NCBI GenBank assembly: GCA_963674965.2
Contig: CAXXFL010000002.1
Location: 608,001 to 672,000, forward strand
Reading direction: 5' to 3'
From: a bacterium
GTDB lineage: Bacteria; RBG-13-61-14; DATKZS01
DNA length: 64,000 nt
Made by a program: the position numbers and the translations under genes. Shown piece by piece: positions 1-64,000 of the stretch. Each line of letters opens with the position of its first letter. The first letter of the stretch is position 1. The notes under the pieces were generated by a model. The model was not told the origin of the DNA, did not search any database, and worked only from the letters and a program-made list of their open reading frames with translations.

Positions 1-1301
1 ACGGCCACGGCTATCTCGGAGGTCCCTACCACGGCGGCGTCCTTGACGTCCTTTCCCATCTCGATGTGGCGGGTGATGTTCTCGAGCACGACGATGGCGT
101 TGGCCACCAGGGTCCCGATGGATATACCCAGGGCCGCCAGGCTGAGCATGTTCATGGTGAAGCCGAAGGCGTCCATCAGGAGGAAGGCCGAGATGATGGA
201 AGTGGGGATGACGGCCGAGGCCACGACGGTAATGCGCAGGTCCCGGAGGAACACGTAAAGCACGATGGCGCAGAAGATGACGCCGAGGAAGATGTTGGAG
301 GTGGCGTTCTTGACGGCGGACCTTATGAAGGTCGAGGAATCGTCGGCCTTTTGCAGGGTCACGCCGGGGGGGACCATCTCGGCGGCTTTCTCGAGTCTTT
401 TGTCGATGCCGTCGGCCACCTCGATGGCGTTGCCGTCTGAGCGCTTATAGATATCGAGAAGCACCGCCTCCTTGCCCAGGAAGCGCACGAAGGACTTGAC
501 CTGCTCGGAGCCGTCCTCGATCCGGGCTATGTCCTTGAGCCGGATCACGCCGTGGCCCGGAGCGTAAAAGGTAACGTTCTCGATCTCCTCGATGGACTTG
601 GCCTCGGCCTTGAACCTGACCCCGACCTCGCCGTCCCTTTTATAGACGTTTCCCGCGGGCACGTCCAGGTTCTCCTGACCCAGGTGCTGGACCACGTCGG
701 TGAGAGTCATGTGGTACTGGGCCAGTTTCTCCAACTTGACCAGGACGTTGATCTGACGCTTGGCCCCGCCCAGGACCTCGACCTTGGCCACGCCCGAGGC
801 CTGGCTGAAGTAGTTCTTAAGGTCCTTGTCCGCCATCTCGTAAAGCTCGAGCGGCGTGTGCTGGTCGGAGAGCACGGCCACCTTGATAACGGGCATGCTG
901 AGGGGATCATACTTGGCGATGACCGGGTCCTCGGCGTCCTCGGGCAGGTCCTGCTTGATGCCCTCCACCTTGTCCTTAACGTCAAGGGCCTTGACGTCTA
1001 TGTCCACCCCCAGCTTGAAGCGAACGATGATATAGCCGTAGCTTTCGTTGATCTCGGACTGGATCGTCTTGATGTCGCTGATGTTCGAGACCTCGTCCTC
1101 GATCTTCTTGATCATCTGGCTCTCGATCTCGTCCGGACCGGCGCCCGGATATATACAGACTATCTGGACGAGGGGAAAGTCAAGCTCGGGAAAGAGATCG
1201 ACGACCATGCGGGAATATGATTGGACGCCCAGCACCACGAAAACCATGACTATCATCACGGTGGTGACGGGACGGCCCACGAAGGTCTTGATCAGGTTCA
1301 T
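1..1301 (-). CDS. RND efflux permease subunit (AcrB/AcrD/AcrF family), 3' part outside window
   Basis: Manual translation from ATG at 1301 gives MNLIKTFVGRPVTTVMIV...VDLFPELDFPLVQIVCIYPGAGPDEIESQM, a typical RND N-terminus. The start overlaps the upstream stop (TAATG). Not in the ORF track because it runs off the window edge. Confidence 0.92.
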   Translation of the reverse strand, partial: MNLIKTFVGRPVTTVMIVMVFVVLGVQSYSRMVVDLFPELDFPLVQIVCIYPGAGPDEIESQMIKKIEDEVSNISDIKTIQSEINESYGYIIVRFKLGVDIDVKALDVKDKVEGIKQDLPEDAEDPVIAKYDPLSMPVIKVAVLSDQHTPLELYEMADKDLKNYFSQASGVAKVEVLGGAKRQINVLVKLEKLAQYHMTLTDVVQHLGQENLDVPAGNVYKRDGEVGVRFKAEAKSIEEIENVTFYAPGHGVIRLKDIARIEDGSEQVKSFVRFLGKEAVLLDIYKRSDGNAIEVADGIDKRLEKAAEMVPPGVTLQKADDSSTFIRSAVKNATSNIFLGVIFCAIVLYVFLRDLRITVVASAVIPTSIISAFLLMDAFGFTMNMLSLAALGISIGTLVANAIVVLENITRHIEMGKDVKDAAVVGTSEIAVA

Positions 1302-2416
1302 TACTCGCCCTCCGCCTCCGCCTTGTCGGCTTTTGGCGTTTTTGATTCGCCAAGGTCCTCCTGGACCCGTATTTTCACGCCGTCGCGAAGGAGGGTCTTG
1401 CCGCGGAGGACCGCGGGCAGTTTCGGGTCGAGCCCTTCCCCGGAGACGACCGAGCGGTCCTCATTCACCGTCTCGACCCTGACGGGGACCTTGACCGCCT
1501 TGCCGTCCTTGACCTGGTAGATATACTGGCTGTCGTCCAGGTCCCGGAGCACGCAGCGGGAGGGCACGCTCACGGCCTCTTTCTCGTCGAAGACCTTGAC
1601 CTTGGCCGCGGCGAAGGTCCCGATTTTAAGGGCCTGGTTTTTATTGTCCACCATCATCTCGAGGTCGAAGAGGCTGGTATAAGGGTCGGCGCCGATGGAA
1701 ACGCGGTCCACCGTCCCGGACATGGTGGTCCCGTCGGCGGCGGTCACGGCCACGTCCTGTCCTTCCTTCATCTCGACGACGTCGGTGTCGCTGATATTGG
1801 CCTGAATCCGGACCTTGTCCAGGTCCGACACGATGGCCAGGGTGGTGTTGGACTCGGCCCTTTCCCCGACCCGGACCGTAAGCTTCGTGAGCACTCCGGG
1901 GATGGGGCTGATAAGGTCCACCGCGCTCAGGGCCATATCGAGGTCGGCCTTGGCCGCGTCCATTTGTATCTTCGATTTGTCCACCGCGTCCTTTTGCAGG
2001 ACGCCCTTGGCGTGGAGCCTTTTATAGGACTCGTGGTCGCTTTTGTATTCCTCGTAAAGCTCCCGGGCCAGGTTGACGCGCGTCATGTTCTGGGGGTCGT
2101 CCACGTCCAGCCTGATAATGGGGGTGTCGGCCGGTACCATGTCGCCTATCTTGAACTCGATGGACTTGATGCGGGAGGGGTCGGCGGTTTGAAGGTGGGC
2201 CTCGACCGAGCCCATCACCCGGCCCTGTATCTCGCGCCACACCGCAAAGGGGCCGACCTCGACGGCCGTTGTCACCACGGGATATCCCTCCCGCCGGTTG
2301 ATGGTCTCGATGCCCTCCCGCCGGCTTTCCCGCTCGCCTTTGACCATGTGAATCCGGCCGAACACGGCCAGGACCGCGGCCAGAGCGATAATCGCCAGGA
2401 TTAAAGTCCTCTTCAT
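1301..2416 (-). CDS. RND periplasmic adaptor (membrane fusion protein)
   Basis: N-terminal TM, LISPIPGV lipoyl-like motif and VPSRCV motif. GGAGG RBS precedes MKRTL at 2416. Translationally coupled to the permease. Confidence 0.92.
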   Translation of the reverse strand: MKRTLILAIIALAAVLAVFGRIHMVKGERESRREGIETINRREGYPVVTTAVEVGPFAVWREIQGRVMGSVEAHLQTADPSRIKSIEFKIGDMVPADTPIIRLDVDDPQNMTRVNLARELYEEYKSDHESYKRLHAKGVLQKDAVDKSKIQMDAAKADLDMALSAVDLISPIPGVLTKLTVRVGERAESNTTLAIVSDLDKVRIQANISDTDVVEMKEGQDVAVTAADGTTMSGTVDRVSIGADPYTSLFDLEMMVDNKNQALKIGTFAAAKVKVFDEKEAVSVPSRCVLRDLDDSQYIYQVKDGKAVKVPVRVETVNEDRSVVSGEGLDPKLPAVLRGKTLLRDGVKIRVQEDLGESKTPKADKAEAEGE

Positions 2417-2495
2417 TTTCTCCTCCTTCGGCGCGACCTTCTCGAGCGTCAAATATTAAAAGGGGCAAGTGCCGGCGGCTCGCGGCGCGTAAAAT

Positions 2496-3152
2496 TCAAA
2501 CGGCTAAATTCTTTCGGTCTTCCAGGTCTTCGTGGTGGCCGGTCGTGATCAGTTCGTTAAGCAGGACGACCACTTTGCCGATGGCTTCCTTGCCCGCGTA
2601 CATCTCGGGCCAGATGACGCCGTTGAAGCGAAGGCCGTCGTGAAAGGCGATCATCAGCTTCACCAGGGTCGGCACGTCGAAATCTCTTATTTCTCCATCG
2701 GCCTTGCTTTGGGAAAGGTATACCTGAAGAGCGTCGAAGAACCTTTTGGAGATCATGTTCAGCCTGTTCCTCACCCTCTCCTCGCGGCAGGCCGCGGTGG
2801 AGAACTCGAGCCAGGCCAGGGTGAACGACCTCTCCTCGTTAAGATAGCTGTACATTCTTTCCACGTTGTTTTTTACGATATCATCGACGCTCATCTCATC
2901 GTTCTCGAAATCTTCCTTTAAATCGGCCAGGGCCTTTTCGCACCACTTCTCGAAAACGGCGAGAAAAATGTCCTCCTTGCTGGGGAAATGCCAGTAGATG
3001 CTGCCCTTGCTAAGGCCCGACACCCTCATGATATCGCTAAGGCTCGAGCCGTGATATCCCTTCTGGCAGAAGCACTCCATGGCCGCGTCCATGATTTGTC
3101 TTCTCCTTATTTCTTTGGGCATTTTTTTTCCCGACACGACTCGCTCCTTCAT
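2496..3152 (-). CDS. TetR/AcrR family transcriptional regulator
   Basis: HTH RRQIMDAAMECFCQKGYHGSSLSDIMRVSGLSKGSIYWHFPSKEDIF. Start placed downstream of the predicted promoter. Confidence 0.93.
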   Translation of the reverse strand: MKERVVSGKKMPKEIRRRQIMDAAMECFCQKGYHGSSLSDIMRVSGLSKGSIYWHFPSKEDIFLAVFEKWCEKALADLKEDFENDEMSVDDIVKNNVERMYSYLNEERSFTLAWLEFSTAACREERVRNRLNMISKRFFDALQVYLSQSKADGEIRDFDVPTLVKLMIAFHDGLRFNGVIWPEMYAGKEAIGKVVVLLNELITTGHHEDLEDRKNLAV

Positions 3153-3167
3153 GTTCGCGGCAAGATA

Positions 3168-3224
3168 AACCGACCGTTCGGTCTGTTGACGTGAAAATAT
3201 ACAACCCGACTCCCAAAATGTCAA
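3168..3224 (-). promoter_or_regulatory. Sigma70 promoter and TetR-type operator for the tetR-RND operon
   Basis: Minus strand TTGACA (3224-3219)-17 bp-TATATT (3201-3196). Palindrome AAC-C-GACCG-TT-CGGTC-T-GTT at 3168-3187 lies just downstream. Confidence 0.75.
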
Positions 3225-3263
3225 TATATAGGAGGGGTAAAATTAAGACTCAACTTATATGAA

Positions 3264-3449
3264 GAGCTTCTTGCAAAAGTCCTTTTCTTTGCGGCATAGC
3301 CGCTTTGGAGTGCGGTCGCTTGAGACCGCTTTCGATGGCCTTGGCTTGACAAGGCCTATTAATACACCGGCTTGCCTCGCGTCAAGCCGCTCGGAAGAAA
3401 AGCGGCGTCGAGCCGCCGCACTCCAAATCGGGAATTTTGCAAGAGGCTC
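3264..3449 (+). mobile_element. 186 bp MITE, copy 1
   Basis: TIRs GAGCTTCTTGCAAAA / TTTTGCAAGAGGCTC, flanked by a TGAA direct repeat. Internal inverted pair TTTGGAGTGCGG...CCGCACTCCAAA. Confidence 0.9.
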
Positions 3450-3542
3450 TGAAAATAGAAATTAAAGAATCCACTATGGCAAGTAACGTTTAATATGCAA
3501 TTGTAACAATACGTTAAGAAAATTCGCGCGTGGCCTTAAGGC

Positions 3543-5324
3543 TCAGTGGACGCACGATCCGTCGTGCCAGTCTTTAAGACGCCTGGCGTCCGAGGTTTTG
3601 CCCAGGGTCTGGTAGCATTTCATGGCGCCCTGAACGGCATCCTTCAAGGGGGCCGAGCACGACGGCTTGGGCAAGGTCCCGCTTTTCGCGTACCCGTAGC
3701 GAAAAAGGACTTCCTCGTAAGACTCGAGGGCCTTTTGATAGTCTCCCCTTTCCATGTTTTTACTCGCCTGGAAGAGGAGATAATCGGTGGTCTTGCTTTT
3801 CTTGCCGAAGATGGTCCCCTTGAACTTGAACATGGAGTCTTCGGACTCATCAGCTTGCGGCGCCGCGGGTGGGGGCGGCGCCGAGGCGGTCTCGTCCTTG
3901 GCCGAGGCGCCGGCCGGTCCGTTCCCTCCGGAAAGGGGCGCGGTGGGCGCGGGAGCGGCGGCGGGAGCCGGGGCCGAGGAAGGCTTGGATTTCTTCATGT
4001 CCCATCCCCAGAATTCCTCGGCCGCGACGTTCTCCGGCTGAGCCGGCGCGGGGGCGGGGGTGGCCGCTCCGATCGGGACGGCCGTTCCCGGGGCCGCTCC
4101 CGGGGCGGTTTTCACGAACCCGTCCTCTAACCCTCGCTCGGGGGGTACAGTCTCATCCGCCGCCGGCACCTTGGCCACGGCCACCTCGATGGGAGGCTCG
4201 TCCACTATAAAGAGGTCGTCGATCGATTTTTCCGCCGCCTTATCCGCCTCGGTTTTGACGGCGTCCGGCTGGGCCTCGGCTGGCGCCGCTTCAGGGATAA
4301 TTACGGAAAAATATATTCCGGCGCCTTCGGTTTCAGAGGGAAAATCTTCTGGTTGATTGTCCGCCGATTTGGGTTCGGCAGGCTCGGTTTCCTTGGGGGC
4401 CTCGGTTTTTGTCTCCTCCTTGGGCTTGGGAGGCTCGGCCGTTTTCTCGGCGGGAGCGACCGTTGCGGCGGCGGGAGGAGGAGCCATTTCGGGCGCGAGC
4501 TTGGCCGAGGCCCCGCCGGCGTCGGTATCCATGACGGGGGCCGCGGCGACGGCCGGCTCGGCTTTTTTCGGTTCCGGCTTGTCTTCCAGCGGCTCGGCTC
4601 CCTTTGTTTCCTCGGGGGCTATATAGGCGAGGATCAACGGCTTGGCGGTGGACCCCTCCTTCTCGCCGGCGGTGGTCCTGGCCATGATCTCGGCCTCGTC
4701 GGCGTCGGCTTTCATTTCCTCCAGTTCTTTATCGCGTTTTGCTTTTGTCTCTTGGTTAGCGTCTTTATCTTCGTCCGAGGCGGAAAGGGCTCTTTCAACC
4801 ATCTCCTCCGCTTTTTTAATCTCGTCGTCGCTTGGAGCGGTGGGCGCGAGGCCGAGCTTGGCTTTTCTCGTTTCCATGCCTCTTTCGGGAGGGGGAGGCG
4901 CGGCTTCCCTTTTCGCGCTCAGGTCCTCGGTGGACATGGCCACGGTCATGTCCGCCTTATCGGTTCCTCCGATGCGCTTGCCGCCGAACCATCCCACGGC
5001 GAAGACGAGTCCCAGCCCGATTATGGCGACGGCGGCCGTCGCCAGGGGCCGGCTCATAAAGTAGGAGAAATCCAGTCTCGATATAATTGATGGCGGCTCT
5101 TCCTGGGATGCCCTTACCAGGTCCATGATTTTTTTATCGATCTGGACGGGCGCGGGAGGATCGGGCAGGGCCCTTATCAAGATGGCGGTCTTTTTAAGTT
5201 CCTCGAAATCCCGGGCGCACTCGTCGCACTCGGCGAGGTGGGCCATGAGTTCTTCTTCCTCCTCGCGGGGGAGTCCTCCGTAGATCAGGTCGATTATTTT
5301 TTCGTGGAACTTATCGCACTTCAT
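3543..5324 (-). CDS. Anti-sigma factor: zf-HC2 domain, TM, long Pro/Ala/Glu low-complexity linker and C-terminal TPR-like region
   Basis: HLAECDEC zinc-binding motif, single TM, overlaps the ECF sigma stop codon. Confidence 0.85.
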   Translation of the reverse strand: MKCDKFHEKIIDLIYGGLPREEEEELMAHLAECDECARDFEELKKTAILIRALPDPPAPVQIDKKIMDLVRASQEEPPSIISRLDFSYFMSRPLATAAVAIIGLGLVFAVGWFGGKRIGGTDKADMTVAMSTEDLSAKREAAPPPPERGMETRKAKLGLAPTAPSDDEIKKAEEMVERALSASDEDKDANQETKAKRDKELEEMKADADEAEIMARTTAGEKEGSTAKPLILAYIAPEETKGAEPLEDKPEPKKAEPAVAAAPVMDTDAGGASAKLAPEMAPPPAAATVAPAEKTAEPPKPKEETKTEAPKETEPAEPKSADNQPEDFPSETEGAGIYFSVIIPEAAPAEAQPDAVKTEADKAAEKSIDDLFIVDEPPIEVAVAKVPAADETVPPERGLEDGFVKTAPGAAPGTAVPIGAATPAPAPAQPENVAAEEFWGWDMKKSKPSSAPAPAAAPAPTAPLSGGNGPAGASAKDETASAPPPPAAPQADESEDSMFKFKGTIFGKKSKTTDYLLFQASKNMERGDYQKALESYEEVLFRYGYAKSGTLPKPSCSAPLKDAVQGAMKCYQTLGKTSDARRLKDWHDGSCVH

Positions 5325-5968
5325 TTTTTTTCCTCTGCCAGGAACCCGCCCTGGCTAAGCGCCTTCCGCAGATGGCCAAGGGCGTAATGCATCCTGGTCT
5401 TGACCGTGTTGAGGGGCACGCCGGTTATCTCGGCGATTTCCTTAAAGGGCAGCCCGGCGCGTTCCCTTAACAGTACAACCTCCTTTTGTTCGGCCGAGAG
5501 GGTCTCGAAGGCCTCCTCGATGGCCTGGGCCAGTTCCCGGCCGCGAAGGTCATCCTCCGGGGTGGGGCCGTGATGGGCCATCAGGTCCAGGCGGGTACCG
5601 CCTCCATCCTCCCCGATCGGGTCGTCGAGGGACTCGGTTATCCTGATCTTTTCCCTCCTCGCGTGGTCGATGGCCACGTTGCGCGCGATGGTGTAAAGCC
5701 AGGACGTGAAGTTCGCCGTGGGCCTGTAATCCTCGGCCGCCCGTACCACTCTCAAAAAGACGTCCTGATACGCGTCCTCCGCGCTTTCGCGCCCGCCGGT
5801 CAGGCGATAGAGGAAACCGAAAAGCCGCGAGCCGTGCCTTTGGATGATCTCGCTCAGGGCCTCGACGTCACCCCCGCCAAAGGCCTCCATGAGCTCCTCA
5901 TCGCTCATCTTCGACCTCGATACCGGCGGGACCAGCTTAACCACCCCGGTCTTTTTATTGCCTTTCAT
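5321..5968 (-). CDS. ECF sigma-70 factor
   Basis: Region 2 AEDAYQDVFL...WLYTIARN and region 4 EIAEITGVPLNTVKTRMHYA. Confidence 0.93.
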   Translation of the reverse strand: MKGNKKTGVVKLVPPVSRSKMSDEELMEAFGGGDVEALSEIIQRHGSRLFGFLYRLTGGRESAEDAYQDVFLRVVRAAEDYRPTANFTSWLYTIARNVAIDHARREKIRITESLDDPIGEDGGGTRLDLMAHHGPTPEDDLRGRELAQAIEEAFETLSAEQKEVVLLRERAGLPFKEIAEITGVPLNTVKTRMHYALGHLRKALSQGGFLAEEKK

Positions 5969-5973
5969 AGTTA

Positions 5974-5999
5974 TAAACGAATCAACCTCTTTCAGGTTC
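5974..5999 (-). promoter_or_regulatory. Putative ECF-type autoregulatory promoter
   Basis: Minus strand GAAC-16 bp-CGTTTA, ending 5 nt before the ATG at 5968. Matches the general AAC...CGT pattern of ECF promoters. Confidence 0.5.
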
Positions 6000-6065
6000 T
6001 AGCCTCGTCCGCACAAATCGGAAAATTTCGAGCCAAAAGGCCCGCCGCGGGTAAAGGCCATAAAA

Positions 6066-6596
6066 TCAAGCTTTTTCAAGCAGGTCGGCCACCCTGCCAA
6101 AGTCCGAGATATCTTTGCCATAATAGGCGAAGACAACCTCGCCCTCGGGAGACAATAAAAAGGAAGCCGGGACCTGAAACTCGTCTCCCTCGAACATGCC
6201 GTGCATATGGCCCTTGAACGTGGCCCGGAGGCTGGCCTTCAGCACGGAGGGCGCCGTGAACTCCTTGAGCCCGCCCCGCCTGACCTCGAACCTGTCGTAG
6301 AGCTTTTTCTCCTTGTCCGGCACGAGAACGAAAGGGAGATGCCGGCTCCTCGAGTAGGTCTCGGCCCGTTTCTCCGTGGCCTGAACCACTACCACCAGCC
6401 GAATCTTCTTGGACTCGAAAAGAGAAAACGACTCGATAAGCTCGTCGATCTTTTCCTTGCAAAGGGGACAGCCGAGATGGCGTAAAAAGAAAAGCGCCAG
6501 CTTGCCGTCCTGACAATCGGCGGGCCAGTTTATTTCCTTGCCGTTCTGGTCATTAAAGGAAAAGCTGTCTATTTTGTCGCCGGCTTTTAGCGCCAT
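6066..6596 (-). CDS. Peroxiredoxin-like AhpC/TSA family protein
   Basis: LFFLRHLGCPLCKE CxxC motif, plus DKEKKLY and QVPASFLL motifs. Confidence 0.85.
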   Translation of the reverse strand: MALKAGDKIDSFSFNDQNGKEINWPADCQDGKLALFFLRHLGCPLCKEKIDELIESFSLFESKKIRLVVVVQATEKRAETYSRSRHLPFVLVPDKEKKLYDRFEVRRGGLKEFTAPSVLKASLRATFKGHMHGMFEGDEFQVPASFLLSPEGEVVFAYYGKDISDFGRVADLLEKA

Positions 6597-6909
6597 TAAT
6601 ATTGTCCTCCCTCTTTATCGTCCGCTTAGTATTCCGACTGATCGCCAAGGCAACTTTTTTCGCCTTAAGCGACGCCAGTATAGCATATATCCTCCATTGG
6701 CTCTACATGCAAACGTGGCCGAATTTCCGTATTCAAGGCAAAACGTCTTCGCGGCGACGACCTCGAATAATGACTACGGACATCCAGCCAGGATAGAAAG
6801 TTCTTCCTCCAGGCCTTCCTTCTTAAGCTGAAAAAACTCTTATGATAGAAAAATCCTGGGAAGTTCTGGCGGACAAATTTCCCGATCTCGGCTAAACGAC
6901 TTTAATATA

Positions 6910-7095
6910 GAGCCTCTTGCAAAAGTCCAGCTTTGGAGTGCGGCGGCTCGACGCCGCTTTTCTTCCGAGCGGCTTGGCGCGAGGCAAACCGCTGTATTGA
7001 TAGGCCTTGTCAAGCCAAGGCCATCGAAAGCGGTCTCAAGCGACCGCACTCCAAAGCGGCTATGCCGCCAAGAAAAGGACTTTTGCAAGAAGCTC
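6910..7095 (-). mobile_element. 186 bp MITE, copy 2 (opposite orientation)
   Basis: Near-identical reverse complement of copy 1, flanked by a TATA direct repeat. Confidence 0.9.
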
Positions 7096-7375
7096 TATAA
7101 TCATTATTTATCGGAATTTATCCGCGCCGTTCTAACCTTTGATTTTTCTTTTTTCCACGCTCCCCGATAGCAAGCCTCGGCAATATAAATTGCCAAAAGT
7201 GGGATTGTTTTTCCCGGTTCGGAGCATTGGGGGACAACCCGTATTCCCTCTTGATCGTAATGGCTTAATAAATAAAGACAATATTTGAGGAAAACAAAAA
7301 ATCTCCGGCGCCGGGCTTGCATAAATCTCTTGATCGAACCTTACTCGACAATAGCTTTGTCTTTGGAGCCAAGTT

Positions 7376-10090
7376 ATGATCAATAAATTTCTTTTCCTGG
7401 TCGTCAAGTTTCCCAAGCTGACCATAGCCGTGGTTTTGGCCTTAACGGCGGTCTTCGGGTATGGCTTTACCAAGGTCGAGTTCACCAGCTCGGCCGAGAA
7501 ATTTTTCATCAAGAACGACCCCGACCGTACTTTTTTCGACCTGGTAAAGGAGACCTTTGGCAACGACGGCGTAACGGTCGTGGCCATGGTGGCCCCTCCG
7601 GGGGAGGACATATATGACACCCAGAGGTTGAAGCGTCTCAAAAGGGTATGCGACGAGCTCGAGTCGATCAAGGGCATAAAAAAGGTCGTGAGTTTGACCC
7701 ACGTGGAAAGGATTTACGGCTCGGGCATGTCCATCAACGTTCAACCCCTGATCCCGGAGATACCGGACGAGCCCGAGGAATGGGCCGCCCTGAAAAACGC
7801 TCTTGCCGAAAACCACATGTACGACCGCAACCTGGTCAGCCCGGACAGGCGGACCGCGGCGATCAACATATTCATGGACGACTTCGACGACCGGCAGGGC
7901 CGCTATTCGGAGATACTCGACGAGGTCTCGGCCGTGCTCAACTCCCAGGCGGGGCCGGACTCTTTTTACGTCTCGGGCATACACGCCACCAAGCAGGAAA
8001 CCCTGCGCGCCATCAAGCGGGACCTGGGAAGGTTCATGCCTCTGACCTTCGTTCTCATCGTGATTATTCTGGCCGTCAGCTTCCGTACTTTCCGGGGCGT
8101 GCTGTTGCCGCTGGCGTCGGTTTGCCTGGCCTCGGTGTGGACGGTCGGCTTCATGGGCCTGGCCGGGATTTCCCTCAGCATGGTAACGGTGGTGCTGCCG
8201 CCCCTCATCGTGGCCATAGGCAACGCCTATACCATCCACGTCATGAGCGAGTACGTCGAGCAGAGCGTCGAGGCGTCCGATCCCTCGGACCTGGTTTATT
8301 CCATCCTGAACCGGGTGTCCCTGCCCCTGGTGGTGTGCGGCTTCACCACGGTGATAGGCTTCGGCTCCCTGGGTTTTAACAAGATACCGGCCATCCGCGA
8401 CCTGGGCGTTTCCTCCGCGGTGGGCGTCGTCTTCTGCGTGTTCATGTCCCTCGTGTTCGTGCCCGCGGTCCTGGCCCTGATGCCCTCGCTGAGGACGGGG
8501 GCGGAAAAGGAGGAAGAGGAAAAGGATGGGGCCGAGAAGCAGGGCCTGCTCGACGAGTTCCTCGCCTCGGCGGCCGAGTTCTCCCTGCGGAACCGGGTCA
8601 TGATCCTGGCCGCGTGCATGGTCCTGGCCCTGGCCGGGGCCCTGGGCGGGTTCAGGATCGACGTGGACACCGACTTCCTCAGCTTCTTCGACAAGGACGA
8701 CCCCGTAACCGTGTCCAACGAGATGCAGACCAAATACCTGGCCGGCGCGGCCCCCTTCTTCGTGATCATGGACGGCAAGGGGCCAGACGTTTTCAAGGAC
8801 CCGGCCCTGCTCAGGAAAATGGACCTTTTTCACAACTGGCTGACCCAGGAGGTCGAGGGAATCGACCTGGCCGTGTCCCTGGTCGATTTCATCAAGATAC
8901 TAAACAAGGTCTTCCATAAAAACGACCCGGCCTTTTTCAAAGTGCCCGACGACGGGAGAATGGTGGCCCAGCTCCTGCTCTTCTACTCCTTTTCCGGAGA
9001 CCCCGCGGACTTCGCCCCCTACGTGAACGGCGACTACTCCCAAGTCAACGTCATGGTGCGAAGCCGCCTGGTGGGGTCCAAGGAAACGGACGCGGCCATC
9101 CGGGAGATCGAGGCCTACGCGAACAAGCTCTTCGGGGACAAGGTGGACGTAAAGGTCACGGGCACCATCAAGATGATGAACAAGAGCGCCAACGAGGTGG
9201 CCCTGGGCCAGATCAAGGGCATAGCCACCTGCCTTATCGTGATCTTCCTGGTGATGAGCGTGCTTTTCATTTCCCCTCGCGTGGGTTTTCTCGCCATGCT
9301 GCCCAACGTGCTTCCCGTGCTGGTCCTTTTCGGGGTAATGGGCTTCGCGGGCGTGACCTTGAACTTTTCCACCAGCCTTATCGCCTGCATCGCCATCGGC
9401 CTGGGCGTGGACGACACGATCCATCTCATGAGCCGGTACAACTCCGAGCTGAAGGAGGCCATCGACCCGGACGAGGCCATCAGGAGGACGATCAAGTCCC
9501 TGGGCAAGCCCGTTATATATACCTCGCTCAGTCTCTTCTTCGGCTTCAGTATCATCGCCGGCTCGGACTTCGTGCCCATCCGGCACTTCGGGGCCCTCAC
9601 GGGAATGAGCATACTCGTTTGCCTTCTGGCCGACCTGTTCCTCCTGCCCGCCCTTATCTCCACGGTGCGGATCACCACCTTGTGGGACCACGTGGACCTG
9701 GGCATAGGCGGCCAGGTAAAGGGAGAGATTAGGCTTTTCAAGGGGCTGTCTCCCCACCAGGCCAAGATGGCCACGCTGATGGGGGTGTTCGGTTTCTACG
9801 CTGACGACGAGCGGATCGTGCAAGAGGGCGAGGTGGTAAAGGACCTTTTCGTGGTGCTGGAGGGAGGCGTGAAAAGCCACAACGGCGATATGGCCAAGGA
9901 GTCCAGAGTTGGCGAGGGCATGGAGTTCGGCTGTGCTCCCGGCCGGGACCCCTACTCCTCCGACGTCAACTGGGTCGCCGTGGGCGAGACCAAGGTCCTC
10001 ATGATAAACCCCATGACCCTGGACCGGCTCAAGGGCGCCCATCCCAAGATAGCCGAGAGGATCGAGGCCAACCTGGCCAGGATTTCGTGA
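7376..10090 (+). CDS. MMPL/RND-superfamily exporter with C-terminal cNMP-binding-like domain
   Basis: Two TM blocks with GLGVDDTIH motif. C-terminal IVQEGEVVKDLFVVLEGGV...GEGMEFG resembles a cNMP-binding fold. Confidence 0.88.
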   Translation: MINKFLFLVVKFPKLTIAVVLALTAVFGYGFTKVEFTSSAEKFFIKNDPDRTFFDLVKETFGNDGVTVVAMVAPPGEDIYDTQRLKRLKRVCDELESIKGIKKVVSLTHVERIYGSGMSINVQPLIPEIPDEPEEWAALKNALAENHMYDRNLVSPDRRTAAINIFMDDFDDRQGRYSEILDEVSAVLNSQAGPDSFYVSGIHATKQETLRAIKRDLGRFMPLTFVLIVIILAVSFRTFRGVLLPLASVCLASVWTVGFMGLAGISLSMVTVVLPPLIVAIGNAYTIHVMSEYVEQSVEASDPSDLVYSILNRVSLPLVVCGFTTVIGFGSLGFNKIPAIRDLGVSSAVGVVFCVFMSLVFVPAVLALMPSLRTGAEKEEEEKDGAEKQGLLDEFLASAAEFSLRNRVMILAACMVLALAGALGGFRIDVDTDFLSFFDKDDPVTVSNEMQTKYLAGAAPFFVIMDGKGPDVFKDPALLRKMDLFHNWLTQEVEGIDLAVSLVDFIKILNKVFHKNDPAFFKVPDDGRMVAQLLLFYSFSGDPADFAPYVNGDYSQVNVMVRSRLVGSKETDAAIREIEAYANKLFGDKVDVKVTGTIKMMNKSANEVALGQIKGIATCLIVIFLVMSVLFISPRVGFLAMLPNVLPVLVLFGVMGFAGVTLNFSTSLIACIAIGLGVDDTIHLMSRYNSELKEAIDPDEAIRRTIKSLGKPVIYTSLSLFFGFSIIAGSDFVPIRHFGALTGMSILVCLLADLFLLPALISTVRITTLWDHVDLGIGGQVKGEIRLFKGLSPHQAKMATLMGVFGFYADDERIVQEGEVVKDLFVVLEGGVKSHNGDMAKESRVGEGMEFGCAPGRDPYSSDVNWVAVGETKVLMINPMTLDRLKGAHPKIAERIEANLARIS

Positions 10091-10101
10091 AAGGGAAGCG
10101 C

Positions 10102-10665
10102 TTACTTCTTGTAGTCCTTGCCCATCTGCCAGGCCGGACCCACGCGCTCGCCCATCCGGTAGTAGCTCCTGTCACCCACCGAGTAAACCAGCGGGGCGAC
10201 CTTCATCATGTCGGGCTTGCCGTCCACCAGGCAATCCTCCTCCGCGTGGGCCCCGACGACCTCGCCGAAAAAGGCCGTGTCCGGACTTAGCTCCACTTCA
10301 TGGATCAGCCTGCACTCGAGGCATACCGGGCATTCCCCGGCCATGGGGGCCGTGCCCAGCTCTCCGTAAAAGGTCTCGAAAACCTGGGTCTTGTCCACTT
10401 TATGGCCGGAGTTGATCCCGCAGTAATCCACGGCCCGGGCCATCGAGACGGAGGGCACGTTCACGCTGAAGGTCTTGTTCTCGCGTATGCCCCGTACCGT
10501 GTAGTGGGCCTCGTTAAGAGAGACGCACAAGGTGGAGGGCTGAAGGTTCACTACCCCGCAAAAGGCCGCCGTCATGTAATTGGGCTTGCCCCCGACGTTC
10601 GCCCCCACCAGCACCGCCGGCATGGGATACAGGAAATGTCCCGAGCCAAGGTTCTTTTTCGCCAT
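10102..10665 (-). CDS. Flavin reductase family (flavoredoxin-like) protein
   Basis: YPMPAVLVG, FSVNVPS, CGINSGHKVDK and ECPVCLEC motifs. GGAG RBS before MAKK. Confidence 0.9.
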   Translation of the reverse strand: MAKKNLGSGHFLYPMPAVLVGANVGGKPNYMTAAFCGVVNLQPSTLCVSLNEAHYTVRGIRENKTFSVNVPSVSMARAVDYCGINSGHKVDKTQVFETFYGELGTAPMAGECPVCLECRLIHEVELSPDTAFFGEVVGAHAEEDCLVDGKPDMMKVAPLVYSVGDRSYYRMGERVGPAWQMGKDYKK

Positions 10666-10688
10666 CCGTTCCTCCTTCTCGCTTCCAA

Positions 10689-10916
10689 TCAGCTTCGGTC
10701 CGCGTCGCCCTTCTTGCCGAAACCCGGACCGAGCTTGTCCGAATGAAGCTCTCCGCCGCTGGCCCAGTTTTCGCGGTCGTGCTCCTCGATGATGACCGTC
10801 ACCCACTCGGGCTTGACCTCGAGTATTTCAACCATGGAGTCGGTCACGGCCCTGGCCAGGGCGCGCTTCTTCTCCACCGGCCTTCCCTTGGCTATTTTGA
10901 TCGTAACGATGGGCAT
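10689..10916 (-). CDS. 4-oxalocrotonate tautomerase family protein
   Basis: N-terminal (M)PIVTIKIAKGR with catalytic Pro1, and ENWASGG. Confidence 0.9.
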   Translation of the reverse strand: MPIVTIKIAKGRPVEKKRALARAVTDSMVEILEVKPEWVTVIIEEHDRENWASGGELHSDKLGPGFGKKGDADRS

Positions 10917-10935
10917 GTTGTTCACCTTTGAATCA

Positions 10936-10999
10936 AACGGGTAACCCATAGCTCGCCTATGTGGGCGACCGCCAGGAAGCAGTTCATCCCCTCCGCCAT
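10936..10999. repeat. REP-doublet repeat, partial copy A0 (one arm only)
   Basis: AACGGGTAACCCATAGCTCGCCTATGTGGGCGACC, followed by unrelated sequence. Confidence 0.85.
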
Positions 11000-11282
11000 A
11001 ACGGGTAACCCACATAGCTCGCCTATGTGGGCGACCGAAGGGAGCAGGTCGGCGCGTATAACTTTAATACCCGACCCGCGACTTTATATTTTCCAAGCAT
11101 AATCGCGGGAGAGCGGCAACCCCCATTCTTGGTACCACCCGACCTGCTCGCTATGCTCGCCCACATAGGCGAGCTATGTGTAAACATGAAAGCGGGCTGT
11201 CCTCCAAGACGGTTTGAGGTATAACCGTAAACCAAGGGGTTGCAATGCAGGGCCCCAAATAAATGAAGGGAGGTACAGCCCA

Positions 11283-12368
11283 ATGACAACTTATCTCGGA
11301 TTGGACGTGCATTCAAGGAGGACGGTGTTCGTGGCCCAGGAGGAGGACGGAAAAATAATCGCCCGGGGGGACGTGGCTACCGACCGCGCCGGCTTCGAGG
11401 AACTTCTCGGCCGGCTCGGAGGCGAGCTCGGGATCAAGACCGGCCTGGAGAGCGGGGCCCAGTCCTTTTGGGTCAGCGAGCAACTCTCCGAGCTGGGGTT
11501 TCACCCTTACGTGATCAACGCCGCCGAAGTGCGGGCCAAGTCGCTCCGCCCCAACCAGAAGAGCGACGGCCGCGACGCCCTCGAGATTTGCGACGGTCTG
11601 CGCCGCGATCTTTACGTCAGCCGCGTCTACGTGCCCGGCCGGTCCGTTCGCCGCCTGCGGTCCCTGCTCGGCCGCCGCCGTTTTTTCATCCGCCAAATGA
11701 CGTCCCAGGTCAACTCGGCCAAGGCCCTTTTGCGGGGCGAGGGAGTTCGAGTGTCTTTCCGCCTGAACACCGCCTCAGGCTGGAAGCGGGCGCTGGAGTC
11801 CTGCCCGGACTCCTTCCAGCGCGACCTTTTGCGGATGCACTTTCGGACCTGGCGTCAGGTCTCGGAGGAAGTCGCTCGCTTGAACAAGAAAATCGAAAAG
11901 GAGGCGGGCGCCCATTTCGCCGATGCTTATCCCCTGCTCCAGACCGTCCCCGGCGTGGGTCCGGTGACGGCGGCGACCTTTCTTTCCGTTATCGCCGACG
12001 CCGGGCGGTTCGAGCGGAGCGGCCAGGCGGTAAGCTACCTTGGACTCTGTCCGTCCAGTTGGGACAGCGGCGACCGGGTGGTCCACGGCCGTATCACCAA
12101 GCGCGGGTCCTCGGAGGCCCGCTCGATGCTGGTGGAGGCGGCCCATCACGCGGGCCGTCCCACTCACCCCCTCAACCCGTATTTCGCCCGGGTGGCGGCG
12201 AGGCAGGGTTACAAGAAGGCGGTGGTCTGCGTGGCCCAGCGGCTTTGCCGCGTCATGTGGAGAATGATGTTGGACGGCGAGGAATTCGACGCGGGCAAGC
12301 TCAACGTGACGCCCACGAGCAAGGTCAAGACGAGGAAGTATTACTGGAAGATCAAGGAGGCCGTTTGA
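11283..12368 (+). CDS. IS110-family DEDD recombinase/transposase
   Basis: YLGLDVHS, LESG and KSDGRDA supply the DEDD residues. Also TVPGVG, SYLGLCP, the SG catalytic serine motif and GRITKRG. RBS GGAGG. Confidence 0.95.
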   Translation: MTTYLGLDVHSRRTVFVAQEEDGKIIARGDVATDRAGFEELLGRLGGELGIKTGLESGAQSFWVSEQLSELGFHPYVINAAEVRAKSLRPNQKSDGRDALEICDGLRRDLYVSRVYVPGRSVRRLRSLLGRRRFFIRQMTSQVNSAKALLRGEGVRVSFRLNTASGWKRALESCPDSFQRDLLRMHFRTWRQVSEEVARLNKKIEKEAGAHFADAYPLLQTVPGVGPVTAATFLSVIADAGRFERSGQAVSYLGLCPSSWDSGDRVVHGRITKRGSSEARSMLVEAAHHAGRPTHPLNPYFARVAARQGYKKAVVCVAQRLCRVMWRMMLDGEEFDAGKLNVTPTSKVKTRKYYWKIKEAV

Positions 12369-12741
12369 CTCGTTGAGGTCGCGTCCGTGACTTGGCCGGC
12401 TTGAGGGCGGGCCAGGAGGCGCGAGAATCCGTGTCACTCCAAAATAGTTTTCGGCGACTCCTTGGTAACCCGTGGCCGCGAAGGCCTTCTATGTGTATGG
12501 AGCAACGCCGGGACACCGAACGTATTCGTGAGGCTTACGACCTCTTGACCTCGAATAGATGGTTGGAGGGAGGCACGGACCGGGGGGCGCTTTTTCATCT
12601 TTCCGTCATGGGATTGACCCGAAACAATCCCGCCCTCCGTCCCTCGCCCGCTCGGTCCTCCGGTCATGATTCTTTCGGGTAAAGGAGGGTAGACGGAAAG
12701 AAGAAAAAGCTTTGGCAACTGGAGGATGAGACCGTCCAGGG
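12369..12741 (+). ncRNA. Predicted bridge/seek RNA in the IS 3' non-coding region (boundaries approximate)
   Basis: Contains GTAACCC (12465-12471) and CTATGTG (12489-12495), matching the two halves of the insertion target, separated by a GGCC-GCGAA-GGCC hairpin. Confidence 0.7.
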
Positions 12742-12841
12742 TTGACAATTTGCTTTCATAGATGGGTTACGCCGGAGGTCCCACGCCTGGGGGCAATGAA
12801 GGTTACCTGTTGGGCATGTTGTTCCCATTTGAATTAATCCA

Positions 12842-13444
12842 TCAATTTCCGTTCCGTATATTGTTCTTGGCTTTCTCGATAAGGTTATATACTCTCCTCA
12901 CGTCATCGATATATTCGAAACTCGGGATAAATGGGCCGATGTTCCATGTAGACCAAGCCGCTATCTTCCCATTGTCAAAGTGGGCTGGGAAAAATGACTT
13001 TGCACCGAAAAATATGCTCCCGCTTCCGTCTTTTTTCTCCGAGACGCCGACCATGCGGGGAGTAGCCAGACACAACGTCAATTTATTTAATTTCATTATT
13101 TTTGAAAGAAAGATAATCCTATTTGTGGTCACGGCATAGATCGTATTCTTTCTTCTATAAGATTCAATTAATAGTCTTCCGAATGAGAAGTAGAATCCAA
13201 GTAACATAAATGGAATAGAATCAATTAAGATAAAAACGGACGGCCAGAATTTTCCGGGGTTTACCAAAATGCCTATTTCTAAAATGATTAAGAAAGAAAA
13301 TATATAAGTGCCGAAAAAAAACATGATTACTTCATCTGCATATGGCCTCATCTTCAATCCGGCATCAGGATAGCCGTACCAGAGTATCTTTTCCTCTGGG
13401 AGCAGGATATTTTCGACGTCTTTTTTGCTTAATGGCCTCATCAA
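12842..13444 (-). CDS. Hypothetical membrane protein, bacterial PH-domain-like; AT-rich
   Basis: LLPEEKILWYGYP, two TMs, YAVTTNRII and DGSGSIFF motifs. Confidence 0.75.
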   Translation of the reverse strand: MMRPLSKKDVENILLPEEKILWYGYPDAGLKMRPYADEVIMFFFGTYIFSFLIILEIGILVNPGKFWPSVFILIDSIPFMLLGFYFSFGRLLIESYRRKNTIYAVTTNRIIFLSKIMKLNKLTLCLATPRMVGVSEKKDGSGSIFFGAKSFFPAHFDNGKIAAWSTWNIGPFIPSFEYIDDVRRVYNLIEKAKNNIRNGN

Positions 13445-13479
13445 TCATTTTCCCGATGGTTCAATTGGAAATATACATG

Positions 13480-13669
13480 AACGGGTAACCCACATAGCTC
13501 GCCTATGTGGGCGACCGAAGGGAGCAGGTCGGCGCGTATAACTTCAATACCCGACCCGCGACTTTATATTTTCCAAGCATAACCGCGGGAAAGCGGCAAC
13601 CCCATTCTTGGTACCATGCGACCTGCTCGCTATGCTCGCCCACATAGCAAAAGCGATGGGTTACCTGTT
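13480..13669. repeat. REP-doublet repeat copy B (190 bp)
   Basis: Ends AACGGGTAACC...GGTTACCTGTT, with the same core as copies A1 and C. Confidence 0.9.
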
Positions 13670-13690
13670 CCAGATGATCCACCGATCCCT

Positions 13691-16162
13691 CTAATCCCGG
13701 ATAATTTTCCTGTAAAGGCCGGGGCGATGATATTTACCTAGGTATTCATCGAGAGGGTATATTGTGTTGCCCACCGTCCAGGTAAGGTCGTCCTTAACGT
13801 TTTCTGAAAAATCAATTGAACCATCGGGACCGAGAATTGCCCATCCATCTTCAAAAAGGTAAAGTTTGCATAAGAGATCGCCCGTCGAAGGGTTGTAAAA
13901 AACGATCCACTGATCAATGGCTTCATACATGAGAGCTTTACCATTAAGGACGTATCTAAAACTCTCATCCACCTCACCCATCCTTGGTCTTAGCCCTTTA
14001 AAACTGTTGGCAAGGGAACCATTAGTAGAATTGTAAATCAATATTTCCCCATTTCCGGTTATTGCCGCAATTTGCTCGCTGTCTGGGCTAAAATCAACTG
14101 AAAAAACTGTAACCTCTTCAATGCTTACAATCAATCTGCCGAGATTGCCCTGCTCTTCATCTTCAAAGTCCTTCAATCGTGTTGGATTCTCCACTGAAAT
14201 ATCATAAATGTCTATTGAATCGTCACAAATTGCTATTTTTGAGGAGTCCGGACTGAACGCAAAACTTAAGCCATGGCTTGGACAATATCTACAAATGAGT
14301 TCCTCTCCAGAAAAAGTATCAATGACACAAAAGACTCCTGCCCCACTGCTTCCCTGTCCCCAAACGCGTTCACCTTTTTTACCATCTGGGCTAAAAGTTG
14401 AAAGATCTGGTAAAGTAGAAATTTCCTGCATATCTTTTGAGTCAATTAACTTTCCGTCAGATAAATCCCAAATTGACAATTTCTCAAACCAGGAAGTCGT
14501 CACTAAAACGTTTTTGCCATTTGAAAGTTTAGGAGGTCCTAGGATAAAATCAGATTTCGTTTGAATTGTAAGGAGTGATGCGCTGGATGACATGTCCCAT
14601 AAATCAATCACACCATCTTGACGCCCTGTAATAACAATATTATCTTCTAGGATAAAGCCTAATAACTGTGAATCTTTTGCATTGCCTTTGAGCGTTGCTG
14701 TAATGGTTCCGGTTTCGAGGTCGATAATATCAATTTGTCCATCCTCTAGAATAATGGCAATCCTCGAATCATCCGGACTAACAAGGTAATCACGATATGC
14801 CGATTCTGTTAAGACAACGATATTGCCCTGCTTGATGTTGTAGGCCATTAGCTTGTCCTTAACAAACACACCAGTACAGAAGGCTCCCTTAAATATCTCT
14901 TCCTCAGTTTCTTTAAAAATTGTTTTTTCGTTTTCCAGAAGAAGAAAGTCATCATTAGGAGTCACTCGTTTTGAATTCACTTGAATATCATGATCATCAA
15001 AGGACCAAATTGGTTTACGAGTAGAGATTTTCCAGAGTTTATCAAAACCAATTAAATATAAATTGCTTTGGGCAAGTCCTAAGCCTGGTACGGAATCACA
15101 GTATACTTTTCTCGGAACAATTTCTAGAGTATCGAATTCTGAAGATGTAAGATACCCAAGCCTCAGAACAATTGACTCGCCTTTTTCTACATATTGGGCT
15201 ATCGTTTGACAGTTTGGACCTAAGGAGGAAAAAATGACGTTAGAATGATCAAAAATTGTCCTAATCTTTTTCCCCGAGGGGACTTCATAATAGCTCAATG
15301 ATGATGTAGTATCATTAACTTTACAGCTTACGACCAGCATGTCTTCTTCCCGTGTTAATCCTACATCAAGAGGAATGCCTTCAGGCTTGATAGAAGCAAG
15401 CATATCTCCGGCTACAGCCTCCCAAAGTTTCACATATTCGCCAGCAGTGATTAGAAGTTTGCCATTTGCGCTAATAATTATCTTGTCAATGGAACTATAG
15501 TATCTTTCTTCAAAAATATTGCTGCTGATTCTATCCCCCACCCATCTTACATCCCCTGAGTTATTATCGATAATCTCGATTTGGCCATCAAAATTACCCA
15601 ATGCTATGAACTCACCATCCGGGCTGAAGGCAATATCAGTCGGCAGGTAGACGCCCCATTTTATGTAATTATAATCAATATGCTCATACTCGCTCTTTGG
15701 GAGGTGAGCGTTTTTAATGGTTTTCCTGCATTCACCTGTGGACACATCCCACAAATTAATTTCATCAATTATACCGCCTTCAACATAGTAGCTAGTCGCT
15801 GAAGCAATTAGCTTTGAATCAGGGCTGAAAGCGATGACACTCGGTTTGCCTGCGTCTATTTGTCGAATAATTTGTCCTGTTGACGGTTCCCATAAATCAA
15901 TTAGGCCATCATCGTTCGCTGTGGCTAGTAGGCTACCATCACTGCTGAATGCCATATCCGAGGCTGAAAAGTTCTTCTTTTGAACGGTAAGCCTCTGCTT
16001 TACTCCCGGTCGTTCATACGGGTTGAGTCGCCCTGAAGATAAAGCTCCAGCATCGTCAAGGTTTTCGCTTTTCTGGCTTGCATCTTTTTCTTTCTTGGTT
16101 GAGCAGGATATGACTAATAATGAGCATAGTAACGCAGATAATATTTTTGCCGATCTTACCAT
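13691..16162 (-). CDS. WD40-repeat lipoprotein; AT-rich
   Basis: Lipobox LVISC, repeated AFSPDG/IDLWD units and C-terminal WAILGPDG. Confidence 0.88.
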   Translation of the reverse strand: MVRSAKILSALLCSLLVISCSTKKEKDASQKSENLDDAGALSSGRLNPYERPGVKQRLTVQKKNFSASDMAFSSDGSLLATANDDGLIDLWEPSTGQIIRQIDAGKPSVIAFSPDSKLIASATSYYVEGGIIDEINLWDVSTGECRKTIKNAHLPKSEYEHIDYNYIKWGVYLPTDIAFSPDGEFIALGNFDGQIEIIDNNSGDVRWVGDRISSNIFEERYYSSIDKIIISANGKLLITAGEYVKLWEAVAGDMLASIKPEGIPLDVGLTREEDMLVVSCKVNDTTSSLSYYEVPSGKKIRTIFDHSNVIFSSLGPNCQTIAQYVEKGESIVLRLGYLTSSEFDTLEIVPRKVYCDSVPGLGLAQSNLYLIGFDKLWKISTRKPIWSFDDHDIQVNSKRVTPNDDFLLLENEKTIFKETEEEIFKGAFCTGVFVKDKLMAYNIKQGNIVVLTESAYRDYLVSPDDSRIAIILEDGQIDIIDLETGTITATLKGNAKDSQLLGFILEDNIVITGRQDGVIDLWDMSSSASLLTIQTKSDFILGPPKLSNGKNVLVTTSWFEKLSIWDLSDGKLIDSKDMQEISTLPDLSTFSPDGKKGERVWGQGSSGAGVFCVIDTFSGEELICRYCPSHGLSFAFSPDSSKIAICDDSIDIYDISVENPTRLKDFEDEEQGNLGRLIVSIEEVTVFSVDFSPDSEQIAAITGNGEILIYNSTNGSLANSFKGLRPRMGEVDESFRYVLNGKALMYEAIDQWIVFYNPSTGDLLCKLYLFEDGWAILGPDGSIDFSENVKDDLTWTVGNTIYPLDEYLGKYHRPGLYRKIIRD

Positions 16163-16291
16163 GTTTGATACCTCTCAATGTCCACGTTCAGGGAGAGCGA
16201 ACCTTGATTTATCGATGGAGACCATCAGAAAGATTTCTCCCTGATGTTAAATACCATCATATCAAACTGCTTACCTAACGAAAAGTGTCCA

Positions 16292-16340
16292 CTCCTTTTG
16301 CTCCTCAATTCTCCTTTTGCTCCTCAATTCTCCTTTTGCT
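16292..16340. repeat. 19 bp tandem repeat, about 2.5 copies
   Basis: CTCCTTTTGCTCCTCAATT twice, followed by CTCCTTTTGCT. Confidence 0.85.
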
Positions 16341-16397
16341 ATATTTTTAGACACTGCTGTCCAAAATAGGACGGACCTTGCCTTTGCCCCATTATAA

Positions 16398-16622
16398 AAC
16401 GGGTAACCCATAGCTCGCCTATGTGGGCGACCGAAGGGAGCAGGTCGGCGCGTATAACTTCAATACCCGACCCGCGACTTTATATTTTCCAAGCATAACC
16501 GCGGGAAAGCGGCAACCCCATTCTTGGTACCACCCGACCTGCTCGCTATGCTCGCCCACATAGGCGAGCTATGTGGGTTACGCCGGAAGTCCCACGCCTG
16601 GGGGCAATGTAGGTTACCTGTT
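16398..16622. repeat. REP-doublet repeat copy C (225 bp, intact; carries an empty IS target)
   Basis: Inverted arms built on CCCACATAG-CTCGC-CTATGTGGG. Empty target GCTATGTGGGTTAC at 16568-16581. Confidence 0.9.
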
Positions 16623-16628
16623 GTTATG

Positions 16629-17081
16629 TTACCAATGAAATTCAATAGATCTTAATTCGCTACATGTATCTGAAGTCCTCCAGCTACCGTCATCATACTC
16701 GTATGCTTTGCATACCCACCAATAACGTACTCCAGGACCAAATGTCCCGGAAAATCCATTGGATTGCGTATATGTTGGCACGGAAGTCCTTACAAAAGAA
16801 CCTCCTCCCGTTGGTGGAACCGGATCAATGGCAATCAGCAGTTCGTAGCAATTTGAACAATGGTTATAGCCTGTGTCCGCGCCTTCAAAATCTCCTCCCC
16901 AAGTAAAAGTGATAGGGTCCCCTATTTTGTGAGAACTACCCTCTTCAGGGGTCAGCAAAGTTATGGGGGCGTTAGGGCCGCATGGGGATTCATCACCTCC
17001 ACCTCCGCCTTCTCCACATCCATTCAGGATAAAAAATGTTACAATAAAAAACAAGACTGTATTTCTTGTCACCTTCATCAT
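16629..17081 (-). CDS. Hypothetical Cys-containing lipoprotein; AT-rich
   Basis: GAGGAGG RBS before MMKVTRN, lipobox ILNGC, Gly linker and an Ig/FN3-like pattern (LLTPEEG, YWWV). Confidence 0.7.
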   Translation of the reverse strand: MMKVTRNTVLFFIVTFFILNGCGEGGGGGDESPCGPNAPITLLTPEEGSSHKIGDPITFTWGGDFEGADTGYNHCSNCYELLIAIDPVPPTGGGSFVRTSVPTYTQSNGFSGTFGPGVRYWWVCKAYEYDDGSWRTSDTCSELRSIEFHW

Positions 17082-17343
17082 TATTTTCCGCCTCCTCAAG
17101 ATAATATTAAGACCGTTCTGGATAGTCTTTTGGCCTGAAAAAACTGCATTAGAACTGGCTGTCAATAACCTCGCGGGTTTTCTATTTTGAAGATTTGAAG
17201 TTTTCGTCCCTTTTGCGATAGTCTCCATTAAGTACAATAGATGGTCACTTTAACCCATTATGGAAAGAAGCCTCGATAATGCTTTGACATATTTTATATA
17301 TACCAACTTGCTGATCTATGTCAAGAAAAAAGAAATATTACCC

Positions 17344-18384
17344 CTACTCCTTCACGCTCCTTTCATCAATTCCCAAATAGGGATTAAAGGCGTAGTCGGT
17401 GGAGAAGCCCTCGGGGAAGCTCCATTGGCTCGATATGGCCCGGGCGGGGTCGAGGCCGAAGTGACGCCAGGGGGCGCCGGCTCCGCCTTTTTCGCCTCCC
17501 TTGCTTGGCGCGTCTCCGTCCAGGGCGAAGGGGAGGAGGCCGTTTGCGGTAAGCTCGGGCGGGACGCCGTGAGCGCCCGGCGGCGGGACGTAGGCCCGGT
17601 ACTGGCTAAAGGTTTCCCGCTGGTGGCGGCGCGGCCAGAAGCCGTTGTCGCCCGAAACAAGAATAAGGTCGTAGCCCACGTCGCGGTCGCTCGGTCCCTT
17701 TGGCTCCTCGGCCTTGGCCTTGTATCGGTATTCCACTCCCGTGCCGCCGCGGAAGTCCTTTCTTTTCAGGACGCCCCCGGCCCTGGACCCCAGCGCGTAC
17801 GGGCCGTGGCCGCCTTGCTGAATATAGATTTGAGGATGAGTGCCGTCCCGGAAACGGGGCCGTCCCGCGGACAAAGGCTTTTTCGGCTTCACGGACGGGT
17901 CGGTAATATAGTGCCTTGTATAGCCGTGGGGCTTGGTCATAAGGAGTCTGAACTCCTCCCCCTTCCCGGTCTTTTGGAGGACAAGCATAATGCCTTCCGT
18001 GTCGTTTTCATGATAGGCGCCGGGCACGGCCTTCATCCATTTTCGGTCGTAGTCGTAGGGGTGGAAAAACTCGTAGAGCACCAGGTAATGGGTCCTCGTC
18101 TCCATGACCTCGTAGTAGACGTAGGCGCGGTATGGAGCGAACTTTCCCGCGGCCAGGCTCTCCTGGTTGTTGGCGCCGATCCAGTCGCCGTCGCCGTTAA
18201 AGGCCGCCAGGTAATCGGCCTCCGGGTAATACCAGGTATCCTGCCAAACGTCCGGGCTCCAGCGGGCGGCAATCTCGAGATAGGGCTCGCCTCCCCGAGC
18301 GGGAAGCGCGATCAAAAGCGGCGCGAGCGCGGCAAGGGCCGCGAGAAAAATAAGGCCGTAGCCGTTTTTCGCAAGCCGAGGCAT
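17344..18384 (-). CDS. Secreted hypothetical protein (NPP1/Vps62-like HEND motif)
   Basis: Signal peptide, DGDWIGANN, YYEVMET, FFHPYD and HENDTEG. Confidence 0.65.
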   Translation of the reverse strand: MPRLAKNGYGLIFLAALAALAPLLIALPARGGEPYLEIAARWSPDVWQDTWYYPEADYLAAFNGDGDWIGANNQESLAAGKFAPYRAYVYYEVMETRTHYLVLYEFFHPYDYDRKWMKAVPGAYHENDTEGIMLVLQKTGKGEEFRLLMTKPHGYTRHYITDPSVKPKKPLSAGRPRFRDGTHPQIYIQQGGHGPYALGSRAGGVLKRKDFRGGTGVEYRYKAKAEEPKGPSDRDVGYDLILVSGDNGFWPRRHQRETFSQYRAYVPPPGAHGVPPELTANGLLPFALDGDAPSKGGEKGGAGAPWRHFGLDPARAISSQWSFPEGFSTDYAFNPYLGIDERSVKE

Positions 18385-18399
18385 TATTAGCGTCCGGCC

Positions 18400-19509
18400 T
18401 TACTCGGTGAAGATGATTTCATTGAAGGCCGTGCCCTTGACCTTGATGGTTTCTCCATTGGCCGTCAACTCGACCTCGACAGGCTCGACCACGCGGAAGT
18501 ACCAGGGCTCGGCGATGAAGGTGTTGATGGCGACCTTGGCCGCCTTGCCCCACCACTTCTGGTCCAGCTTGGCCAGCACGTCGAACTTCTCGGTGGGATT
18601 ACTCGTGTCCACCATGGCCCTGGCCGAGCAGCCGTCGCCGGACAGCGCGTAGGTCACCTTGCCCGGATAGGGCTTGCCGCTGGTCTGGTCGGTCTTGACT
18701 TCCTCCTCCTCGACCTTGACGTCGGTAAAGGTGCAGATCACCTCGTCGTCGTTGGCCACCAGTCCGAAGCTGAAGTCCTTGTCGAACTTGTCCGGCGTGG
18801 TGAAGCTCGAGATAAGCAGGGTGTGAGTGTCCGAGCGGAACTTCATGTTGTGCCACACCTTCTGGAAGTTGGCCGGGTTGGTCACGGTCAGGCTGTGGTC
18901 GATATATCCCCAGCCCGAGACTGGTACTTCCTTGCCCTCGACCGTGAACTTCCCCGTCACCTCGGGCCTGGGGGCCGGGTAGTTGATGTACAGGTAGTCG
19001 CCCTCCGAGCCGAACGCGGCCTTGCCGTTGCCCAGGACCATGCCCGGGACCCGGTTCTTGTACTTGAGCTCCATGCCCAGGCCGTCGGCCTCGAGTTTAA
19101 GCTCGTAGCCGTCCGCCGTCTGTCTGAAGTAATTGTCCTTCAGGGTAAGGTCGAACTTGTCCTTCTTCATGACCAGGTCCTCGGGAGCGAAGTCAACGTC
19201 GCGCACGATCCGCTTTCGCTCCGGCGTGACCACGGTAAAGCTCACGGCCGGCGTGTGCTTCTTGACGCCCGTGTTCGAGATCAGGATGTTGACGTACCCG
19301 TAATGGCCGCCCTCGGTGATGGCGATGAGGAAGTAGTTCTCGTTGTAGAAGAAATCCTCCGTGGGGTGGAGGTTCTGGTCGGCCATGGTCAGGGCGTTCA
19401 CTTTGCCGGGCGAGCCGTCGTCCTCCAGGAAAAGTTTGACCGGCTCGGCGCCGAAAACCGACGCGGCCCAGACAATAGCGAGAGCCAATAGGGCGTAACG
19501 TTTTTTCAC
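18400..19509 (-). CDS. Secreted AttH/lipocalin-like beta protein
   Basis: Signal peptide, YNENYF and GWGYIDH motifs. GTG start with GGAGG RBS. Confidence 0.6.
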   Translation of the reverse strand: MKKRYALLALAIVWAASVFGAEPVKLFLEDDGSPGKVNALTMADQNLHPTEDFFYNENYFLIAITEGGHYGYVNILISNTGVKKHTPAVSFTVVTPERKRIVRDVDFAPEDLVMKKDKFDLTLKDNYFRQTADGYELKLEADGLGMELKYKNRVPGMVLGNGKAAFGSEGDYLYINYPAPRPEVTGKFTVEGKEVPVSGWGYIDHSLTVTNPANFQKVWHNMKFRSDTHTLLISSFTTPDKFDKDFSFGLVANDDEVICTFTDVKVEEEEVKTDQTSGKPYPGKVTYALSGDGCSARAMVDTSNPTEKFDVLAKLDQKWWGKAAKVAINTFIAEPWYFRVVEPVEVELTANGETIKVKGTAFNEIIFTE

Positions 19510-19785
19510 AACCTGTCCTCCCTTGGTTTGGTGCTTGGTCCCGGAGGGCCCCAGGCGGAGCCGGCCCCGGATGCCAAGAGTATATGGCCTTGCCAGGGAA
19601 ACGTCAAAGCCCCTGAATTTATTATTATACTCGACTGTCAGGAAATGAGCGGCGGCGATATTTCAACCTGGAAAAAAATTTCGCGCTCTAAAATGCCTTC
19701 CGCGTTTAAGGGATTATTTTTTATTGCGAAAGATACTGAAATTCAAGGCTTATTAAAAATATTCGCCAACTTTGAAAAATTTTAC

Positions 19786-19813
19786 TAAAGTTTTTTCCCC
19801 TTCGAGCCGATAA
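19786..19813 (+). promoter_or_regulatory. Sigma28 (FliA)-type promoter
   Basis: TAAAGTTT (19786-19793)-12 bp-GCCGATAA (19806-19813), 50 nt upstream of the ATG at 19864. Confidence 0.75.
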
Positions 19814-19863
19814 GTATACCAGCGGAGCGAGCGCCCATTTGGCGCTCCCTTTGGTGAACGGAT

Positions 19864-20658
19864 ATGAGAGTTGGCGGATATGGCAATAATATCCAGTACT
19901 ACCCGGGCATGAAAACGGGCGGGGCACGAGGGATCGTCCCGGGCGACGAAACCGGGGACGAGGCCCCAAAACCCGCGGGGCTGCCCGACAAGGACGCCGT
20001 CTCGGATGGGATGTTCCAATTACCCGAAAAAGCAAAGGAATCTTCATCGGGGCGGATGAATCCCCAGGACCTTTCCAGGGAAGAGAAGGAGACGGTCGAG
20101 AAACTCAGGGCGCGGGACCGGGAAGTTCGCGCTCACGAGCAGGCCCACCTCGCGGCCGGCGGTCCCTATACGGGGGGCGTCCAATACGAGTTTGCCGCGG
20201 GGCCGGACGGGTCCCGATACGCGGTGGGCGGTGAAGTCAAGATCGACGTCTCCGAGGTACCGGACGATCCCCAGGCCACCATCCAGAAAGCCCAGGTAAT
20301 AAGGAGGGCCGCCCTGGCCCCGGCCAACCCCTCGCCGGCCGACCGCAAAGTCGCCTCTCAGGCCTCCCGCATGGAAAGGCGGGCCCGGGCCGAGCTGGCC
20401 GAGGAAAAGGCCGAAGAGGCCGAGGAAACGCGGGAAGAATCGGCCGGGAAGACCAACGTGTCCGGCGAGGAAGCCGCCGCCGAGAAGCCCAAGGCCCCTG
20501 AAATCGACGCTTTGTCCCCCGCGCCTTCACCCCCCGGCGGCGTGGCGACCCTCGAGTACTCCTATTCATCCCACCTGAGGAGGGTCAGCACCTCCGGCGC
20601 CAATCATCTCCACTTTCTGCCCGACCCCAGGCAACTGCATTTCGATATCTATGTTTAA
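19864..20658 (+). CDS. SprA-related family protein
   Basis: RDREVRAHEQAH, GPDGSRYAVGGEVKID and AALAPANPSPADRKVA signature motifs. Confidence 0.9.
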   Translation: MRVGGYGNNIQYYPGMKTGGARGIVPGDETGDEAPKPAGLPDKDAVSDGMFQLPEKAKESSSGRMNPQDLSREEKETVEKLRARDREVRAHEQAHLAAGGPYTGGVQYEFAAGPDGSRYAVGGEVKIDVSEVPDDPQATIQKAQVIRRAALAPANPSPADRKVASQASRMERRARAELAEEKAEEAEETREESAGKTNVSGEEAAAEKPKAPEIDALSPAPSPPGGVATLEYSYSSHLRRVSTSGANHLHFLPDPRQLHFDIYV

Positions 20659-20814
20659 CGCCGCCAAACGCGAGAGCCCCGGGGACCTTATGGGCTTCCG
20701 TGGTCCGGGACGTTAGCCGTTCCGCGGCGTGCCTATCTTTGAACAATCCCGCGACCGTAAAAAGGATAGTTAAGAGCCTCTTGCAAAATTCCCGCTTTGG
20801 AGTGCGGCGGCTTG

Positions 20815-22262
20815 TGTACAGACCGGAGACATGCTTCACAAGTGTTCGGGCACATAGGTAACATATTTCCTCGCTTGCTCGCGCTCCTGCTATTGACCTA
20901 TTTTTCCTCGACCTAAGTTTATCTATGCATCGATCACGTGGCCAGTCAAGGGCGGCGCAGCCGTCCCGCAGGGATTTACCCTTGACGGGCCTCGTGGAGA
21001 TGCTATCGTCCTCATGGTCGAGAAAACCTTTTATCACGTTTGCCTCCAGCTATGGTCTCGCAGATCGACGACCATGATCCGTTGGCGGCAGTAATAAACC
21101 TCGATCACGCCGTCCACTTGTGTATTTCGCAAGCCGACCTTTTCACCAACGAAGGCCCGCCCCACCGGATAAAACTCGCCTTTGATTCTAACCGCCCCGC
21201 CCGGGTTCACCTTGCAAGTCGGCCAATCATCCCGATACCAGACTTCGGGCAGAGTCTCGGGATAGGCAAAGGGGCTCATCGCGTAACGGCTGGCCGGCGT
21301 GTTCATGTCCAGGGCCTCGTGGGGACGTTCATGGTTATAGCAGTCGCGAAAACGGTCGAAGGCTTTCTGACAGTCGTTCAGGGCGCCGAAGTTGCGTCCC
21401 CTTATCGCCTCCTCCTTAAGGGTCCGGTTGAACCGCTCGTTCTTGCCCTGGGTCTGGGGATGAAAGGGACGGCCGTGGCTGATGCCGACGCCGAGCCTGA
21501 TCAGCCAGGCGCTCATGTAGTTGTAACGCGAGTTCGGCGCGCAGAAGCTCGATCCGTTGTCGGTAAGTATGCGGCTGGGCAGGCCGTAGCGCATGAAGAC
21601 CGGCGCCAGGCTTGCCCGCACGGTGTCCGCCCGTTCGTTGGAGCAGGCGGTGACCGTCAACGCGAACCTGGAGTGGTCGTCCACCACGGTGAGAGGGTGA
21701 CAGGAACCGGCCGCCGTCGGAAAATGTCCCTTGAAATCCATCTGCCACAACTGGTTGGGAGCCTCTCGTTCGAAACGCTTCATGGGACCGCGAGCCTTGC
21801 GCTGGGCGTCCCGCAGCCTGCCGTTGCGGTCGAGGATCGCCGTGATCGTGCTCGGCCTTGGCACTTCGTCGTGACCAAGATCGATCAGCCGCCGCTCGAT
21901 TTTGCGCCCTCCCCAGGTCGGATGCTCGTCGCGAACCGAAAGCACCAACTGCTCGACCTCCGGGCAAACACGCTGGGGAGATCGCCTGGGACGGCGGGAC
22001 CTGTCACATGCCCAGTCCTCTTCACCGCTTTGCCCACGGCTGATCCACTTGTAGCCGGTGCGGCGACTGATACCGAATCGACGGCATAACTCGCTTATGT
22101 TGGAACCTGGCTGCATCGCTAAATAAACAAAATCCTTCCTCTGAGACACTTCGGTAACCTCATTCCATGGCATCTTTCTTCTCCTGTATTGACATACAGA
22201 AGAATGTACCAACTGTTACCCATGTCTCCGAACACCTGTTACCCATGTCTCCGGTCTGTACA
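20815..22262 (-). mobile_element. IS481-family insertion sequence
   Basis: TGT...ACA ends with perfect IR TGTACAGACCGGAGACATG, repeated TGTTACCCATGTCTCCG motifs near one end, and flanks CTTG/CTCG. Confidence 0.92.
21034..22173 (-). CDS. IS481-family DDE transposase
   Basis: MPWNEV start, WQMDFKG, VVDDHSR, TDNGS and HPQTQGKNERFNRT. Confidence 0.95.
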   Translation of the reverse strand: MPWNEVTEVSQRKDFVYLAMQPGSNISELCRRFGISRRTGYKWISRGQSGEEDWACDRSRRPRRSPQRVCPEVEQLVLSVRDEHPTWGGRKIERRLIDLGHDEVPRPSTITAILDRNGRLRDAQRKARGPMKRFEREAPNQLWQMDFKGHFPTAAGSCHPLTVVDDHSRFALTVTACSNERADTVRASLAPVFMRYGLPSRILTDNGSSFCAPNSRYNYMSAWLIRLGVGISHGRPFHPQTQGKNERFNRTLKEEAIRGRNFGALNDCQKAFDRFRDCYNHERPHEALDMNTPASRYAMSPFAYPETLPEVWYRDDWPTCKVNPGGAVRIKGEFYPVGRAFVGEKVGLRNTQVDGVIEVYYCRQRIMVVDLRDHSWRQT

Positions 22263-22575
22263 CTCGACGCCGCTTTTCTTCCGAGCGGCTTGACGCGAGG
22301 CAAGCAGGTGTATTAATAGGCCTTGTCAAGCCAAGGCCATCGAAAGCGGTCTCAAGCGACCGCACTCCAAAGCGGCTATGCCGCAAAGAAAAGTACTTTT
22401 GCAAGAAGCTCTTAAGTGTATACATAACTTTGCCGCGGAGAGGGACGCGCAATCCCCAGCATACAAGCTAAGACATGCCATTATTCTTTTCATCTTGATT
22501 TTCTCTTATCATTATTGATAGATGCATAAGTAATGCGGCGGTTTAGGGCAAGAACGGCGTATTTCTGATCTGTGG

Positions 22576-23040
22576 ATGCATGCTCTGAGGCTTGACCTCG
22601 CGACTATGGCCACATGCCGGCACATCCGCTTTGGGGATGCTTACATTATATTGAATCAATTTTCCACCCTGGGCAAGGTGGTGGTCGATCCCATGATAAG
22701 CCATATAGACGAGGGCGTCTGCATAGGATGCCAGGCCTGTATAGGCCTTTGCCACTACGGGGCCATAAAGTTCGACGAGCTGAGGAAGATAAGCGTTATC
22801 AACGAGGCCGTATGCAGGGGATGTGGAAGCTGCCCCGGGGACAAATACATGAACTGGGCCGACAAGCACGAGTTTTTCAAGATTCCCGGCGACACCCTCA
22901 TGTTTCATATGACGCGCATGCTGCACATGAGCGCCTTGTGCGTCGGCTGCGGCCAGTGCTCGAGCGCGTGCCCTCCCAGCCGTCTGGACTTCTCGATGAA
23001 GGGATTAGGCGGTGGATTATGGTTTCCCGCGCCGTGTTGA
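22576..23040 (+). pseudogene. Chimeric remnant: HdrA-like C-terminal ferredoxin fragment joined to a fragment of another 4Fe-4S protein
   Basis: CIGCQACIGLC...CRGCGSC is truncated before the next Cys, then FHMTRMLHMSALCVGCGQCSSACP follows. Both flanks look non-homologous. Confidence 0.6.
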
Positions 23041-23104
23041 AGATTTTTCCCGGTTGTGATAACCAAATGTAAGGCGATCCAACACTATTTACAAGGGACG
23101 GAGC

Positions 23105-23998
23105 ATGAATCGTAATACAATGGGAAAAATCATCGTATCGCTTTTGCTTTTACTTTTTTCGCCGGCCATGGCGACCCTCTCGCTGGCCGAGGATGGGGAA
23201 GGGGAGGGCGGGGGCGTCACCGTGCGGGTGCGCACCGTGCCGCCGGGGGCGACGGTCAAGGTGGACGGCGTGGAAACCGAGCACCTTACGCCCGTCGAGT
23301 TCGAGGTCGAGCCCGGAGCGCGCGAGGTGGTCATATCGCTTGAGGGTTACGACGAGGTCACCCGCGTGATCGAGGCCCGTCCCGGCGAGGTGAACGACGT
23401 CAGGGCCACCTTGCACCCGACGCCCGAGCACGCGGCCGAGGATAAAAAGGCAACCTTCGAGGGCGGGTACGCCATGATCGGAATGAACCACCTGGACCTT
23501 GTTACCTCGAGCGTCATGCTCGAGAAGGAGGGGACCGAGCTGCTCTTCCGAGACGTGGCCGAGCGCGACTCGGGCCTGCTCATCATGTTACGTTACGTAA
23601 GACCGCTGGATGACAACGTCTTTTTGCTGGTCGACGCCGGCTACCAGGACGTGAGGTTTAACCTGGCCAACCCCGAGTTCCCCGAGCCGGTGGGAGAGGG
23701 CCCGGACATTGACGTTTTTTTAATGAGGGGAACGCTGGACTTCTCCCTCGGCGTCGGCGTCGGCGACAACCTCATGGCCTACCTGGGGGCGGGAGGTCAC
23801 TACTCGACCCTGTACGACGAGGATGAGACGGGCCTGTTCCGAGGAAACAACCTCAAGTCTTTCCAGGGTTACACCCTAAAGGGAGGCGGTTTCTGGGACA
23901 CGAGATACCACGTCATGTTGGGCGCGGAATACCAGTATCACTGGTCCTACGAGATGGAGGACTTTTCCCTGGCCTGGTACCTGGGATATCACTTCTGA
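23105..23998 (+). CDS. PEGA-domain protein with C-terminal beta-barrel
   Basis: Signal peptide, TVPPGATVKVDG...LTP...LEGY, and a terminal aromatic residue (LGYHF). Confidence 0.8.
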   Translation: MNRNTMGKIIVSLLLLLFSPAMATLSLAEDGEGEGGGVTVRVRTVPPGATVKVDGVETEHLTPVEFEVEPGAREVVISLEGYDEVTRVIEARPGEVNDVRATLHPTPEHAAEDKKATFEGGYAMIGMNHLDLVTSSVMLEKEGTELLFRDVAERDSGLLIMLRYVRPLDDNVFLLVDAGYQDVRFNLANPEFPEPVGEGPDIDVFLMRGTLDFSLGVGVGDNLMAYLGAGGHYSTLYDEDETGLFRGNNLKSFQGYTLKGGGFWDTRYHVMLGAEYQYHWSYEMEDFSLAWYLGYHF

Positions 23999-24208
23999 TA
24001 AAGTCCCTTTTATACTCTCCTTGTCGCCGGCGAAACCGTCCGTATATTTGGATGGGGCGACAATCTTTATGAGTTGAACAATACCTCATCCTACCCTTCA
24101 CCGGGAAATTGTCTCGCCTTTTTTCCCTGAAAGGCCTTTACTATGTTAATATTCACTTGTCCGCGAGGTGAGTTGTAAAGAATAACATTCCTTCCAGGGG
24201 GGCATACA

Positions 24209-26179
24209 ATGAACGGCGACGATACTTCGCGTCTTTTGAGTGAGCTTTTAGCCTCGGTAAAAAGTCTCGAGGCAAGGGTCGCGGCCCTGGAGCGGGCCAT
24301 GCCGGCGGATATAGGGCCCGCCGAGTCTCCGCCGCCTCTGCCCGTTTCGGTGACCGCGTCTCCTCCCAGGGAAACGCCCGCGGCGGTCTCAAGCGAAGCC
24401 GTACCAGCCCCTGCGGTTCAGGCGGACTCTCCGCCCGCTCCCGTGCCCGGCGCCCAGGTCAACGTTCCTTATCCTCCTCCTCCCGCCGCCGCCCCCGCGC
24501 CTCCCAAGGCGGGGATGGAGGGCAGGGTGGGAGTGCTTCTTTCCCGGATCGGGGCCGTGCTGGTTTTTCTGGGAGTGGCTTTCTTCCTCAAGATCGCCAT
24601 GGACCATATCGGAGACGTGGGCAAAGTGGCGATAGGTATCGTCTCGGGCATGACGCTTCTCGGCGGCGGAGAGCTGGCCCAGAGGAAATCTTACAACGCC
24701 TTTGCCCGGGCGTTGACCGGAGGCGGGTTGGCCGTTCTGTACCTCTCGGTCTTCGCCGCTTTCTCCTTTTTCGATCTTATCGGACAGGCGCCGGCCTTCG
24801 CCATTATGGCCCTCATCACGGCGGCGGGCGTGACGCTTTCCGTCCGCTACAACTCGCAGGTGATCGTGGTGCTGGCCATGATCGGCGGTTACCTTACGCC
24901 TGTTTTATTGTCCACGCACAGGGACGCCCAGGTCGCGCTCATGTCCTATATCATTATCCTCGACGTCGGTCTCCTGGGCCTGGCCTATTGGCGGCGGTGG
25001 AGGGTGGTGGCGCTCCTTTGTTTCCTGGCCACCTGGGGAATTCAACTGGGATGGATGCTCGCGTTTTTCTCGACCCATAAGTTCGCCCCGACCTTTTTCT
25101 TCGCCACCGTCTTCTTCCTTATATTCGCCGCGATCCACGTTCTCCATTCCCTTATCAACCGGATCAAGGCCGGCCCCGAGGACCTGGTGCTGGTCACGCT
25201 GAACGCGGCGGCATACTTCTTTTTTGGTTACGGCCTTTTATCGGACCTGGGTTATGAAAAGGCCCTGGGAGGATTCTCCCTGGCCCTTGCCCTCGTGTAC
25301 CTTCTCCAGGTCCGCCTGTCCATGCGGCTAAACCCGGAGGACTCGAACCTTCACCGCTTTATGGTCGGCCTATGTGTCGCCTTTCTGACCGTGGCCATAC
25401 CGCTTCAGCTCGAGTACGAGAGCGTGACCATCGCCTGGGCGGCCGAGGCCCTGGCCCTTACCGCCTTCGGTCTCTGGTCGAAGAACCAGTTCATACGGTA
25501 CCTTGGCGTCATCGTTCTCGCGGCCGCGGTGGGCCATCTGTTCTCCATGGACACCGAGCTGTTCCACGACAAGGCCATCCACCAGGGCAAGTTCGGACCC
25601 ATACTGTTCGCCGTAATCGTCACCTATGGCTCGACCCTGGCCGCCCTGCAAGGGACCCTGTTCTGTTACAAGAAACTGGGCGACCCCGCCGAGACGCCCA
25701 ACTGGCTGAAACCCCTTCTGCACCTGGCCAGCTCGGTGGTGCTTTTAGTCGGCATTATGATCGCCAACCATTACATGTTCGAGACGGACGCGAACCCGGA
25801 CTTCTTCTATGGGAGCTCGAGAAGGGCCGAGTCTTTAAGCGTTTCGCTCATTCTCGGCCTTTACGCCTCGGCCATGATTTTCCTGGGCATCCTTTACCGG
25901 TTCAAATGGCTCAGGTACTTCGGGCTGGGAATTCTGGCCATTGCCCTGTTCAAGGTTGTTTTTGTCGATATGGCCAGGCTGGCCCTGACCCTTCGCGTGG
26001 CGTCCTTTTTGGTCCTGGGCATACTGCTTATCGGGCTTTCCTTCCTCTACCAGAAATACAAGGACAGGATCGAGGGTATAGCCTTCGCGGAGGAGGAAAC
26101 GTCTTCCCAGGCGCCTGCGTCCGAGGCCTTGCCTCCACAACCCGAGGATAAAGTCGAGGAGAATGGAAATGAAGATTGA
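24209..26179 (+). CDS. DUF2339-type polytopic membrane protein
   Basis: Pro-rich N-terminus, RIGAVLVFLGVAFFLK, GGYLTPVLLST, and RVASFLVLGILLIGLSFLYQK. Confidence 0.85.
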   Translation: MNGDDTSRLLSELLASVKSLEARVAALERAMPADIGPAESPPPLPVSVTASPPRETPAAVSSEAVPAPAVQADSPPAPVPGAQVNVPYPPPPAAAPAPPKAGMEGRVGVLLSRIGAVLVFLGVAFFLKIAMDHIGDVGKVAIGIVSGMTLLGGGELAQRKSYNAFARALTGGGLAVLYLSVFAAFSFFDLIGQAPAFAIMALITAAGVTLSVRYNSQVIVVLAMIGGYLTPVLLSTHRDAQVALMSYIIILDVGLLGLAYWRRWRVVALLCFLATWGIQLGWMLAFFSTHKFAPTFFFATVFFLIFAAIHVLHSLINRIKAGPEDLVLVTLNAAAYFFFGYGLLSDLGYEKALGGFSLALALVYLLQVRLSMRLNPEDSNLHRFMVGLCVAFLTVAIPLQLEYESVTIAWAAEALALTAFGLWSKNQFIRYLGVIVLAAAVGHLFSMDTELFHDKAIHQGKFGPILFAVIVTYGSTLAALQGTLFCYKKLGDPAETPNWLKPLLHLASSVVLLVGIMIANHYMFETDANPDFFYGSSRRAESLSVSLILGLYASAMIFLGILYRFKWLRYFGLGILAIALFKVVFVDMARLALTLRVASFLVLGILLIGLSFLYQKYKDRIEGIAFAEEETSSQAPASEALPPQPEDKVEENGNED

Positions 26180-27731
26180 GTGGATCGGCCGGTCGGCCGC
26201 GGCAACGGCGCTTCTCATGGCTATCGCCATCTTACTGCCCCGTCCGGCGGGGGCGGACTTCGATCCGAAGGACTGGCGTTTTTATAAAGAGGCGCTTCCG
26301 TCGCCGCCCGGTCCTGACGGCTTCGCGGCCGCGGCCCTTGACGGCGAGGTTTACGAAGGGTCAAGGGGGGACTTCGCCGACCTTCGCCTGATAAGCGAGT
26401 CGGGCGAGGAAATCCCCTACGTGCTGGTGACCTACTCGACCGAGGTCAAGCGGACCGCGCTTCAACCGGAGATACTGAACGTGGCGCGGACCGGCGAGGG
26501 GCAGGAGTTCACGGCCGACCTTGGCGAGTCGGGCAAGCGTCACAACCGGATAGACCTCGTCCTGGGAGGGATCAACTTCAAAAGACCGGTCACGGTCCTG
26601 GGCTCGGACGACGCCAAGGACTGGAAAACCCTGCGGGAGGGGGCGTACATCTTCGACTTCACCGGCGACGTCCGCGCCCGGAACACGGCCGTCAATTATC
26701 CGGAGTGCACCTTCCGCTTTCTCAAAATCGAGATAGGCCTGGAGGACGGACCGCCCCTGGACGTGGAGGGGGCCACCCAGTATTTCATCGAGGAGGATAA
26801 AAGCGTCTATGACAAGTTCACGCCAAGGCCGACCTGGAAAAGAACGGACTCGAGACGCAAGGCGGCCGAGACGCGCTACGAGTTCGAGGTGGACGGCCTT
26901 CCGATAAAGAGGATAAACCTCGAAGTGGCGGACGCCGAGTTCATCCGCGACGTCAAGGCCTACTTGATAGACCAGTACGAGCCGGCGTCAAGATACGATC
27001 TGGTGGACCTTGAAAGCGGAGGCACGGCCCTGGCCGAGCCTGACGGCGACCGGATCGGCGGCAAGCTAAGCTCGATCGAGGTCCTTATGTGGCGAAGGAT
27101 ATTATTGGTTGGAGGGGCCGGAGAAGAGGAACTTGTTAAGACGCTGAAGAAGGCGGGGACCGGAGGAGATGAGGCCAGGTCTCTCGCTCGAGACTTTCTG
27201 AGACGGAACTGGGAGGCTTGTCTTCTGGACGGGAGGGAAGGACAGGGGACCACCCTGGGGCAGGGCGCCATATACCGTTATTTTTTCAGGACCTTCAAGT
27301 CCGAGGACCTGACCATAATGACCAGCGAGAGGCCGACGGGGCATTTCTTTATCCGCGTGGTGAACCACGACGACAAGCCCCTCGAGGTGACCGGGGTCGA
27401 GGCCGAGGTGCTCACTCGAGCCCTCGTCTTCCGGCCCCCGGAGAAGGGTAAGCTGAGGGTTTTTTTCGGCGCGCCCGAGGCCGATAAGGCCACCTACGAC
27501 CTGGAGCGGCTATACTCGAGGGTCAGGGAGAAGCGGCCCGCCTTGGGAAAACTGGGACCGAGGCTGGATAATCCGTCATTTATCGCCAAGGCGAAAAAAC
27601 CCGAGCCGGCGCCGCCGAGGGATTACAGGCTCCTCATCTGGCTGGCCCTTGTCCCGGCGGTGTTGTTCGTGGGGTGGCTGGTTTTCAAATCCATGAAGGA
27701 CATTAACGCGGGTTCGGGAGAGGAAAGATAG
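26163..27731 (+). CDS. DUF3999-like exported protein with C-terminal TM
   Basis: DLRLISESGEEIPY and ATYDL motifs; overlaps the DUF2339 gene, its usual partner. Confidence 0.75.
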   Translation: MEMKIEWIGRSAAATALLMAIAILLPRPAGADFDPKDWRFYKEALPSPPGPDGFAAAALDGEVYEGSRGDFADLRLISESGEEIPYVLVTYSTEVKRTALQPEILNVARTGEGQEFTADLGESGKRHNRIDLVLGGINFKRPVTVLGSDDAKDWKTLREGAYIFDFTGDVRARNTAVNYPECTFRFLKIEIGLEDGPPLDVEGATQYFIEEDKSVYDKFTPRPTWKRTDSRRKAAETRYEFEVDGLPIKRINLEVADAEFIRDVKAYLIDQYEPASRYDLVDLESGGTALAEPDGDRIGGKLSSIEVLMWRRILLVGGAGEEELVKTLKKAGTGGDEARSLARDFLRRNWEACLLDGREGQGTTLGQGAIYRYFFRTFKSEDLTIMTSERPTGHFFIRVVNHDDKPLEVTGVEAEVLTRALVFRPPEKGKLRVFFGAPEADKATYDLERLYSRVREKRPALGKLGPRLDNPSFIAKAKKPEPAPPRDYRLLIWLALVPAVLFVGWLVFKSMKDINAGSGEER

Positions 27732-27765
27732 AAGTCGAGCCGGGATAGTATTTCGGGAGGTTTTT

Positions 27766-28626
27766 ATGCGCGTTGGTTTTTTTGGGGTGGGCCTGATGGG
27801 AGCCCCCATGGTCGAGCGGCTCGCCATGGGCGGACACGAGGTCATGGTCTTCAACCGCACTCGGGACAAGGCCGAGGCGATAAGGAACGGCAAAGTATCC
27901 GCGGCTGGCTCGCCTTTGGAGGCCGTTCGTTTCGGGGAATGCATCATCCTCATGCTGGCCGACTTCACGGCCATCGATGAGACCCTGCTTCGGCCCGAGT
28001 GCCTGGAGGCGTTGAAGGACAAGTCCGTCATCCAGATGGGAACCATCTCGCCGGGGCAGAGCCTGGAGGCGGACGAAAAGGTCAGGGCCGCCGGCGGCAG
28101 GTACCTCGAGTGCCCGGTGCTGGGCAGCATCGGCCAGGCGAGGTCCGGGACCCTGCTCCTTATGGCGGGCGGAGACGAGGAAGTCTTTCTGGACCTGAAG
28201 TGGATTCTCGATCGCTTCGGTCCGTCCCCCAGGCTGATAGGGCCCGTGGGCCACGGCGCCGCCATCAAGCTGGCCATGAACCAACTCATCGCCGCCCATA
28301 TGGCGGCCTTTTCCCTGTCCCTCGGTTATATTCAAAAGAGCGGCGTCGATCTCGACAAGTTCCTGTCCATACTCAGGGAAAGCGCCCTTAACGCCAAGAT
28401 GTTCGACAACAAGCTGCCCCGGCTTCTGGAAAGGAAATACGACAACCCCAACTTTCCCGCCAAGCACCTTCTAAAAGACGTTGACCTTTTCCTGGGCGAG
28501 GCCCAAAAAAGCGGGCTCGACGCGGCGGCCCTGGCGGCGATCAAGGGCATCCTGGAAAAGACGATCGACTCCGGCGGGGGGGAGGACGACTACTCGAGCG
28601 TTTTCGAGAGAATATTTTCCGGTTGA
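27766..28626 (+). CDS. NAD(P)-dependent 3-hydroxyisobutyrate dehydrogenase family oxidoreductase
   Basis: GVGLMG, FNRT, ECPVLGS, KLAMN and HLLKD. Confidence 0.9.
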   Translation: MRVGFFGVGLMGAPMVERLAMGGHEVMVFNRTRDKAEAIRNGKVSAAGSPLEAVRFGECIILMLADFTAIDETLLRPECLEALKDKSVIQMGTISPGQSLEADEKVRAAGGRYLECPVLGSIGQARSGTLLLMAGGDEEVFLDLKWILDRFGPSPRLIGPVGHGAAIKLAMNQLIAAHMAAFSLSLGYIQKSGVDLDKFLSILRESALNAKMFDNKLPRLLERKYDNPNFPAKHLLKDVDLFLGEAQKSGLDAAALAAIKGILEKTIDSGGGEDDYSSVFERIFSG

Positions 28627-28730
28627 TCCATCCGCGCTTTACTCCTCACTTTATCGGAGCATGATAGCTAAACGGATGTATATACGAACGCCGTAAAATC
28701 GCCGCGATTAAATTTTTCTCGAAAAACATC

Positions 28731-28759
28731 TTGACAGCATTTACCATATTTGGTAATAT
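28731..28759 (+). promoter_or_regulatory. Sigma70 promoter of xerD with a palindrome in the spacer
   Basis: TTGACA-17 bp-TAATAT, containing TTACCA-TATT-TGGTAA (28741-28756). Confidence 0.65.
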
Positions 28760-28784
28760 GTAAAGCGGCCACGAATTTAATCTA

Positions 28785-29693
28785 ATGTTCTCAAGCGGAG
28801 GCTCAAAAGTGGAAATGGAATACGTGGACGAGTATTTGAATCACCTTGTGGTTGAACGCGGACTTTCGATGAACTCGGTGGAGGCATATTCACATGACCT
28901 CTGCCGTTTTTTTTCCTGGCTCCCCGGCAAGGACCCCGAGAAGGTCGAGGCCGAGGACCTTCGAAAGTTCATGGCCTGGCTCAGGCGTGACGGTTTGTCC
29001 GCAAGGTCCGTGGCTCGCGCCATGTCCGGCGTGAGAGGTTATTTTCGCTATCTCCTCGAGGAGGAGTTGATCGACGAGGACCCGACCGAGCTTCTTGATC
29101 GTCCCAAACTTGGCAGGACCCTTCCCGGGTGCCTCAGCAGGGAGGACATGGAGCGTCTTCTCGACGTTCCCGACCAGCACAACGCCGAGGGCATAAGGGA
29201 CAGGGCCATGCTCGAGCTCCTTTACGGAGCGGGCATGAGGGTTTCGGAACTCGTGCGCATCGCGATCAACGACGTGGACCTTGGCGCCGGCGTGGTCAGG
29301 CTCTACGGCAAGGGATCGAAGGAAAGACTGGTTCCCGTCGGGGACGTGGCGGTCAAGAGGGTCGCGCGTTACATGCGGGAAGTCAGGCCCGGCTTCATGC
29401 GCAACGGCGTGGCCGACGAGCTTTTCCTCTCGAGACGCGGCAAGGCCCTCACGCGGCAGGCCGTTTGGTACAGGATCAAGCGGCACTGCGAGTCGGCCAA
29501 CATCAGCAGGAAGGTCTCTCCCCACACCTTCCGCCACAGCTTCGCCACCCACATGCTCGAGGGTGGGGCGGACCTGAGGTCGGTCCAGGCCATGCTGGGC
29601 CACTCGGACATCTCCACCACCCAGATTTACACGCACATCGACAGGCAAAGGCTTAGAAAGGAATACGATAAGTATCATCCCCGCGCGGGTTGA
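28785..29693 (+). CDS. xerD: Site-specific tyrosine recombinase XerD
   Basis: ERGLSMNSVEAY, RDRAMLELLYGAGMRVSEL, HTFRHSFATH, LGHSDISTTQIYTH and HPRA. Confidence 0.92.
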   Translation: MFSSGGSKVEMEYVDEYLNHLVVERGLSMNSVEAYSHDLCRFFSWLPGKDPEKVEAEDLRKFMAWLRRDGLSARSVARAMSGVRGYFRYLLEEELIDEDPTELLDRPKLGRTLPGCLSREDMERLLDVPDQHNAEGIRDRAMLELLYGAGMRVSELVRIAINDVDLGAGVVRLYGKGSKERLVPVGDVAVKRVARYMREVRPGFMRNGVADELFLSRRGKALTRQAVWYRIKRHCESANISRKVSPHTFRHSFATHMLEGGADLRSVQAMLGHSDISTTQIYTHIDRQRLRKEYDKYHPRAG

Positions 29694-29743
29694 TATAGTG
29701 GTTGAATACGCTCTCACGTCAAAAAACCACCCTAACCAAGCCA

Positions 29744-29769
29744 GAGGCCCGGCGAATACGTCGGGCCTC
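29744..29769 (+). terminator. Stem-loop after xerD, probable terminator
   Basis: GAGGCCCGGCG-AATA-CGTCGGGCCTC followed by GAACTTTT. Confidence 0.5.
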
Positions 29770-29839
29770 GAACTTTTGCCTTGAGCGATGGCCCGCGTCG
29801 CAATAAAATAAGGTAAATCCGGGAAAGGAAGACCGAGCC

Positions 29840-30121
29840 ATGATAAACATCGAACTTACCGAGCATGAGCGGGACCTCATTCGTCTGTGGATCGAGAACG
29901 TGCAGATGGAAGGCCAGCACTGGGGCGACGGCATGGCCGTTTTCCCCGACGAAAAAATGGTTATAGACAAACTCGACAGGCCCGGCGGCCTGCGGTTCAC
30001 CAGGTTCCACCTCGAGCTGGTTCTCGATTGGGCCAAGTCCACTCACGGCAACGCCGCCTTTACGGTGGACGAGCTTAACCTGCTGGATAAAATCGGGAAG
30101 GCGCTGGCCGAGTCAAAATGA
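29840..30121 (+). CDS. Hypothetical protein (93 aa)
   Basis: Host-like codon usage; stop overlaps the start of the next gene. Confidence 0.65.
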   Translation: MINIELTEHERDLIRLWIENVQMEGQHWGDGMAVFPDEKMVIDKLDRPGGLRFTRFHLELVLDWAKSTHGNAAFTVDELNLLDKIGKALAESK

Positions 30122-31452
30122 AGTCGTCGATGAAAAAGGACGCGCTCCTCCTGGCCAGAAGGCTCCGGGAGGCGGGCTATGAGTCATACCTGGTCGGCGG
30201 CTGCGTTCGCGACGCCCTGATGGGCATAAGGCCCAAGGATTACGACATAGCCACCAGCGCTCTTCCCGGGGAGGTGATGGGGCTTTTTAAAAAGACCATA
30301 CCCGTGGGCGCCCAGTTCGGCGTGGTCATCGTACGCTTTCGGGGCCAAAACTACGAGGTCGCCACCTTCCGGGAGGAATGGGGATACGAGGACGGCAGAA
30401 GGCCCGATGGGGTCCGCTTCACCACGGCCAGGCAAGACGCGAAGAGACGGGACTTCACCATCAACGGCCTTTTCTACGACCCGGTGGAAGACAAGGTCAT
30501 CGACCACGTGGGCGGCCAAAGGGACTTGGAGCGCGGCGTGATCCGGGCCATCGGCGACCCTGACGCTCGCTTCGATGAGGACAAGCTGAGGATGCTTCGG
30601 GCGGTGAGGTTTTACGCCCGCCTCGGGTTCGGGATCGAGAAGAAAACGGCCGCGGCGATCAGGCAAAGGGCCGGGGAGATAAACCAGGTGAGCGCGGAAA
30701 GGGTAGGGGAGGAGATCGGAAGGGTCCTAACCCAGGGCGGCGCGGCCGGGGGGATACGGATGATGGACGAGCTTTTGCTACTCGAGCAAGTCCTGCCCGA
30801 GGTCAAGGCCATGAGGGGCGTCGAGCAGCCCGCGGCCTTTCACCCGGAGGGAGACGTGTTCGAGCACACCATGATCATGCTCGAGTCCATGAAGCCCCGC
30901 TACGGATCGCGTATCGAGTTCGCCATGGCCGTCCTGTTGCACGACGTGGGCAAGCCTCCCACCTTCGAGGTCTCGGACAGGATCAGGTTCAACGGCCACG
31001 CCTCGGTGGGCGAGAGGATGGCGGCCAAAATTATGAGGCGGCTTCGGTACCCGAACGAGAAGATATCCATAGTTAAGGAACTGGTGCGGGACCATCTGAA
31101 GTTTATCGACGTTCCCCGCATGAGGCCCTCCACGTTGAAGCGCTTTCTCAGGGCGGACCATTTCGACCTCCACCTCGAGCTTCACCGCCTCGACTGCCTG
31201 GCCAGCCACGGCGACCTCTCCAATTACCGCCTGTGCCGCTCGGCTCTCCGGGAGATGAAGGACGACGTGAAGAAACTCCGGCCGCCCCGCCTTATAAGCG
31301 GCGACGACCTCATCGATATGGGCCTCGCGCCGGGCCCTGACTTCAAGCTCATCCTGACGGCCGTGGAGGACGCCCAACTGGAAGGCCGCATTACCACCCG
31401 CGACGAGGCCCTGAACTTCGCGAGGGACTTTCATGTTCCAAGGGAAGAATAG
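30118..31452 (+). CDS. CCA tRNA nucleotidyltransferase / poly(A) polymerase family with HD domain
   Basis: VGGCVRD, DYDIAT, RRDFTIN, EDKLRMLRAVRF, HPEGDVFEHT and LLHDVGKP. Confidence 0.93.
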   Translation: MKSSMKKDALLLARRLREAGYESYLVGGCVRDALMGIRPKDYDIATSALPGEVMGLFKKTIPVGAQFGVVIVRFRGQNYEVATFREEWGYEDGRRPDGVRFTTARQDAKRRDFTINGLFYDPVEDKVIDHVGGQRDLERGVIRAIGDPDARFDEDKLRMLRAVRFYARLGFGIEKKTAAAIRQRAGEINQVSAERVGEEIGRVLTQGGAAGGIRMMDELLLLEQVLPEVKAMRGVEQPAAFHPEGDVFEHTMIMLESMKPRYGSRIEFAMAVLLHDVGKPPTFEVSDRIRFNGHASVGERMAAKIMRRLRYPNEKISIVKELVRDHLKFIDVPRMRPSTLKRFLRADHFDLHLELHRLDCLASHGDLSNYRLCRSALREMKDDVKKLRPPRLISGDDLIDMGLAPGPDFKLILTAVEDAQLEGRITTRDEALNFARDFHVPREE

Positions 31453-31513
31453 GTTTTAAATACATGGAGTAAAAAGTAATCGCGAGCCATCAATTTGCAT
31501 CACCTCTCAATAA

Positions 31514-31680
31514 CCCGAAGGGTGATATTTGAATAGCCGGAAGGTATTCCTATGAGACAAACGCCCCTGAAGGGGGCGGACAAGAAAGAGGTCCGACCCC
31601 CGCGGGGCCGAAATATCCATCCCATTCGTTCCGTAGGCCAATGGGCCTACGGCTATTCAAATCAGTCCCCCGCGGGGACA
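31514..31680. repeat. REP/BIME-like palindromic element between convergent genes
   Basis: IR TTTGAATAGCCG (31528-31539) / CGGCTATTCAAA (31650-31661), with several CCCC-n-GGGG mini-hairpins. Confidence 0.7.
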
Positions 31681-31710
31681 TGACGCATGACAATATTTAT
31701 CCGCTCGTTA

Positions 31711-32736
31711 CTATTCTGAATCCGGTTTCGCCTTTCCCTTCAAATCCTCCAGTTCTTTCATGGCCAGGGGCATGAAGATGAGGCCCACGCCTCCGCGGAA
31801 GATAAGCTTGACCGCGGGGATGAAGAGGGTGGCGGCGGCTATCTCCTCGGCCCCGCCGTACATGGAGAAGAAGGTTATCCAGGCCACGGTGGTGGTGCCG
31901 AACTGGCCGAAGGCGATGGGCAGGGCGGATATGACCGACACCAGGGGAATGCAAAAAAGGAAATATAAAAATGGCACGCGAATCCCAAAGGCGTGGGCCA
32001 CGAGGTATAGACCCATCAGGCTGACCAATATGGCGGGAAGGGTGTAAAGCCATCCCAGCAGCCAGTGGATTGGCCGGGCATTACGGAAGGCTTGCCAGAA
32101 GTCTCCCTTGTAATTCACGGAAAGCCTCTCCATAAAAAGGCCCTTGCCGCGAAGGGACAGAAGACCGAACTCGATCATAAAGATAATGATCAGGATAAAA
32201 AGAGGTCCCCACAGGCCCAGGTTCAACTCCGGAATCTGATCGCGCCGGAATAAAGCAACGTAAACCATTACCAAAAGGAAAAAAGAGCAAACGCCGAAAA
32301 TGGCCATGCACACCCGCCAGAAAAGAAGACCCGCCTGCCGGCTGGGAGTAATGCCCGTCTTGCGCATGAAATACAGGAACACCCCGCCCGCGGCGAAGGT
32401 AATGTTGACCATGGTTAAAAGGTAGGCGGCGGCCTTGATAAAAAAATAGTCCTTAAAGGGAACGGGCTTGTCGAACCACTTGAAGCTTCTGGTGGTAAAG
32501 GCGGCGTCGGTGGTCCAGAAGACGAGAAGGGGAAAGGTCGCGCCAAGCAGGGCGAGAAGTTTGTCGGACTCGTCCCAGGCCTTTTTCAGCTTGTCCCATT
32601 CCACGTCGTCCAGGCTGTAATACAAGATAGCCGCTGACACGGCCATGGTGATAATACGCATGGCCCACCGTGAAGCCGTTTTCTTGAAGCCCGCTTTTTG
32701 CTCTTTCTCCTCGGGTTTTTGTTCCTGATCTTCCAT
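31711..32736 (-). CDS. Lysylphosphatidylglycerol synthase TM (flippase-like) domain protein
   Basis: About 8 TMs and an ISALPIAFGQFGT motif. Start set at MEDQEQ to avoid overlap with the divergent gene. Confidence 0.75.
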   Translation of the reverse strand: MEDQEQKPEEKEQKAGFKKTASRWAMRIITMAVSAAILYYSLDDVEWDKLKKAWDESDKLLALLGATFPLLVFWTTDAAFTTRSFKWFDKPVPFKDYFFIKAAAYLLTMVNITFAAGGVFLYFMRKTGITPSRQAGLLFWRVCMAIFGVCSFFLLVMVYVALFRRDQIPELNLGLWGPLFILIIIFMIEFGLLSLRGKGLFMERLSVNYKGDFWQAFRNARPIHWLLGWLYTLPAILVSLMGLYLVAHAFGIRVPFLYFLFCIPLVSVISALPIAFGQFGTTTVAWITFFSMYGGAEEIAAATLFIPAVKLIFRGGVGLIFMPLAMKELEDLKGKAKPDSE

Positions 32737-32857
32737 CACCTTTGCTTTCGGGCGTACATTATGGGGCACGCGTCGGCGTCGGTCAAGGCGCGACAAAAAG
32801 CCGTAATGTTTGACAAAAGGGGAGTACTCCAATAAATTGGGAGCGCGGGAGGTCCCA

Positions 32858-34444
32858 ATGCCGCCGAGAGTTCTTTTATCATCGGTTTTCAAGCCCTTTG
32901 CCATAGATGGCGTTTACGGCCGGGCCGATTCCAAAATCGAGCTTTACCACAACCAGATAACCAAGTATCAGGGCGTTTTTTCCATGCGCTCCTTTATGAA
33001 CTCCTTCGGGCTTCACGCCATTGCCAACAATATCGAGGTCCCCACCACGGTGCTGGATTTTCCCACCCTCGAGAGGTTCCGAAGAGAAGTTAAAAAAGGC
33101 TACGATATCGTGGGCATAGGCTCGATCATGCCCAACTTCCAGAAGGCCAAGCGCATGATCGAGGAAACGCGCGAGTTGTCACCCAAGTCCACGGTCGTGC
33201 TGGGCGGATTCTGCGCCACGGCCCCCAAGGTCAAGGAGGTCATGGGTCCGGACTACGTTTGTCGGGGCGAAGGCATAAGCTTCATGCGCGACCTTCTTGG
33301 TCTTTCGCCGGAATTCGAGTTCAAAAACCCCGACGTGTATCACGAGGACAGGGAAATTTTGGGCGTGCCCGTGCGCGGCGTCAAGTACCCGCATATATGC
33401 GTCGGCCTGGGTTGCTCTTACGGGTGCGAGTTCTGCTCGCCCAGTCATTTCTTTGGCAGGAAACACCTTAAGTTCTTTACCTCGGGCGACGCCCTTTTCG
33501 AGGAGATGGTCCGGGTAAAGAGGAAATTCAAAACCAACGTGGTCAGTTTCATTGGTGACGACAACTTCCTTCTGGACCGGAAGAGGGCGGACGAGCTTCA
33601 TCGCCGGGTCGTTGAAAGCGGCGAAATCTTCAATATCTTCCTTTTCGGATCGGCGGACCTGGCCGAGAAGTTTGGTCCCGAAAGGCTGGCCGAAATGGGG
33701 GTCGGTCTCATCTGGATCGGCCGTGAAAGCAAGTTCCACGACTTCTCCAAGAACAAGCGGACCGATATAAAGGAACTGGTCTCCGAGCTGAAGAAATACG
33801 GGATCAAGACCATCCTCAGTTCGATCCTCCTGGTGGACGACCATACCAGGGAAAACATTATGGAGGACGTGGACGAGCATATAGAGTGCGCGCCCGCCTT
33901 CAGCCAGTTCTCCCTTTATGCTCCGGTTCCGGGCACTCCTCTTTACGACAGGCTGAGCGAGGAGGGCAGGATACTCACGGCCATCCCCTTCGAGGAATGG
34001 CACGCCTTCAAGCAACCCTGGTTCGTGCATCCCGAGTTCAACCTGGTCGAGGCGGAGAAGGCCCAGGAGCGGGCCTATGTGCGGGACTTCCACGAACTGG
34101 GCCCTTCGACCATGAGGTTCATCCAGGTCGAACTCGAGGGCTGGAAAAATCTTGGAAAGTCATCCAAGCCCCATCTTAGGAAAAGGGCCGAATCGGTGGC
34201 GGGCCAAGCCTGGAAATACCGGGCCATCCTGCGGGCCATCGAGAAACTGGTTCCCACCGATGAGATGCGGGCCATGGCTCGGGCCACGAGGGATGAATTG
34301 GAAGACGCCTTTGGCAAGACGACCTTTTTAGAGGAATCCATATCTCAGGGTCTTTTCATTTCCGGCCGAGTCCGCCAGGCCCGGACGCGGCTGTGGGGAG
34401 ACGCTCTCCAGCCGCCGACCAGGGTGGTGGAGTATAACCAATAG
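32858..34444 (+). CDS. B12-binding domain radical SAM protein
   Basis: VVLGG...GEG B12-binding region, GCSYGCEFC, DDNF and PVPGTPLY. GGAGG RBS before MPPRV. Confidence 0.9.
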   Translation: MPPRVLLSSVFKPFAIDGVYGRADSKIELYHNQITKYQGVFSMRSFMNSFGLHAIANNIEVPTTVLDFPTLERFRREVKKGYDIVGIGSIMPNFQKAKRMIEETRELSPKSTVVLGGFCATAPKVKEVMGPDYVCRGEGISFMRDLLGLSPEFEFKNPDVYHEDREILGVPVRGVKYPHICVGLGCSYGCEFCSPSHFFGRKHLKFFTSGDALFEEMVRVKRKFKTNVVSFIGDDNFLLDRKRADELHRRVVESGEIFNIFLFGSADLAEKFGPERLAEMGVGLIWIGRESKFHDFSKNKRTDIKELVSELKKYGIKTILSSILLVDDHTRENIMEDVDEHIECAPAFSQFSLYAPVPGTPLYDRLSEEGRILTAIPFEEWHAFKQPWFVHPEFNLVEAEKAQERAYVRDFHELGPSTMRFIQVELEGWKNLGKSSKPHLRKRAESVAGQAWKYRAILRAIEKLVPTDEMRAMARATRDELEDAFGKTTFLEESISQGLFISGRVRQARTRLWGDALQPPTRVVEYNQ

Positions 34445-34594
34445 GGCGCTTTGGCGGTTATGTTAAATCGGTAGCGCGTAGTTTACATAATTCACGCGCT
34501 TGTGTATATTAGAAACGACGGTAACGGTAAAGAAATTAATATGAATTGACGGGCGCCACCGTTCAATTCAGGCAGCCGGAAAAGGAGGGCCCAA

Positions 34595-34777
34595 ATGGCC
34601 AAGGAAGCCGAATGTCCCGTGTGCAACGCCTACATCCCCATCGATCCGGGGACAAAGCCGGGCGACCAGGTTTACTGCTCTTATTGCGGAGCCCAACTCA
34701 CCATCGAACCGGACGCGGAAGAGGAAAAAGAGGGCGACGAGGACGAATACGTCCCTCTGCGTGAGGATTGGGACTGA
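34595..34777 (+). CDS. LysW-like small acidic zinc-ribbon protein
   Basis: CPVC...CSYC, acidic tail ending EDWD, and strong RBS AAGGAGG. Confidence 0.75.
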   Translation: MAKEAECPVCNAYIPIDPGTKPGDQVYCSYCGAQLTIEPDAEEEKEGDEDEYVPLREDWD

Positions 34778-34805
34778 GACGAATAAACTGAACGGATGAT
34801 TGTGG

Positions 34806-35189
34806 TCAGGTTTTCAGATTAACGAAGGTGTCGATGGCCTGCTGGCATTTTTTCTCAACCTTGGTGAACTTGACGCCCATGCCCGAGGGGAACTCCTGAT
34901 CGGAGGTCAGTTTCTGCACCCTTACGATGCTCCCCTCGATCTCGATTTCATCCATGCCCGGGAGGGTGAAGATGAGCTTGACCATGGTACCTTTGGGCAA
35001 AGGCTCGGTAGCCTTGATGAATATGCCGCCTATGCTTATATTGCTTGCCTGATAATAGGTGAAAGTCCCGCTGGTTACGTTCGTCACCTTAACCGTTATG
35101 GGAACGCGCGGGTATTTTCTCCTCTCGGAGGTGGCCGTATAATAGCCGATCCTGAAGCGGTTGAGTACGCCTTTTAGCTTTTCAAACAT
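34806..35189 (-). CDS. PilZ-domain protein
   Basis: ERRKYPR, NISIGG and GMGVKF. Confidence 0.9.
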   Translation of the reverse strand: MFEKLKGVLNRFRIGYYTATSERRKYPRVPITVKVTNVTSGTFTYYQASNISIGGIFIKATEPLPKGTMVKLIFTLPGMDEIEIEGSIVRVQKLTSDQEFPSGMGVKFTKVEKKCQQAIDTFVNLKT

Positions 35190-35361
35190 TTTATAAACCT
35201 GTCCCTTGTCTTGGCCATGGAAGGCCGGCTCGATAAAGATTTTCACGTGCCATGATGGCTGGTGCAAGGACAAGGAAAAAATCTTCCTCCCACCTTGGAA
35301 ACCCAGTATTTTCAGATATTTTTATTTTTTAACATAATATATCTTATGCGAACTTATTAAT

Positions 35362-36492
35362 TCAGGGCCAGAGCCTGACAAGACCCTTGTTGTCAACGAA
35401 TACAAATCCATCGGCTCCCACCGGCTCCGCCCCCCGGCTTACGCGGGAAAGAAAACGCCTCGAGTAAATCAGCTCTCCCGTTTCCTTGTCGAGCACGGCC
35501 AGTTTGCCGCCGTGAGTTACCGTCACTATCCGGCCGCCGGAGACGACCGGCTTGGTGGGAGTACGAAGGTACCCGGACTTGAGCTTGCCGCCAAATAAGG
35601 AGGTCTTCCATATCTTTTTACCGGTGGCCTTGTCATAAGCGATTATCTCACCCGAGTCGGACGCGGCGTAAAGCATGGAGTCGTCGGCGGAGCAACCCGA
35701 GGCGCTGCCTTCCTTATCGAGCCAGAAAACCTTGCCGGTCTTACGGCTGAGGGCCGCGACTCCGCCGGCGTTTCCAACCACGTAAACCTGGGTATCGTCA
35801 ACGGCCGGCGCTGAATCGACGTCGTTAAAAAGAGAATCGGAAAAAATCTTGGTCTTCCAGACCACCCTTCCGTTACCAAGCTCGAGGGCCGCCGCCGAGC
35901 CTCCCGATAGGCCCACGAAGATGACGCCGCCGTCTATGACGGGCCGGGACATTCCCTGCAGGGCCAAGTCGTCGAAACGAAGATGCTGAGACTCCCAGGC
36001 CCACTCTCCCGTTTCGGCGTTCAAAGCGACCAACTTGTCCGAGGCGGTCTGAAAAACGACCAGACCATCGCCGACGGCCGGAGCGGAAAAGTCGATGGTC
36101 ATAAAGTCTCGATCCCATTTTTGCGCGCCGTCATACATATCCATGCAATGGAATTTGCCGTCATCGCCGCCAACGAAAATAAGATTGTCCATGACCGCCG
36201 GCCTCGAGACCGGAGCGAAATCAAGGTCGATCTCATTTAGTGAATTCCCATTTAAATCGGTAACAAGAATCTTTTTCCTCGAAGTTACAAAAACTATTTT
36301 ATCCTCGAGGGCCAAAGGCTTTCCCCTCTCGGGATTTACGTATTTAGATCTTATACGGGTGATTTGCCGCTCGAGCCCAAAGGTTTTAGGGTTATCGTAG
36401 TACTCATCGCCGGCGGCCAGACCAGACTGTCCAATAAGGAACAACGCCGCGGCCAGGATGGAGATCGAGATTATTTTTTTCATATTAAACAT
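35362..36492 (-). CDS. PQQ-like beta-propeller protein (BamB-like)
   Basis: Repeated ALNAETGEWAW-type blades and DVDSAP; lies downstream of a YfgM-like gene. Confidence 0.85.
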   Translation of the reverse strand: MFNMKKIISISILAAALFLIGQSGLAAGDEYYDNPKTFGLERQITRIRSKYVNPERGKPLALEDKIVFVTSRKKILVTDLNGNSLNEIDLDFAPVSRPAVMDNLIFVGGDDGKFHCMDMYDGAQKWDRDFMTIDFSAPAVGDGLVVFQTASDKLVALNAETGEWAWESQHLRFDDLALQGMSRPVIDGGVIFVGLSGGSAAALELGNGRVVWKTKIFSDSLFNDVDSAPAVDDTQVYVVGNAGGVAALSRKTGKVFWLDKEGSASGCSADDSMLYAASDSGEIIAYDKATGKKIWKTSLFGGKLKSGYLRTPTKPVVSGGRIVTVTHGGKLAVLDKETGELIYSRRFLSRVSRGAEPVGADGFVFVDNKGLVRLWP

Positions 36493-36503
36493 AGCCTTGG
36501 AAG

Positions 36504-37355
36504 CTATTCCGTGGACCCGTCCAAAGGCCCAACGCTATCGCCCGACGATTCGAGAGATTCGGAGCCGGCGGGAATATCATCGCTCGAACCGTCTTCCTCC
36601 GCCCCCGATGCTTTCTGTTTTTCCCAATAAGAAACAAGGTATTCGCGAGGATTGGACATCCAACTGTCAGGCAATGATTTTCCCATCTCATCCAGGGTCT
36701 TTTGGGCCGCTTCCGTGTCTCCTTTTTTGAATAATATTCGAGCCTTATTAAGGTAAGCGTCAGCTTGGAAGCCCGAGTCGGAACCTATCAGTTCATTGTA
36801 TTTGGCAAGGGCCCCGTCCAGATCGCCTTTTCGGTAAAGACACCTTGCCATGCCATCGATAGCCGCGTTTTTAAAGCCGGGATCCGCGGTATTGGCCAGC
36901 TTTGAATCGGAGAATCTTTTGTAATAATCGATAGCTTTGTCGTATTCCTCGACTTTTTCATAAGAAGAAGCAAGATAGAAAAGCCCCATTTGCCCTTCCG
37001 TTGAGTTCTTTTCGCTATCCACAAAAGTCCCCAGGGTCTCGACCAGGGCGTCGTGCTTATCTTTTTCGCTTCTATAGGAGTTCACGGAGCCGGGGAAATA
37101 TCCGGGGTCTTCTTCAATGACGCGAGCGTTAATAATTTCCATGGCGGCCGCGAACTCTTCAGCCGGCTTGTCCGACCTTGCCTTGATGCTTTTAACGCTG
37201 AACTGGATGATAAGCACCAGCGCGATGATTCCCGCGATGGCCGCCGCCGCCGTGAGAAAATTTTCCTCCAGCCACTCGTAGGCGCGTTCTCCAAAGCTGA
37301 TGAACTCGTCCGGCTGCTTGATCTGCTTTCTGGACATCTTGATTTTTTTGGCCAT
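36504..37355 (-). CDS. YfgM-like membrane-anchored TPR protein
   Basis: RKQIKQPDEF N-terminus, one TM and TPR helices. Confidence 0.8.
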   Translation of the reverse strand: MAKKIKMSRKQIKQPDEFISFGERAYEWLEENFLTAAAAIAGIIALVLIIQFSVKSIKARSDKPAEEFAAAMEIINARVIEEDPGYFPGSVNSYRSEKDKHDALVETLGTFVDSEKNSTEGQMGLFYLASSYEKVEEYDKAIDYYKRFSDSKLANTADPGFKNAAIDGMARCLYRKGDLDGALAKYNELIGSDSGFQADAYLNKARILFKKGDTEAAQKTLDEMGKSLPDSWMSNPREYLVSYWEKQKASGAEEDGSSDDIPAGSESLESSGDSVGPLDGSTE

Positions 37356-37483
37356 TAGTCGAAATCTCCCCCTGACCTGTTGATGGATAATAAAACCACG
37401 CTATTTTACATCATATTCGCCGTTTGTTAAAGTATTGTTTTTGGCTTTTGCAAAAAGCATGGCCACGTTATTTTAATCCTTTT

Positions 37484-38896
37484 TTAAAAAATCCCCAAAT
37501 GCTGATTAATCATGAACATTATTACTATAAAAACCAGGATGGGACTCACGTATCTGGCTATTGGAAGCCAGAGGTCGTGGAAAGTTCTCCTTTTTCCACC
37601 CTCGGTAAGCTGTTTGAGGACCACGTCGCCCTTTAGCCTCCAGGCCGCGAAAATAATTATGAAAAATCCACCAATGGGCAGCATATAGTTCGTGGCCAGC
37701 AAATCCACGGAATCCAGGATTTGCTTTCCCTCAAAAGGTTTAAAATCATTAAATATTTCCGTATAGCTCAAAGCGGAGAAAATCCCCAGGAACCATATCA
37801 CCGCGCCAAGGGATAAAGTGGCCACCCTCCTGGCCCATTTGCGGTCGTCTATAAAATACGCCACTACCACCTCGAGAAGACTTATCGCCGAGGTCAGCGC
37901 GGCAAAGGCGATAAGAAGGAAAAAGGCCGTGCCCATTAGCCTTCCCAGCGGCATCTGGGCAAAAGCCAGCGGCAGCACTTTGAATAAGAGCCCGGGCCCT
38001 CCCGCCGGATCGAGATTGTACTTGAACAAGATGGTGAAGATGGCTATGGAGGCGAGCATGGCGATCAGGGTATCCAGCCCCGCCACCATAACGGCCGCGC
38101 CGGGAAGGCTCTCGTCGTCGCCCAGGTAGGAGCCGTAAGTTATCATGGCGCCCATGCCCAGGCTGAGGGTGAAAAAGGCGTGGCCCATGGCCTCGAGCAT
38201 CGGACGGGCCGTGAACTTGCCCGCCTCGTCAAGCACAAGCTTTTTCCAGTCCGGCACAAACAGGTAAGTAAGTCCCGCCTTGGCGTCTCCCTCGATAAGT
38301 CCATACACGACCAGCACCACGAGGAGGATGAACAGGAGAGGCATGAGAATACCGATCCACCTCTCCAGGCCCTCCTTTACTCCAAAAATAACAATACCGA
38401 TGGTGGCCACCATAAACACCGTGTGCCAGCCTATCTGCTCCCAGGGGTCGGTAATGGTCTTGTCGAAAAGGGCGCTTATAGCCTCGGCGTCCTTGCCCAT
38501 GAACTCCCCGGAGGCGGACTTGGTGAAGTAGTCCACGTTCCATCCCGCCACCACCGAGTAATAGCTGAGGATCACGAAGCCTGAGGCCACCCCCAAAAAG
38601 CCAACGCCCAGCCAGAGGGGATTTTTCTTGCTCAGCTTCGCGAAGGCCCCCACTGGGTTCTTTCTCGCCTCGCGGCCGATCATAATCTCGGCCACCAAAA
38701 GCGGCAGGCCAACCACGAGGATACATAATAGGTAAAAAAGCACGAAGGCCCCGCCTCCGTACCTTCCGGCTATGTAGGGGAACTTCCAGATATTGCCCAG
38801 CCCGATGGCGCTGCCGGCCGCGGCCAGGATGAACATAAGCCGGGAGGACCATAACCCTCGAGCGCTTACGTCGTTTTCATTGCCGTTATATTCCAT
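37484..38896 (-). CDS. Sodium-dependent transporter (NSS/SNF family)
   Basis: GSAIGLGNIWKFPY and FFTLSLGMGAMITYGSY. Confidence 0.95.
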   Translation of the reverse strand: MEYNGNENDVSARGLWSSRLMFILAAAGSAIGLGNIWKFPYIAGRYGGGAFVLFYLLCILVVGLPLLVAEIMIGREARKNPVGAFAKLSKKNPLWLGVGFLGVASGFVILSYYSVVAGWNVDYFTKSASGEFMGKDAEAISALFDKTITDPWEQIGWHTVFMVATIGIVIFGVKEGLERWIGILMPLLFILLVVLVVYGLIEGDAKAGLTYLFVPDWKKLVLDEAGKFTARPMLEAMGHAFFTLSLGMGAMITYGSYLGDDESLPGAAVMVAGLDTLIAMLASIAIFTILFKYNLDPAGGPGLLFKVLPLAFAQMPLGRLMGTAFFLLIAFAALTSAISLLEVVVAYFIDDRKWARRVATLSLGAVIWFLGIFSALSYTEIFNDFKPFEGKQILDSVDLLATNYMLPIGGFFIIIFAAWRLKGDVVLKQLTEGGKRRTFHDLWLPIARYVSPILVFIVIMFMINQHLGIF

Positions 38897-38985
38897 TCGC
38901 GATCGTCCCCGATTTTCCGATTGTTAAAGGCGTGAAAATTATAGCCCCTCAGGATTGAAGCCGCAAGAAGTCCGCTTCGATAGTC

Positions 38986-39651
38986 TCAGAACAGTTTGAG
39001 TATCGCCTTAATGTCGGGAATGATGGCGTCGGGGTTTTCCGCCTCGATCTCGGCCCTCGAGCAGGGACCGGTAGGGGCCTCGACTATGATCGCCCTGCAC
39101 CCCGCGCTTTTGGCCGACAGGACGTCCACCACGTGGTCGCCCACGTAGACCATTTCCCTCGTCTCCAGACCCAGCCTCTCGGCCATCAGGATAAGCGGGT
39201 CCGGCGCCGGCTTGGCGCTCTCGACCTCGTCCGAGCCCACGTATTGCTCGAAGTTGCCGTCAAGTCCCAGGTGTTTCATTATACGGTCGATCTCGGCGTG
39301 GCTTTTGGTGCTGGCCACGGCCATCCTGTATCCTTTTTCCTTGAGGAGAGCAAGGGTCTCGGCGACCCCGGTTAAAAGGAAAGACCTGGCGGCTATGGCC
39401 CCGTCCCGAGCTATCTTGCGGAACATGTCCCGCATTGCCTCGGGTTCCTTGCTGCCGAAAAGCGCGAAGGTCTGATCGATGGGAATTCCGATGCGTTTCT
39501 TGATGGACTCGGCTTCCACGGCCGGCTCCCCTACCCTTTTCCTGGCTTCATTAAAGCAATATACTATCCCCTCGCTCGAGTCGATCAGCGTATAGTCCAG
39601 ATCGAAAACAATGGCTTTGGCGTCCTTGAAATCCATCAATATCTCCTCCAT
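38986..39651 (-). CDS. HAD-family phosphatase
   Basis: FDLDYTL, ASTK, KPAP and VGDHVVD. Confidence 0.92.
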   Translation of the reverse strand: MEEILMDFKDAKAIVFDLDYTLIDSSEGIVYCFNEARKRVGEPAVEAESIKKRIGIPIDQTFALFGSKEPEAMRDMFRKIARDGAIAARSFLLTGVAETLALLKEKGYRMAVASTKSHAEIDRIMKHLGLDGNFEQYVGSDEVESAKPAPDPLILMAERLGLETREMVYVGDHVVDVLSAKSAGCRAIIVEAPTGPCSRAEIEAENPDAIIPDIKAILKLF

Positions 39652-39776
39652 TCGAGCGTGACCATATCACAGACTTTCGTCTTTCTCATCTTCTCCATCG
39701 CGGGAAAGGAAGACGTTTTTTGTCGAGTAAAGGTTTTCTTGAAATTTCCACCATTTCCGGTCTATAGTTGATTCTC

Positions 39777-41036
39777 ATGAAACTTGTCAGCTTTGAAAAG
39801 AAACTGGGGCTCTTCGGGGCCGTGAGCGTGACCGTCGGAGCGGTCATCGGCGTGGGCATATTCGTCATCGTGGGAGAGATCGGAGCCATGGCGGGCAACT
39901 GGACCTCGGTGGCCTTCATGGCCGCCGGCCTGGCCGCCGTGTTCGGTACCATGGTGGCCATCGCCCTGGGCAGCACTATCCCGGCGGACGGAGGAGGCTA
40001 TTACTACACCAAGAGCCTCTTGGGAAAAAAAGCCGGGGCCATAGCCAGTTGGCTTATCATAATCGGGGCCCTCGGCTCGGTCGGCACCGTGTCCCTCGGG
40101 GTGGCCGACTACATCCGATATTACGTGCCCGACTTCCCGGGATGGATAAGACCCATCATCGCCATCGGACTTATCCTGCTTACCTGGCTGATAAACACCA
40201 TCGGCATTATGGCATCGGAGAAACTTCAGATCGCCATGGTCGTCCAGCTATCGAGCGCCCTTCTCATACTGGTAATAGTGGCCATTATTAACGGCGGCTC
40301 GCCCGACTTCAGCCAGCCCCTGCCCAAAGGAACGGGGATTTTCCTTCAGGCCTGCGCCATGGCCCTCCTCTCCTATACGGGATTTAACATAATAGGAGAG
40401 TTGGGAGACGAGATAGAGAACCCCAGGCGAAACATTCCTCTGACCATCGTCATCGGACTGGGCATTATTATCTTCATCTACGTGGGCATAGGCTGGATCG
40501 TCTCGGGCAGCATGACGGCGGACGAGATGGCGGTGAGCAAGGCCGCCCTCCTCGATACGGCCATGAAGTACCTGGGCAACTACAAATGGTTCATGCACTA
40601 CCTGAACCTCGCCGCCGTGTTCGGCGCGATTACCTCGATTAACGCCGTCTTCCTGGCCGTGCCCCGCGAGTTCGCGGCCCAGGCCGAGGATAAGCTCCTT
40701 CCCCAGTGGATTGCCAAGTTCAACTCCGAGCGGCAAACCTTTCCCACCGGAATCATGGTGGTGGCCATAGTGGGATGTCTCATCGTGGCGCCCAGCTTCA
40801 AGGTCGGGCTGTACGGATACCTTTGCGTGGCGGGCCTCATCCTGGCCAACGTGCTTTTCTCCGCCGGGGTCCTGCGCCTTTTCAAGCTCTATCCGGACAA
40901 GGTCGAGTCCGCGCCCATTAAGATCAAGAAATGGTGGGTCATACCGTCGGGGGTCGTTTCAGTCCTTTTCTCCCTGGCCTTCGGCCTCCTGGCCGCCTAT
41001 TCCTTCTTCGAGATGCTTTTCAAGGAGTTGTTCTGA
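39777..41036 (+). CDS. APC-family amino acid permease
   Basis: VIGVGIF, GGGYYY, YTGFN and EIENPRRNIP. Confidence 0.92.
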   Translation: MKLVSFEKKLGLFGAVSVTVGAVIGVGIFVIVGEIGAMAGNWTSVAFMAAGLAAVFGTMVAIALGSTIPADGGGYYYTKSLLGKKAGAIASWLIIIGALGSVGTVSLGVADYIRYYVPDFPGWIRPIIAIGLILLTWLINTIGIMASEKLQIAMVVQLSSALLILVIVAIINGGSPDFSQPLPKGTGIFLQACAMALLSYTGFNIIGELGDEIENPRRNIPLTIVIGLGIIIFIYVGIGWIVSGSMTADEMAVSKAALLDTAMKYLGNYKWFMHYLNLAAVFGAITSINAVFLAVPREFAAQAEDKLLPQWIAKFNSERQTFPTGIMVVAIVGCLIVAPSFKVGLYGYLCVAGLILANVLFSAGVLRLFKLYPDKVESAPIKIKKWWVIPSGVVSVLFSLAFGLLAAYSFFEMLFKELF

Positions 41037-41044
41037 TAAAAAAA

Positions 41045-41074
41045 ACTCCCCGGCCCTTTTGGAGGTCGGGGAGT
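41045..41074 (-). terminator. Rho-independent terminator between convergent genes
   Basis: ACTCCCCGGCC...GGTCGGGGAGT stem, with an A-run on the left that forms the U-tract for the minus-strand transcript. Confidence 0.75.
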
Positions 41075-41091
41075 AAACCGTAAATTTCCCG

Positions 41092-41958
41092 TTACTTCAA
41101 GTATTTCCCCAGCACAAGGTCAAGGTCTTTCTTGATTTTTTCCGGTATGGCCTTGGGACTCGTGATAATGGCGAACTTCATGGCGTCGTGACATAGCTCG
41201 CAATGCCCGGCGTCCTTCAGGCGCGGTATGGCGTCCTTGATAATCGAGCGGAACGTGCCCACGTTTTTCTTCATGACCGCGAGCACGGCCTCGATGGTCA
41301 CGTCCTCCTCCTCCTCGTGCCAGCAGTCAAAATCCGTGACCAGGGCCAGCGAGGCGTAGCACATCTCGGCCTCCCGGGCCAGCTTGGCCTCGGTCAGGTT
41401 GGTCATGCCGATCACGTCGGCCCCGAAGGACCGGTACATGCGGCTTTCGGCCCTGGTCGAGAAGAGCGGGCCCTCCATGCAAACGTAAGTCCCGCCCATG
41501 GTCACCTCGGCCCCGACCGTCTTGCCCGACTCGAAAAGGACCTTGGCCAGATCGGGGCAGATGGGGTCCGCGAACAGCCCGTGGGTCACCAGGCCCGGTC
41601 CGGAATAGGTACACTCGCGCCCGCGGGTGCGGTCGATGAACTGGTCGGTCACCACGATATGTCCCGGCGCCAACTCCTCCTTCAAGGACCCGCAAGCGCC
41701 CGAGGCGATGATCCGCTTTACGCCCAGCTTCTTCAGGCCCCAAATGTTCGCCCGGTAATTTATATGAGTGGGAGGAATGCGGTGCCCTTTTCCATGGCGG
41801 GGCAAAAATGCCACCCTTACGCCGCCCAGGTTCCCGATGAGATACTTATCCGAAGGCTCGCCCCAGGGCGTGGCGACCTCGACCTCCTTCTCGATCTTGA
41901 GCTCGTCAATCTCGTAAAGACCGCTTCCGCCGATGACTCCGATCTGGACCTGGTCCAT
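41092..41958 (-). CDS. mtnP: S-methyl-5'-thioadenosine phosphorylase
   Basis: IGGSGLY, RHGKGH, EGPLFSTRAES, IGMT and TDFDCW. Confidence 0.93.
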   Translation of the reverse strand: MDQVQIGVIGGSGLYEIDELKIEKEVEVATPWGEPSDKYLIGNLGGVRVAFLPRHGKGHRIPPTHINYRANIWGLKKLGVKRIIASGACGSLKEELAPGHIVVTDQFIDRTRGRECTYSGPGLVTHGLFADPICPDLAKVLFESGKTVGAEVTMGGTYVCMEGPLFSTRAESRMYRSFGADVIGMTNLTEAKLAREAEMCYASLALVTDFDCWHEEEEDVTIEAVLAVMKKNVGTFRSIIKDAIPRLKDAGHCELCHDAMKFAIITSPKAIPEKIKKDLDLVLGKYLK

Positions 41959-42000
41959 TTCTTCCTCCTTTACTTCGAGGCTGGGCCGTCCGGTCGAAAC

Positions 42001-42936
42001 TCACGCCGGCTCGGCCATGGTTATAGTGGGACCCACCGAGTAATGCAGCGGTTCCTCCGTGTCGTAAAGCTCGCCGTCTATCATCCAGCGCATCTTTTGG
42101 GAGGGCGTGATGGTCACCGTGGCCGCCACGCCGTTGTGTTGAATTTCAGGATGCACAACGTCGCCGCCCTTCCACAAGGTGGGGGCCTTTTTGGCGAAGA
42201 TGATGGGATGGGCCGTGGTGGCGACGAAATGGAAGTGCCCGGGTTTATCATAGGCGTGGGGCGTGGGCTTGAACCCCAGGCCCAGCTCGACGATGGTGCA
42301 GCCGAGCATGACGTTGTAGCCGTCCTGGCCAAGGTCGTTCCCGTCCACGCTCACGCGACAGGGGACGGCGCCAAAAAGGTCCTTGATAAACTCGTTCCTC
42401 ATGACCGCGCCGTTGATCATCTTGGCCACCAGCTTGGTCGCCTGCCACGGACCGGTGCTCGAGCCCGAGTAATAGGCGTCCAGGAACTTGGCCACCGTGC
42501 CCGCGCCCGAGAGGAAACCGTACTTCTCGTTGACTTTGATCAAGTGTTGTTGGCGCTCGGTGAATGGCTCGCCCGCCTTGTATTTCTGGACCGCCTTCTC
42601 GAGTATGCCCACGGTCTTGCCCTTGATCTTGAGGGAATTGGACACGGTGTTCATGGTGCCGCCCCGCAGGCTCATCACTTTGGGCAGGGGATGGTCCCCA
42701 TAGGCCTTGACAAAGGCGCTGAGAACGAGGTGCAAGGTGCCGTCTCCCCCGTTGACCGCTATGATCTCGACGTCCTTTTCCTTGAACTCCTGGGCCACAT
42801 CGGGAAGCTCGTTGATGTTCTTGGTCTCCCGGAACACGCCCACGTCCTCGAGCATGGCGCTAAGCTTCGCGCCCACCCAGGGCCTCTTTAAATTTCCCTT
42901 GGCAAAAGGGTTGTGAATAATGCCTATTCCCGCCAT
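42001..42936 (-). CDS. Diacylglycerol/lipid kinase family protein
   Basis: IIHNP, NGGDGT, GGTMN and IDGE. Start set at MAGIGII. Confidence 0.88.
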   Translation of the reverse strand: MAGIGIIHNPFAKGNLKRPWVGAKLSAMLEDVGVFRETKNINELPDVAQEFKEKDVEIIAVNGGDGTLHLVLSAFVKAYGDHPLPKVMSLRGGTMNTVSNSLKIKGKTVGILEKAVQKYKAGEPFTERQQHLIKVNEKYGFLSGAGTVAKFLDAYYSGSSTGPWQATKLVAKMINGAVMRNEFIKDLFGAVPCRVSVDGNDLGQDGYNVMLGCTIVELGLGFKPTPHAYDKPGHFHFVATTAHPIIFAKKAPTLWKGGDVVHPEIQHNGVAATVTITPSQKMRWMIDGELYDTEEPLHYSVGPTITMAEPA

Positions 42937-43036
42937 TTCATGCTCCCTTAATGAAAATCTAACACCTAAGTAAATACCGAATCCAAGGTCCCAGTCAAGT
43001 CGGGGATGAATCGAGACGGATATTTCCCATCTCTTG

Positions 43037-43080
43037 TTGACACGCGTCTTTGGTTCCTCTATATTATATTGGTCCGGCCA
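43037..43080 (+). promoter_or_regulatory. Sigma70 promoter with FadR-type operator
   Basis: TTGACA-17 bp-TATATT, then TGGTCCGGCCA (43070-43080), which resembles the FadR-subfamily TGGTCNGACCA site. Confidence 0.7.
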
Positions 43081-43105
43081 CCCGATGAGTTGGAAGGATG
43101 CGACC

Positions 43106-43846
43106 ATGGAAGCGAAAAAAAATACCATCGAGCCCATCACCAAAACCAGGCTGCACGAGGAGATCGCCGAGAGGCTCAAGGACGCGATCATAGCCGGAGA
43201 TATCCGGCCGGGACAGAGGCTGCCCACCGAGCGGGAGCTGGCCGACAGCTTCAAGGTCAACCGGTCCACGGTGCGGGAGGCCCTGAAAAAACTCGAGGGC
43301 CTCGAGCTGATCGAGATCAGGCACGGAAGCGGGGTGTTCGCCAGGGACTACCTGGAGAGCGCCAGCCTCGAGCTGGTCAAGGGCCTGCTCCTGGCGGACG
43401 GCGGGATCAACGCCGGCGTGCTGGAGGAGCTGATGGAACTGCGCTCACTTATCGTGCCCCGCATATCCCAACTCGCCGCGAGGAACCGGTCCGACTCCGA
43501 CCTTGCCGCCCTCGATCGCGTGGTCTTTCACTCGGACGAGATGGACATGGCGGAAAAGGACTGGCGCGTCCACAACCTCATAGCCCGGGCCAGCGGCAAC
43601 CTGCTGTTCGTCATCGTGCTCAACGCCTTTACGGACCTGGCGGGAGATTCCGGAAAATTGTATTTCGCGAACGAGAAAAACCGCCGGGCGTCAGAGCGCT
43701 TCCACCGCGACATCTATGAGGCCATTAAGAAAAGGCAACCCGAGAGGGCGCGAAAGATAATGGAGGAAGTCCTCGAGTACGCGGCCAAGGCCACGCTCGA
43801 GGCGGCGAGCGGCGGCTCGAAAAAACGAGCGAGGAAAAAGGAATAA
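43106..43846 (+). CDS. GntR/FadR family regulator
   Basis: LPTERELADSFKVNRSTVREAL HTH and FCD domain (ASGN). Confidence 0.93.
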   Translation: MEAKKNTIEPITKTRLHEEIAERLKDAIIAGDIRPGQRLPTERELADSFKVNRSTVREALKKLEGLELIEIRHGSGVFARDYLESASLELVKGLLLADGGINAGVLEELMELRSLIVPRISQLAARNRSDSDLAALDRVVFHSDEMDMAEKDWRVHNLIARASGNLLFVIVLNAFTDLAGDSGKLYFANEKNRRASERFHRDIYEAIKKRQPERARKIMEEVLEYAAKATLEAASGGSKKRARKKE

Positions 43847-43950
43847 CCATAAGTGGTTATCAAAAGCCTTGGGCCGCGAAGCGTCGGATATAAATGATGG
43901 CGAGCGGCCCTGCCGTCGGATATGATAAACATCTGTAAAGGGGGCAAACC

Positions 43951-45651
43951 ATGAAGATATTCAAGAAATTCCAGCCGGACTGGAGGGAGGACGTTCCCGG
44001 TCCCGACACCTATCGATCGATTTTCAAGTACAAGCCCGACGAGTTCAAGCACCCGAGCCCGGCCTGGTACCAGATGTTCAAGACCGAGTTCGGACTCACC
44101 GACGATGACTTTAAAAAACGCCAACCCGGCGGCGACGAAAAGGTCTCGATCAGCCATAAGATCAACTTGAGCGACGACCAGCTAAACGCCTTCCGTTCCA
44201 TGGTGGGCGCCGAGAACGTGGCCACCGACGACTACAGCCGGGTTAAATACGGCACGGGCAAGTCTTTGGACGAGGACCTGGACATGCGGCGAAACGTCGT
44301 TCGCAAGGCCCCCGACGCGGTCATCCACCCCCGCGACAAGGAGGACGTGAAAAAGGTGGTCGAGTACTGCAACTCCCAGCGGATACCCATCGTCACCTAC
44401 GGCGGCGGCTCGGGCGTGGTGCTCGGCATCCGGGCGGACAAGGGCGGCGTGGCCCTGGTGATGAGGACCCACATGAACAAGGTCCTCAGCGTGAACGAGC
44501 AAAACCAGACGGTCAGGGTCCAGCCCGGCGCCATGGGGCCCGACTATGAGGAGACCCTGAACAAGGCGCCCGAGAGGTTCGGGACCAAACATCGCTACAC
44601 GGGCGGCCATTTTCCCCAGAGCTTCGAGATTTCCTCGGTGGGCGGATGGATTCTGGCGCTGGGCTCGGGACAGGCCTCGACCTATTACGGCGACGCCTAC
44701 AACCTGGTTGTCAGCCAGGAGTACGTGACCCCCTCCGGAAACGTCAAGACCCTCGATATCCCGGGCACGGCCACCGGGCCGCGCGTCAACGACATGTTCA
44801 AGGGCAGCGAGGGCGCCTACGGCGTTCTGGTCGAGGCGTCCATGAAGATTTACCGCTACGTTCCCGAGAACAGGCAGCGCTTTTCCTTCATGTTTCCCAC
44901 CTGGGAGGACGCGGTCAGCGCCAGCCGCGAAATAGCCCAGGGAGAGTTCGGCATGCCCGCCGTCTACAGGATTTCCGACCCCGAGGAGACCGAGATCGGA
45001 CTCAAGCTCAAGGGTTTCAGCGACGGGTTCTTCGACAAGTTCCTCAGGAGGCGCGGGCTCGAGCCCATGAAGAGGAGCCTTTGCATCGGGACGGCGGAGG
45101 GCGAGATGGGGTTCGCTCGCCACGTCAAGAAGCGGGTGAGCCGCATAGCCAAGGACCGCGGGGCCGTTTCGCTCTCGGGCTACGCTGCCAAACAATGGGA
45201 GAAAGGCCGGTACTCGGACGTTCACGTAAGGGAGGACCTTCTGGACTACAACATTATCCTGGACACCCTCGAGTCGGGCGTGACCTGGGACAACCTGCAC
45301 AACCTTCATAAGGGAGTGAGGTCCTTCGTCAAGTCCAGGCCTAAGACCTTCTGCCTCACTCACGCGTCCCACTTCTATCCGCAGGGCACGAACCTTTACT
45401 TCATCTTCATGATCAAGGTGCGTGACGCCGAGGAGTTCTACCAGTTCAGGGGCGACGTGGTGTCCAAGATAGTCGAGCACGGCGGGTCCATCAGCCACCA
45501 CCACGGCATCGGGAGGATGTTCGCGCCCTGGATGGAGAGACACCTCGGCAAGGAGCAGCTTGGGGCGCTTCGGGCCCTGAAGAGACATTTCGATCCCAAT
45601 AACATCATGAACCCGGGCGGGGTCCTGTCGCTGGACGAGCCGGTGGATTAG
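43951..45651 (+). CDS. FAD-binding oxidoreductase, alkyl-DHAP synthase-like
   Basis: YGGGSG, GHFPQSFE, GSEGAYG, SHHHGIG and NPG. Confidence 0.9.
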   Translation: MKIFKKFQPDWREDVPGPDTYRSIFKYKPDEFKHPSPAWYQMFKTEFGLTDDDFKKRQPGGDEKVSISHKINLSDDQLNAFRSMVGAENVATDDYSRVKYGTGKSLDEDLDMRRNVVRKAPDAVIHPRDKEDVKKVVEYCNSQRIPIVTYGGGSGVVLGIRADKGGVALVMRTHMNKVLSVNEQNQTVRVQPGAMGPDYEETLNKAPERFGTKHRYTGGHFPQSFEISSVGGWILALGSGQASTYYGDAYNLVVSQEYVTPSGNVKTLDIPGTATGPRVNDMFKGSEGAYGVLVEASMKIYRYVPENRQRFSFMFPTWEDAVSASREIAQGEFGMPAVYRISDPEETEIGLKLKGFSDGFFDKFLRRRGLEPMKRSLCIGTAEGEMGFARHVKKRVSRIAKDRGAVSLSGYAAKQWEKGRYSDVHVREDLLDYNIILDTLESGVTWDNLHNLHKGVRSFVKSRPKTFCLTHASHFYPQGTNLYFIFMIKVRDAEEFYQFRGDVVSKIVEHGGSISHHHGIGRMFAPWMERHLGKEQLGALRALKRHFDPNNIMNPGGVLSLDEPVD

Positions 45652-45677
45652 CCGGTACCCCGCCGGAGGAATAGAAC

Positions 45678-47249
45678 ATGTCGAGCCATGGCCAGAAAAG
45701 CGGCGAGCTAATCCTTTCGATCGACGCGGGGACCCAGTCGATCAGGGCCGGACTGGTCGATCCCGCGGGCAATATTCACGACCTTGTCAAGACCGTCATC
45801 GTGCCCTATTTTTCCGAGAGGCCGGGCTGGGCCGAGCAGGACCCGGAGTATTACTGGAAGATGCTTTGCCAAACCTGCCTGGAACTCCTGGCCAAGACGA
45901 GGTTCGGCAAGGACTCGATCAAAGCCGTGACCATGGCCTGCCAGCGCAGCACCTACGTCAACGTGGACAAAGAGGGAAAGCCTCTCCGGCCCGCCATCGT
46001 CTGGCTCGACCAGAGAAGGGCCGACGCCCGGAAGATAGTCCCCTCCCCCGTGTGGCCCCTCTTGAAAATTGCCGGACTGGCCGATTTCATGGAGTTCGCC
46101 GTCGGCTTTTGCCGCTCGAACTGGATTCGGCAGAACCAGCCCGAAATCTGGGACAAGACCCACAAGTACCTCTTCCTCTCGGGCTTCTTCACCCACCGTC
46201 TGACCGGGGAATTCGCCGACTCGGTGGGCAACATGATCGGCACCATTCCCTTCAACTCGAAGACCCATGAATGGGCCGGCAACCTCGATTTCAAATGGAA
46301 GATTTTCCCCCTCGAGCGCGAGAAGCTTCCCGAGATCGTGCCTCCCTCCCGCCAGATAGGCGTCATCACCAAGGCCGCGTCCAGGGAGACGGGCATACCG
46401 GAGGGGCTTCCCTTCTTCGCCGCCTCCAACGACAAGGCCTGCGAGATAATCGGGGCTGGATGCCAGACGCCGGAGACGCTCTGCATCAGCTTCGGCACTA
46501 CCGCCACCATCAACGCCCAGATATCCAAATACGTCGAGCTTCGGTCCTTTATGCCGCCCTTCCCTTCCGCCATCCCGGGACAATACTACACGGAGGCCTC
46601 GGTCATGCGCGGCCTTTGGATGGTGACCTGGTTCAAGGAGGAGTTCGGCCTGCAGGAGCGGCTCGAGGCCATGGAGGGCAAGGCCACGCCCGAGCAACTT
46701 CTCGAAAATCTGATAAAGGACGTGCCGCCCGGCTCGATGGGACTCATGCTCCAGCCCTACTGGACGCCCGGCGTCGATATGTCCGCCAGCGCCAAGGGGT
46801 CGGTCATCGGCTTTGGCGACGTTCACACCCGTGCCCACCTTTACCGCGCCATCATCGAGGGCCTTTCCTACGCCCTCAAGGAGGGGGCCATCCTGACCGA
46901 GAAGAAAACCAAAACGCCCATGCAAAGGGTCAGGGTATCGGGAGGCGGCTCCCAAAGCGACTCGATCGTCCAGATAGCGGCCGACGTCTTCGGGGTTCCC
47001 GCCGAGCGTCCCCACACCCACGAGACCTCCGCCCTCGGCGCCGCCATCGACGCCGCCGTGGGCATGAAGATGCACGGCGGATTCCCCGAGGCCATCAAGG
47101 CCATGACCCGCGTCGGCAAGGTCTTCGAGCCCATCGATAAAAACGTGGAAATCTACGACCGGCTGTTCAACGACGCATACCTCAAACTCTACGGCAAGCT
47201 CCTGCCCCTCTTCGAGAAAATACGAGATATCACCGGGTACCCGGAGTGA
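45678..47249 (+). CDS. FGGY-family carbohydrate kinase
   Basis: IDAGTQS, EQDP, WLDQR and GGGSQS. Confidence 0.93.
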   Translation: MSSHGQKSGELILSIDAGTQSIRAGLVDPAGNIHDLVKTVIVPYFSERPGWAEQDPEYYWKMLCQTCLELLAKTRFGKDSIKAVTMACQRSTYVNVDKEGKPLRPAIVWLDQRRADARKIVPSPVWPLLKIAGLADFMEFAVGFCRSNWIRQNQPEIWDKTHKYLFLSGFFTHRLTGEFADSVGNMIGTIPFNSKTHEWAGNLDFKWKIFPLEREKLPEIVPPSRQIGVITKAASRETGIPEGLPFFAASNDKACEIIGAGCQTPETLCISFGTTATINAQISKYVELRSFMPPFPSAIPGQYYTEASVMRGLWMVTWFKEEFGLQERLEAMEGKATPEQLLENLIKDVPPGSMGLMLQPYWTPGVDMSASAKGSVIGFGDVHTRAHLYRAIIEGLSYALKEGAILTEKKTKTPMQRVRVSGGGSQSDSIVQIAADVFGVPAERPHTHETSALGAAIDAAVGMKMHGGFPEAIKAMTRVGKVFEPIDKNVEIYDRLFNDAYLKLYGKLLPLFEKIRDITGYPE

Positions 47250-47287
47250 AGTATATGAATTTATCAGAGGTCTTCATCGCGCGCGAC

Positions 47288-47315
47288 TTGACAATAATAA
47301 TATTGGAACTAGAAT
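47288..47315 (+). promoter_or_regulatory. Sigma70 promoter of the restriction-modification locus
   Basis: TTGACA-16 bp-TAGAAT. Confidence 0.6.
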
Positions 47316-47401
47316 ATATAGAAGACGAAAATCTTTGAAATGTCCCGCGGCTTAATATAAGGCCAGGAACGCCGATTCCCGCTGGAGGAGAAAAATAAAC
47401 T

Positions 47402-48274
47402 ATGAGAACGGAAATAAATGGCAGAAGACTGGTTGCCAACGCCAATAAAAGGCGCAAGAAAATGATCGCCTTTGGGTGGTACGGAGGCAAATTCTCCCAT
47501 TTGGACTTTATTCTCCCCCATCTTCCCGAGGACGCGAAACATTTCTGCGACGTTTTCGGCGGTTCGGCGGCCGTTCTGATAAATAGGAATCCCGCTCCCG
47601 TTGAGACGTACAACGACCTGGATTCGGAATTGGTAAATTTTTTTGAGACCCTGAGAGATGAAAACGAAAAACTGATCAAGGCCATAAGCCTTACTCCCTT
47701 TTCAAGACAGGAACTTATTAAGGCGTGCAAGCGGGAAACGGGGTTGTCCAAATTGGAAAGAGCTCGGCGTTTCTACGTAAGGGCCAGGCAGACGAGGACC
47801 GGATTGGCCCAAACCAGCAGCGAAGGCAGATGGGCCCACTGCGTGCTTACCTTGCGAGCGGGCATGGCGGGGGCCGTCTCAAGATGGCTGGGCGCCGTGG
47901 AAGGCCTTCCGGAAATCGTTCAGCGCCTCCAAAGAGTTCAGATTGAAAACGCTCCCGCCCTTGAAGTAATCGAAAGATACGACACCAAGGACACCCTTTT
48001 TTACCTCGATCCGCCGTACGTCCATGAAAGCCGGGGCGACGTCAAGGCCTATGGTTTTGAAATGTCCGATTGGCAACACGTCGAACTGGCCAACATGCTT
48101 CATAAAATCAAAGGAAGGGCCGCGGTCTCCGGGTATCGAACCAAACTCTATGACGGGCTGTTTGAGGATTGGATCAGAATCGACGCTCCGGAAAAGAAAT
48201 GCAACTCTTCAAAGACTACCCGGCAGGAATCGTTATGGCTCAATTTCGAGGTCGGAGAGGAAAATGAAGGATAA
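47402..48274 (+). CDS. DNA adenine methyltransferase (Dam/D12 class)
   Basis: WYGGK, DVFGGS, ND and YLDPPY motifs. Confidence 0.92.
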   Translation: MRTEINGRRLVANANKRRKKMIAFGWYGGKFSHLDFILPHLPEDAKHFCDVFGGSAAVLINRNPAPVETYNDLDSELVNFFETLRDENEKLIKAISLTPFSRQELIKACKRETGLSKLERARRFYVRARQTRTGLAQTSSEGRWAHCVLTLRAGMAGAVSRWLGAVEGLPEIVQRLQRVQIENAPALEVIERYDTKDTLFYLDPPYVHESRGDVKAYGFEMSDWQHVELANMLHKIKGRAAVSGYRTKLYDGLFEDWIRIDAPEKKCNSSKTTRQESLWLNFEVGEENEG

Positions 48275-49346
48275 AAAGGCATCCCCCGATATAGAAAAAG
48301 CCAAAAGACTACTCGAAGAATTGTGGATGATTGTATTGGAGGAAGATCAAGGAGATATCGACCCCGAAATCGATCGATTGATAAACAGCGCCTATGTATC
48401 CATTCGATAGTGCCTGCCCACTCAATTACTTGGAAAACTGACCGACGGCAAATTGGATTGCCTTTGTCTTCAAAAAGGGAGCGAAGAGATAGAATCAAAG
48501 TGGGACCCCCGAAGTTTTTCCTCCAAGGTCGTGGCTCCATGGGTTGCGGAAAACCAATCGGTCCTTGGATCGAGCACTGACCCTTACGTCAGCAAGCCCC
48601 TGAGAAAAGAACGGCTCGAAGAAACGCCGGGCAACGTAAAAGGCAAAGAGGAATGGGTCCTTTTATACGAGGTACTAAGAGAAGTTGAAACGAGGAACTC
48701 TTCAAAATACACACGCTTGAAAACGCTTCAGACTCTAAGAAGCATACGTCGCAAACTCTCCGAATTGTCCTTCGAGTATTATGTCCCGGAAAGGGTCAGC
48801 TTGGCGCAAACGGAAAAACTCGTGTCCAGATTCTTATCTGAATCCAGCGGTGGAGACAGGGGACTGTCCGTGGCGGCCGCTCTTTTCGAGACATTTGGAA
48901 AATATTTCAAGCTTTACAAAGAAGTCCGAAGGCACGTGATAAACGCCTCTGACCTTGCCACCGGATTGGCCGGAGACATCGAGTGTATCGACGATGAGGG
49001 AAATCTCAGGCTCGCCGTCGAGGTCAAGGAAAGAAACGTTACCCTGACGGATATGAGAAGCTCGATACTCAAAGCTCGCAAGGTGTCTCTGACCGAGCTT
49101 TTGCTCAACGCTCCCGGGACGCATCACTCCGAAAATGAAGAGATAACCGATTTAATCTCGAAGACGTGGGCTTCGGGGACGAACATATATCTGATTTCCA
49201 TCGAGGAATTACTGAGGGTCGGCCTGTCTTTGGCGGGAGAAGCTGGGAGGAAATATTTCATCGAGCGCGTGGGAAATCAACTGGACAATTACAATACTCA
49301 ACCATTAAACAGGAAAAGATGGAAGGAACTGCTCGAGGACGTCTAA
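48264..49346 (+). pseudogene. Type II restriction endonuclease (SacI-family-like) interrupted by an in-frame TAG at 48408-48410
   Basis: The ATG at 48264 and ORF 48453..49346 share a frame, reading SIR*CLPTQLLGK. Also DPYVSKPLR and a GDI...EVK PD-(D/E)xK motif. Confidence 0.8.
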
Positions 49347-49394
49347 TAAAGACGTCTTGAGCTTTGGTCCATATCTCGAACAAACCTCCACTGC

Positions 49395-50414
49395 TTATAC
49401 GTTAAACCTGAAAGAAATAATGTCCCCGTCCTGGACCACGTAGGTTTTGCCCTCGAGCCTTACCTTGCCGGCTTTTTTGGCGCCCTGCATGCCCTTGTAT
49501 TCCACGAAGTCGTCGTATGAGACCACCTCGGCCCGGATGAAGCCCTTCTTGATGTCCGAATGGATTTCCTCGGCCGCGTCCACCGCTTCCGTGCCCGAGG
49601 CGATGGTCCAGGCCCTGACCTCGTCCTCCCCCACCGTGAAAAAGGAGATGAGGCCGAGCGCCGCGTAGGAACGCCGGATCACCCGGTCCATGGCCGAGGA
49701 CTCGAGACCGAACTCGGCCATGAACTCGGCGGCCTCGTCGGCGTCGAGGGCCGCCAGCTCGCTCTCGAGCTTGCCCTTGACAATCATGACCTCGCTTGAG
49801 GGCACGTCGCCCAGCTCGGGCGTCGCGTCGTCGTCGTCCGCGTTGTTCACCAGGGTAATGAGGGGCTTGGCGGAAAGGAAGCGGTATCCCTTCAGCGTGG
49901 GATCGGAGGAGGCCTGGTTATTTTTCCGGAGCGGCTCGTCTCCCTCGAGCGCCTTCAGGCAAAAGGACAGGGCCTCGAACTCGGCCCCGTCGATGGCCTT
50001 GCCCCGGTCCTTTTCGTGTTGCATCCGGTCCAGTCGCTTCTCGACGATGGAGTAGTCGGTGAAGATCATTTCCCGGTCGATCTTGGCGACGGCCTCCCTG
50101 GGGCCCACCGGCGAGCCGTTGAAGTTGTCGATCACGTGGATAAGGGCGTCGCAGTTCCTGACCTGGTTCCAAAGCCCGTCCACTCCCTCCTCGTCCTTGC
50201 CCGAGGCGGAGGGACCGGGGAGAAGGTACTCGACTTGGGCAAAGGTGGTCTTCCTGGGCTTAAAGGCGTCCGAAAGATAATCGACGCGGACGTCGGGCAC
50301 GCGCGCCGCGGCGATGGACGAGCCGCTTTTGGCCTTGCTTTGACCCTGGCCGGCCAGGGCCTCGAATATAGTTGACCTGCCCGATCCGGGCAGGCCGATA
50401 ATACCGATCTTCAT
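49395..50414 (-). CDS. ychF: YchF-family ATPase
   Basis: VPDVRVD, FFTVGEDEVRAW, IHSDIKKGFIRAE and GKTYVVQDGDIISFRFNV. Confidence 0.88.
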   Translation of the reverse strand: MKIGIIGLPGSGRSTIFEALAGQGQSKAKSGSSIAAARVPDVRVDYLSDAFKPRKTTFAQVEYLLPGPSASGKDEEGVDGLWNQVRNCDALIHVIDNFNGSPVGPREAVAKIDREMIFTDYSIVEKRLDRMQHEKDRGKAIDGAEFEALSFCLKALEGDEPLRKNNQASSDPTLKGYRFLSAKPLITLVNNADDDDATPELGDVPSSEVMIVKGKLESELAALDADEAAEFMAEFGLESSAMDRVIRRSYAALGLISFFTVGEDEVRAWTIASGTEAVDAAEEIHSDIKKGFIRAEVVSYDDFVEYKGMQGAKKAGKVRLEGKTYVVQDGDIISFRFNV

Positions 50415-50590
50415 CGGTCATGACCTCCATGTAAACTCGGCTGAAGCTGGAATAGATGACGATGAATCGTGGCGTCCAATTTCCGGCCGCTTCAACGTGA
50501 CTCGCGTGGCGCGATATCGAAATTCCTAAGATATATTATGATGGCCTTTTGCGAATTTTCAAGAAGAGGGGGCGCGCCAAACGCCGCCGG

Positions 50591-51652
50591 TCAGTTTCGA
50601 GCGTTCAGAAGAAGCGTTAGATTATCCAGCGCGCGGCGGCTGATGGATTTGGGCAGCTTGATATTGACTTCCCGGCCGCCCCGTTTCGCCGGCGCGTGTA
50701 GGTGGACGCTGTGCATCGAGTCTATCCATCTGAAGGGGGCAAGTTTATCGCGCGAGTATTTCTTCCGCGTGGAGAAGCCGAAAAGACCGAGCCTTACTTC
50801 AATATAATTATTATCGACGGTCACTCGCGTTTTTAGGTAGTACTCGACGACAAACTCCGTCAAGCGTCCAAGATACGCGCCAAGTAACAGAAGATATATG
50901 ATAAAAGCGCCGAAAAGAGGGTAATTGCCCATAAGGCCGTAAAAACCGGCTTCCATGGCGTAATTCGAGAAATATGCCAGGACCGCGGCAAAAGGAACAA
51001 GTAGGCCGGCCATGAAAATGGCCGCTTTTCCATCTGGTTCCTTGCCTATAATAACCTCGAGTTTCCCCTCCTGATTGGCCACTCTGACAAATATCCCTTT
51101 TTCATTGAGAACGTCATCTCTAGCCTTCGATTGAGGTTCGAGAGCGATGCTTGCATCTTCCTTGCCATAGCCTGGGTCCATGGATGGGATCGACTGGATG
51201 GAGCTTTCGAACTTGCTCAGCATGAGTTCTCCCTCGTGTCTTATAAAGAGGGAAAGCAAGAAAGTAATACAGGAAAAGGCCGTGAGAAAAAGGACCACTT
51301 CCGCGACCGAGTTCGAATCGAAACGGGGAAAGGCCGAAGCCGCCAGCATCCATAGGGGCTCGTAGGCGATGATGGAAAGAAGCAGGGAAACGGTCGCCAG
51401 GGCTATCCCGGGACGCGCGGTAGTTCGGACGCGCGCCCCGAAGCTCGAGGTCTCGAACTCGAGGGTCACCGTGCTTACTCCGTCTTTAAAGACGACCGCG
51501 GCCCCGTCGGGAGAAACCCTGAACTCGGAGGGCCCGAGCATGGAGTATCCCCTGGGCAACCCATGTCTTCCCGCGGGAAAAGGCGGAGACGTGGGACTGA
51601 CCAACTTCCGGGTATATGTGCTGAAAATGCTATCCATGCCTGGACTGTTCAT
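50591..51652 (-). CDS. Hypothetical membrane protein
   Basis: 353 aa ORF with two pairs of TM helices. Confidence 0.6.
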   Translation of the reverse strand: MNSPGMDSIFSTYTRKLVSPTSPPFPAGRHGLPRGYSMLGPSEFRVSPDGAAVVFKDGVSTVTLEFETSSFGARVRTTARPGIALATVSLLLSIIAYEPLWMLAASAFPRFDSNSVAEVVLFLTAFSCITFLLSLFIRHEGELMLSKFESSIQSIPSMDPGYGKEDASIALEPQSKARDDVLNEKGIFVRVANQEGKLEVIIGKEPDGKAAIFMAGLLVPFAAVLAYFSNYAMEAGFYGLMGNYPLFGAFIIYLLLLGAYLGRLTEFVVEYYLKTRVTVDNNYIEVRLGLFGFSTRKKYSRDKLAPFRWIDSMHSVHLHAPAKRGGREVNIKLPKSISRRALDNLTLLLNARN

Positions 51653-51866
51653 CTCCTGGATCGATCGTTTCCATGCGTTTCAACTTATAGATGCTGTTCC
51701 ATGGCCCGAAGTTCCCGAAATCAAAAAGAGGTTTTTCCTCTCCAAGTTTTCCCCACCGCGTATTATTCGATAATTTTTACTTTTTTTCCAATAAGTCGCG
51801 ATCCTTAGCCATGCAATATTATAGTAGAAAGGCAGGCCCCTTAGAATCGTCGTGTCCAGGCGAGAT

Positions 51867-54302
51867 TTACACCCTGACCGTTTTGGCCAGCGCGAAACCC
51901 AGGACAAAGACGACGAGGTAAGCCGCCACGCCGGCCGTGAAAAGGGCCTGGATACCGAAACGGGCCGACCAGTAAAGGGACACGGTAACGGCGATTACGG
52001 CGCAGGTCCCCGCGACGCCGAAAAACAGTCCCGCCGCCGGGGCCCCGGCTTTCTTCTTGGCCACCTCGAGCGCGAAGGGGAAAGGAAGACCGAGCGGAGC
52101 CAGGAGAGGCAAGAGGAGCAGGAAAACAACGAAAGCCCTGGCCGAAGGAGCGAAGGGCGGCAGCTTCGAGACGGCCCATACAAGCGCCGGCTCGTAGATA
52201 AGAAGGCTGAGCGGGATGAGCGGGAAAGCCAGGTGAGGACGCTCGAGCTTCAGCCGATTCATCAAGGCCCCCGTAAAGGAAGGATATAGGAGAAAGGCGG
52301 CCACCACCACCGACAGGGAATAAAGAGGGCCGCCAAGATAGAGGTTCAGCTTCTGAACCAGCGACGTCTGAAGAAAAACGTACCCGATCTCGAGGACGAA
52401 AATATAAGCCGTCACCAAATAATAGGCCGGCTCTTTGTACCTTCCTTTCCTTGACAGGATCACGGCGAAGGGTATCCAGAACACCACCACCGTGAGAGCG
52501 AAGAAACGAAGGGCAATGCCGATATGGATAGGAAGACCCCGGTCGAACAGATAGAAAAATGGCTTGTCGTCCGTTGGCGGCTCCAGGTTGAGCGGATAAT
52601 TGGCGTAGACGGCGCTCGGGTCCTCAGCCAGGATCAGCCGCGTAAAGGGGTTGTCAAGGCCGTCCTCCCCCGGGATGTACAGTGGAAAAAGGGGCGGCTC
52701 CAACTCGGATCGGATTTCCTTAAGCTCCGAGTCGAGAAAGGGCGTCTTCTTGAAAAGCATGGTCCCGCCGTAAACGTCGTCCTGGCCGGTGGAAAAGCCC
52801 ACCACCACCACGTTCAGACTGGGATCGGGAATACCGCTTCGACGCGCGGCCTCCATGGCCGTCGAGGTTATCCGGAGTATCTCGGTGGGAGCTCTGAGGC
52901 TTCCCACCATCTTCGTGACCGCCAAAACGCCGCCGTCGGAGAGGACCTTGTAGTAGTCCACGAACCCCTCGGCCGTGTAAAGATAGCTCTCCATGAATAT
53001 GGTCGAGAAGTGGAAGGGAATATAAAGGTCAGCGAAGACAAGATTGATGAGGTCGAACTTCTCGTCCGTGAAATGAACGAAGGTCCGGCCATCCGTAACG
53101 AAAATCTCGGCCTGGTTATAGACGTTACTCGAGCGATCGGCCAGCGGCCCGGATAAAAGATCGACCACCGCTGGATTGATCTCGACCCCGACCAGGCGGC
53201 GAGGCGAGAGCGACATGGCCCGGGCCAGGTCAATGCCCCCTCCTACCCCTATGACCAGCACCCGCGGCTCATCCATGATGGTATAGGGCAAAAGCCAAGA
53301 CCGCATGGGGGACTTGTTAGCCATGGAGGAAAACCACACGTTGTTGGCGTAAAGGTGGTCCACGCTATTAAAGCTTTCCTCCGTCTCCATGACGACTCTT
53401 TCGTTCTTCACGTGATCCAGGCCGCGTGGATAAGCCAGGTCGCGCGAGGTAAGAGTCGGAGTATGGACGGCGTCGACCCTCGAGATCACGCTCCAGCGGC
53501 TCGCGAGAACGGTCGAGCCGGGAAGACGAAGCGCCTCCGTGCAAAGCTGGGCCGGCTGGTCAAGACCGGAGGAGTTGGGATTCGCCGGCGCCAGGCGAAG
53601 AACGTCGAAACGCCCCGTGAAATGATGGTAACCAAGCGCGGCCAAGCAAATCACCAATAAGGCTGAAGCTATCGCGCTCGGGGTGGACAAAAGCTTTTTC
53701 GAGTAGCGGTAAGACGCTATCACCCCGCCCGCCGCCGCGGCCGTCGCCGCCAGCATCATGCAGCTCTCGGCCCCCAGCCGGGGAAGGAAAACGTGCATGG
53801 CGGCCACGCCCAGGCCCGATCCCAGCAGGGAGAGCCCGTAAATTTTCCACGACGAGGACTGGATGTAGGAAAGGCCCGTGATCATGCCCATGAAGAAAAA
53901 AGGCAGACAACAGACGAGGGCCGCCGGAACGGCGTAAGGGACCTTGACGGTGACGAAGTAAGAGGCGAGCACCGAGGGCCCTAGAAGTACCGAGCATGCC
54001 GTCACCCACTTCCGGCTCATTCTTCCCACCATGAAGCAGACAAGGCCCGAGATTCCCAGGCCGAGCATGGCCACGGCCACCACGCTCATCTCGTGGCCCA
54101 GGACCTTGAGGAACTGGAATATCTTGGGCTCGATCATCTCGACGAAAAGGACTACCACGCTGGAGAGGAACACCAGGGACCCGGTGAGAGCGGAATCGAT
54201 TTTCTTTTCGGACTCCACGCGCGTTCCGTCCCGGCCGGCGCTTTCTTCCCCCGGCGAGGGGCCGCCGTTTCTTTTTTTATTATCGAGCATTTTGAAGATC
54301 AT
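51867..54302 (-). CDS. Polytopic membrane protein with spermidine-synthase-like SAM methyltransferase domain
   Basis: VLVIGVGGGID, VEINP, DGRTF, ESYLYT and PPTDDKPF. Confidence 0.85.
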   Translation of the reverse strand: MIFKMLDNKKRNGGPSPGEESAGRDGTRVESEKKIDSALTGSLVFLSSVVVLFVEMIEPKIFQFLKVLGHEMSVVAVAMLGLGISGLVCFMVGRMSRKWVTACSVLLGPSVLASYFVTVKVPYAVPAALVCCLPFFFMGMITGLSYIQSSSWKIYGLSLLGSGLGVAAMHVFLPRLGAESCMMLAATAAAAGGVIASYRYSKKLLSTPSAIASALLVICLAALGYHHFTGRFDVLRLAPANPNSSGLDQPAQLCTEALRLPGSTVLASRWSVISRVDAVHTPTLTSRDLAYPRGLDHVKNERVVMETEESFNSVDHLYANNVWFSSMANKSPMRSWLLPYTIMDEPRVLVIGVGGGIDLARAMSLSPRRLVGVEINPAVVDLLSGPLADRSSNVYNQAEIFVTDGRTFVHFTDEKFDLINLVFADLYIPFHFSTIFMESYLYTAEGFVDYYKVLSDGGVLAVTKMVGSLRAPTEILRITSTAMEAARRSGIPDPSLNVVVVGFSTGQDDVYGGTMLFKKTPFLDSELKEIRSELEPPLFPLYIPGEDGLDNPFTRLILAEDPSAVYANYPLNLEPPTDDKPFFYLFDRGLPIHIGIALRFFALTVVVFWIPFAVILSRKGRYKEPAYYLVTAYIFVLEIGYVFLQTSLVQKLNLYLGGPLYSLSVVVAAFLLYPSFTGALMNRLKLERPHLAFPLIPLSLLIYEPALVWAVSKLPPFAPSARAFVVFLLLLPLLAPLGLPFPFALEVAKKKAGAPAAGLFFGVAGTCAVIAVTVSLYWSARFGIQALFTAGVAAYLVVFVLGFALAKTVRV

Positions 54303-54479
54303 ATAGGACGGTTTCCAGACAAGTCAAACGATGAAGACGATCGCAAATATTCAAGGATAAATATATGTTTCAGATCTTTTGCCAAGCGACAATTTAACGG
54401 CGTCCATTGCCGCTGTATTCCATGATCGCCTTTTGCTATCCTGAACCATCGATATGGAGACCGGAAAAGGAAGTGAATT

Positions 54480-56075
54480 ATGAAAAGGGATATTCTCGCC
54501 GCGCTTACGGCGGCGCTATTATTTATCGCGCCCGGCGCCCGGGCCTTAGAGCTTGCCACGGGCATTGACGACCCCGTCCGCGGTCTGGACGCCTACGGCG
54601 ACGCCTGGCACTGGTGCTTCTGGCGTTCCGGCTTGGAGGCCGGCCAGATTTCCTCCCATGACGAGCGCGACCGCAACATCGACCTCATGCATTTCCACGG
54701 GGTCTATCGCGGCGATCCGGTCCTGGCCAGGATCGAGGGACCGGGCGTTCTCTACCGACTCTGGTCCGCCGGACCCACCGGTAAGCTTAAGTTTTACGCG
54801 GACGGCTCGAATACCCCCGCGGTTTCATGCGGCTTCAAGGATTACATGGTGGGAGCATGCTCCGCGGAAAGCGTTTTTTACGCGGGCCGCCACGCTAATT
54901 ACACTCCCTTTTATTTCGAGAAGTCGCTCGTTATCACGGCCAGGGGCATGAGGGCGGAGGGGGCTTATTACCAGGCCACGTACATGCGGTTCCAGGACGC
55001 GGCGGACCTTAAGACCATGGACGAGAGCATGGCCAAGGCCTACCCGGAAAAGCTCGAGAAGGCGGCAAGGTTCTGGGAGTCTCGCGGCGCCGAGCCGGCC
55101 CGGGACCCCGGCGGATATCAGGAGACGGTCGTGGCCGACTTCGATATGCTGCCTGGTAAAAGGGGGGCCGTCCGGATTGCCGGCGCCGGGCTGATAACGA
55201 AGGTCCGGGTGCTGGATGAAGACGATCCATGGTCCGAGCTTTCCGATCTCGAGATGCGGGTCTATTATGATGGCCTTTCCGAGCCGGCGGTCGATTCTCC
55301 TGTGGACGCCTTTTTCGGCAACCGCTTCGACTCGAGGGAAAAGAGCGGGCAAGGCCCCTACGAGACCCTGATGATCTGGGCCACCGAGGCGGGATACGTA
55401 AGCCGCTTTCCCATGCCCTTCGCCGATGGATTTAAACTCGAGATCGAAAACGAGGGAGATGTCCCAAGACGCGTAATGGTCGAGATCGAGTATCGCAAAG
55501 TCGACCGCCTGCCCGACGCGGCCATGCGCTTTCACGCGGAGTACCGGGAGATGGACTACCCGGACGTTCTCTCGCGTGACAAACTGCGGGGGCTTTTATA
55601 TCGAGTCGACCAGGGCGAGAACTATACCGTCCTTGACCGAGAGGGCAAAGGTTATTACGTGGGCTGTTTCCTCTACGTGGCCAGTTTGGGTACCGACTGG
55701 TGGGGCGAGGGGGACGAGATGATCTGGGTGGACGGCGACTCGATGGCCCTCATCCGGGGGACGGGAACGGAGGACGAGTTCAACTGGTCCTTCGGCTTCG
55801 AGGAAAACCGCTCGGCCCTGTCGGGCGCCCTTCAGGCGGCGCGGCCGGAAAAAGGCTCGCCCCAGTCCGCGGTGGGCCATAACGCGCTTTATCGTTTTCG
55901 TCTGGGCGACTACGTGCCCTTTCAAGAATCGATCCGAGTGACCTTCGAGCGGTGGGGATCGACCACTGAATGGATGAAGCGCTATCCCGGCGCCATGTTC
56001 AACCTGTCTCACTCTCGGGGGGACGATTATCGCTCGGTGGCCTTCTGGTACGAGTTGCCAAGTCATAAGGATTAG
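54480..56075 (+). CDS. DUF2961 / glycoside hydrolase family 172 protein
   Basis: EGPG, FPMPF, WWGEGDE, GTGTED and SVAFWY, plus a signal peptide. Confidence 0.88.
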   Translation: MKRDILAALTAALLFIAPGARALELATGIDDPVRGLDAYGDAWHWCFWRSGLEAGQISSHDERDRNIDLMHFHGVYRGDPVLARIEGPGVLYRLWSAGPTGKLKFYADGSNTPAVSCGFKDYMVGACSAESVFYAGRHANYTPFYFEKSLVITARGMRAEGAYYQATYMRFQDAADLKTMDESMAKAYPEKLEKAARFWESRGAEPARDPGGYQETVVADFDMLPGKRGAVRIAGAGLITKVRVLDEDDPWSELSDLEMRVYYDGLSEPAVDSPVDAFFGNRFDSREKSGQGPYETLMIWATEAGYVSRFPMPFADGFKLEIENEGDVPRRVMVEIEYRKVDRLPDAAMRFHAEYREMDYPDVLSRDKLRGLLYRVDQGENYTVLDREGKGYYVGCFLYVASLGTDWWGEGDEMIWVDGDSMALIRGTGTEDEFNWSFGFEENRSALSGALQAARPEKGSPQSAVGHNALYRFRLGDYVPFQESIRVTFERWGSTTEWMKRYPGAMFNLSHSRGDDYRSVAFWYELPSHKD

Positions 56076-56147
56076 ACGATTCCAGCCTCCCGTTCACCCA
56101 ATATAGGCATGAAACGATAAAAATCGCGCGGGAGTGTCGCTTTGCGC

Positions 56148-57743
56148 CTATTCATAAGTGTCTATTCCCTGATATTGAGAATCGAGTCGCTCCATGTTTC
56201 GAAGGAGAATTTCATCACGCGGCAGATAATAGAGGGCTTTTTGATTTAGAAATTTTGCTCTTTTAACCCTTCCGAGTTCTTCTTGCACGGTGGAAAGTTT
56301 TAGTAAATGGCTGCAAATAAAGCCTATTTGAATTGACTTGCGATATTCTTGCACCAGCCGGTCCACCGGGAGCGAGTCTTGTTTGGGAAGGGGAAGAACG
56401 CCCTGTCTCGACAACGATTGATAAATGAGGCTTGCAAAAAGAAGTTGTGTCTCAATATCTGGATGGACCTCGTCAAGGAACAAATCGTCTCCGGGAATCT
56501 TGCCTTGAGAATAGGAACGCGTTAATTTTTCTATGTCAACAACCTTTACATAGTCTTGGTTCCGCTTGGACCTAATGCAATCGTTGACAAAACCATGGGC
56601 GCGGGCGGAAAAGTCGTCCAACTGGGCGGCCATGTGGAATTCGACGTCGGCCGCGTCGTATTGGCCCAGACCCAGGAAAGCCTTGCCCCGATAATAGCGG
56701 AGCAAGGCGTGATCGGGATGGATAATGGCGGCATTTTTAAAAGCTTCGAGAGCTGACTCGTAGTTGCCACTCTTGAGGGCCTCGTAACCCGTATTGAAAT
56801 TTGTATCAAAGCGCTGGAAGTCGAAATCTTCCCTGCCTCTGATAAAGGACGATCCCTCGGGAGCATAGTCCCTCAAATTGGATTGTACCGTGCAAAGAGC
56901 GAGCACTACTTTTTCAGTTTGGGCGGCCGCCACTATCCGGTCCAAATTATTCTGGAAATTTTTCCTGACTAATTTCCTTTCCTCCTCTTTCCAGAATGGG
57001 TCGAATTTTTCCGGTCTCTTTCCTTGCAATCTTAATTTTCCGTAATATAATTCCCGCTCTATTTGATATTTTTGGAACCTGAAATTAATCCTCTCAAAAA
57101 ACGCGCGGTAAATCATGGAATGAAGCATGGCGTCGCTGATTGATATATACAATTCAGCCTTATTATCCATGGGGTATAATCGTCGAAAAGGGCTGCAATC
57201 GTTATGTCCCATGTACACGACAATGATATCCGGCTCCAACTCCAACGCTTGAGGCATGAATTTTGACACGCCGTAGCTGGTCAAGCTGTTTATTCCGCAA
57301 TTAATGACCTCGTATTTCACCTCGGACGCGTTGAGCATTATCTCAAGCCATTTGGCAAAGGAAGCTCGGGGGCCATAAGGATATCCTACCGTCGAGGAGC
57401 CGCCCATGCATACTATTCGTTTTACTCCCGCCGGCTTGGGAACGGCATAAGAAGACAGGACGTAGTCGCGGTGAGTATAATTTCTAGGACCGAACCAGTA
57501 ATATGATTGACGAAGGTGAGTTATACCATTGCGTTTATATTTTTCGAACAGGGGAATCCGGTTGACGGGATCGAGCTTTCGAGAACAGTCTTCATACGAC
57601 AGGTCTGAAAAAATAAGGCGCATGACTATTTCAACAAGGCCAACGACTATTAAGCCGAAACCAAGCCCAAGCAATCTTCGTCTCGTTCGCTTCTGGCCAT
57701 CTTTTATGCGTTTTTCACCCAAGACGTCACCCATGCCAATCAC
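56148..57743 (-). CDS. SGNH/GDSL hydrolase-like protein with TPR; lower GC
   Basis: GGSS, INCG, GHND and DEVHP blocks, with an internal TPR. Confidence 0.82.
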   Translation of the reverse strand: MIGMGDVLGEKRIKDGQKRTRRRLLGLGFGLIVVGLVEIVMRLIFSDLSYEDCSRKLDPVNRIPLFEKYKRNGITHLRQSYYWFGPRNYTHRDYVLSSYAVPKPAGVKRIVCMGGSSTVGYPYGPRASFAKWLEIMLNASEVKYEVINCGINSLTSYGVSKFMPQALELEPDIIVVYMGHNDCSPFRRLYPMDNKAELYISISDAMLHSMIYRAFFERINFRFQKYQIERELYYGKLRLQGKRPEKFDPFWKEEERKLVRKNFQNNLDRIVAAAQTEKVVLALCTVQSNLRDYAPEGSSFIRGREDFDFQRFDTNFNTGYEALKSGNYESALEAFKNAAIIHPDHALLRYYRGKAFLGLGQYDAADVEFHMAAQLDDFSARAHGFVNDCIRSKRNQDYVKVVDIEKLTRSYSQGKIPGDDLFLDEVHPDIETQLLFASLIYQSLSRQGVLPLPKQDSLPVDRLVQEYRKSIQIGFICSHLLKLSTVQEELGRVKRAKFLNQKALYYLPRDEILLRNMERLDSQYQGIDTYE

Positions 57744-57863
57744 ATCCGTACTGGCAATCTCATGTTAAAAAAGGCCATCTATCGTTTCATAAGACAAACG
57801 AAGCATTTTCCGCTCCAAAGCCCTCGCCCAAATCGCTCGCCAAAATATCTATCCAGCGCCCGA

Positions 57864-59984
57864 TCACTTCTCGATTTCGTTAACGTCAGGCTCCTCCTTT
57901 GTTTCCTCGCCCTCCTCCTCGGCCTCATCGTCGGCCAGGGCGTAGCGGCTGAGTTGGCTTATGATGTCGTCGATGACCTGGACCGACTCCATCAGCTCGC
58001 CCGAGGCCTCGGAGCTTTGCATGGCGGACCTTTGCACGTCGGCCATGGCCCGGGCCATCTGGTCGCTGGCCGCCGACTGCTGGACCGTGACCTCGTCTAT
58101 CTCGCGGATCATGGAGGCGGCCTCGGAGATGGCCTTCGATATCTCCTCGAAAATGCGGGCCGTCTCCTTCATGTCGCCCCGGCCGAGCCTGACGGCCTCG
58201 ACGCCTTTTTGGGTTTCCCCCATCGACTCCGTCACCAGTTCGTGCATGCCCTTCAGGATGTCCCGTATCTGGGCCATGGCCTCGTTGGTCCCGTCCGCCA
58301 GGCGCTGGATTTCCTCGGCCACCACGCCGAAACGGAAACCGTGCTCCTCAGCCCCCGCCGCCTCGAGAGCCGCGTTCAGGGCCAGCAGGTTTATCTGGTC
58401 GTTGATCTCCGCGATGATCCCCGATATGCCGGCGATGGCGCGGGAATATTCTCCCAGCCGGGTCACGGACCTCTGGATATTGGCGACCTTTTCTCCGATC
58501 TCGATGAGGCTCCTTTCCGCCCCGTCCACCTTTTCCCGGCCCATGCTGGTCACGTGAAGGGAACCCTCGGCCGCCTGCACGATCCCGTGCGTGGTCTGGG
58601 AAATCCGGTGCGATACCTGGGCCACCTCCTGGGAGGACAAGGCCGTCTGGTGAGCGGCGGAACTTTGCTCGGCGCCCGCGTCGGTCTGAAGCCGGGCAAA
58701 AGCCAACAGCTCCTTGGACATGGTCCCCAGTCCCTTGAGGGCCTCGCGAACGTCGGACAGGATTTCCCGGCTTTTTTGAATCTCCTCTTTGAGCTGGGAA
58801 AGAAGGACCCCGCCCATGCGGTTGAAGGAGCGAGCCAATATGCCCGTCTCGTCCTCGGAGCCGGGGGTCAGGCGCATCTCGCCCGCGCCTTCCGCGATCT
58901 CTACCATCGAGTCCCGAAGTTCCCTTAGGGTCGAGGAAATGTCATACGCGATCAGAAAGCCCACGCCCACGCCGATGAAAAGAACTATCAAACCGGCCAC
59001 GCCGTAGTATCCCTTCAACTCGTTCATTACCGCGCTTGCGCTGACGGGGGGAGAAGCGGAAATTATTCTGCTTACGCCGTCGGGGGCCCGCGCCCAGGCG
59101 TAGGTCCAGCCCGTGCCCGAGTCCACGACCGTCTGACCCGCCGGCGCCGAAATAAGCTCCGTGAAGCAGCTTGCCGAGGGCTGGCGAGGCCATTCAGAAA
59201 GGCCGTCCTGTCCCCCCTTTTCGATGAAGTACTCGATCGCGCCGTCGTCGTCGCCTAATTTGGCCAAAGCCGTCTCGACGTTGGTCTTGGACAGGCGAAG
59301 GGACTCGGCCACGAGAAGCGTGTCGCGCGACTGGGCCGAGCGCCTTTCATGCTCGATCATCCGCGTGACGATGACTGAGGATAAAAGCCCGGAAAAGACC
59401 AGGATAAGGGCCACGATCAGGAAAAAGGCGCTGGTAATCTTGAAGGATATGGGCACGAAAAAAGGAGGACGAAGAGAAAGGGCCGGGGCCGTCTCCATGA
59501 TTTTAACCAGGGCTTGCCGAAGCGGCGGGCGCACCAGGTACGAGGAACCCAGTCCCATCATGACCGCCGTGGTCACCGAGCCGGCCACCAGGTAGATGAA
59601 AGTATCGAAACCAAGATCGGCGAAGGCAAGGAGTATCCAGTTGTTGATAAGGCTTACGATGAAAAATAAGGCGCCGGACCATGTCCCCAGAATATAGGGA
59701 AGAATCAGTACCCTGCGCTCGGCCACCACCCGGTCCGCCGTTCCTATCCCCTCCCCTCTTTTCAGTTTCTGGAAAAATAAGTTCACCGGGGTAAGGTGAA
59801 CTCTCAACATGAAAAGGAAAAAGATAAAGGCAAGGGGAATTAACACGGCCGTGCATTTGCCCTGCAAGGTGGCCTGACTGGCGGATAGTTGGGCAAGGGC
59901 CAGGTCGTAAAGCAAGGAAATGGGCAATACCAGCAGCACGGCCAGGACGGCTCGCAGTACTATCTTTTGGTAAAGTCCCTTCAT
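57864..59984 (-). CDS. Methyl-accepting chemotaxis protein with HAMP domain
   Basis: QINLLALNAALEAAGAEEHGFRFGVVAEEIQRLA and HAMP DETGILARSFNRM. Confidence 0.92.
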   Translation of the reverse strand: MKGLYQKIVLRAVLAVLLVLPISLLYDLALAQLSASQATLQGKCTAVLIPLAFIFFLFMLRVHLTPVNLFFQKLKRGEGIGTADRVVAERRVLILPYILGTWSGALFFIVSLINNWILLAFADLGFDTFIYLVAGSVTTAVMMGLGSSYLVRPPLRQALVKIMETAPALSLRPPFFVPISFKITSAFFLIVALILVFSGLLSSVIVTRMIEHERRSAQSRDTLLVAESLRLSKTNVETALAKLGDDDGAIEYFIEKGGQDGLSEWPRQPSASCFTELISAPAGQTVVDSGTGWTYAWARAPDGVSRIISASPPVSASAVMNELKGYYGVAGLIVLFIGVGVGFLIAYDISSTLRELRDSMVEIAEGAGEMRLTPGSEDETGILARSFNRMGGVLLSQLKEEIQKSREILSDVREALKGLGTMSKELLAFARLQTDAGAEQSSAAHQTALSSQEVAQVSHRISQTTHGIVQAAEGSLHVTSMGREKVDGAERSLIEIGEKVANIQRSVTRLGEYSRAIAGISGIIAEINDQINLLALNAALEAAGAEEHGFRFGVVAEEIQRLADGTNEAMAQIRDILKGMHELVTESMGETQKGVEAVRLGRGDMKETARIFEEISKAISEAASMIREIDEVTVQQSAASDQMARAMADVQRSAMQSSEASGELMESVQVIDDIISQLSRYALADDEAEEEGEETKEEPDVNEIEK

Positions 59985-60094
59985 GTTAATGGCAATTCCT
60001 CGAAATATTGATTCCTTCCTGGCCGATGGTCGGCTTTTTGCCTTCCCAATTCATGATGAGGGAATAGGTATCCATTTTTTCCTTATCTATCCAG

Positions 60095-61936
60095 TCAGTC
60101 CCGAATCGGGTCGGGCGCGTATTTAATGACTTCGATCGTCTCGGCGACTCCCGGGATGGACGCGGTTTCGCTTTTGCCTCTCTTGCCCCAATCGGGTGGA
60201 GGAGGTCCCATGGCTGCCACCCTCCCCGGCTCGGCCATTCCCACCAGAGCCTTGGCCATGGCCGAGGCCTTGCCTATGGCCGCGTACTCCATCTTATAAT
60301 GATGTCCCAATCCGCCCATTACAAGGGGGCCAGTCGAAACGCCGGCCCGGACCCGAGCCATGGTCTCGAAGCCGAGGGCTTCGCGAGCGAGGTCGACGCG
60401 GGCCAGGGCGGCGGTAATATCCAGGGCAAAGGACAGGGCCCGACCGTAGTGGTCTTGGCCGTAGGAGACCGCCGCCAATCCCGCCCCGTCGATGGTCAAG
60501 GGCCGGACCTTCCACTTGCCAAGGTAATGGAGCGCGACCTGGTAAAAGCTTCGGGCCATCTCCATGACCTCGGCCGGGTCCTTGTCCTGGCTTAGCATGT
60601 CGAACCCGGCCATCTCGACCCTGGCGATGGACGCCTCGAGATGAAGCTCCCGTCCCACCTCGTCGGACCCGCCCCAAGCGAAACGCTCGAGGGTCCGTCT
60701 GGCGTGACTCGTGGGAAAACGCCTGGAATAAACGTCGTCCGTCCTCTCAACCCAGGCGGCGTTGCCCGAGGCAGCGGCCATGTCCAGGGCGTCGTCAAGA
60801 TACATGGCCGCGCTCTCGAGGTCCCCGGAGCCGTAAGCGAGGTCGGACAATAAAAGGTAGGTCCGCAGCTCGGCCTCGGAAGGACCGCCGACCTGCTCGA
60901 ACAACTCCTTCATCCCCTCGAGCCAGGAATAATCGTCCACCGGCGTCGAAAGAAGGGCCGCCTCCCAGAAACCCACCAAAGCGTGCTGGGCCGGAAGATC
61001 GAAATAACGGCGGGACCGCGAAAGCCAATCCATGACCCGAGCCTCGTCCTTCATAAGGGCCGCCACCCGGGCCATGGCCAGGCAGGCGTCTCCCTTTAAA
61101 TAACCCGACTCCTCGGTCTTCTCGTACGTGTTCTCGAGGGACTTGGACTCGGCCAGGGCCTCCTCCTCCGCCCCGTCCTCGACGCAGGCCGAGACGAACA
61201 TGGTCTGGAGCCTGAAACGCTCGAGGCGGGGAAGGCTCGGACCGTATTGGTAAATCACGTTCCTCAACGCGTCCCGCGCTTTTCCGAATGAGCCGATTCC
61301 CATTTCCATCTCGGCCAGGGCCCCGTAGGTCGCTCCTACCCCGGCCCTGTCCCGGGACCTTTGTTTAAGCCGGGCCACCAGCTTGAAGGTCCTTCTCGCC
61401 TCGGACCAGGCCCCCCTTCGGGCCAGGATTTTTCCGAAGTCGTCCAGTATCCATGACTTGAGTGGAGAGTCTCCCGCCGATCCCAGAGCTTTTATCAGGG
61501 TCCTCTCAGCCTCGTCATGAAGTCCGTCCGCCATCTGAAGGCGGGCAAGAAGATAATAGGCCCGGGCCCCGGTAGCCTCATCCTCCTGGCCTATTATCTC
61601 GGACATGCGGGCAACGCGCTCGGACAGTTCAGCGTTTTTCGCCGGTCCGGCCTCGAGGGCGTCGGCCTGAAAGCTGAGGAGCAGGAGTATCCAGCTCCAG
61701 GACCCGGGTGGGACCTTGCGGTCCACGTCCGCTAAAATCGAGCGCGCGTCTCCCTGGCATGTTCCCATCACGATAAGACACGCCCTGGCGAGTCCCAGCA
61801 TCCACTCGGGACCGCCGATTTTAACCGCCAGGTTCGGCCTTTCCGGGTCGAGGGTGGGATCGTAGGTCAACTCCTCGACCAGGGCCCACCATTCATGGGT
61901 TGTAAGCTTCGTTTCCATGGGCATGAAATAAACCAA
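60095..61936 (-). CDS. TPR protein with degenerate class III adenylate/guanylate cyclase domain
   Basis: TPR helices and VRAGVSTGPLVMGGLG...EYAAIG; the catalytic positions are substituted. Confidence 0.75.
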   Translation of the reverse strand: MVYFMPMETKLTTHEWWALVEELTYDPTLDPERPNLAVKIGGPEWMLGLARACLIVMGTCQGDARSILADVDRKVPPGSWSWILLLLSFQADALEAGPAKNAELSERVARMSEIIGQEDEATGARAYYLLARLQMADGLHDEAERTLIKALGSAGDSPLKSWILDDFGKILARRGAWSEARRTFKLVARLKQRSRDRAGVGATYGALAEMEMGIGSFGKARDALRNVIYQYGPSLPRLERFRLQTMFVSACVEDGAEEEALAESKSLENTYEKTEESGYLKGDACLAMARVAALMKDEARVMDWLSRSRRYFDLPAQHALVGFWEAALLSTPVDDYSWLEGMKELFEQVGGPSEAELRTYLLLSDLAYGSGDLESAAMYLDDALDMAAASGNAAWVERTDDVYSRRFPTSHARRTLERFAWGGSDEVGRELHLEASIARVEMAGFDMLSQDKDPAEVMEMARSFYQVALHYLGKWKVRPLTIDGAGLAAVSYGQDHYGRALSFALDITAALARVDLAREALGFETMARVRAGVSTGPLVMGGLGHHYKMEYAAIGKASAMAKALVGMAEPGRVAAMGPPPPDWGKRGKSETASIPGVAETIEVIKYAPDPIRD

Positions 61937-62099
61937 TCCTTACCCGAGCAGCGACTCGTGGCCTACACGCGGGCAAGATTTTCCGGCCTATTATTACTTC
62001 TTTTTCATATAGCTTCAAAATTGCCGGGTCGGATTTCTCCATCCACCGGGAAGGTACTATAATCTTTTTCGTAAATACCATGGAAAGGACGGGGCCCTC

Positions 62100-63230
62100 A
62101 TGAAAAGGAAAAATATTAAATCGTCCGCCCGGCGCGGCGCTTTCGGCTTGTTGATTCTGGCGTCGATAGCCCTGGCCGGGGCCGCGGCTTACGGTGAGCT
62201 TTCGGCCGAGGCCTTGCACTCCGAGGCGATCGTGTGCGACCTCCACGCCGACACCCAGTTCATGATCACCTACATGGGATACGACATGAAAAAACGCCAC
62301 CGCTCGGTGGACTGGGGCCCGGCGGGAACGGCCCCCATCTTCTCGGACATCGACGTCCCCCGCCTCAAGGAGGGAGGACTGGACATGTTCACAATGGCCG
62401 TGTGTCCCTCGCCCAAGACCAACGAAAGGCCGGGGGCCGTCGCCTTCGTGAGAAGGAGCCTTAACGCCATCGACGCCATGGCGGCGAAAAACTCGGACCA
62501 GTTGGCCGTGGCTTTGACGCCGGAAGACGTCCGGGAAATCTCCGCCTCGGGCCGCGTTGCCATCCTCCTGGCCGTCGAGGGCGGACAGGGCATCGGCGAG
62601 GACCTTGACGTCCTGCGCGAGTTTTACGGGCGCGGCGTTCGGTACATGACCTTGACCCACGCCAAAAACTTGAGGTGGGCCAGCGCCTGCGGGGAGGACA
62701 ACAAGGCGGACTTCGACGGGCTCACGGACTTCGGCCGCGAGGTCGTCCATGAAATGGAGAGGATGGGAATGATGATCGACCTGGCCCACGTGTCGGAGTC
62801 AACTTTTTGGGCCACCCTCGACGCGGTCGATTGCCCGGTCCTTGTAACCCACGCGGGAGCGAGGGGACTGGCGGACCATAAGCGAAACCTTACCGACGAC
62901 CAGATCAGGGCCGTGGCCGAAAGAGGAGGAGTAATAGGCGTGATCTTTCACGCGGGCTACCTGGACCCTGAGGGAAACAAGCCCCGCGACGCCGGACTGG
63001 TGGCCGACCATATCGACTATATCAAGGCGCTGGCCGGAGTCGACGTTATCGCGCTGGGCTCGGATTACGACGGCGGCGTAAATATCCCGCCCGATATGGG
63101 ACACGCGGGCAGGCTTCCCGCCCTGACAAAGGAGCTTGTCAGGCGCGGCTACACGGAGGAAGAGATAAGGAAAATCCTCGGGGAAAACTTTCTCAGGGCC
63201 TGGGCGAAAATCGAGACTTATAAGCGCTGA
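62100..63230 (+). CDS. Membrane dipeptidase (peptidase M19)
   Basis: DLHAD, AVEG, TLTH, DLAH, RNLTD and GSDYDG. Confidence 0.93.
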   Translation: MKRKNIKSSARRGAFGLLILASIALAGAAAYGELSAEALHSEAIVCDLHADTQFMITYMGYDMKKRHRSVDWGPAGTAPIFSDIDVPRLKEGGLDMFTMAVCPSPKTNERPGAVAFVRRSLNAIDAMAAKNSDQLAVALTPEDVREISASGRVAILLAVEGGQGIGEDLDVLREFYGRGVRYMTLTHAKNLRWASACGEDNKADFDGLTDFGREVVHEMERMGMMIDLAHVSESTFWATLDAVDCPVLVTHAGARGLADHKRNLTDDQIRAVAERGGVIGVIFHAGYLDPEGNKPRDAGLVADHIDYIKALAGVDVIALGSDYDGGVNIPPDMGHAGRLPALTKELVRRGYTEEEIRKILGENFLRAWAKIETYKR

Positions 63231-63361
63231 TTTATCAAGCCGCGTCGTCAAGGAATGGCCGGGTCTCTTACGGCCCGGCAAGACGATCCTTCCCTGATGC
63301 GCCGGGGATGCAAACAAGCCCATGGTCGTTCTATAATCGTCTCCGGTTCGGGCGCCAATAT

Positions 63362-64000
63362 ATGGAGCCTCGTTCACCGGGAAAAATGCCGCTGGATATA
63401 GATATAGAAAAAAGAAGCGACTCCGATTTGGGTCTCGGACGGCCGGCCCTCTTGGCCGTGTTCCTTCTTGCCCTGGCAGCGAGGTCGATTTATTTTTTCG
63501 AGATTTGGGACGTGACCTTTTTTAAATACCCGGTCATCGACGCCAAGACCTATCTCGATCACGCCCGCGCTCTGGCCTCGGGCATCTACCTTAACGACGA
63601 GGCCTTCTGGCAGGGACCTCTTTACCCGTACCTCATGGCCCTGGCCATGAAAATCTTCGGAGATTCCACTCCCGCGCTCCACCTTCTCCACGCGCTGCTC
63701 GGGTCCGCCAACTGCGCCTTGGCCGCGTTTCTTTCCGGCCGCGTCTTCAACCGGACCGCCGGCGTTGGCGCGGGGATGGTCACCGCCCTTTACGGGCCGC
63801 TGATCTTTTTCGACGGCGAGCTTCTTATTCCGACCCTGGCCGTATGCCTGAACCTTTTAGCCATGATTCTTATCCTTAGGGCCGAGAGACGCGGGAAGTG
63901 GAGCTATATAGCGGCGGGGGCCGTTCTGGGTCTTGCTTGTCTTGCCCGTCCCAACTCGCTCGTCATCGCGCCCGCCGTTATAATCTGGTCCTTATACTAT
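63362..64000 (+). CDS. Glycosyltransferase family 39 (ArnT/PMT-like), runs off the window end
   Basis: Manual translation gives ...PVIDAKTY...FWQGPLYPYLMA...ALYGPLIFFDGELL...GLACLARPN. Alternative start at 63386. Confidence 0.8.
   Translation, partial: MEPRSPGKMPLDIDIEKRSDSDLGLGRPALLAVFLLALAARSIYFFEIWDVTFFKYPVIDAKTYLDHARALASGIYLNDEAFWQGPLYPYLMALAMKIFGDSTPALHLLHALLGSANCALAAFLSGRVFNRTAGVGAGMVTALYGPLIFFDGELLIPTLAVCLNLLAMILILRAERRGKWSYIAAGAVLGLACLARPNSLVIAPAVIIWSLYY

Follow-up and report, generated by a model that had tools for sequence, protein, structure and literature searches.

RNA-guided recombinases of the IS110/IS1111 type are under development as programmable DNA-insertion tools. To our knowledge, few IS1111-type systems have been characterised. 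Among those described by Siddiquee et al. (2024, PMC11187229), ISEc11, ISPa11 and ISKpn4 encode a DEDD transposase followed by a long non-coding region (NCR) downstream of tnp, carry subterminal inverted repeats with terminal extensions of 7 bp on the left and 3 bp on the right, as given for IS1111 members, and insert without target duplication. Their seekRNAs contain two short target matches on opposite strands that overlap at the insertion point, the complement of the top strand lying 5' of the match to the bottom strand. The locus analysed here lies in a 64,000-nt stretch of bacterial DNA (the window), and it resembles these elements in all of these respects, including the order of the two matches. 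Its transposase is of similar size (361 aa, against the 330-350 aa given for IS1111 in PMC11187229), its target is a REP, as described for ISPa11 in the same report, and its predicted RNA of about 150 nt compares with the 148-172 nt given for the long forms of IS1111 seekRNAs (PMC13604230). Its target and guides differ from those described for ISEc11, ISPa11 and ISKpn4.

IS621 provides a second point of comparison. As described for that element (Durrant et al. 2024, PMC11208160; Hiraizumi et al. 2024, PMC11208158), two predicted RNA modules here encode the same core dinucleotide with one guide per DNA strand, and beyond the core a short stretch fits the non-cognate partner; in the present element, the base following the donor core equals the first base of the right flank. 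A REP target, an aligned C-terminal domain and an aligned Ser-Gly are also common to both. Unlike in IS621, the RNA is encoded 3' rather than 5' of the gene, long subterminal inverted repeats are present, and the donor-matching bases would lie in a three-way junction around a hairpin instead of a simple internal loop; Durrant et al. (PMC11208160) note a multiloop position of the donor-binding bases for many IS1111 orthologues. Relative to the gene the guide order is reversed, and a reading from the opposite strand would restore the IS621 order. ISPpu9 of Pseudomonas putida (Pares-Guillen et al. 2025, PMC12288879) likewise uses a defined dinucleotide in REPs and occurs in several copies with solo modules. 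Unlike the present element, ISPpu9 is assigned to the IS110 group, is described without subterminal inverted repeats and has its bridge RNA upstream; its downstream sRNA, Ssr9, is reported as dispensable and not a guide, whereas the guide RNA predicted here is downstream.

Here, we describe a computational analysis of this element, its RNA and its relatives. We conclude with considerable confidence that it is an intact, recently active IS1111-type insertion sequence with a 361-aa recombinase and a predicted bridge RNA whose loops would guide targeting. The element is a fresh example of the already described RNA-guided (bridge/seek RNA) recombinases and not a novel type of system.

The element, its transposase and its insertion sites

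The element and its immediate surroundings comprise the following features:
11150-11178, + strand: GCTATGCTCGCCCACATAGGCGAGCTATG, left portion of the REP-like repeat that the element splits; uninterrupted copies have the consensus CGGTCGCCCACATAGGCGAGCTATGTGGGTTAC
11179-11185, + strand: left terminal extension TGTAAAC, 7 bp, read from the sequence; its first two bases are a copy of the TG core
11186-11201, + strand: left subterminal inverted repeat ATGAAAGCGGGCTGTC, pairing with 12744-12759
11283-12368, + strand: transposase (bridge recombinase) gene, 361 aa plus stop, placed from Pfam, NCBIfam and homolog starts
12744-12762, + strand: right subterminal inverted repeat GACAATTTGCTTTCAT (12744-12759) and the 3-bp extension AGA
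12763-12770, + strand: target-side copy of the TG core and right half GGTTAC of the interrupted REP

The ends were fixed by comparison with the empty site GCTATGTGGGTTAC, which is read with its single TG from the intact repeat GTAACCCACATAG at 11005 on the minus strand. The insertion sequence spans window positions 11179-12762 (1584 bp if, as is conventional for IS1111, the left TG is taken as part of the IS), with a left junction GCTATG-TG/TAAACATGAAAGC (TG at 11179-11180) and a right junction GCTTTCATAGA/TG-GGTTAC (TG at 12763-12764). Target-site duplication is absent beyond the shared TG core, one TG being present in the empty site and one at each junction when the site is occupied. The subterminal inverted repeats pair at 12 of 16 positions, the first eight perfectly, and in the relative L053 both arms have changed together (ATAAAAGC / GCTTTTAT). 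An outward-facing TTGACA at 12742-12747 occupies the same place in most relatives. The 3' NCR measures 394 nt (12369-12762) against 104 nt for the 5' NCR (11179-11282); a conserved module is found at 12590-12720 within the former.

The transposase matches the DEDD RuvC-like N-terminal domain PF01548 (3.2e-17), the C-terminal transposase domain PF02371 (5e-22) and the NCBIfam model NF033542, 'IS110 family RNA-guided transposase' (219 bits, cut-off 140). Homologs begin at the same ATG, and GGGAGG lies ahead of the gene at 11268-11273. Residues D8, E56, D95 and D98 are invariant in 38 homologs; alignment of the N-terminal region to the solved IS621 and ISCro4 chains scores 3-6 bits, too weak for residue-by-residue DEDD mapping. 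Similarity to the IS621 protein is limited to the C-terminal domain (E 4e-10). A catalytic-type Ser-Gly in GLCPSSWDSG aligns with GLTPRRYESG of the IS621 and ISCro4 chains, and the catalytic residue of IS621 is given as S241 (PMC11208158). In the 38 homologs G254 and G263 never vary, and conservation at L255 and S258 is at least 90 % (consensus ...DSG here). The subterminal repeats, the 7-bp and 3-bp extensions, the long 3' NCR and the single shared TG support assignment to the IS1111 group. Thus, the IS110/IS1111 family call of the original prediction is borne out by domain matches and anatomy alike, and its boundaries, with a TG core at both junctions, agree with the empty-site comparison.

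The genome carries four full copies, 100 % identical over 1582 bp, and two solo ends. Complete identity of copies in four places points to very recent movement. All six junction-bearing sites, one of them outside a REP, fit C[T/A]AT[G/A]-TG-GGTT[A/C]. The 13-mer CTATGTGGGTTAC occurs uninterrupted seven times in the genome against 0.14 expected. The left guide of the RNA described below is identical to five left junctions at 6-9 of 9 positions, and the right guide is able to pair with five right junctions at 8-9 of 11 positions. The copy outside any REP (C6:787629) is matched by the left guide at 9 of 9 positions, and its site has only the guide-matched bases in common with the others. The deduced target holds: the other copies do not lie at unrelated sites, and four of four full copies and two of two solo ends fit the guides. 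In annotating the genome's REP-like repeats, the element accounts for four insertions and two solo ends.

A look-up of sequencing runs that contain the stretch gave no RNA run. Sigma-70-type promoter-like sites were absent from both 11100-12850 and the natural RE-TG-LE junction (right end, core, left end) of the relative L066, and the scan for terminators returned three terminator-like sites, all inside the ORF, against 2.1 expected. Read by eye, the circle junction TTGACA-15 nt-TG-T-AAACAT might form a promoter with an extended -10 via the core, a guess that the rule of the promoter scan rejects. The lack of a predicted promoter in 11100-12850, together with seven perfect target 13-mers that are still unoccupied, would suit an element that is intact but immobile in this host, its RNA or junction promoter perhaps silent and its copies the relics of one burst. 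We consider this improbable: the copies are 100 % identical over 1582 bp at four places, the reading frames and RNA features are all intact, and truncated solo ends at further target sites point to repeated activity.

One contig from each of two runs on the same sample (X1 and X2) joins 11178 to 12763 with an overlap of 2 nt, leaving out the 1584 bp in between; because the shorter side spans only 28 nt, these contigs may come from any intact REP and give no evidence of excision. Read depth is 86.6 inside the IS and about 21 outside, a ratio that is not a copy number. The transposase was not found at E <= 1e-30 in four genomes of the same family, and two partial matches occur, in two of six genomes of the same order.

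The predicted RNA and its target-binding arm

The following features were assigned to the 3' NCR:
12429-12578, + strand: predicted bridge/seek RNA, about 150 nt, closed by P1a (12429-12434 / 12573-12578) and P1b (12437-12440 / 12565-12568)
12452-12510, + strand: target-binding arm with P2 (12452-12456 / 12506-12510), P3 (12458-12461 / 12499-12502) and the P4 hairpin (12474-12486)
12462-12473, + strand: 5' loop strand UUGGUAACCCGU, putative right-target guide, pairing with top strand TG-GGTTACC
12487-12498, + strand: 3' loop strand UUCUAUGUGUAU, putative left-target guide, in the sense of top strand CTATG plus TG; core UG at 12494-12495
12522-12528, + strand: candidate right-donor guide GUAUUCG, antisense to TG-TAAAC (core and left-end bases 1-5), with pairing at only 5 of 7 positions here
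12529-12553, + strand: P5 hairpin UGAGGC...GACCUCG; an 8-nt tandem duplication in it (GACCUCUU, 12539-12546) is also present in L053
12554-12564, + strand: donor-matching segment AAUAGAUGGUU, in which AUAGA equals the right IS end, UG (12560-12561) the core and G (12562) the first right-flank base

Within the 3' NCR, only two 7-nt runs match the 20-nt target. GTAACCC at 12465-12471 is the reverse complement of the right target half, and CTATGTG at 12489-12495 is identical to the left half plus the core; the former, antisense to the top strand, lies 5' of the latter, which has top-strand sense. They flank the hairpin GGCC-GCGAA-GGCC (12474-12486) in a loop closed by CUCC (12458-12461) and GGAG (12499-12502). 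The original prediction had named these two 7-mers, the hairpin and the CTCC/GGAG stem, and all are present where it placed them. Its internal-loop layout downstream of the gene is likewise reproduced: a minimum free energy (MFE) fold of 12430-12530 yields exactly the internal loop with two guides, and the layout is conserved across relatives. The uninterrupted runs between the loop strands and the junctions of the window's own element are 7 nt on the right and 9 nt on the left, and UUGGUAACCCGU reads the core through a C:G pair and a G.T wobble.

A 7-mer match to the target is expected about 0.7 times by chance in the 394-nt NCR, so that a single match is not significant. The folding z-score is -1.78 for the 396-nt NCR (3 of 100 shuffles as stable) and -0.15 for 12430-12530 (83 of 200 shuffles as stable), values that are uninformative here because the RNA has large open loops. 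The significance of the guides rests on their position, their orientation and the comparative data.

As the original prediction had proposed, a covariance model (R1) was built across homologous copies, and it reveals stem covariation in 71 distinct sequences. In the window it has a single match (12412-12591, 106.4 bits, the window sequence being in the training set), and in 91 sources it has 73 matches, from relatives whose transposases are 41-64 % identical to that of the window element. Every match that has a transposase gene beside it follows this gene on the same strand. RNAalifold, applied to a structure-blind MAFFT alignment of 47 sequences, found P3, P4 and P5, and 7 of 14 pairs show compensatory changes; the exchanges in P3 and P4 are CG<->UA and GC<->AU. 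P5 is paired in 98 % of cases and shows an AU<->GC exchange in 26 of 71 sequences. Across the 71 distinct sequences, 82.6 % of stem cells are paired, against 72.1 % in shuffled and 39-46 % in slid controls, and for all five pairing measures none of 500 shuffles reaches the observed value. Because the underlying alignment (A4) had been fitted to the structure of the model, and because related sequences are not independent of one another, these shuffle counts and the permutation counts below overstate significance. The guide positions have near-maximal entropy inside this conserved scaffold. Across the relatives the outer stem P1 reaches only about 65 % paired cells, and the MFE fold of the window gives part of it another partner. 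A scan of 10800-13000 against Rfam 15 (E <= 1) did not return a matching family. The outer stem, which makes the RNA about 150 nt, the donor-matching segment and the wider clade all go beyond what the original prediction had seen.

The comparative data connect the loops to the insertion sites. With loop positions of the relatives taken from alignment columns, the right loop matches its own right junction with a cognate mean of 7.43 against 3.68 (35 non-redundant elements), and the left loop its own left junction with a mean of 7.0 against 3.94 (31 elements); none of 20000 permutations reaches either value. The loops thus co-vary with their own flanks; the original prediction had counted a lack of such covariation in homologs as a refutation. 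Between a loop and the junction of another element, a run of at least 7 nt is seen in only 8 of 1190 off-diagonal cells on the right and 11 of 930 on the left. With the element's own flank, 13 of 35 relatives on the right and 11 of 31 on the left fall short of 7 nt; a second arm explains four of these (see below). In L053, whose transposase is 64 % identical, the P3 and P4 stems have changed while the guides are unchanged and the same REP sequence is occupied.

These data also bear on the view that the two 7-mers are the scar of a captured REP target and that the protein picks its sites by the REP hairpin. The target does sit in a palindromic REP-like repeat, and one 7-mer match would be expected about 0.7 times in 394 nt. 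We regard a scar as very improbable, in that the matches have opposite sense and are split by a conserved hairpin, homologous loop positions recur in 73 relatives, where the loops fit the differing flanks of each element, one copy lies outside any REP and shares the guide-matched bases alone, and the rest of the REP is absent from the NCR. A handshake within the target loop, a separate candidate, was not supported: loop position 11 equals LE2, the second base of the left end, in only 15 of 35 elements, and position 10 and LE1 are mostly constant (U and T in 30 of 35) and hence uninformative.

Donor matches and the proposed mechanism

Immediately 3' of P5, AAUAGAUGG (12554-12562) repeats the right IS end plus the core, ATAGATG lying at 12555-12561. 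In 45 of 47 elements the core of the donor segment equals that of the target loop (TG 28, CG 11, GG 6), and in 26 of 30 the base after the donor core is the first right-flank base. Thus, the putative donor segment and the target loop have a shared core, as a bridge RNA requires. As to a right-donor guide, the equivalent 5-mer of relatives, the tail of J2, forms 3.6 Watson-Crick pairs with LE1-5 against 2.07 (23 non-redundant pairs, 0 of 20000 permutations) and co-varies with LE3-LE5, the classes G:C, C:G, A:T and T:A included; in the window element the pairing of GUAUUCG is weak, and it is put forward as a candidate.

The RNA might instead guide target choice only, with the protein recognising the ends through the subterminal inverted repeats and the donor matches arising as by-products of conserved ends. 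AAUAG of the donor segment and CATAG of the right end are nearly invariant, which makes their pairing inaccessible to covariation, and in the window element no more than 5 of 7 positions of the J2 tail pair. Siddiquee et al. (PMC11187229) allow that end recognition may differ in IS1111, and report that an 82-nt short seekRNA sufficed for ISEc11; its equivalent here would be about 12429-12510, without the donor segment. This remains an unlikely account, although less so than immobility or a scar: the donor and target-loop cores change together in 45 of 47 elements and across three core types, the base next to the donor core follows the right flank in 26 of 30, and the J2 tail co-varies with LE3-LE5.

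Under the preferred reading, in which the RNA addresses both target and donor, the transposase transcript probably includes the bridge RNA in its 3' part and is then processed. The bridge RNA would fold into an outer stem around a three-way junction, with one arm bearing the internal loop. Strand UUGGUAACCCGU would pair with the top strand of the right target half and the core, and UUCUAUGUGUAU with the bottom strand of the left half and the core; in the junction, AAUAGAUGG would pair with the bottom strand of the right IS end and the core, and GUAUUCG, weakly, with the top strand of the left end. Judging from IS621, ISEc11 and ISPa11, the IS would be excised as a circle with its ends joined as RE-TG-LE and recombine at the shared TG into CTATG-TG-GGTTAC, in the 3' arm of the REP-like hairpin repeat, and target duplication would not result. 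On the same analogy the RNA would be produced, be bound by the protein and direct recombination, and the 'complete' and 'programmable' recombinase-RNA pair of the original prediction may be understood in this sense.

A wider clade of related elements

The relatives were found in metagenome-assembled genomes labelled Planctomycetota, Kiritimatiellae, 'delta proteobacteria', Eisenbacteria and others. The clade appears distant from those studied, the best tblastn match in PLSDB plasmids being 33 % identical and labelled only 'IS110 family'. The window element offers a compact, apparently active ortholog whose target guides, core, left-donor guide and ends can be read from sequence, the right-donor guide being a weak candidate. 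Together with about 70 relatives with known flanks, the R1 model forms a natural data set for the guide rules of IS1111-type systems: the loop register, the three kinds of core (TG, CG and GG) and the base that follows it.

It is possible, but we hold it only tentatively, that these elements form an uncatalogued and widespread IS1111-type clade in which the RNA mirrors that of IS621, a handshake-like base follows the donor core, and natural retargeting occurs via a free-standing second arm. If the mirror reading is true, the strand exchanged first would be the opposite one relative to the gene; if the retargeting reading is true, two-arm elements would be natural split or dual-guide bridge systems. 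The extra arm of L021, L039, L043 and L023 agrees with the actual flanks over 8-9 nt on either side, and in the first three of these the canonical arm matches only 4-5 nt of the flanks. Read as a guide, the extra arm predicts a site that belongs to an abundant repeat of the host and has 34 exact copies.

Anatomy, transposase and insertion sites

The left boundary of the element reads ...CGCCCACATAGGCGAGCTATG-TG followed by TAAACATGAAAGC, and its right boundary reads GCTTTCATAGA followed by TG-GGTTACGCC. A repeat without insertion at 11005 on the minus strand is GCTATGTGGGTTAC, with one TG only, and the inserted DNA therefore consists of 1582 bp plus one copy of TG. The original prediction had placed the element at 11179-12762; these coordinates are correct with the left TG counted in the IS, giving 1584 bp.

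Table. Anatomical features of the element
Left subterminal repeat: 11186-11201, ATGAAAGCGGGCTGTC
Right subterminal repeat: 12744-12759, GACAATTTGCTTTCAT, 12/16 positions, first 8 perfect
Left extension: TGTAAAC, 7 bp
Right extension: AGA, 3 bp
3' non-coding region (NCR): 394 nt
5' non-coding region: 104 nt
Target duplication: none

Siddiquee et al. (PMC11187229) give the same anatomical features for IS1111 members. The one long ORF inside the element is listed with a TTG start at 11214; homologs start at ATG 11283 (MTTYLGLDVH...), which GGGAGG precedes. Its 361-aa product matches PF01548 (3.2e-17) and PF02371 (5e-22), and scores 219 bits against NCBIfam NF033542, 'IS110 family RNA-guided transposase' (cut-off 140). 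The solved IS621 and ISCro4 transposases match this protein through the C-terminal domain only, where GLCPSSWDSG of the element is aligned to GLTPRRYESG of both. The nearest proteins are 66 % identical, 1541 proteins fall at E <= 1e-20 among 8000 candidates scored, and the best matches on PLSDB plasmids are at most 33 % identical and labelled just 'IS110 family'. The sequence features tested place the element in the IS110 family as an IS1111-type member, with a predicted bridge/seek RNA.

The genome (7 contigs, C1 to C7; 6.5 Mb) carries four copies that are 100 % identical across the full 1582 bp, and two solo ends supply further junctions.

Table. Junctions of the element in its own genome
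C6:787629(-): left TTCTATGTG; right TGGGTTCAC; outside REP, the palindromic repeat targeted
C6:741685(+): left GCTATGTG; right TGGGTTACC; REP-like repeat
C2:619181(+), window copy: left GCTATGTG; right TGGGTTACG; REP-like repeat
C2:7293(-): left GCAATGTG; right TGGGTTACC; REP-like repeat
C7:767060(-), 149-bp right-end fragment: left none; right TGGGTTACG; solo end
C2:90343(-), 61-bp left-end fragment: left GCTATATG; right none; solo end

The consensus C[T/A]AT[G/A]-TG-GGTT[A/C] fits all six junction-bearing sites. At the copy outside REP, the bases in common with the other sites are only those matched by the RNA loops, and the left guide is identical at 9/9 positions there versus 6-7/9 at the REP sites. 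Uninterrupted, the 13-mer CTATGTGGGTTAC is present 7 times in the genome versus 0.14 expected, and 20 times at <=1 mismatch; its host repeat (consensus CGGTCGCCCACATAGGCGAGCTATGTGGGTTAC) is a hairpin-forming, REP-like unit. In contigs from two runs of one sample, 11178 is joined directly to 12763, with 1584 bp left out and an overlap of 2 nt, and these contigs may derive from any intact repeat because the shorter side has only 28 nt.

Related sequences are present elsewhere in this genome. Degenerate remnants of related elements lie at C5:429766-429930 and C1:9817-9996, one having a left-end-like piece (87 %) with a right-end-like piece (84 %) in inverted orientation behind it, the other being an 87 % fragment whose start lies within the donor half of the RNA. 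By tblastn, another IS110-family transposase, with 26 % identity to that of the element, occurs at 11 places (e.g. C6:277304-278089). A second, divergent bridge-RNA-like locus, L117, lies at C7:511584-511757(-) and was detected with R1, the covariance model of the element's RNA (37.5 bits, E 1.7e-7). It has a right end of its own, TTGACAAGCTTGCTCATAGA-TG, its loop GTGGGTGGCCCT shows complementarity to the flank on that side, GGCCACCC, and a 28 % identical IS110-family ORF lies ~1.9 kb upstream (C7:513695-514687(-)).

Fold and scaffold of the predicted RNA

Comparison of the 3' NCR with the target yields only two 7-nt matches:
12465-12471: GTAACCC, antisense to the right target half
12489-12495: CTATGTG, same sense as the left target half plus core

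The internal loop proposed from the sequence alone is recovered in the MFE fold of 12430-12530, which places the two 7-mers in its two strands, together with the proposed CUCC/GGAG closure and the interrupting GGCC-GCGAA-GGCC hairpin. A third match, absent from that proposal, is ATAGATG at 12555-12561, which equals the right IS end plus core. Folding energies compared with shuffles are not significant (z = -1.78 and -0.15), and the case for an RNA thus rests on comparative evidence. No RNA run contains this stretch, and Rfam has no family matching the element's RNA.

We collected the DNA surrounding relatives, 32 of them in species-representative genomes and 60 in metagenomes; transposases are 41-64 % identical among those in the RNA analysis. 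Their 3' NCRs have one common scaffold, comprising the outer stem (P1), P2, P3, a 12-nt loop, the P4 hairpin of 4-5 bp and a second 12-nt loop, followed by a CCGAA..GA.AAC linker, the P5 hairpin (UGAGGC-GAAA-GACCUCG), GAAUAG-N-core-NN-UGG and the outer stem again. RNAalifold recovers P3, P4 and P5 on a MAFFT alignment of 47 sequences fitted to no structure, with paired columns 84/131 in P3 (CG 23, UA 19, UG 5), 105/115 in P4 (GC 20, AU 15) and 163/183 in P5 (AU 33, GC 14). R1, built on the full proposed structure of 30 pairs, gives 73 matches in 91 sources. Its only match in the 64-kb window is 12412-12591 (106 bits), the window sequence being part of the training alignment. In the model-fitted alignment 82.6 % of 2028 cells pair, versus 72.1 % with the 3' letters shuffled and 39-46 % with the partners slid; for each of five measures 0/500 shuffles reach the observed value, counts that overstate the case because the sequences are related to one another and their alignment is biased towards the structure. 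Of the helices, P1 is the weakest (~65 % paired) and has only moderate support. The guide positions approach the maximal column entropy, and the stems, the last loop U and the core G have almost none.

Two local features accompany this scaffold. An 8-nt tandem duplication in P5 (GACCUCUU-GACCUC; window 12535-12553), which gives two alternative hairpin registers, occurs only in the window element and in L053, the locus of a relative with a 64 % identical transposase. Between the RNA and the right inverted repeat, at 12590-12720, lies a conserved module of ~130 nt common to the window, L053, L059, L017 and L080, with invariant motifs AATCCCGCCCTCCG and GGTCATGATTCTTTCGG and a long stem, TTTTTCATCTTTCCGTC / GACGGAAAGAAGAAAAAG, that seems to have changed in a compensatory manner in L059 and L080. 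Relatives such as L074 lack the module, and in L074 the IS end follows the RNA after just 32 nt.

Target guides and flanks of relatives

Guides were taken from alignment columns as two 12-nt stretches, one following P3 and one preceding the P3 3' strand, and IS ends were placed by the subterminal repeats. Every element's loop was compared with every element's junction, and the length of the longest exact run was the score.

Table. Guide-junction matches among relatives
Right guide, right junction: 35 non-redundant of 43 with junction; mean 7.43 cognate, 3.68 non-cognate; runs >= 7 nt in 22/35 cognate and 8/1190 non-cognate pairs; permutations reaching the observed mean 0/20000
Left guide, left junction: 31 non-redundant of 39; mean 7.0 cognate, 3.94 non-cognate; runs >= 7 nt in 20/31 cognate and 11/930 non-cognate pairs; permutations reaching the observed mean 0/20000

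The match to an element's own flank is shorter than 7 nt in 13/35 relatives on the right and 11/31 on the left, in a test that is conservative because no junctions were removed although several left ones are mis-located. Among relatives with flanks L053 is the closest; it has changed P3 and P4 stems but retains GUAACCCAU and UUCUAUGUGUAU, and its insertion, CGCCCACATAGGCAAGCTATGTG then the IS then TGGGTTACC, is in the same repeat as that of the window element.

Four relatives have a second R1 match, to the target-binding arm only (L021:3765-3819, L039:3766-3820, L043:3772-3826 and L023:3600-3658). The loops of this extra arm match the observed flanks in 4/4 cases, over 9 + 8 nt or 8 + 8 nt, versus 4-5 nt only for the canonical arm in L021, L039 and L043. 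In the L021 host, the 14-mer empty site predicted by the extra arm is found 34 times exactly and 68 times at <=1 mismatch (reversed control, 7), and the 17-mer predicted by the canonical arm 2 times at <=2 mismatches, counts that are not strictly comparable because the patterns differ in length. The second arm may reflect natural retargeting by arm duplication, or may be a split guide.

At L024:2440-2500 the left boundary resembles a right end with its right flank in inverted orientation (CCTCAT-CTATGAAAGCGGGG), suggesting that copies located in a palindromic target rearranged with one another. In L057 and L060 the core is TG according to the left junction and the donor segment, but the right junction reads CATAGA-AG-GAT... 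and the right-target guide itself encodes AG; possible explanations are tolerance of a core mismatch and a register shifted by one base.

Donor side and proposed mechanism

In each element the segment after P5 repeats the end of RE, the right IS end, plus core. Its core dinucleotide equals that of the target loop in 45/47 elements (TG 28, CG 11, GG 6), an equality that a bridge RNA needs because both partners recombine at the same core. Bases 1 and 2 after the donor core equal bases 1 and 2 of the right flank in 26/30 and 15/30 non-redundant elements (0/20000 permutations), the window's base being G 12562. They resemble the handshake guides of IS621 (PMC11208158), which pair with non-cognate DNA after strand exchange. 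A matching extension of the target loop is unsupported, position 11 equalling base 2 of LE, the left IS end, in 15/35; position 10 and LE1 vary little (U and T in 30/35).

The 5 nt preceding the last two linker bases before P5 pair with the first five left-end bases, with a cognate mean of 3.6 Watson-Crick pairs versus 2.07 for non-cognate combinations (23 non-redundant pairs, 0/20000 permutations), and G:C, C:G, A:T and T:A classes occur at LE3-LE5. For this test four left junctions were dropped (the rearranged left end of L024, regex mis-hits in L085 and L093, and the RE-LE junction of L066), and the L053 junction was placed by hand. GUAUUCG (12522-12528) is a candidate right-donor guide only, since 5/7 positions pair in the window, where the match is weak. 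Durrant et al. (PMC11208160) place the donor-binding bases of many IS1111 orthologues in a multiloop, and the element has the same layout.

The observed anatomy, copies, sites, conservation and covariation can be extended to a mechanism by analogy with IS621, ISEc11 and ISPa11. The tnp transcript would probably supply the RNA from its 3' part, and this RNA would bind the recombinase; the IS would leave as a circle joining RE-TG-LE; and the RNA would bridge this junction and CTATG-TG-GGTTAC, with strand exchange at TG. Read on the opposite strand, the module order of the element would be that of IS621; in both modules a bottom-type guide would come first, then a hairpin, then a top-type guide with its extension. 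The 'reversed order' of IS1111 RNAs may therefore be an opposite polarity of the recombination site relative to the gene, which would make the other strand the first to be exchanged. ISPa11, IS621 and ISPpu9 are known to target REP sequences. The principle is already known; the target, the guides and the clade, whose RNA is absent from Rfam, are new. The element provides a ready-to-test ortholog and an entry to a comparative data set.

An outward-facing TTGACA (12742-12764 region), kept in most relatives, lies 15 nt before the right end; in the circularised element it would stand 18 nt from AAACAT (11181-11187 region), with the core TG as an extended -10, a possible junction promoter by sequence. 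A consensus promoter scan did not call this junction promoter, and found no sigma-70-like promoter in the IS or at the natural RE-TG-LE junction of contig L066. In the latter, a metagenome contig of a relative (L066:1-160), the right end abuts the left end via the core (GCTTTCATAGG-TG-TAATGATGAAAG); this is either the junction of a circle or a tandem copy, and the donor junction of the L066 element can be read from it directly.
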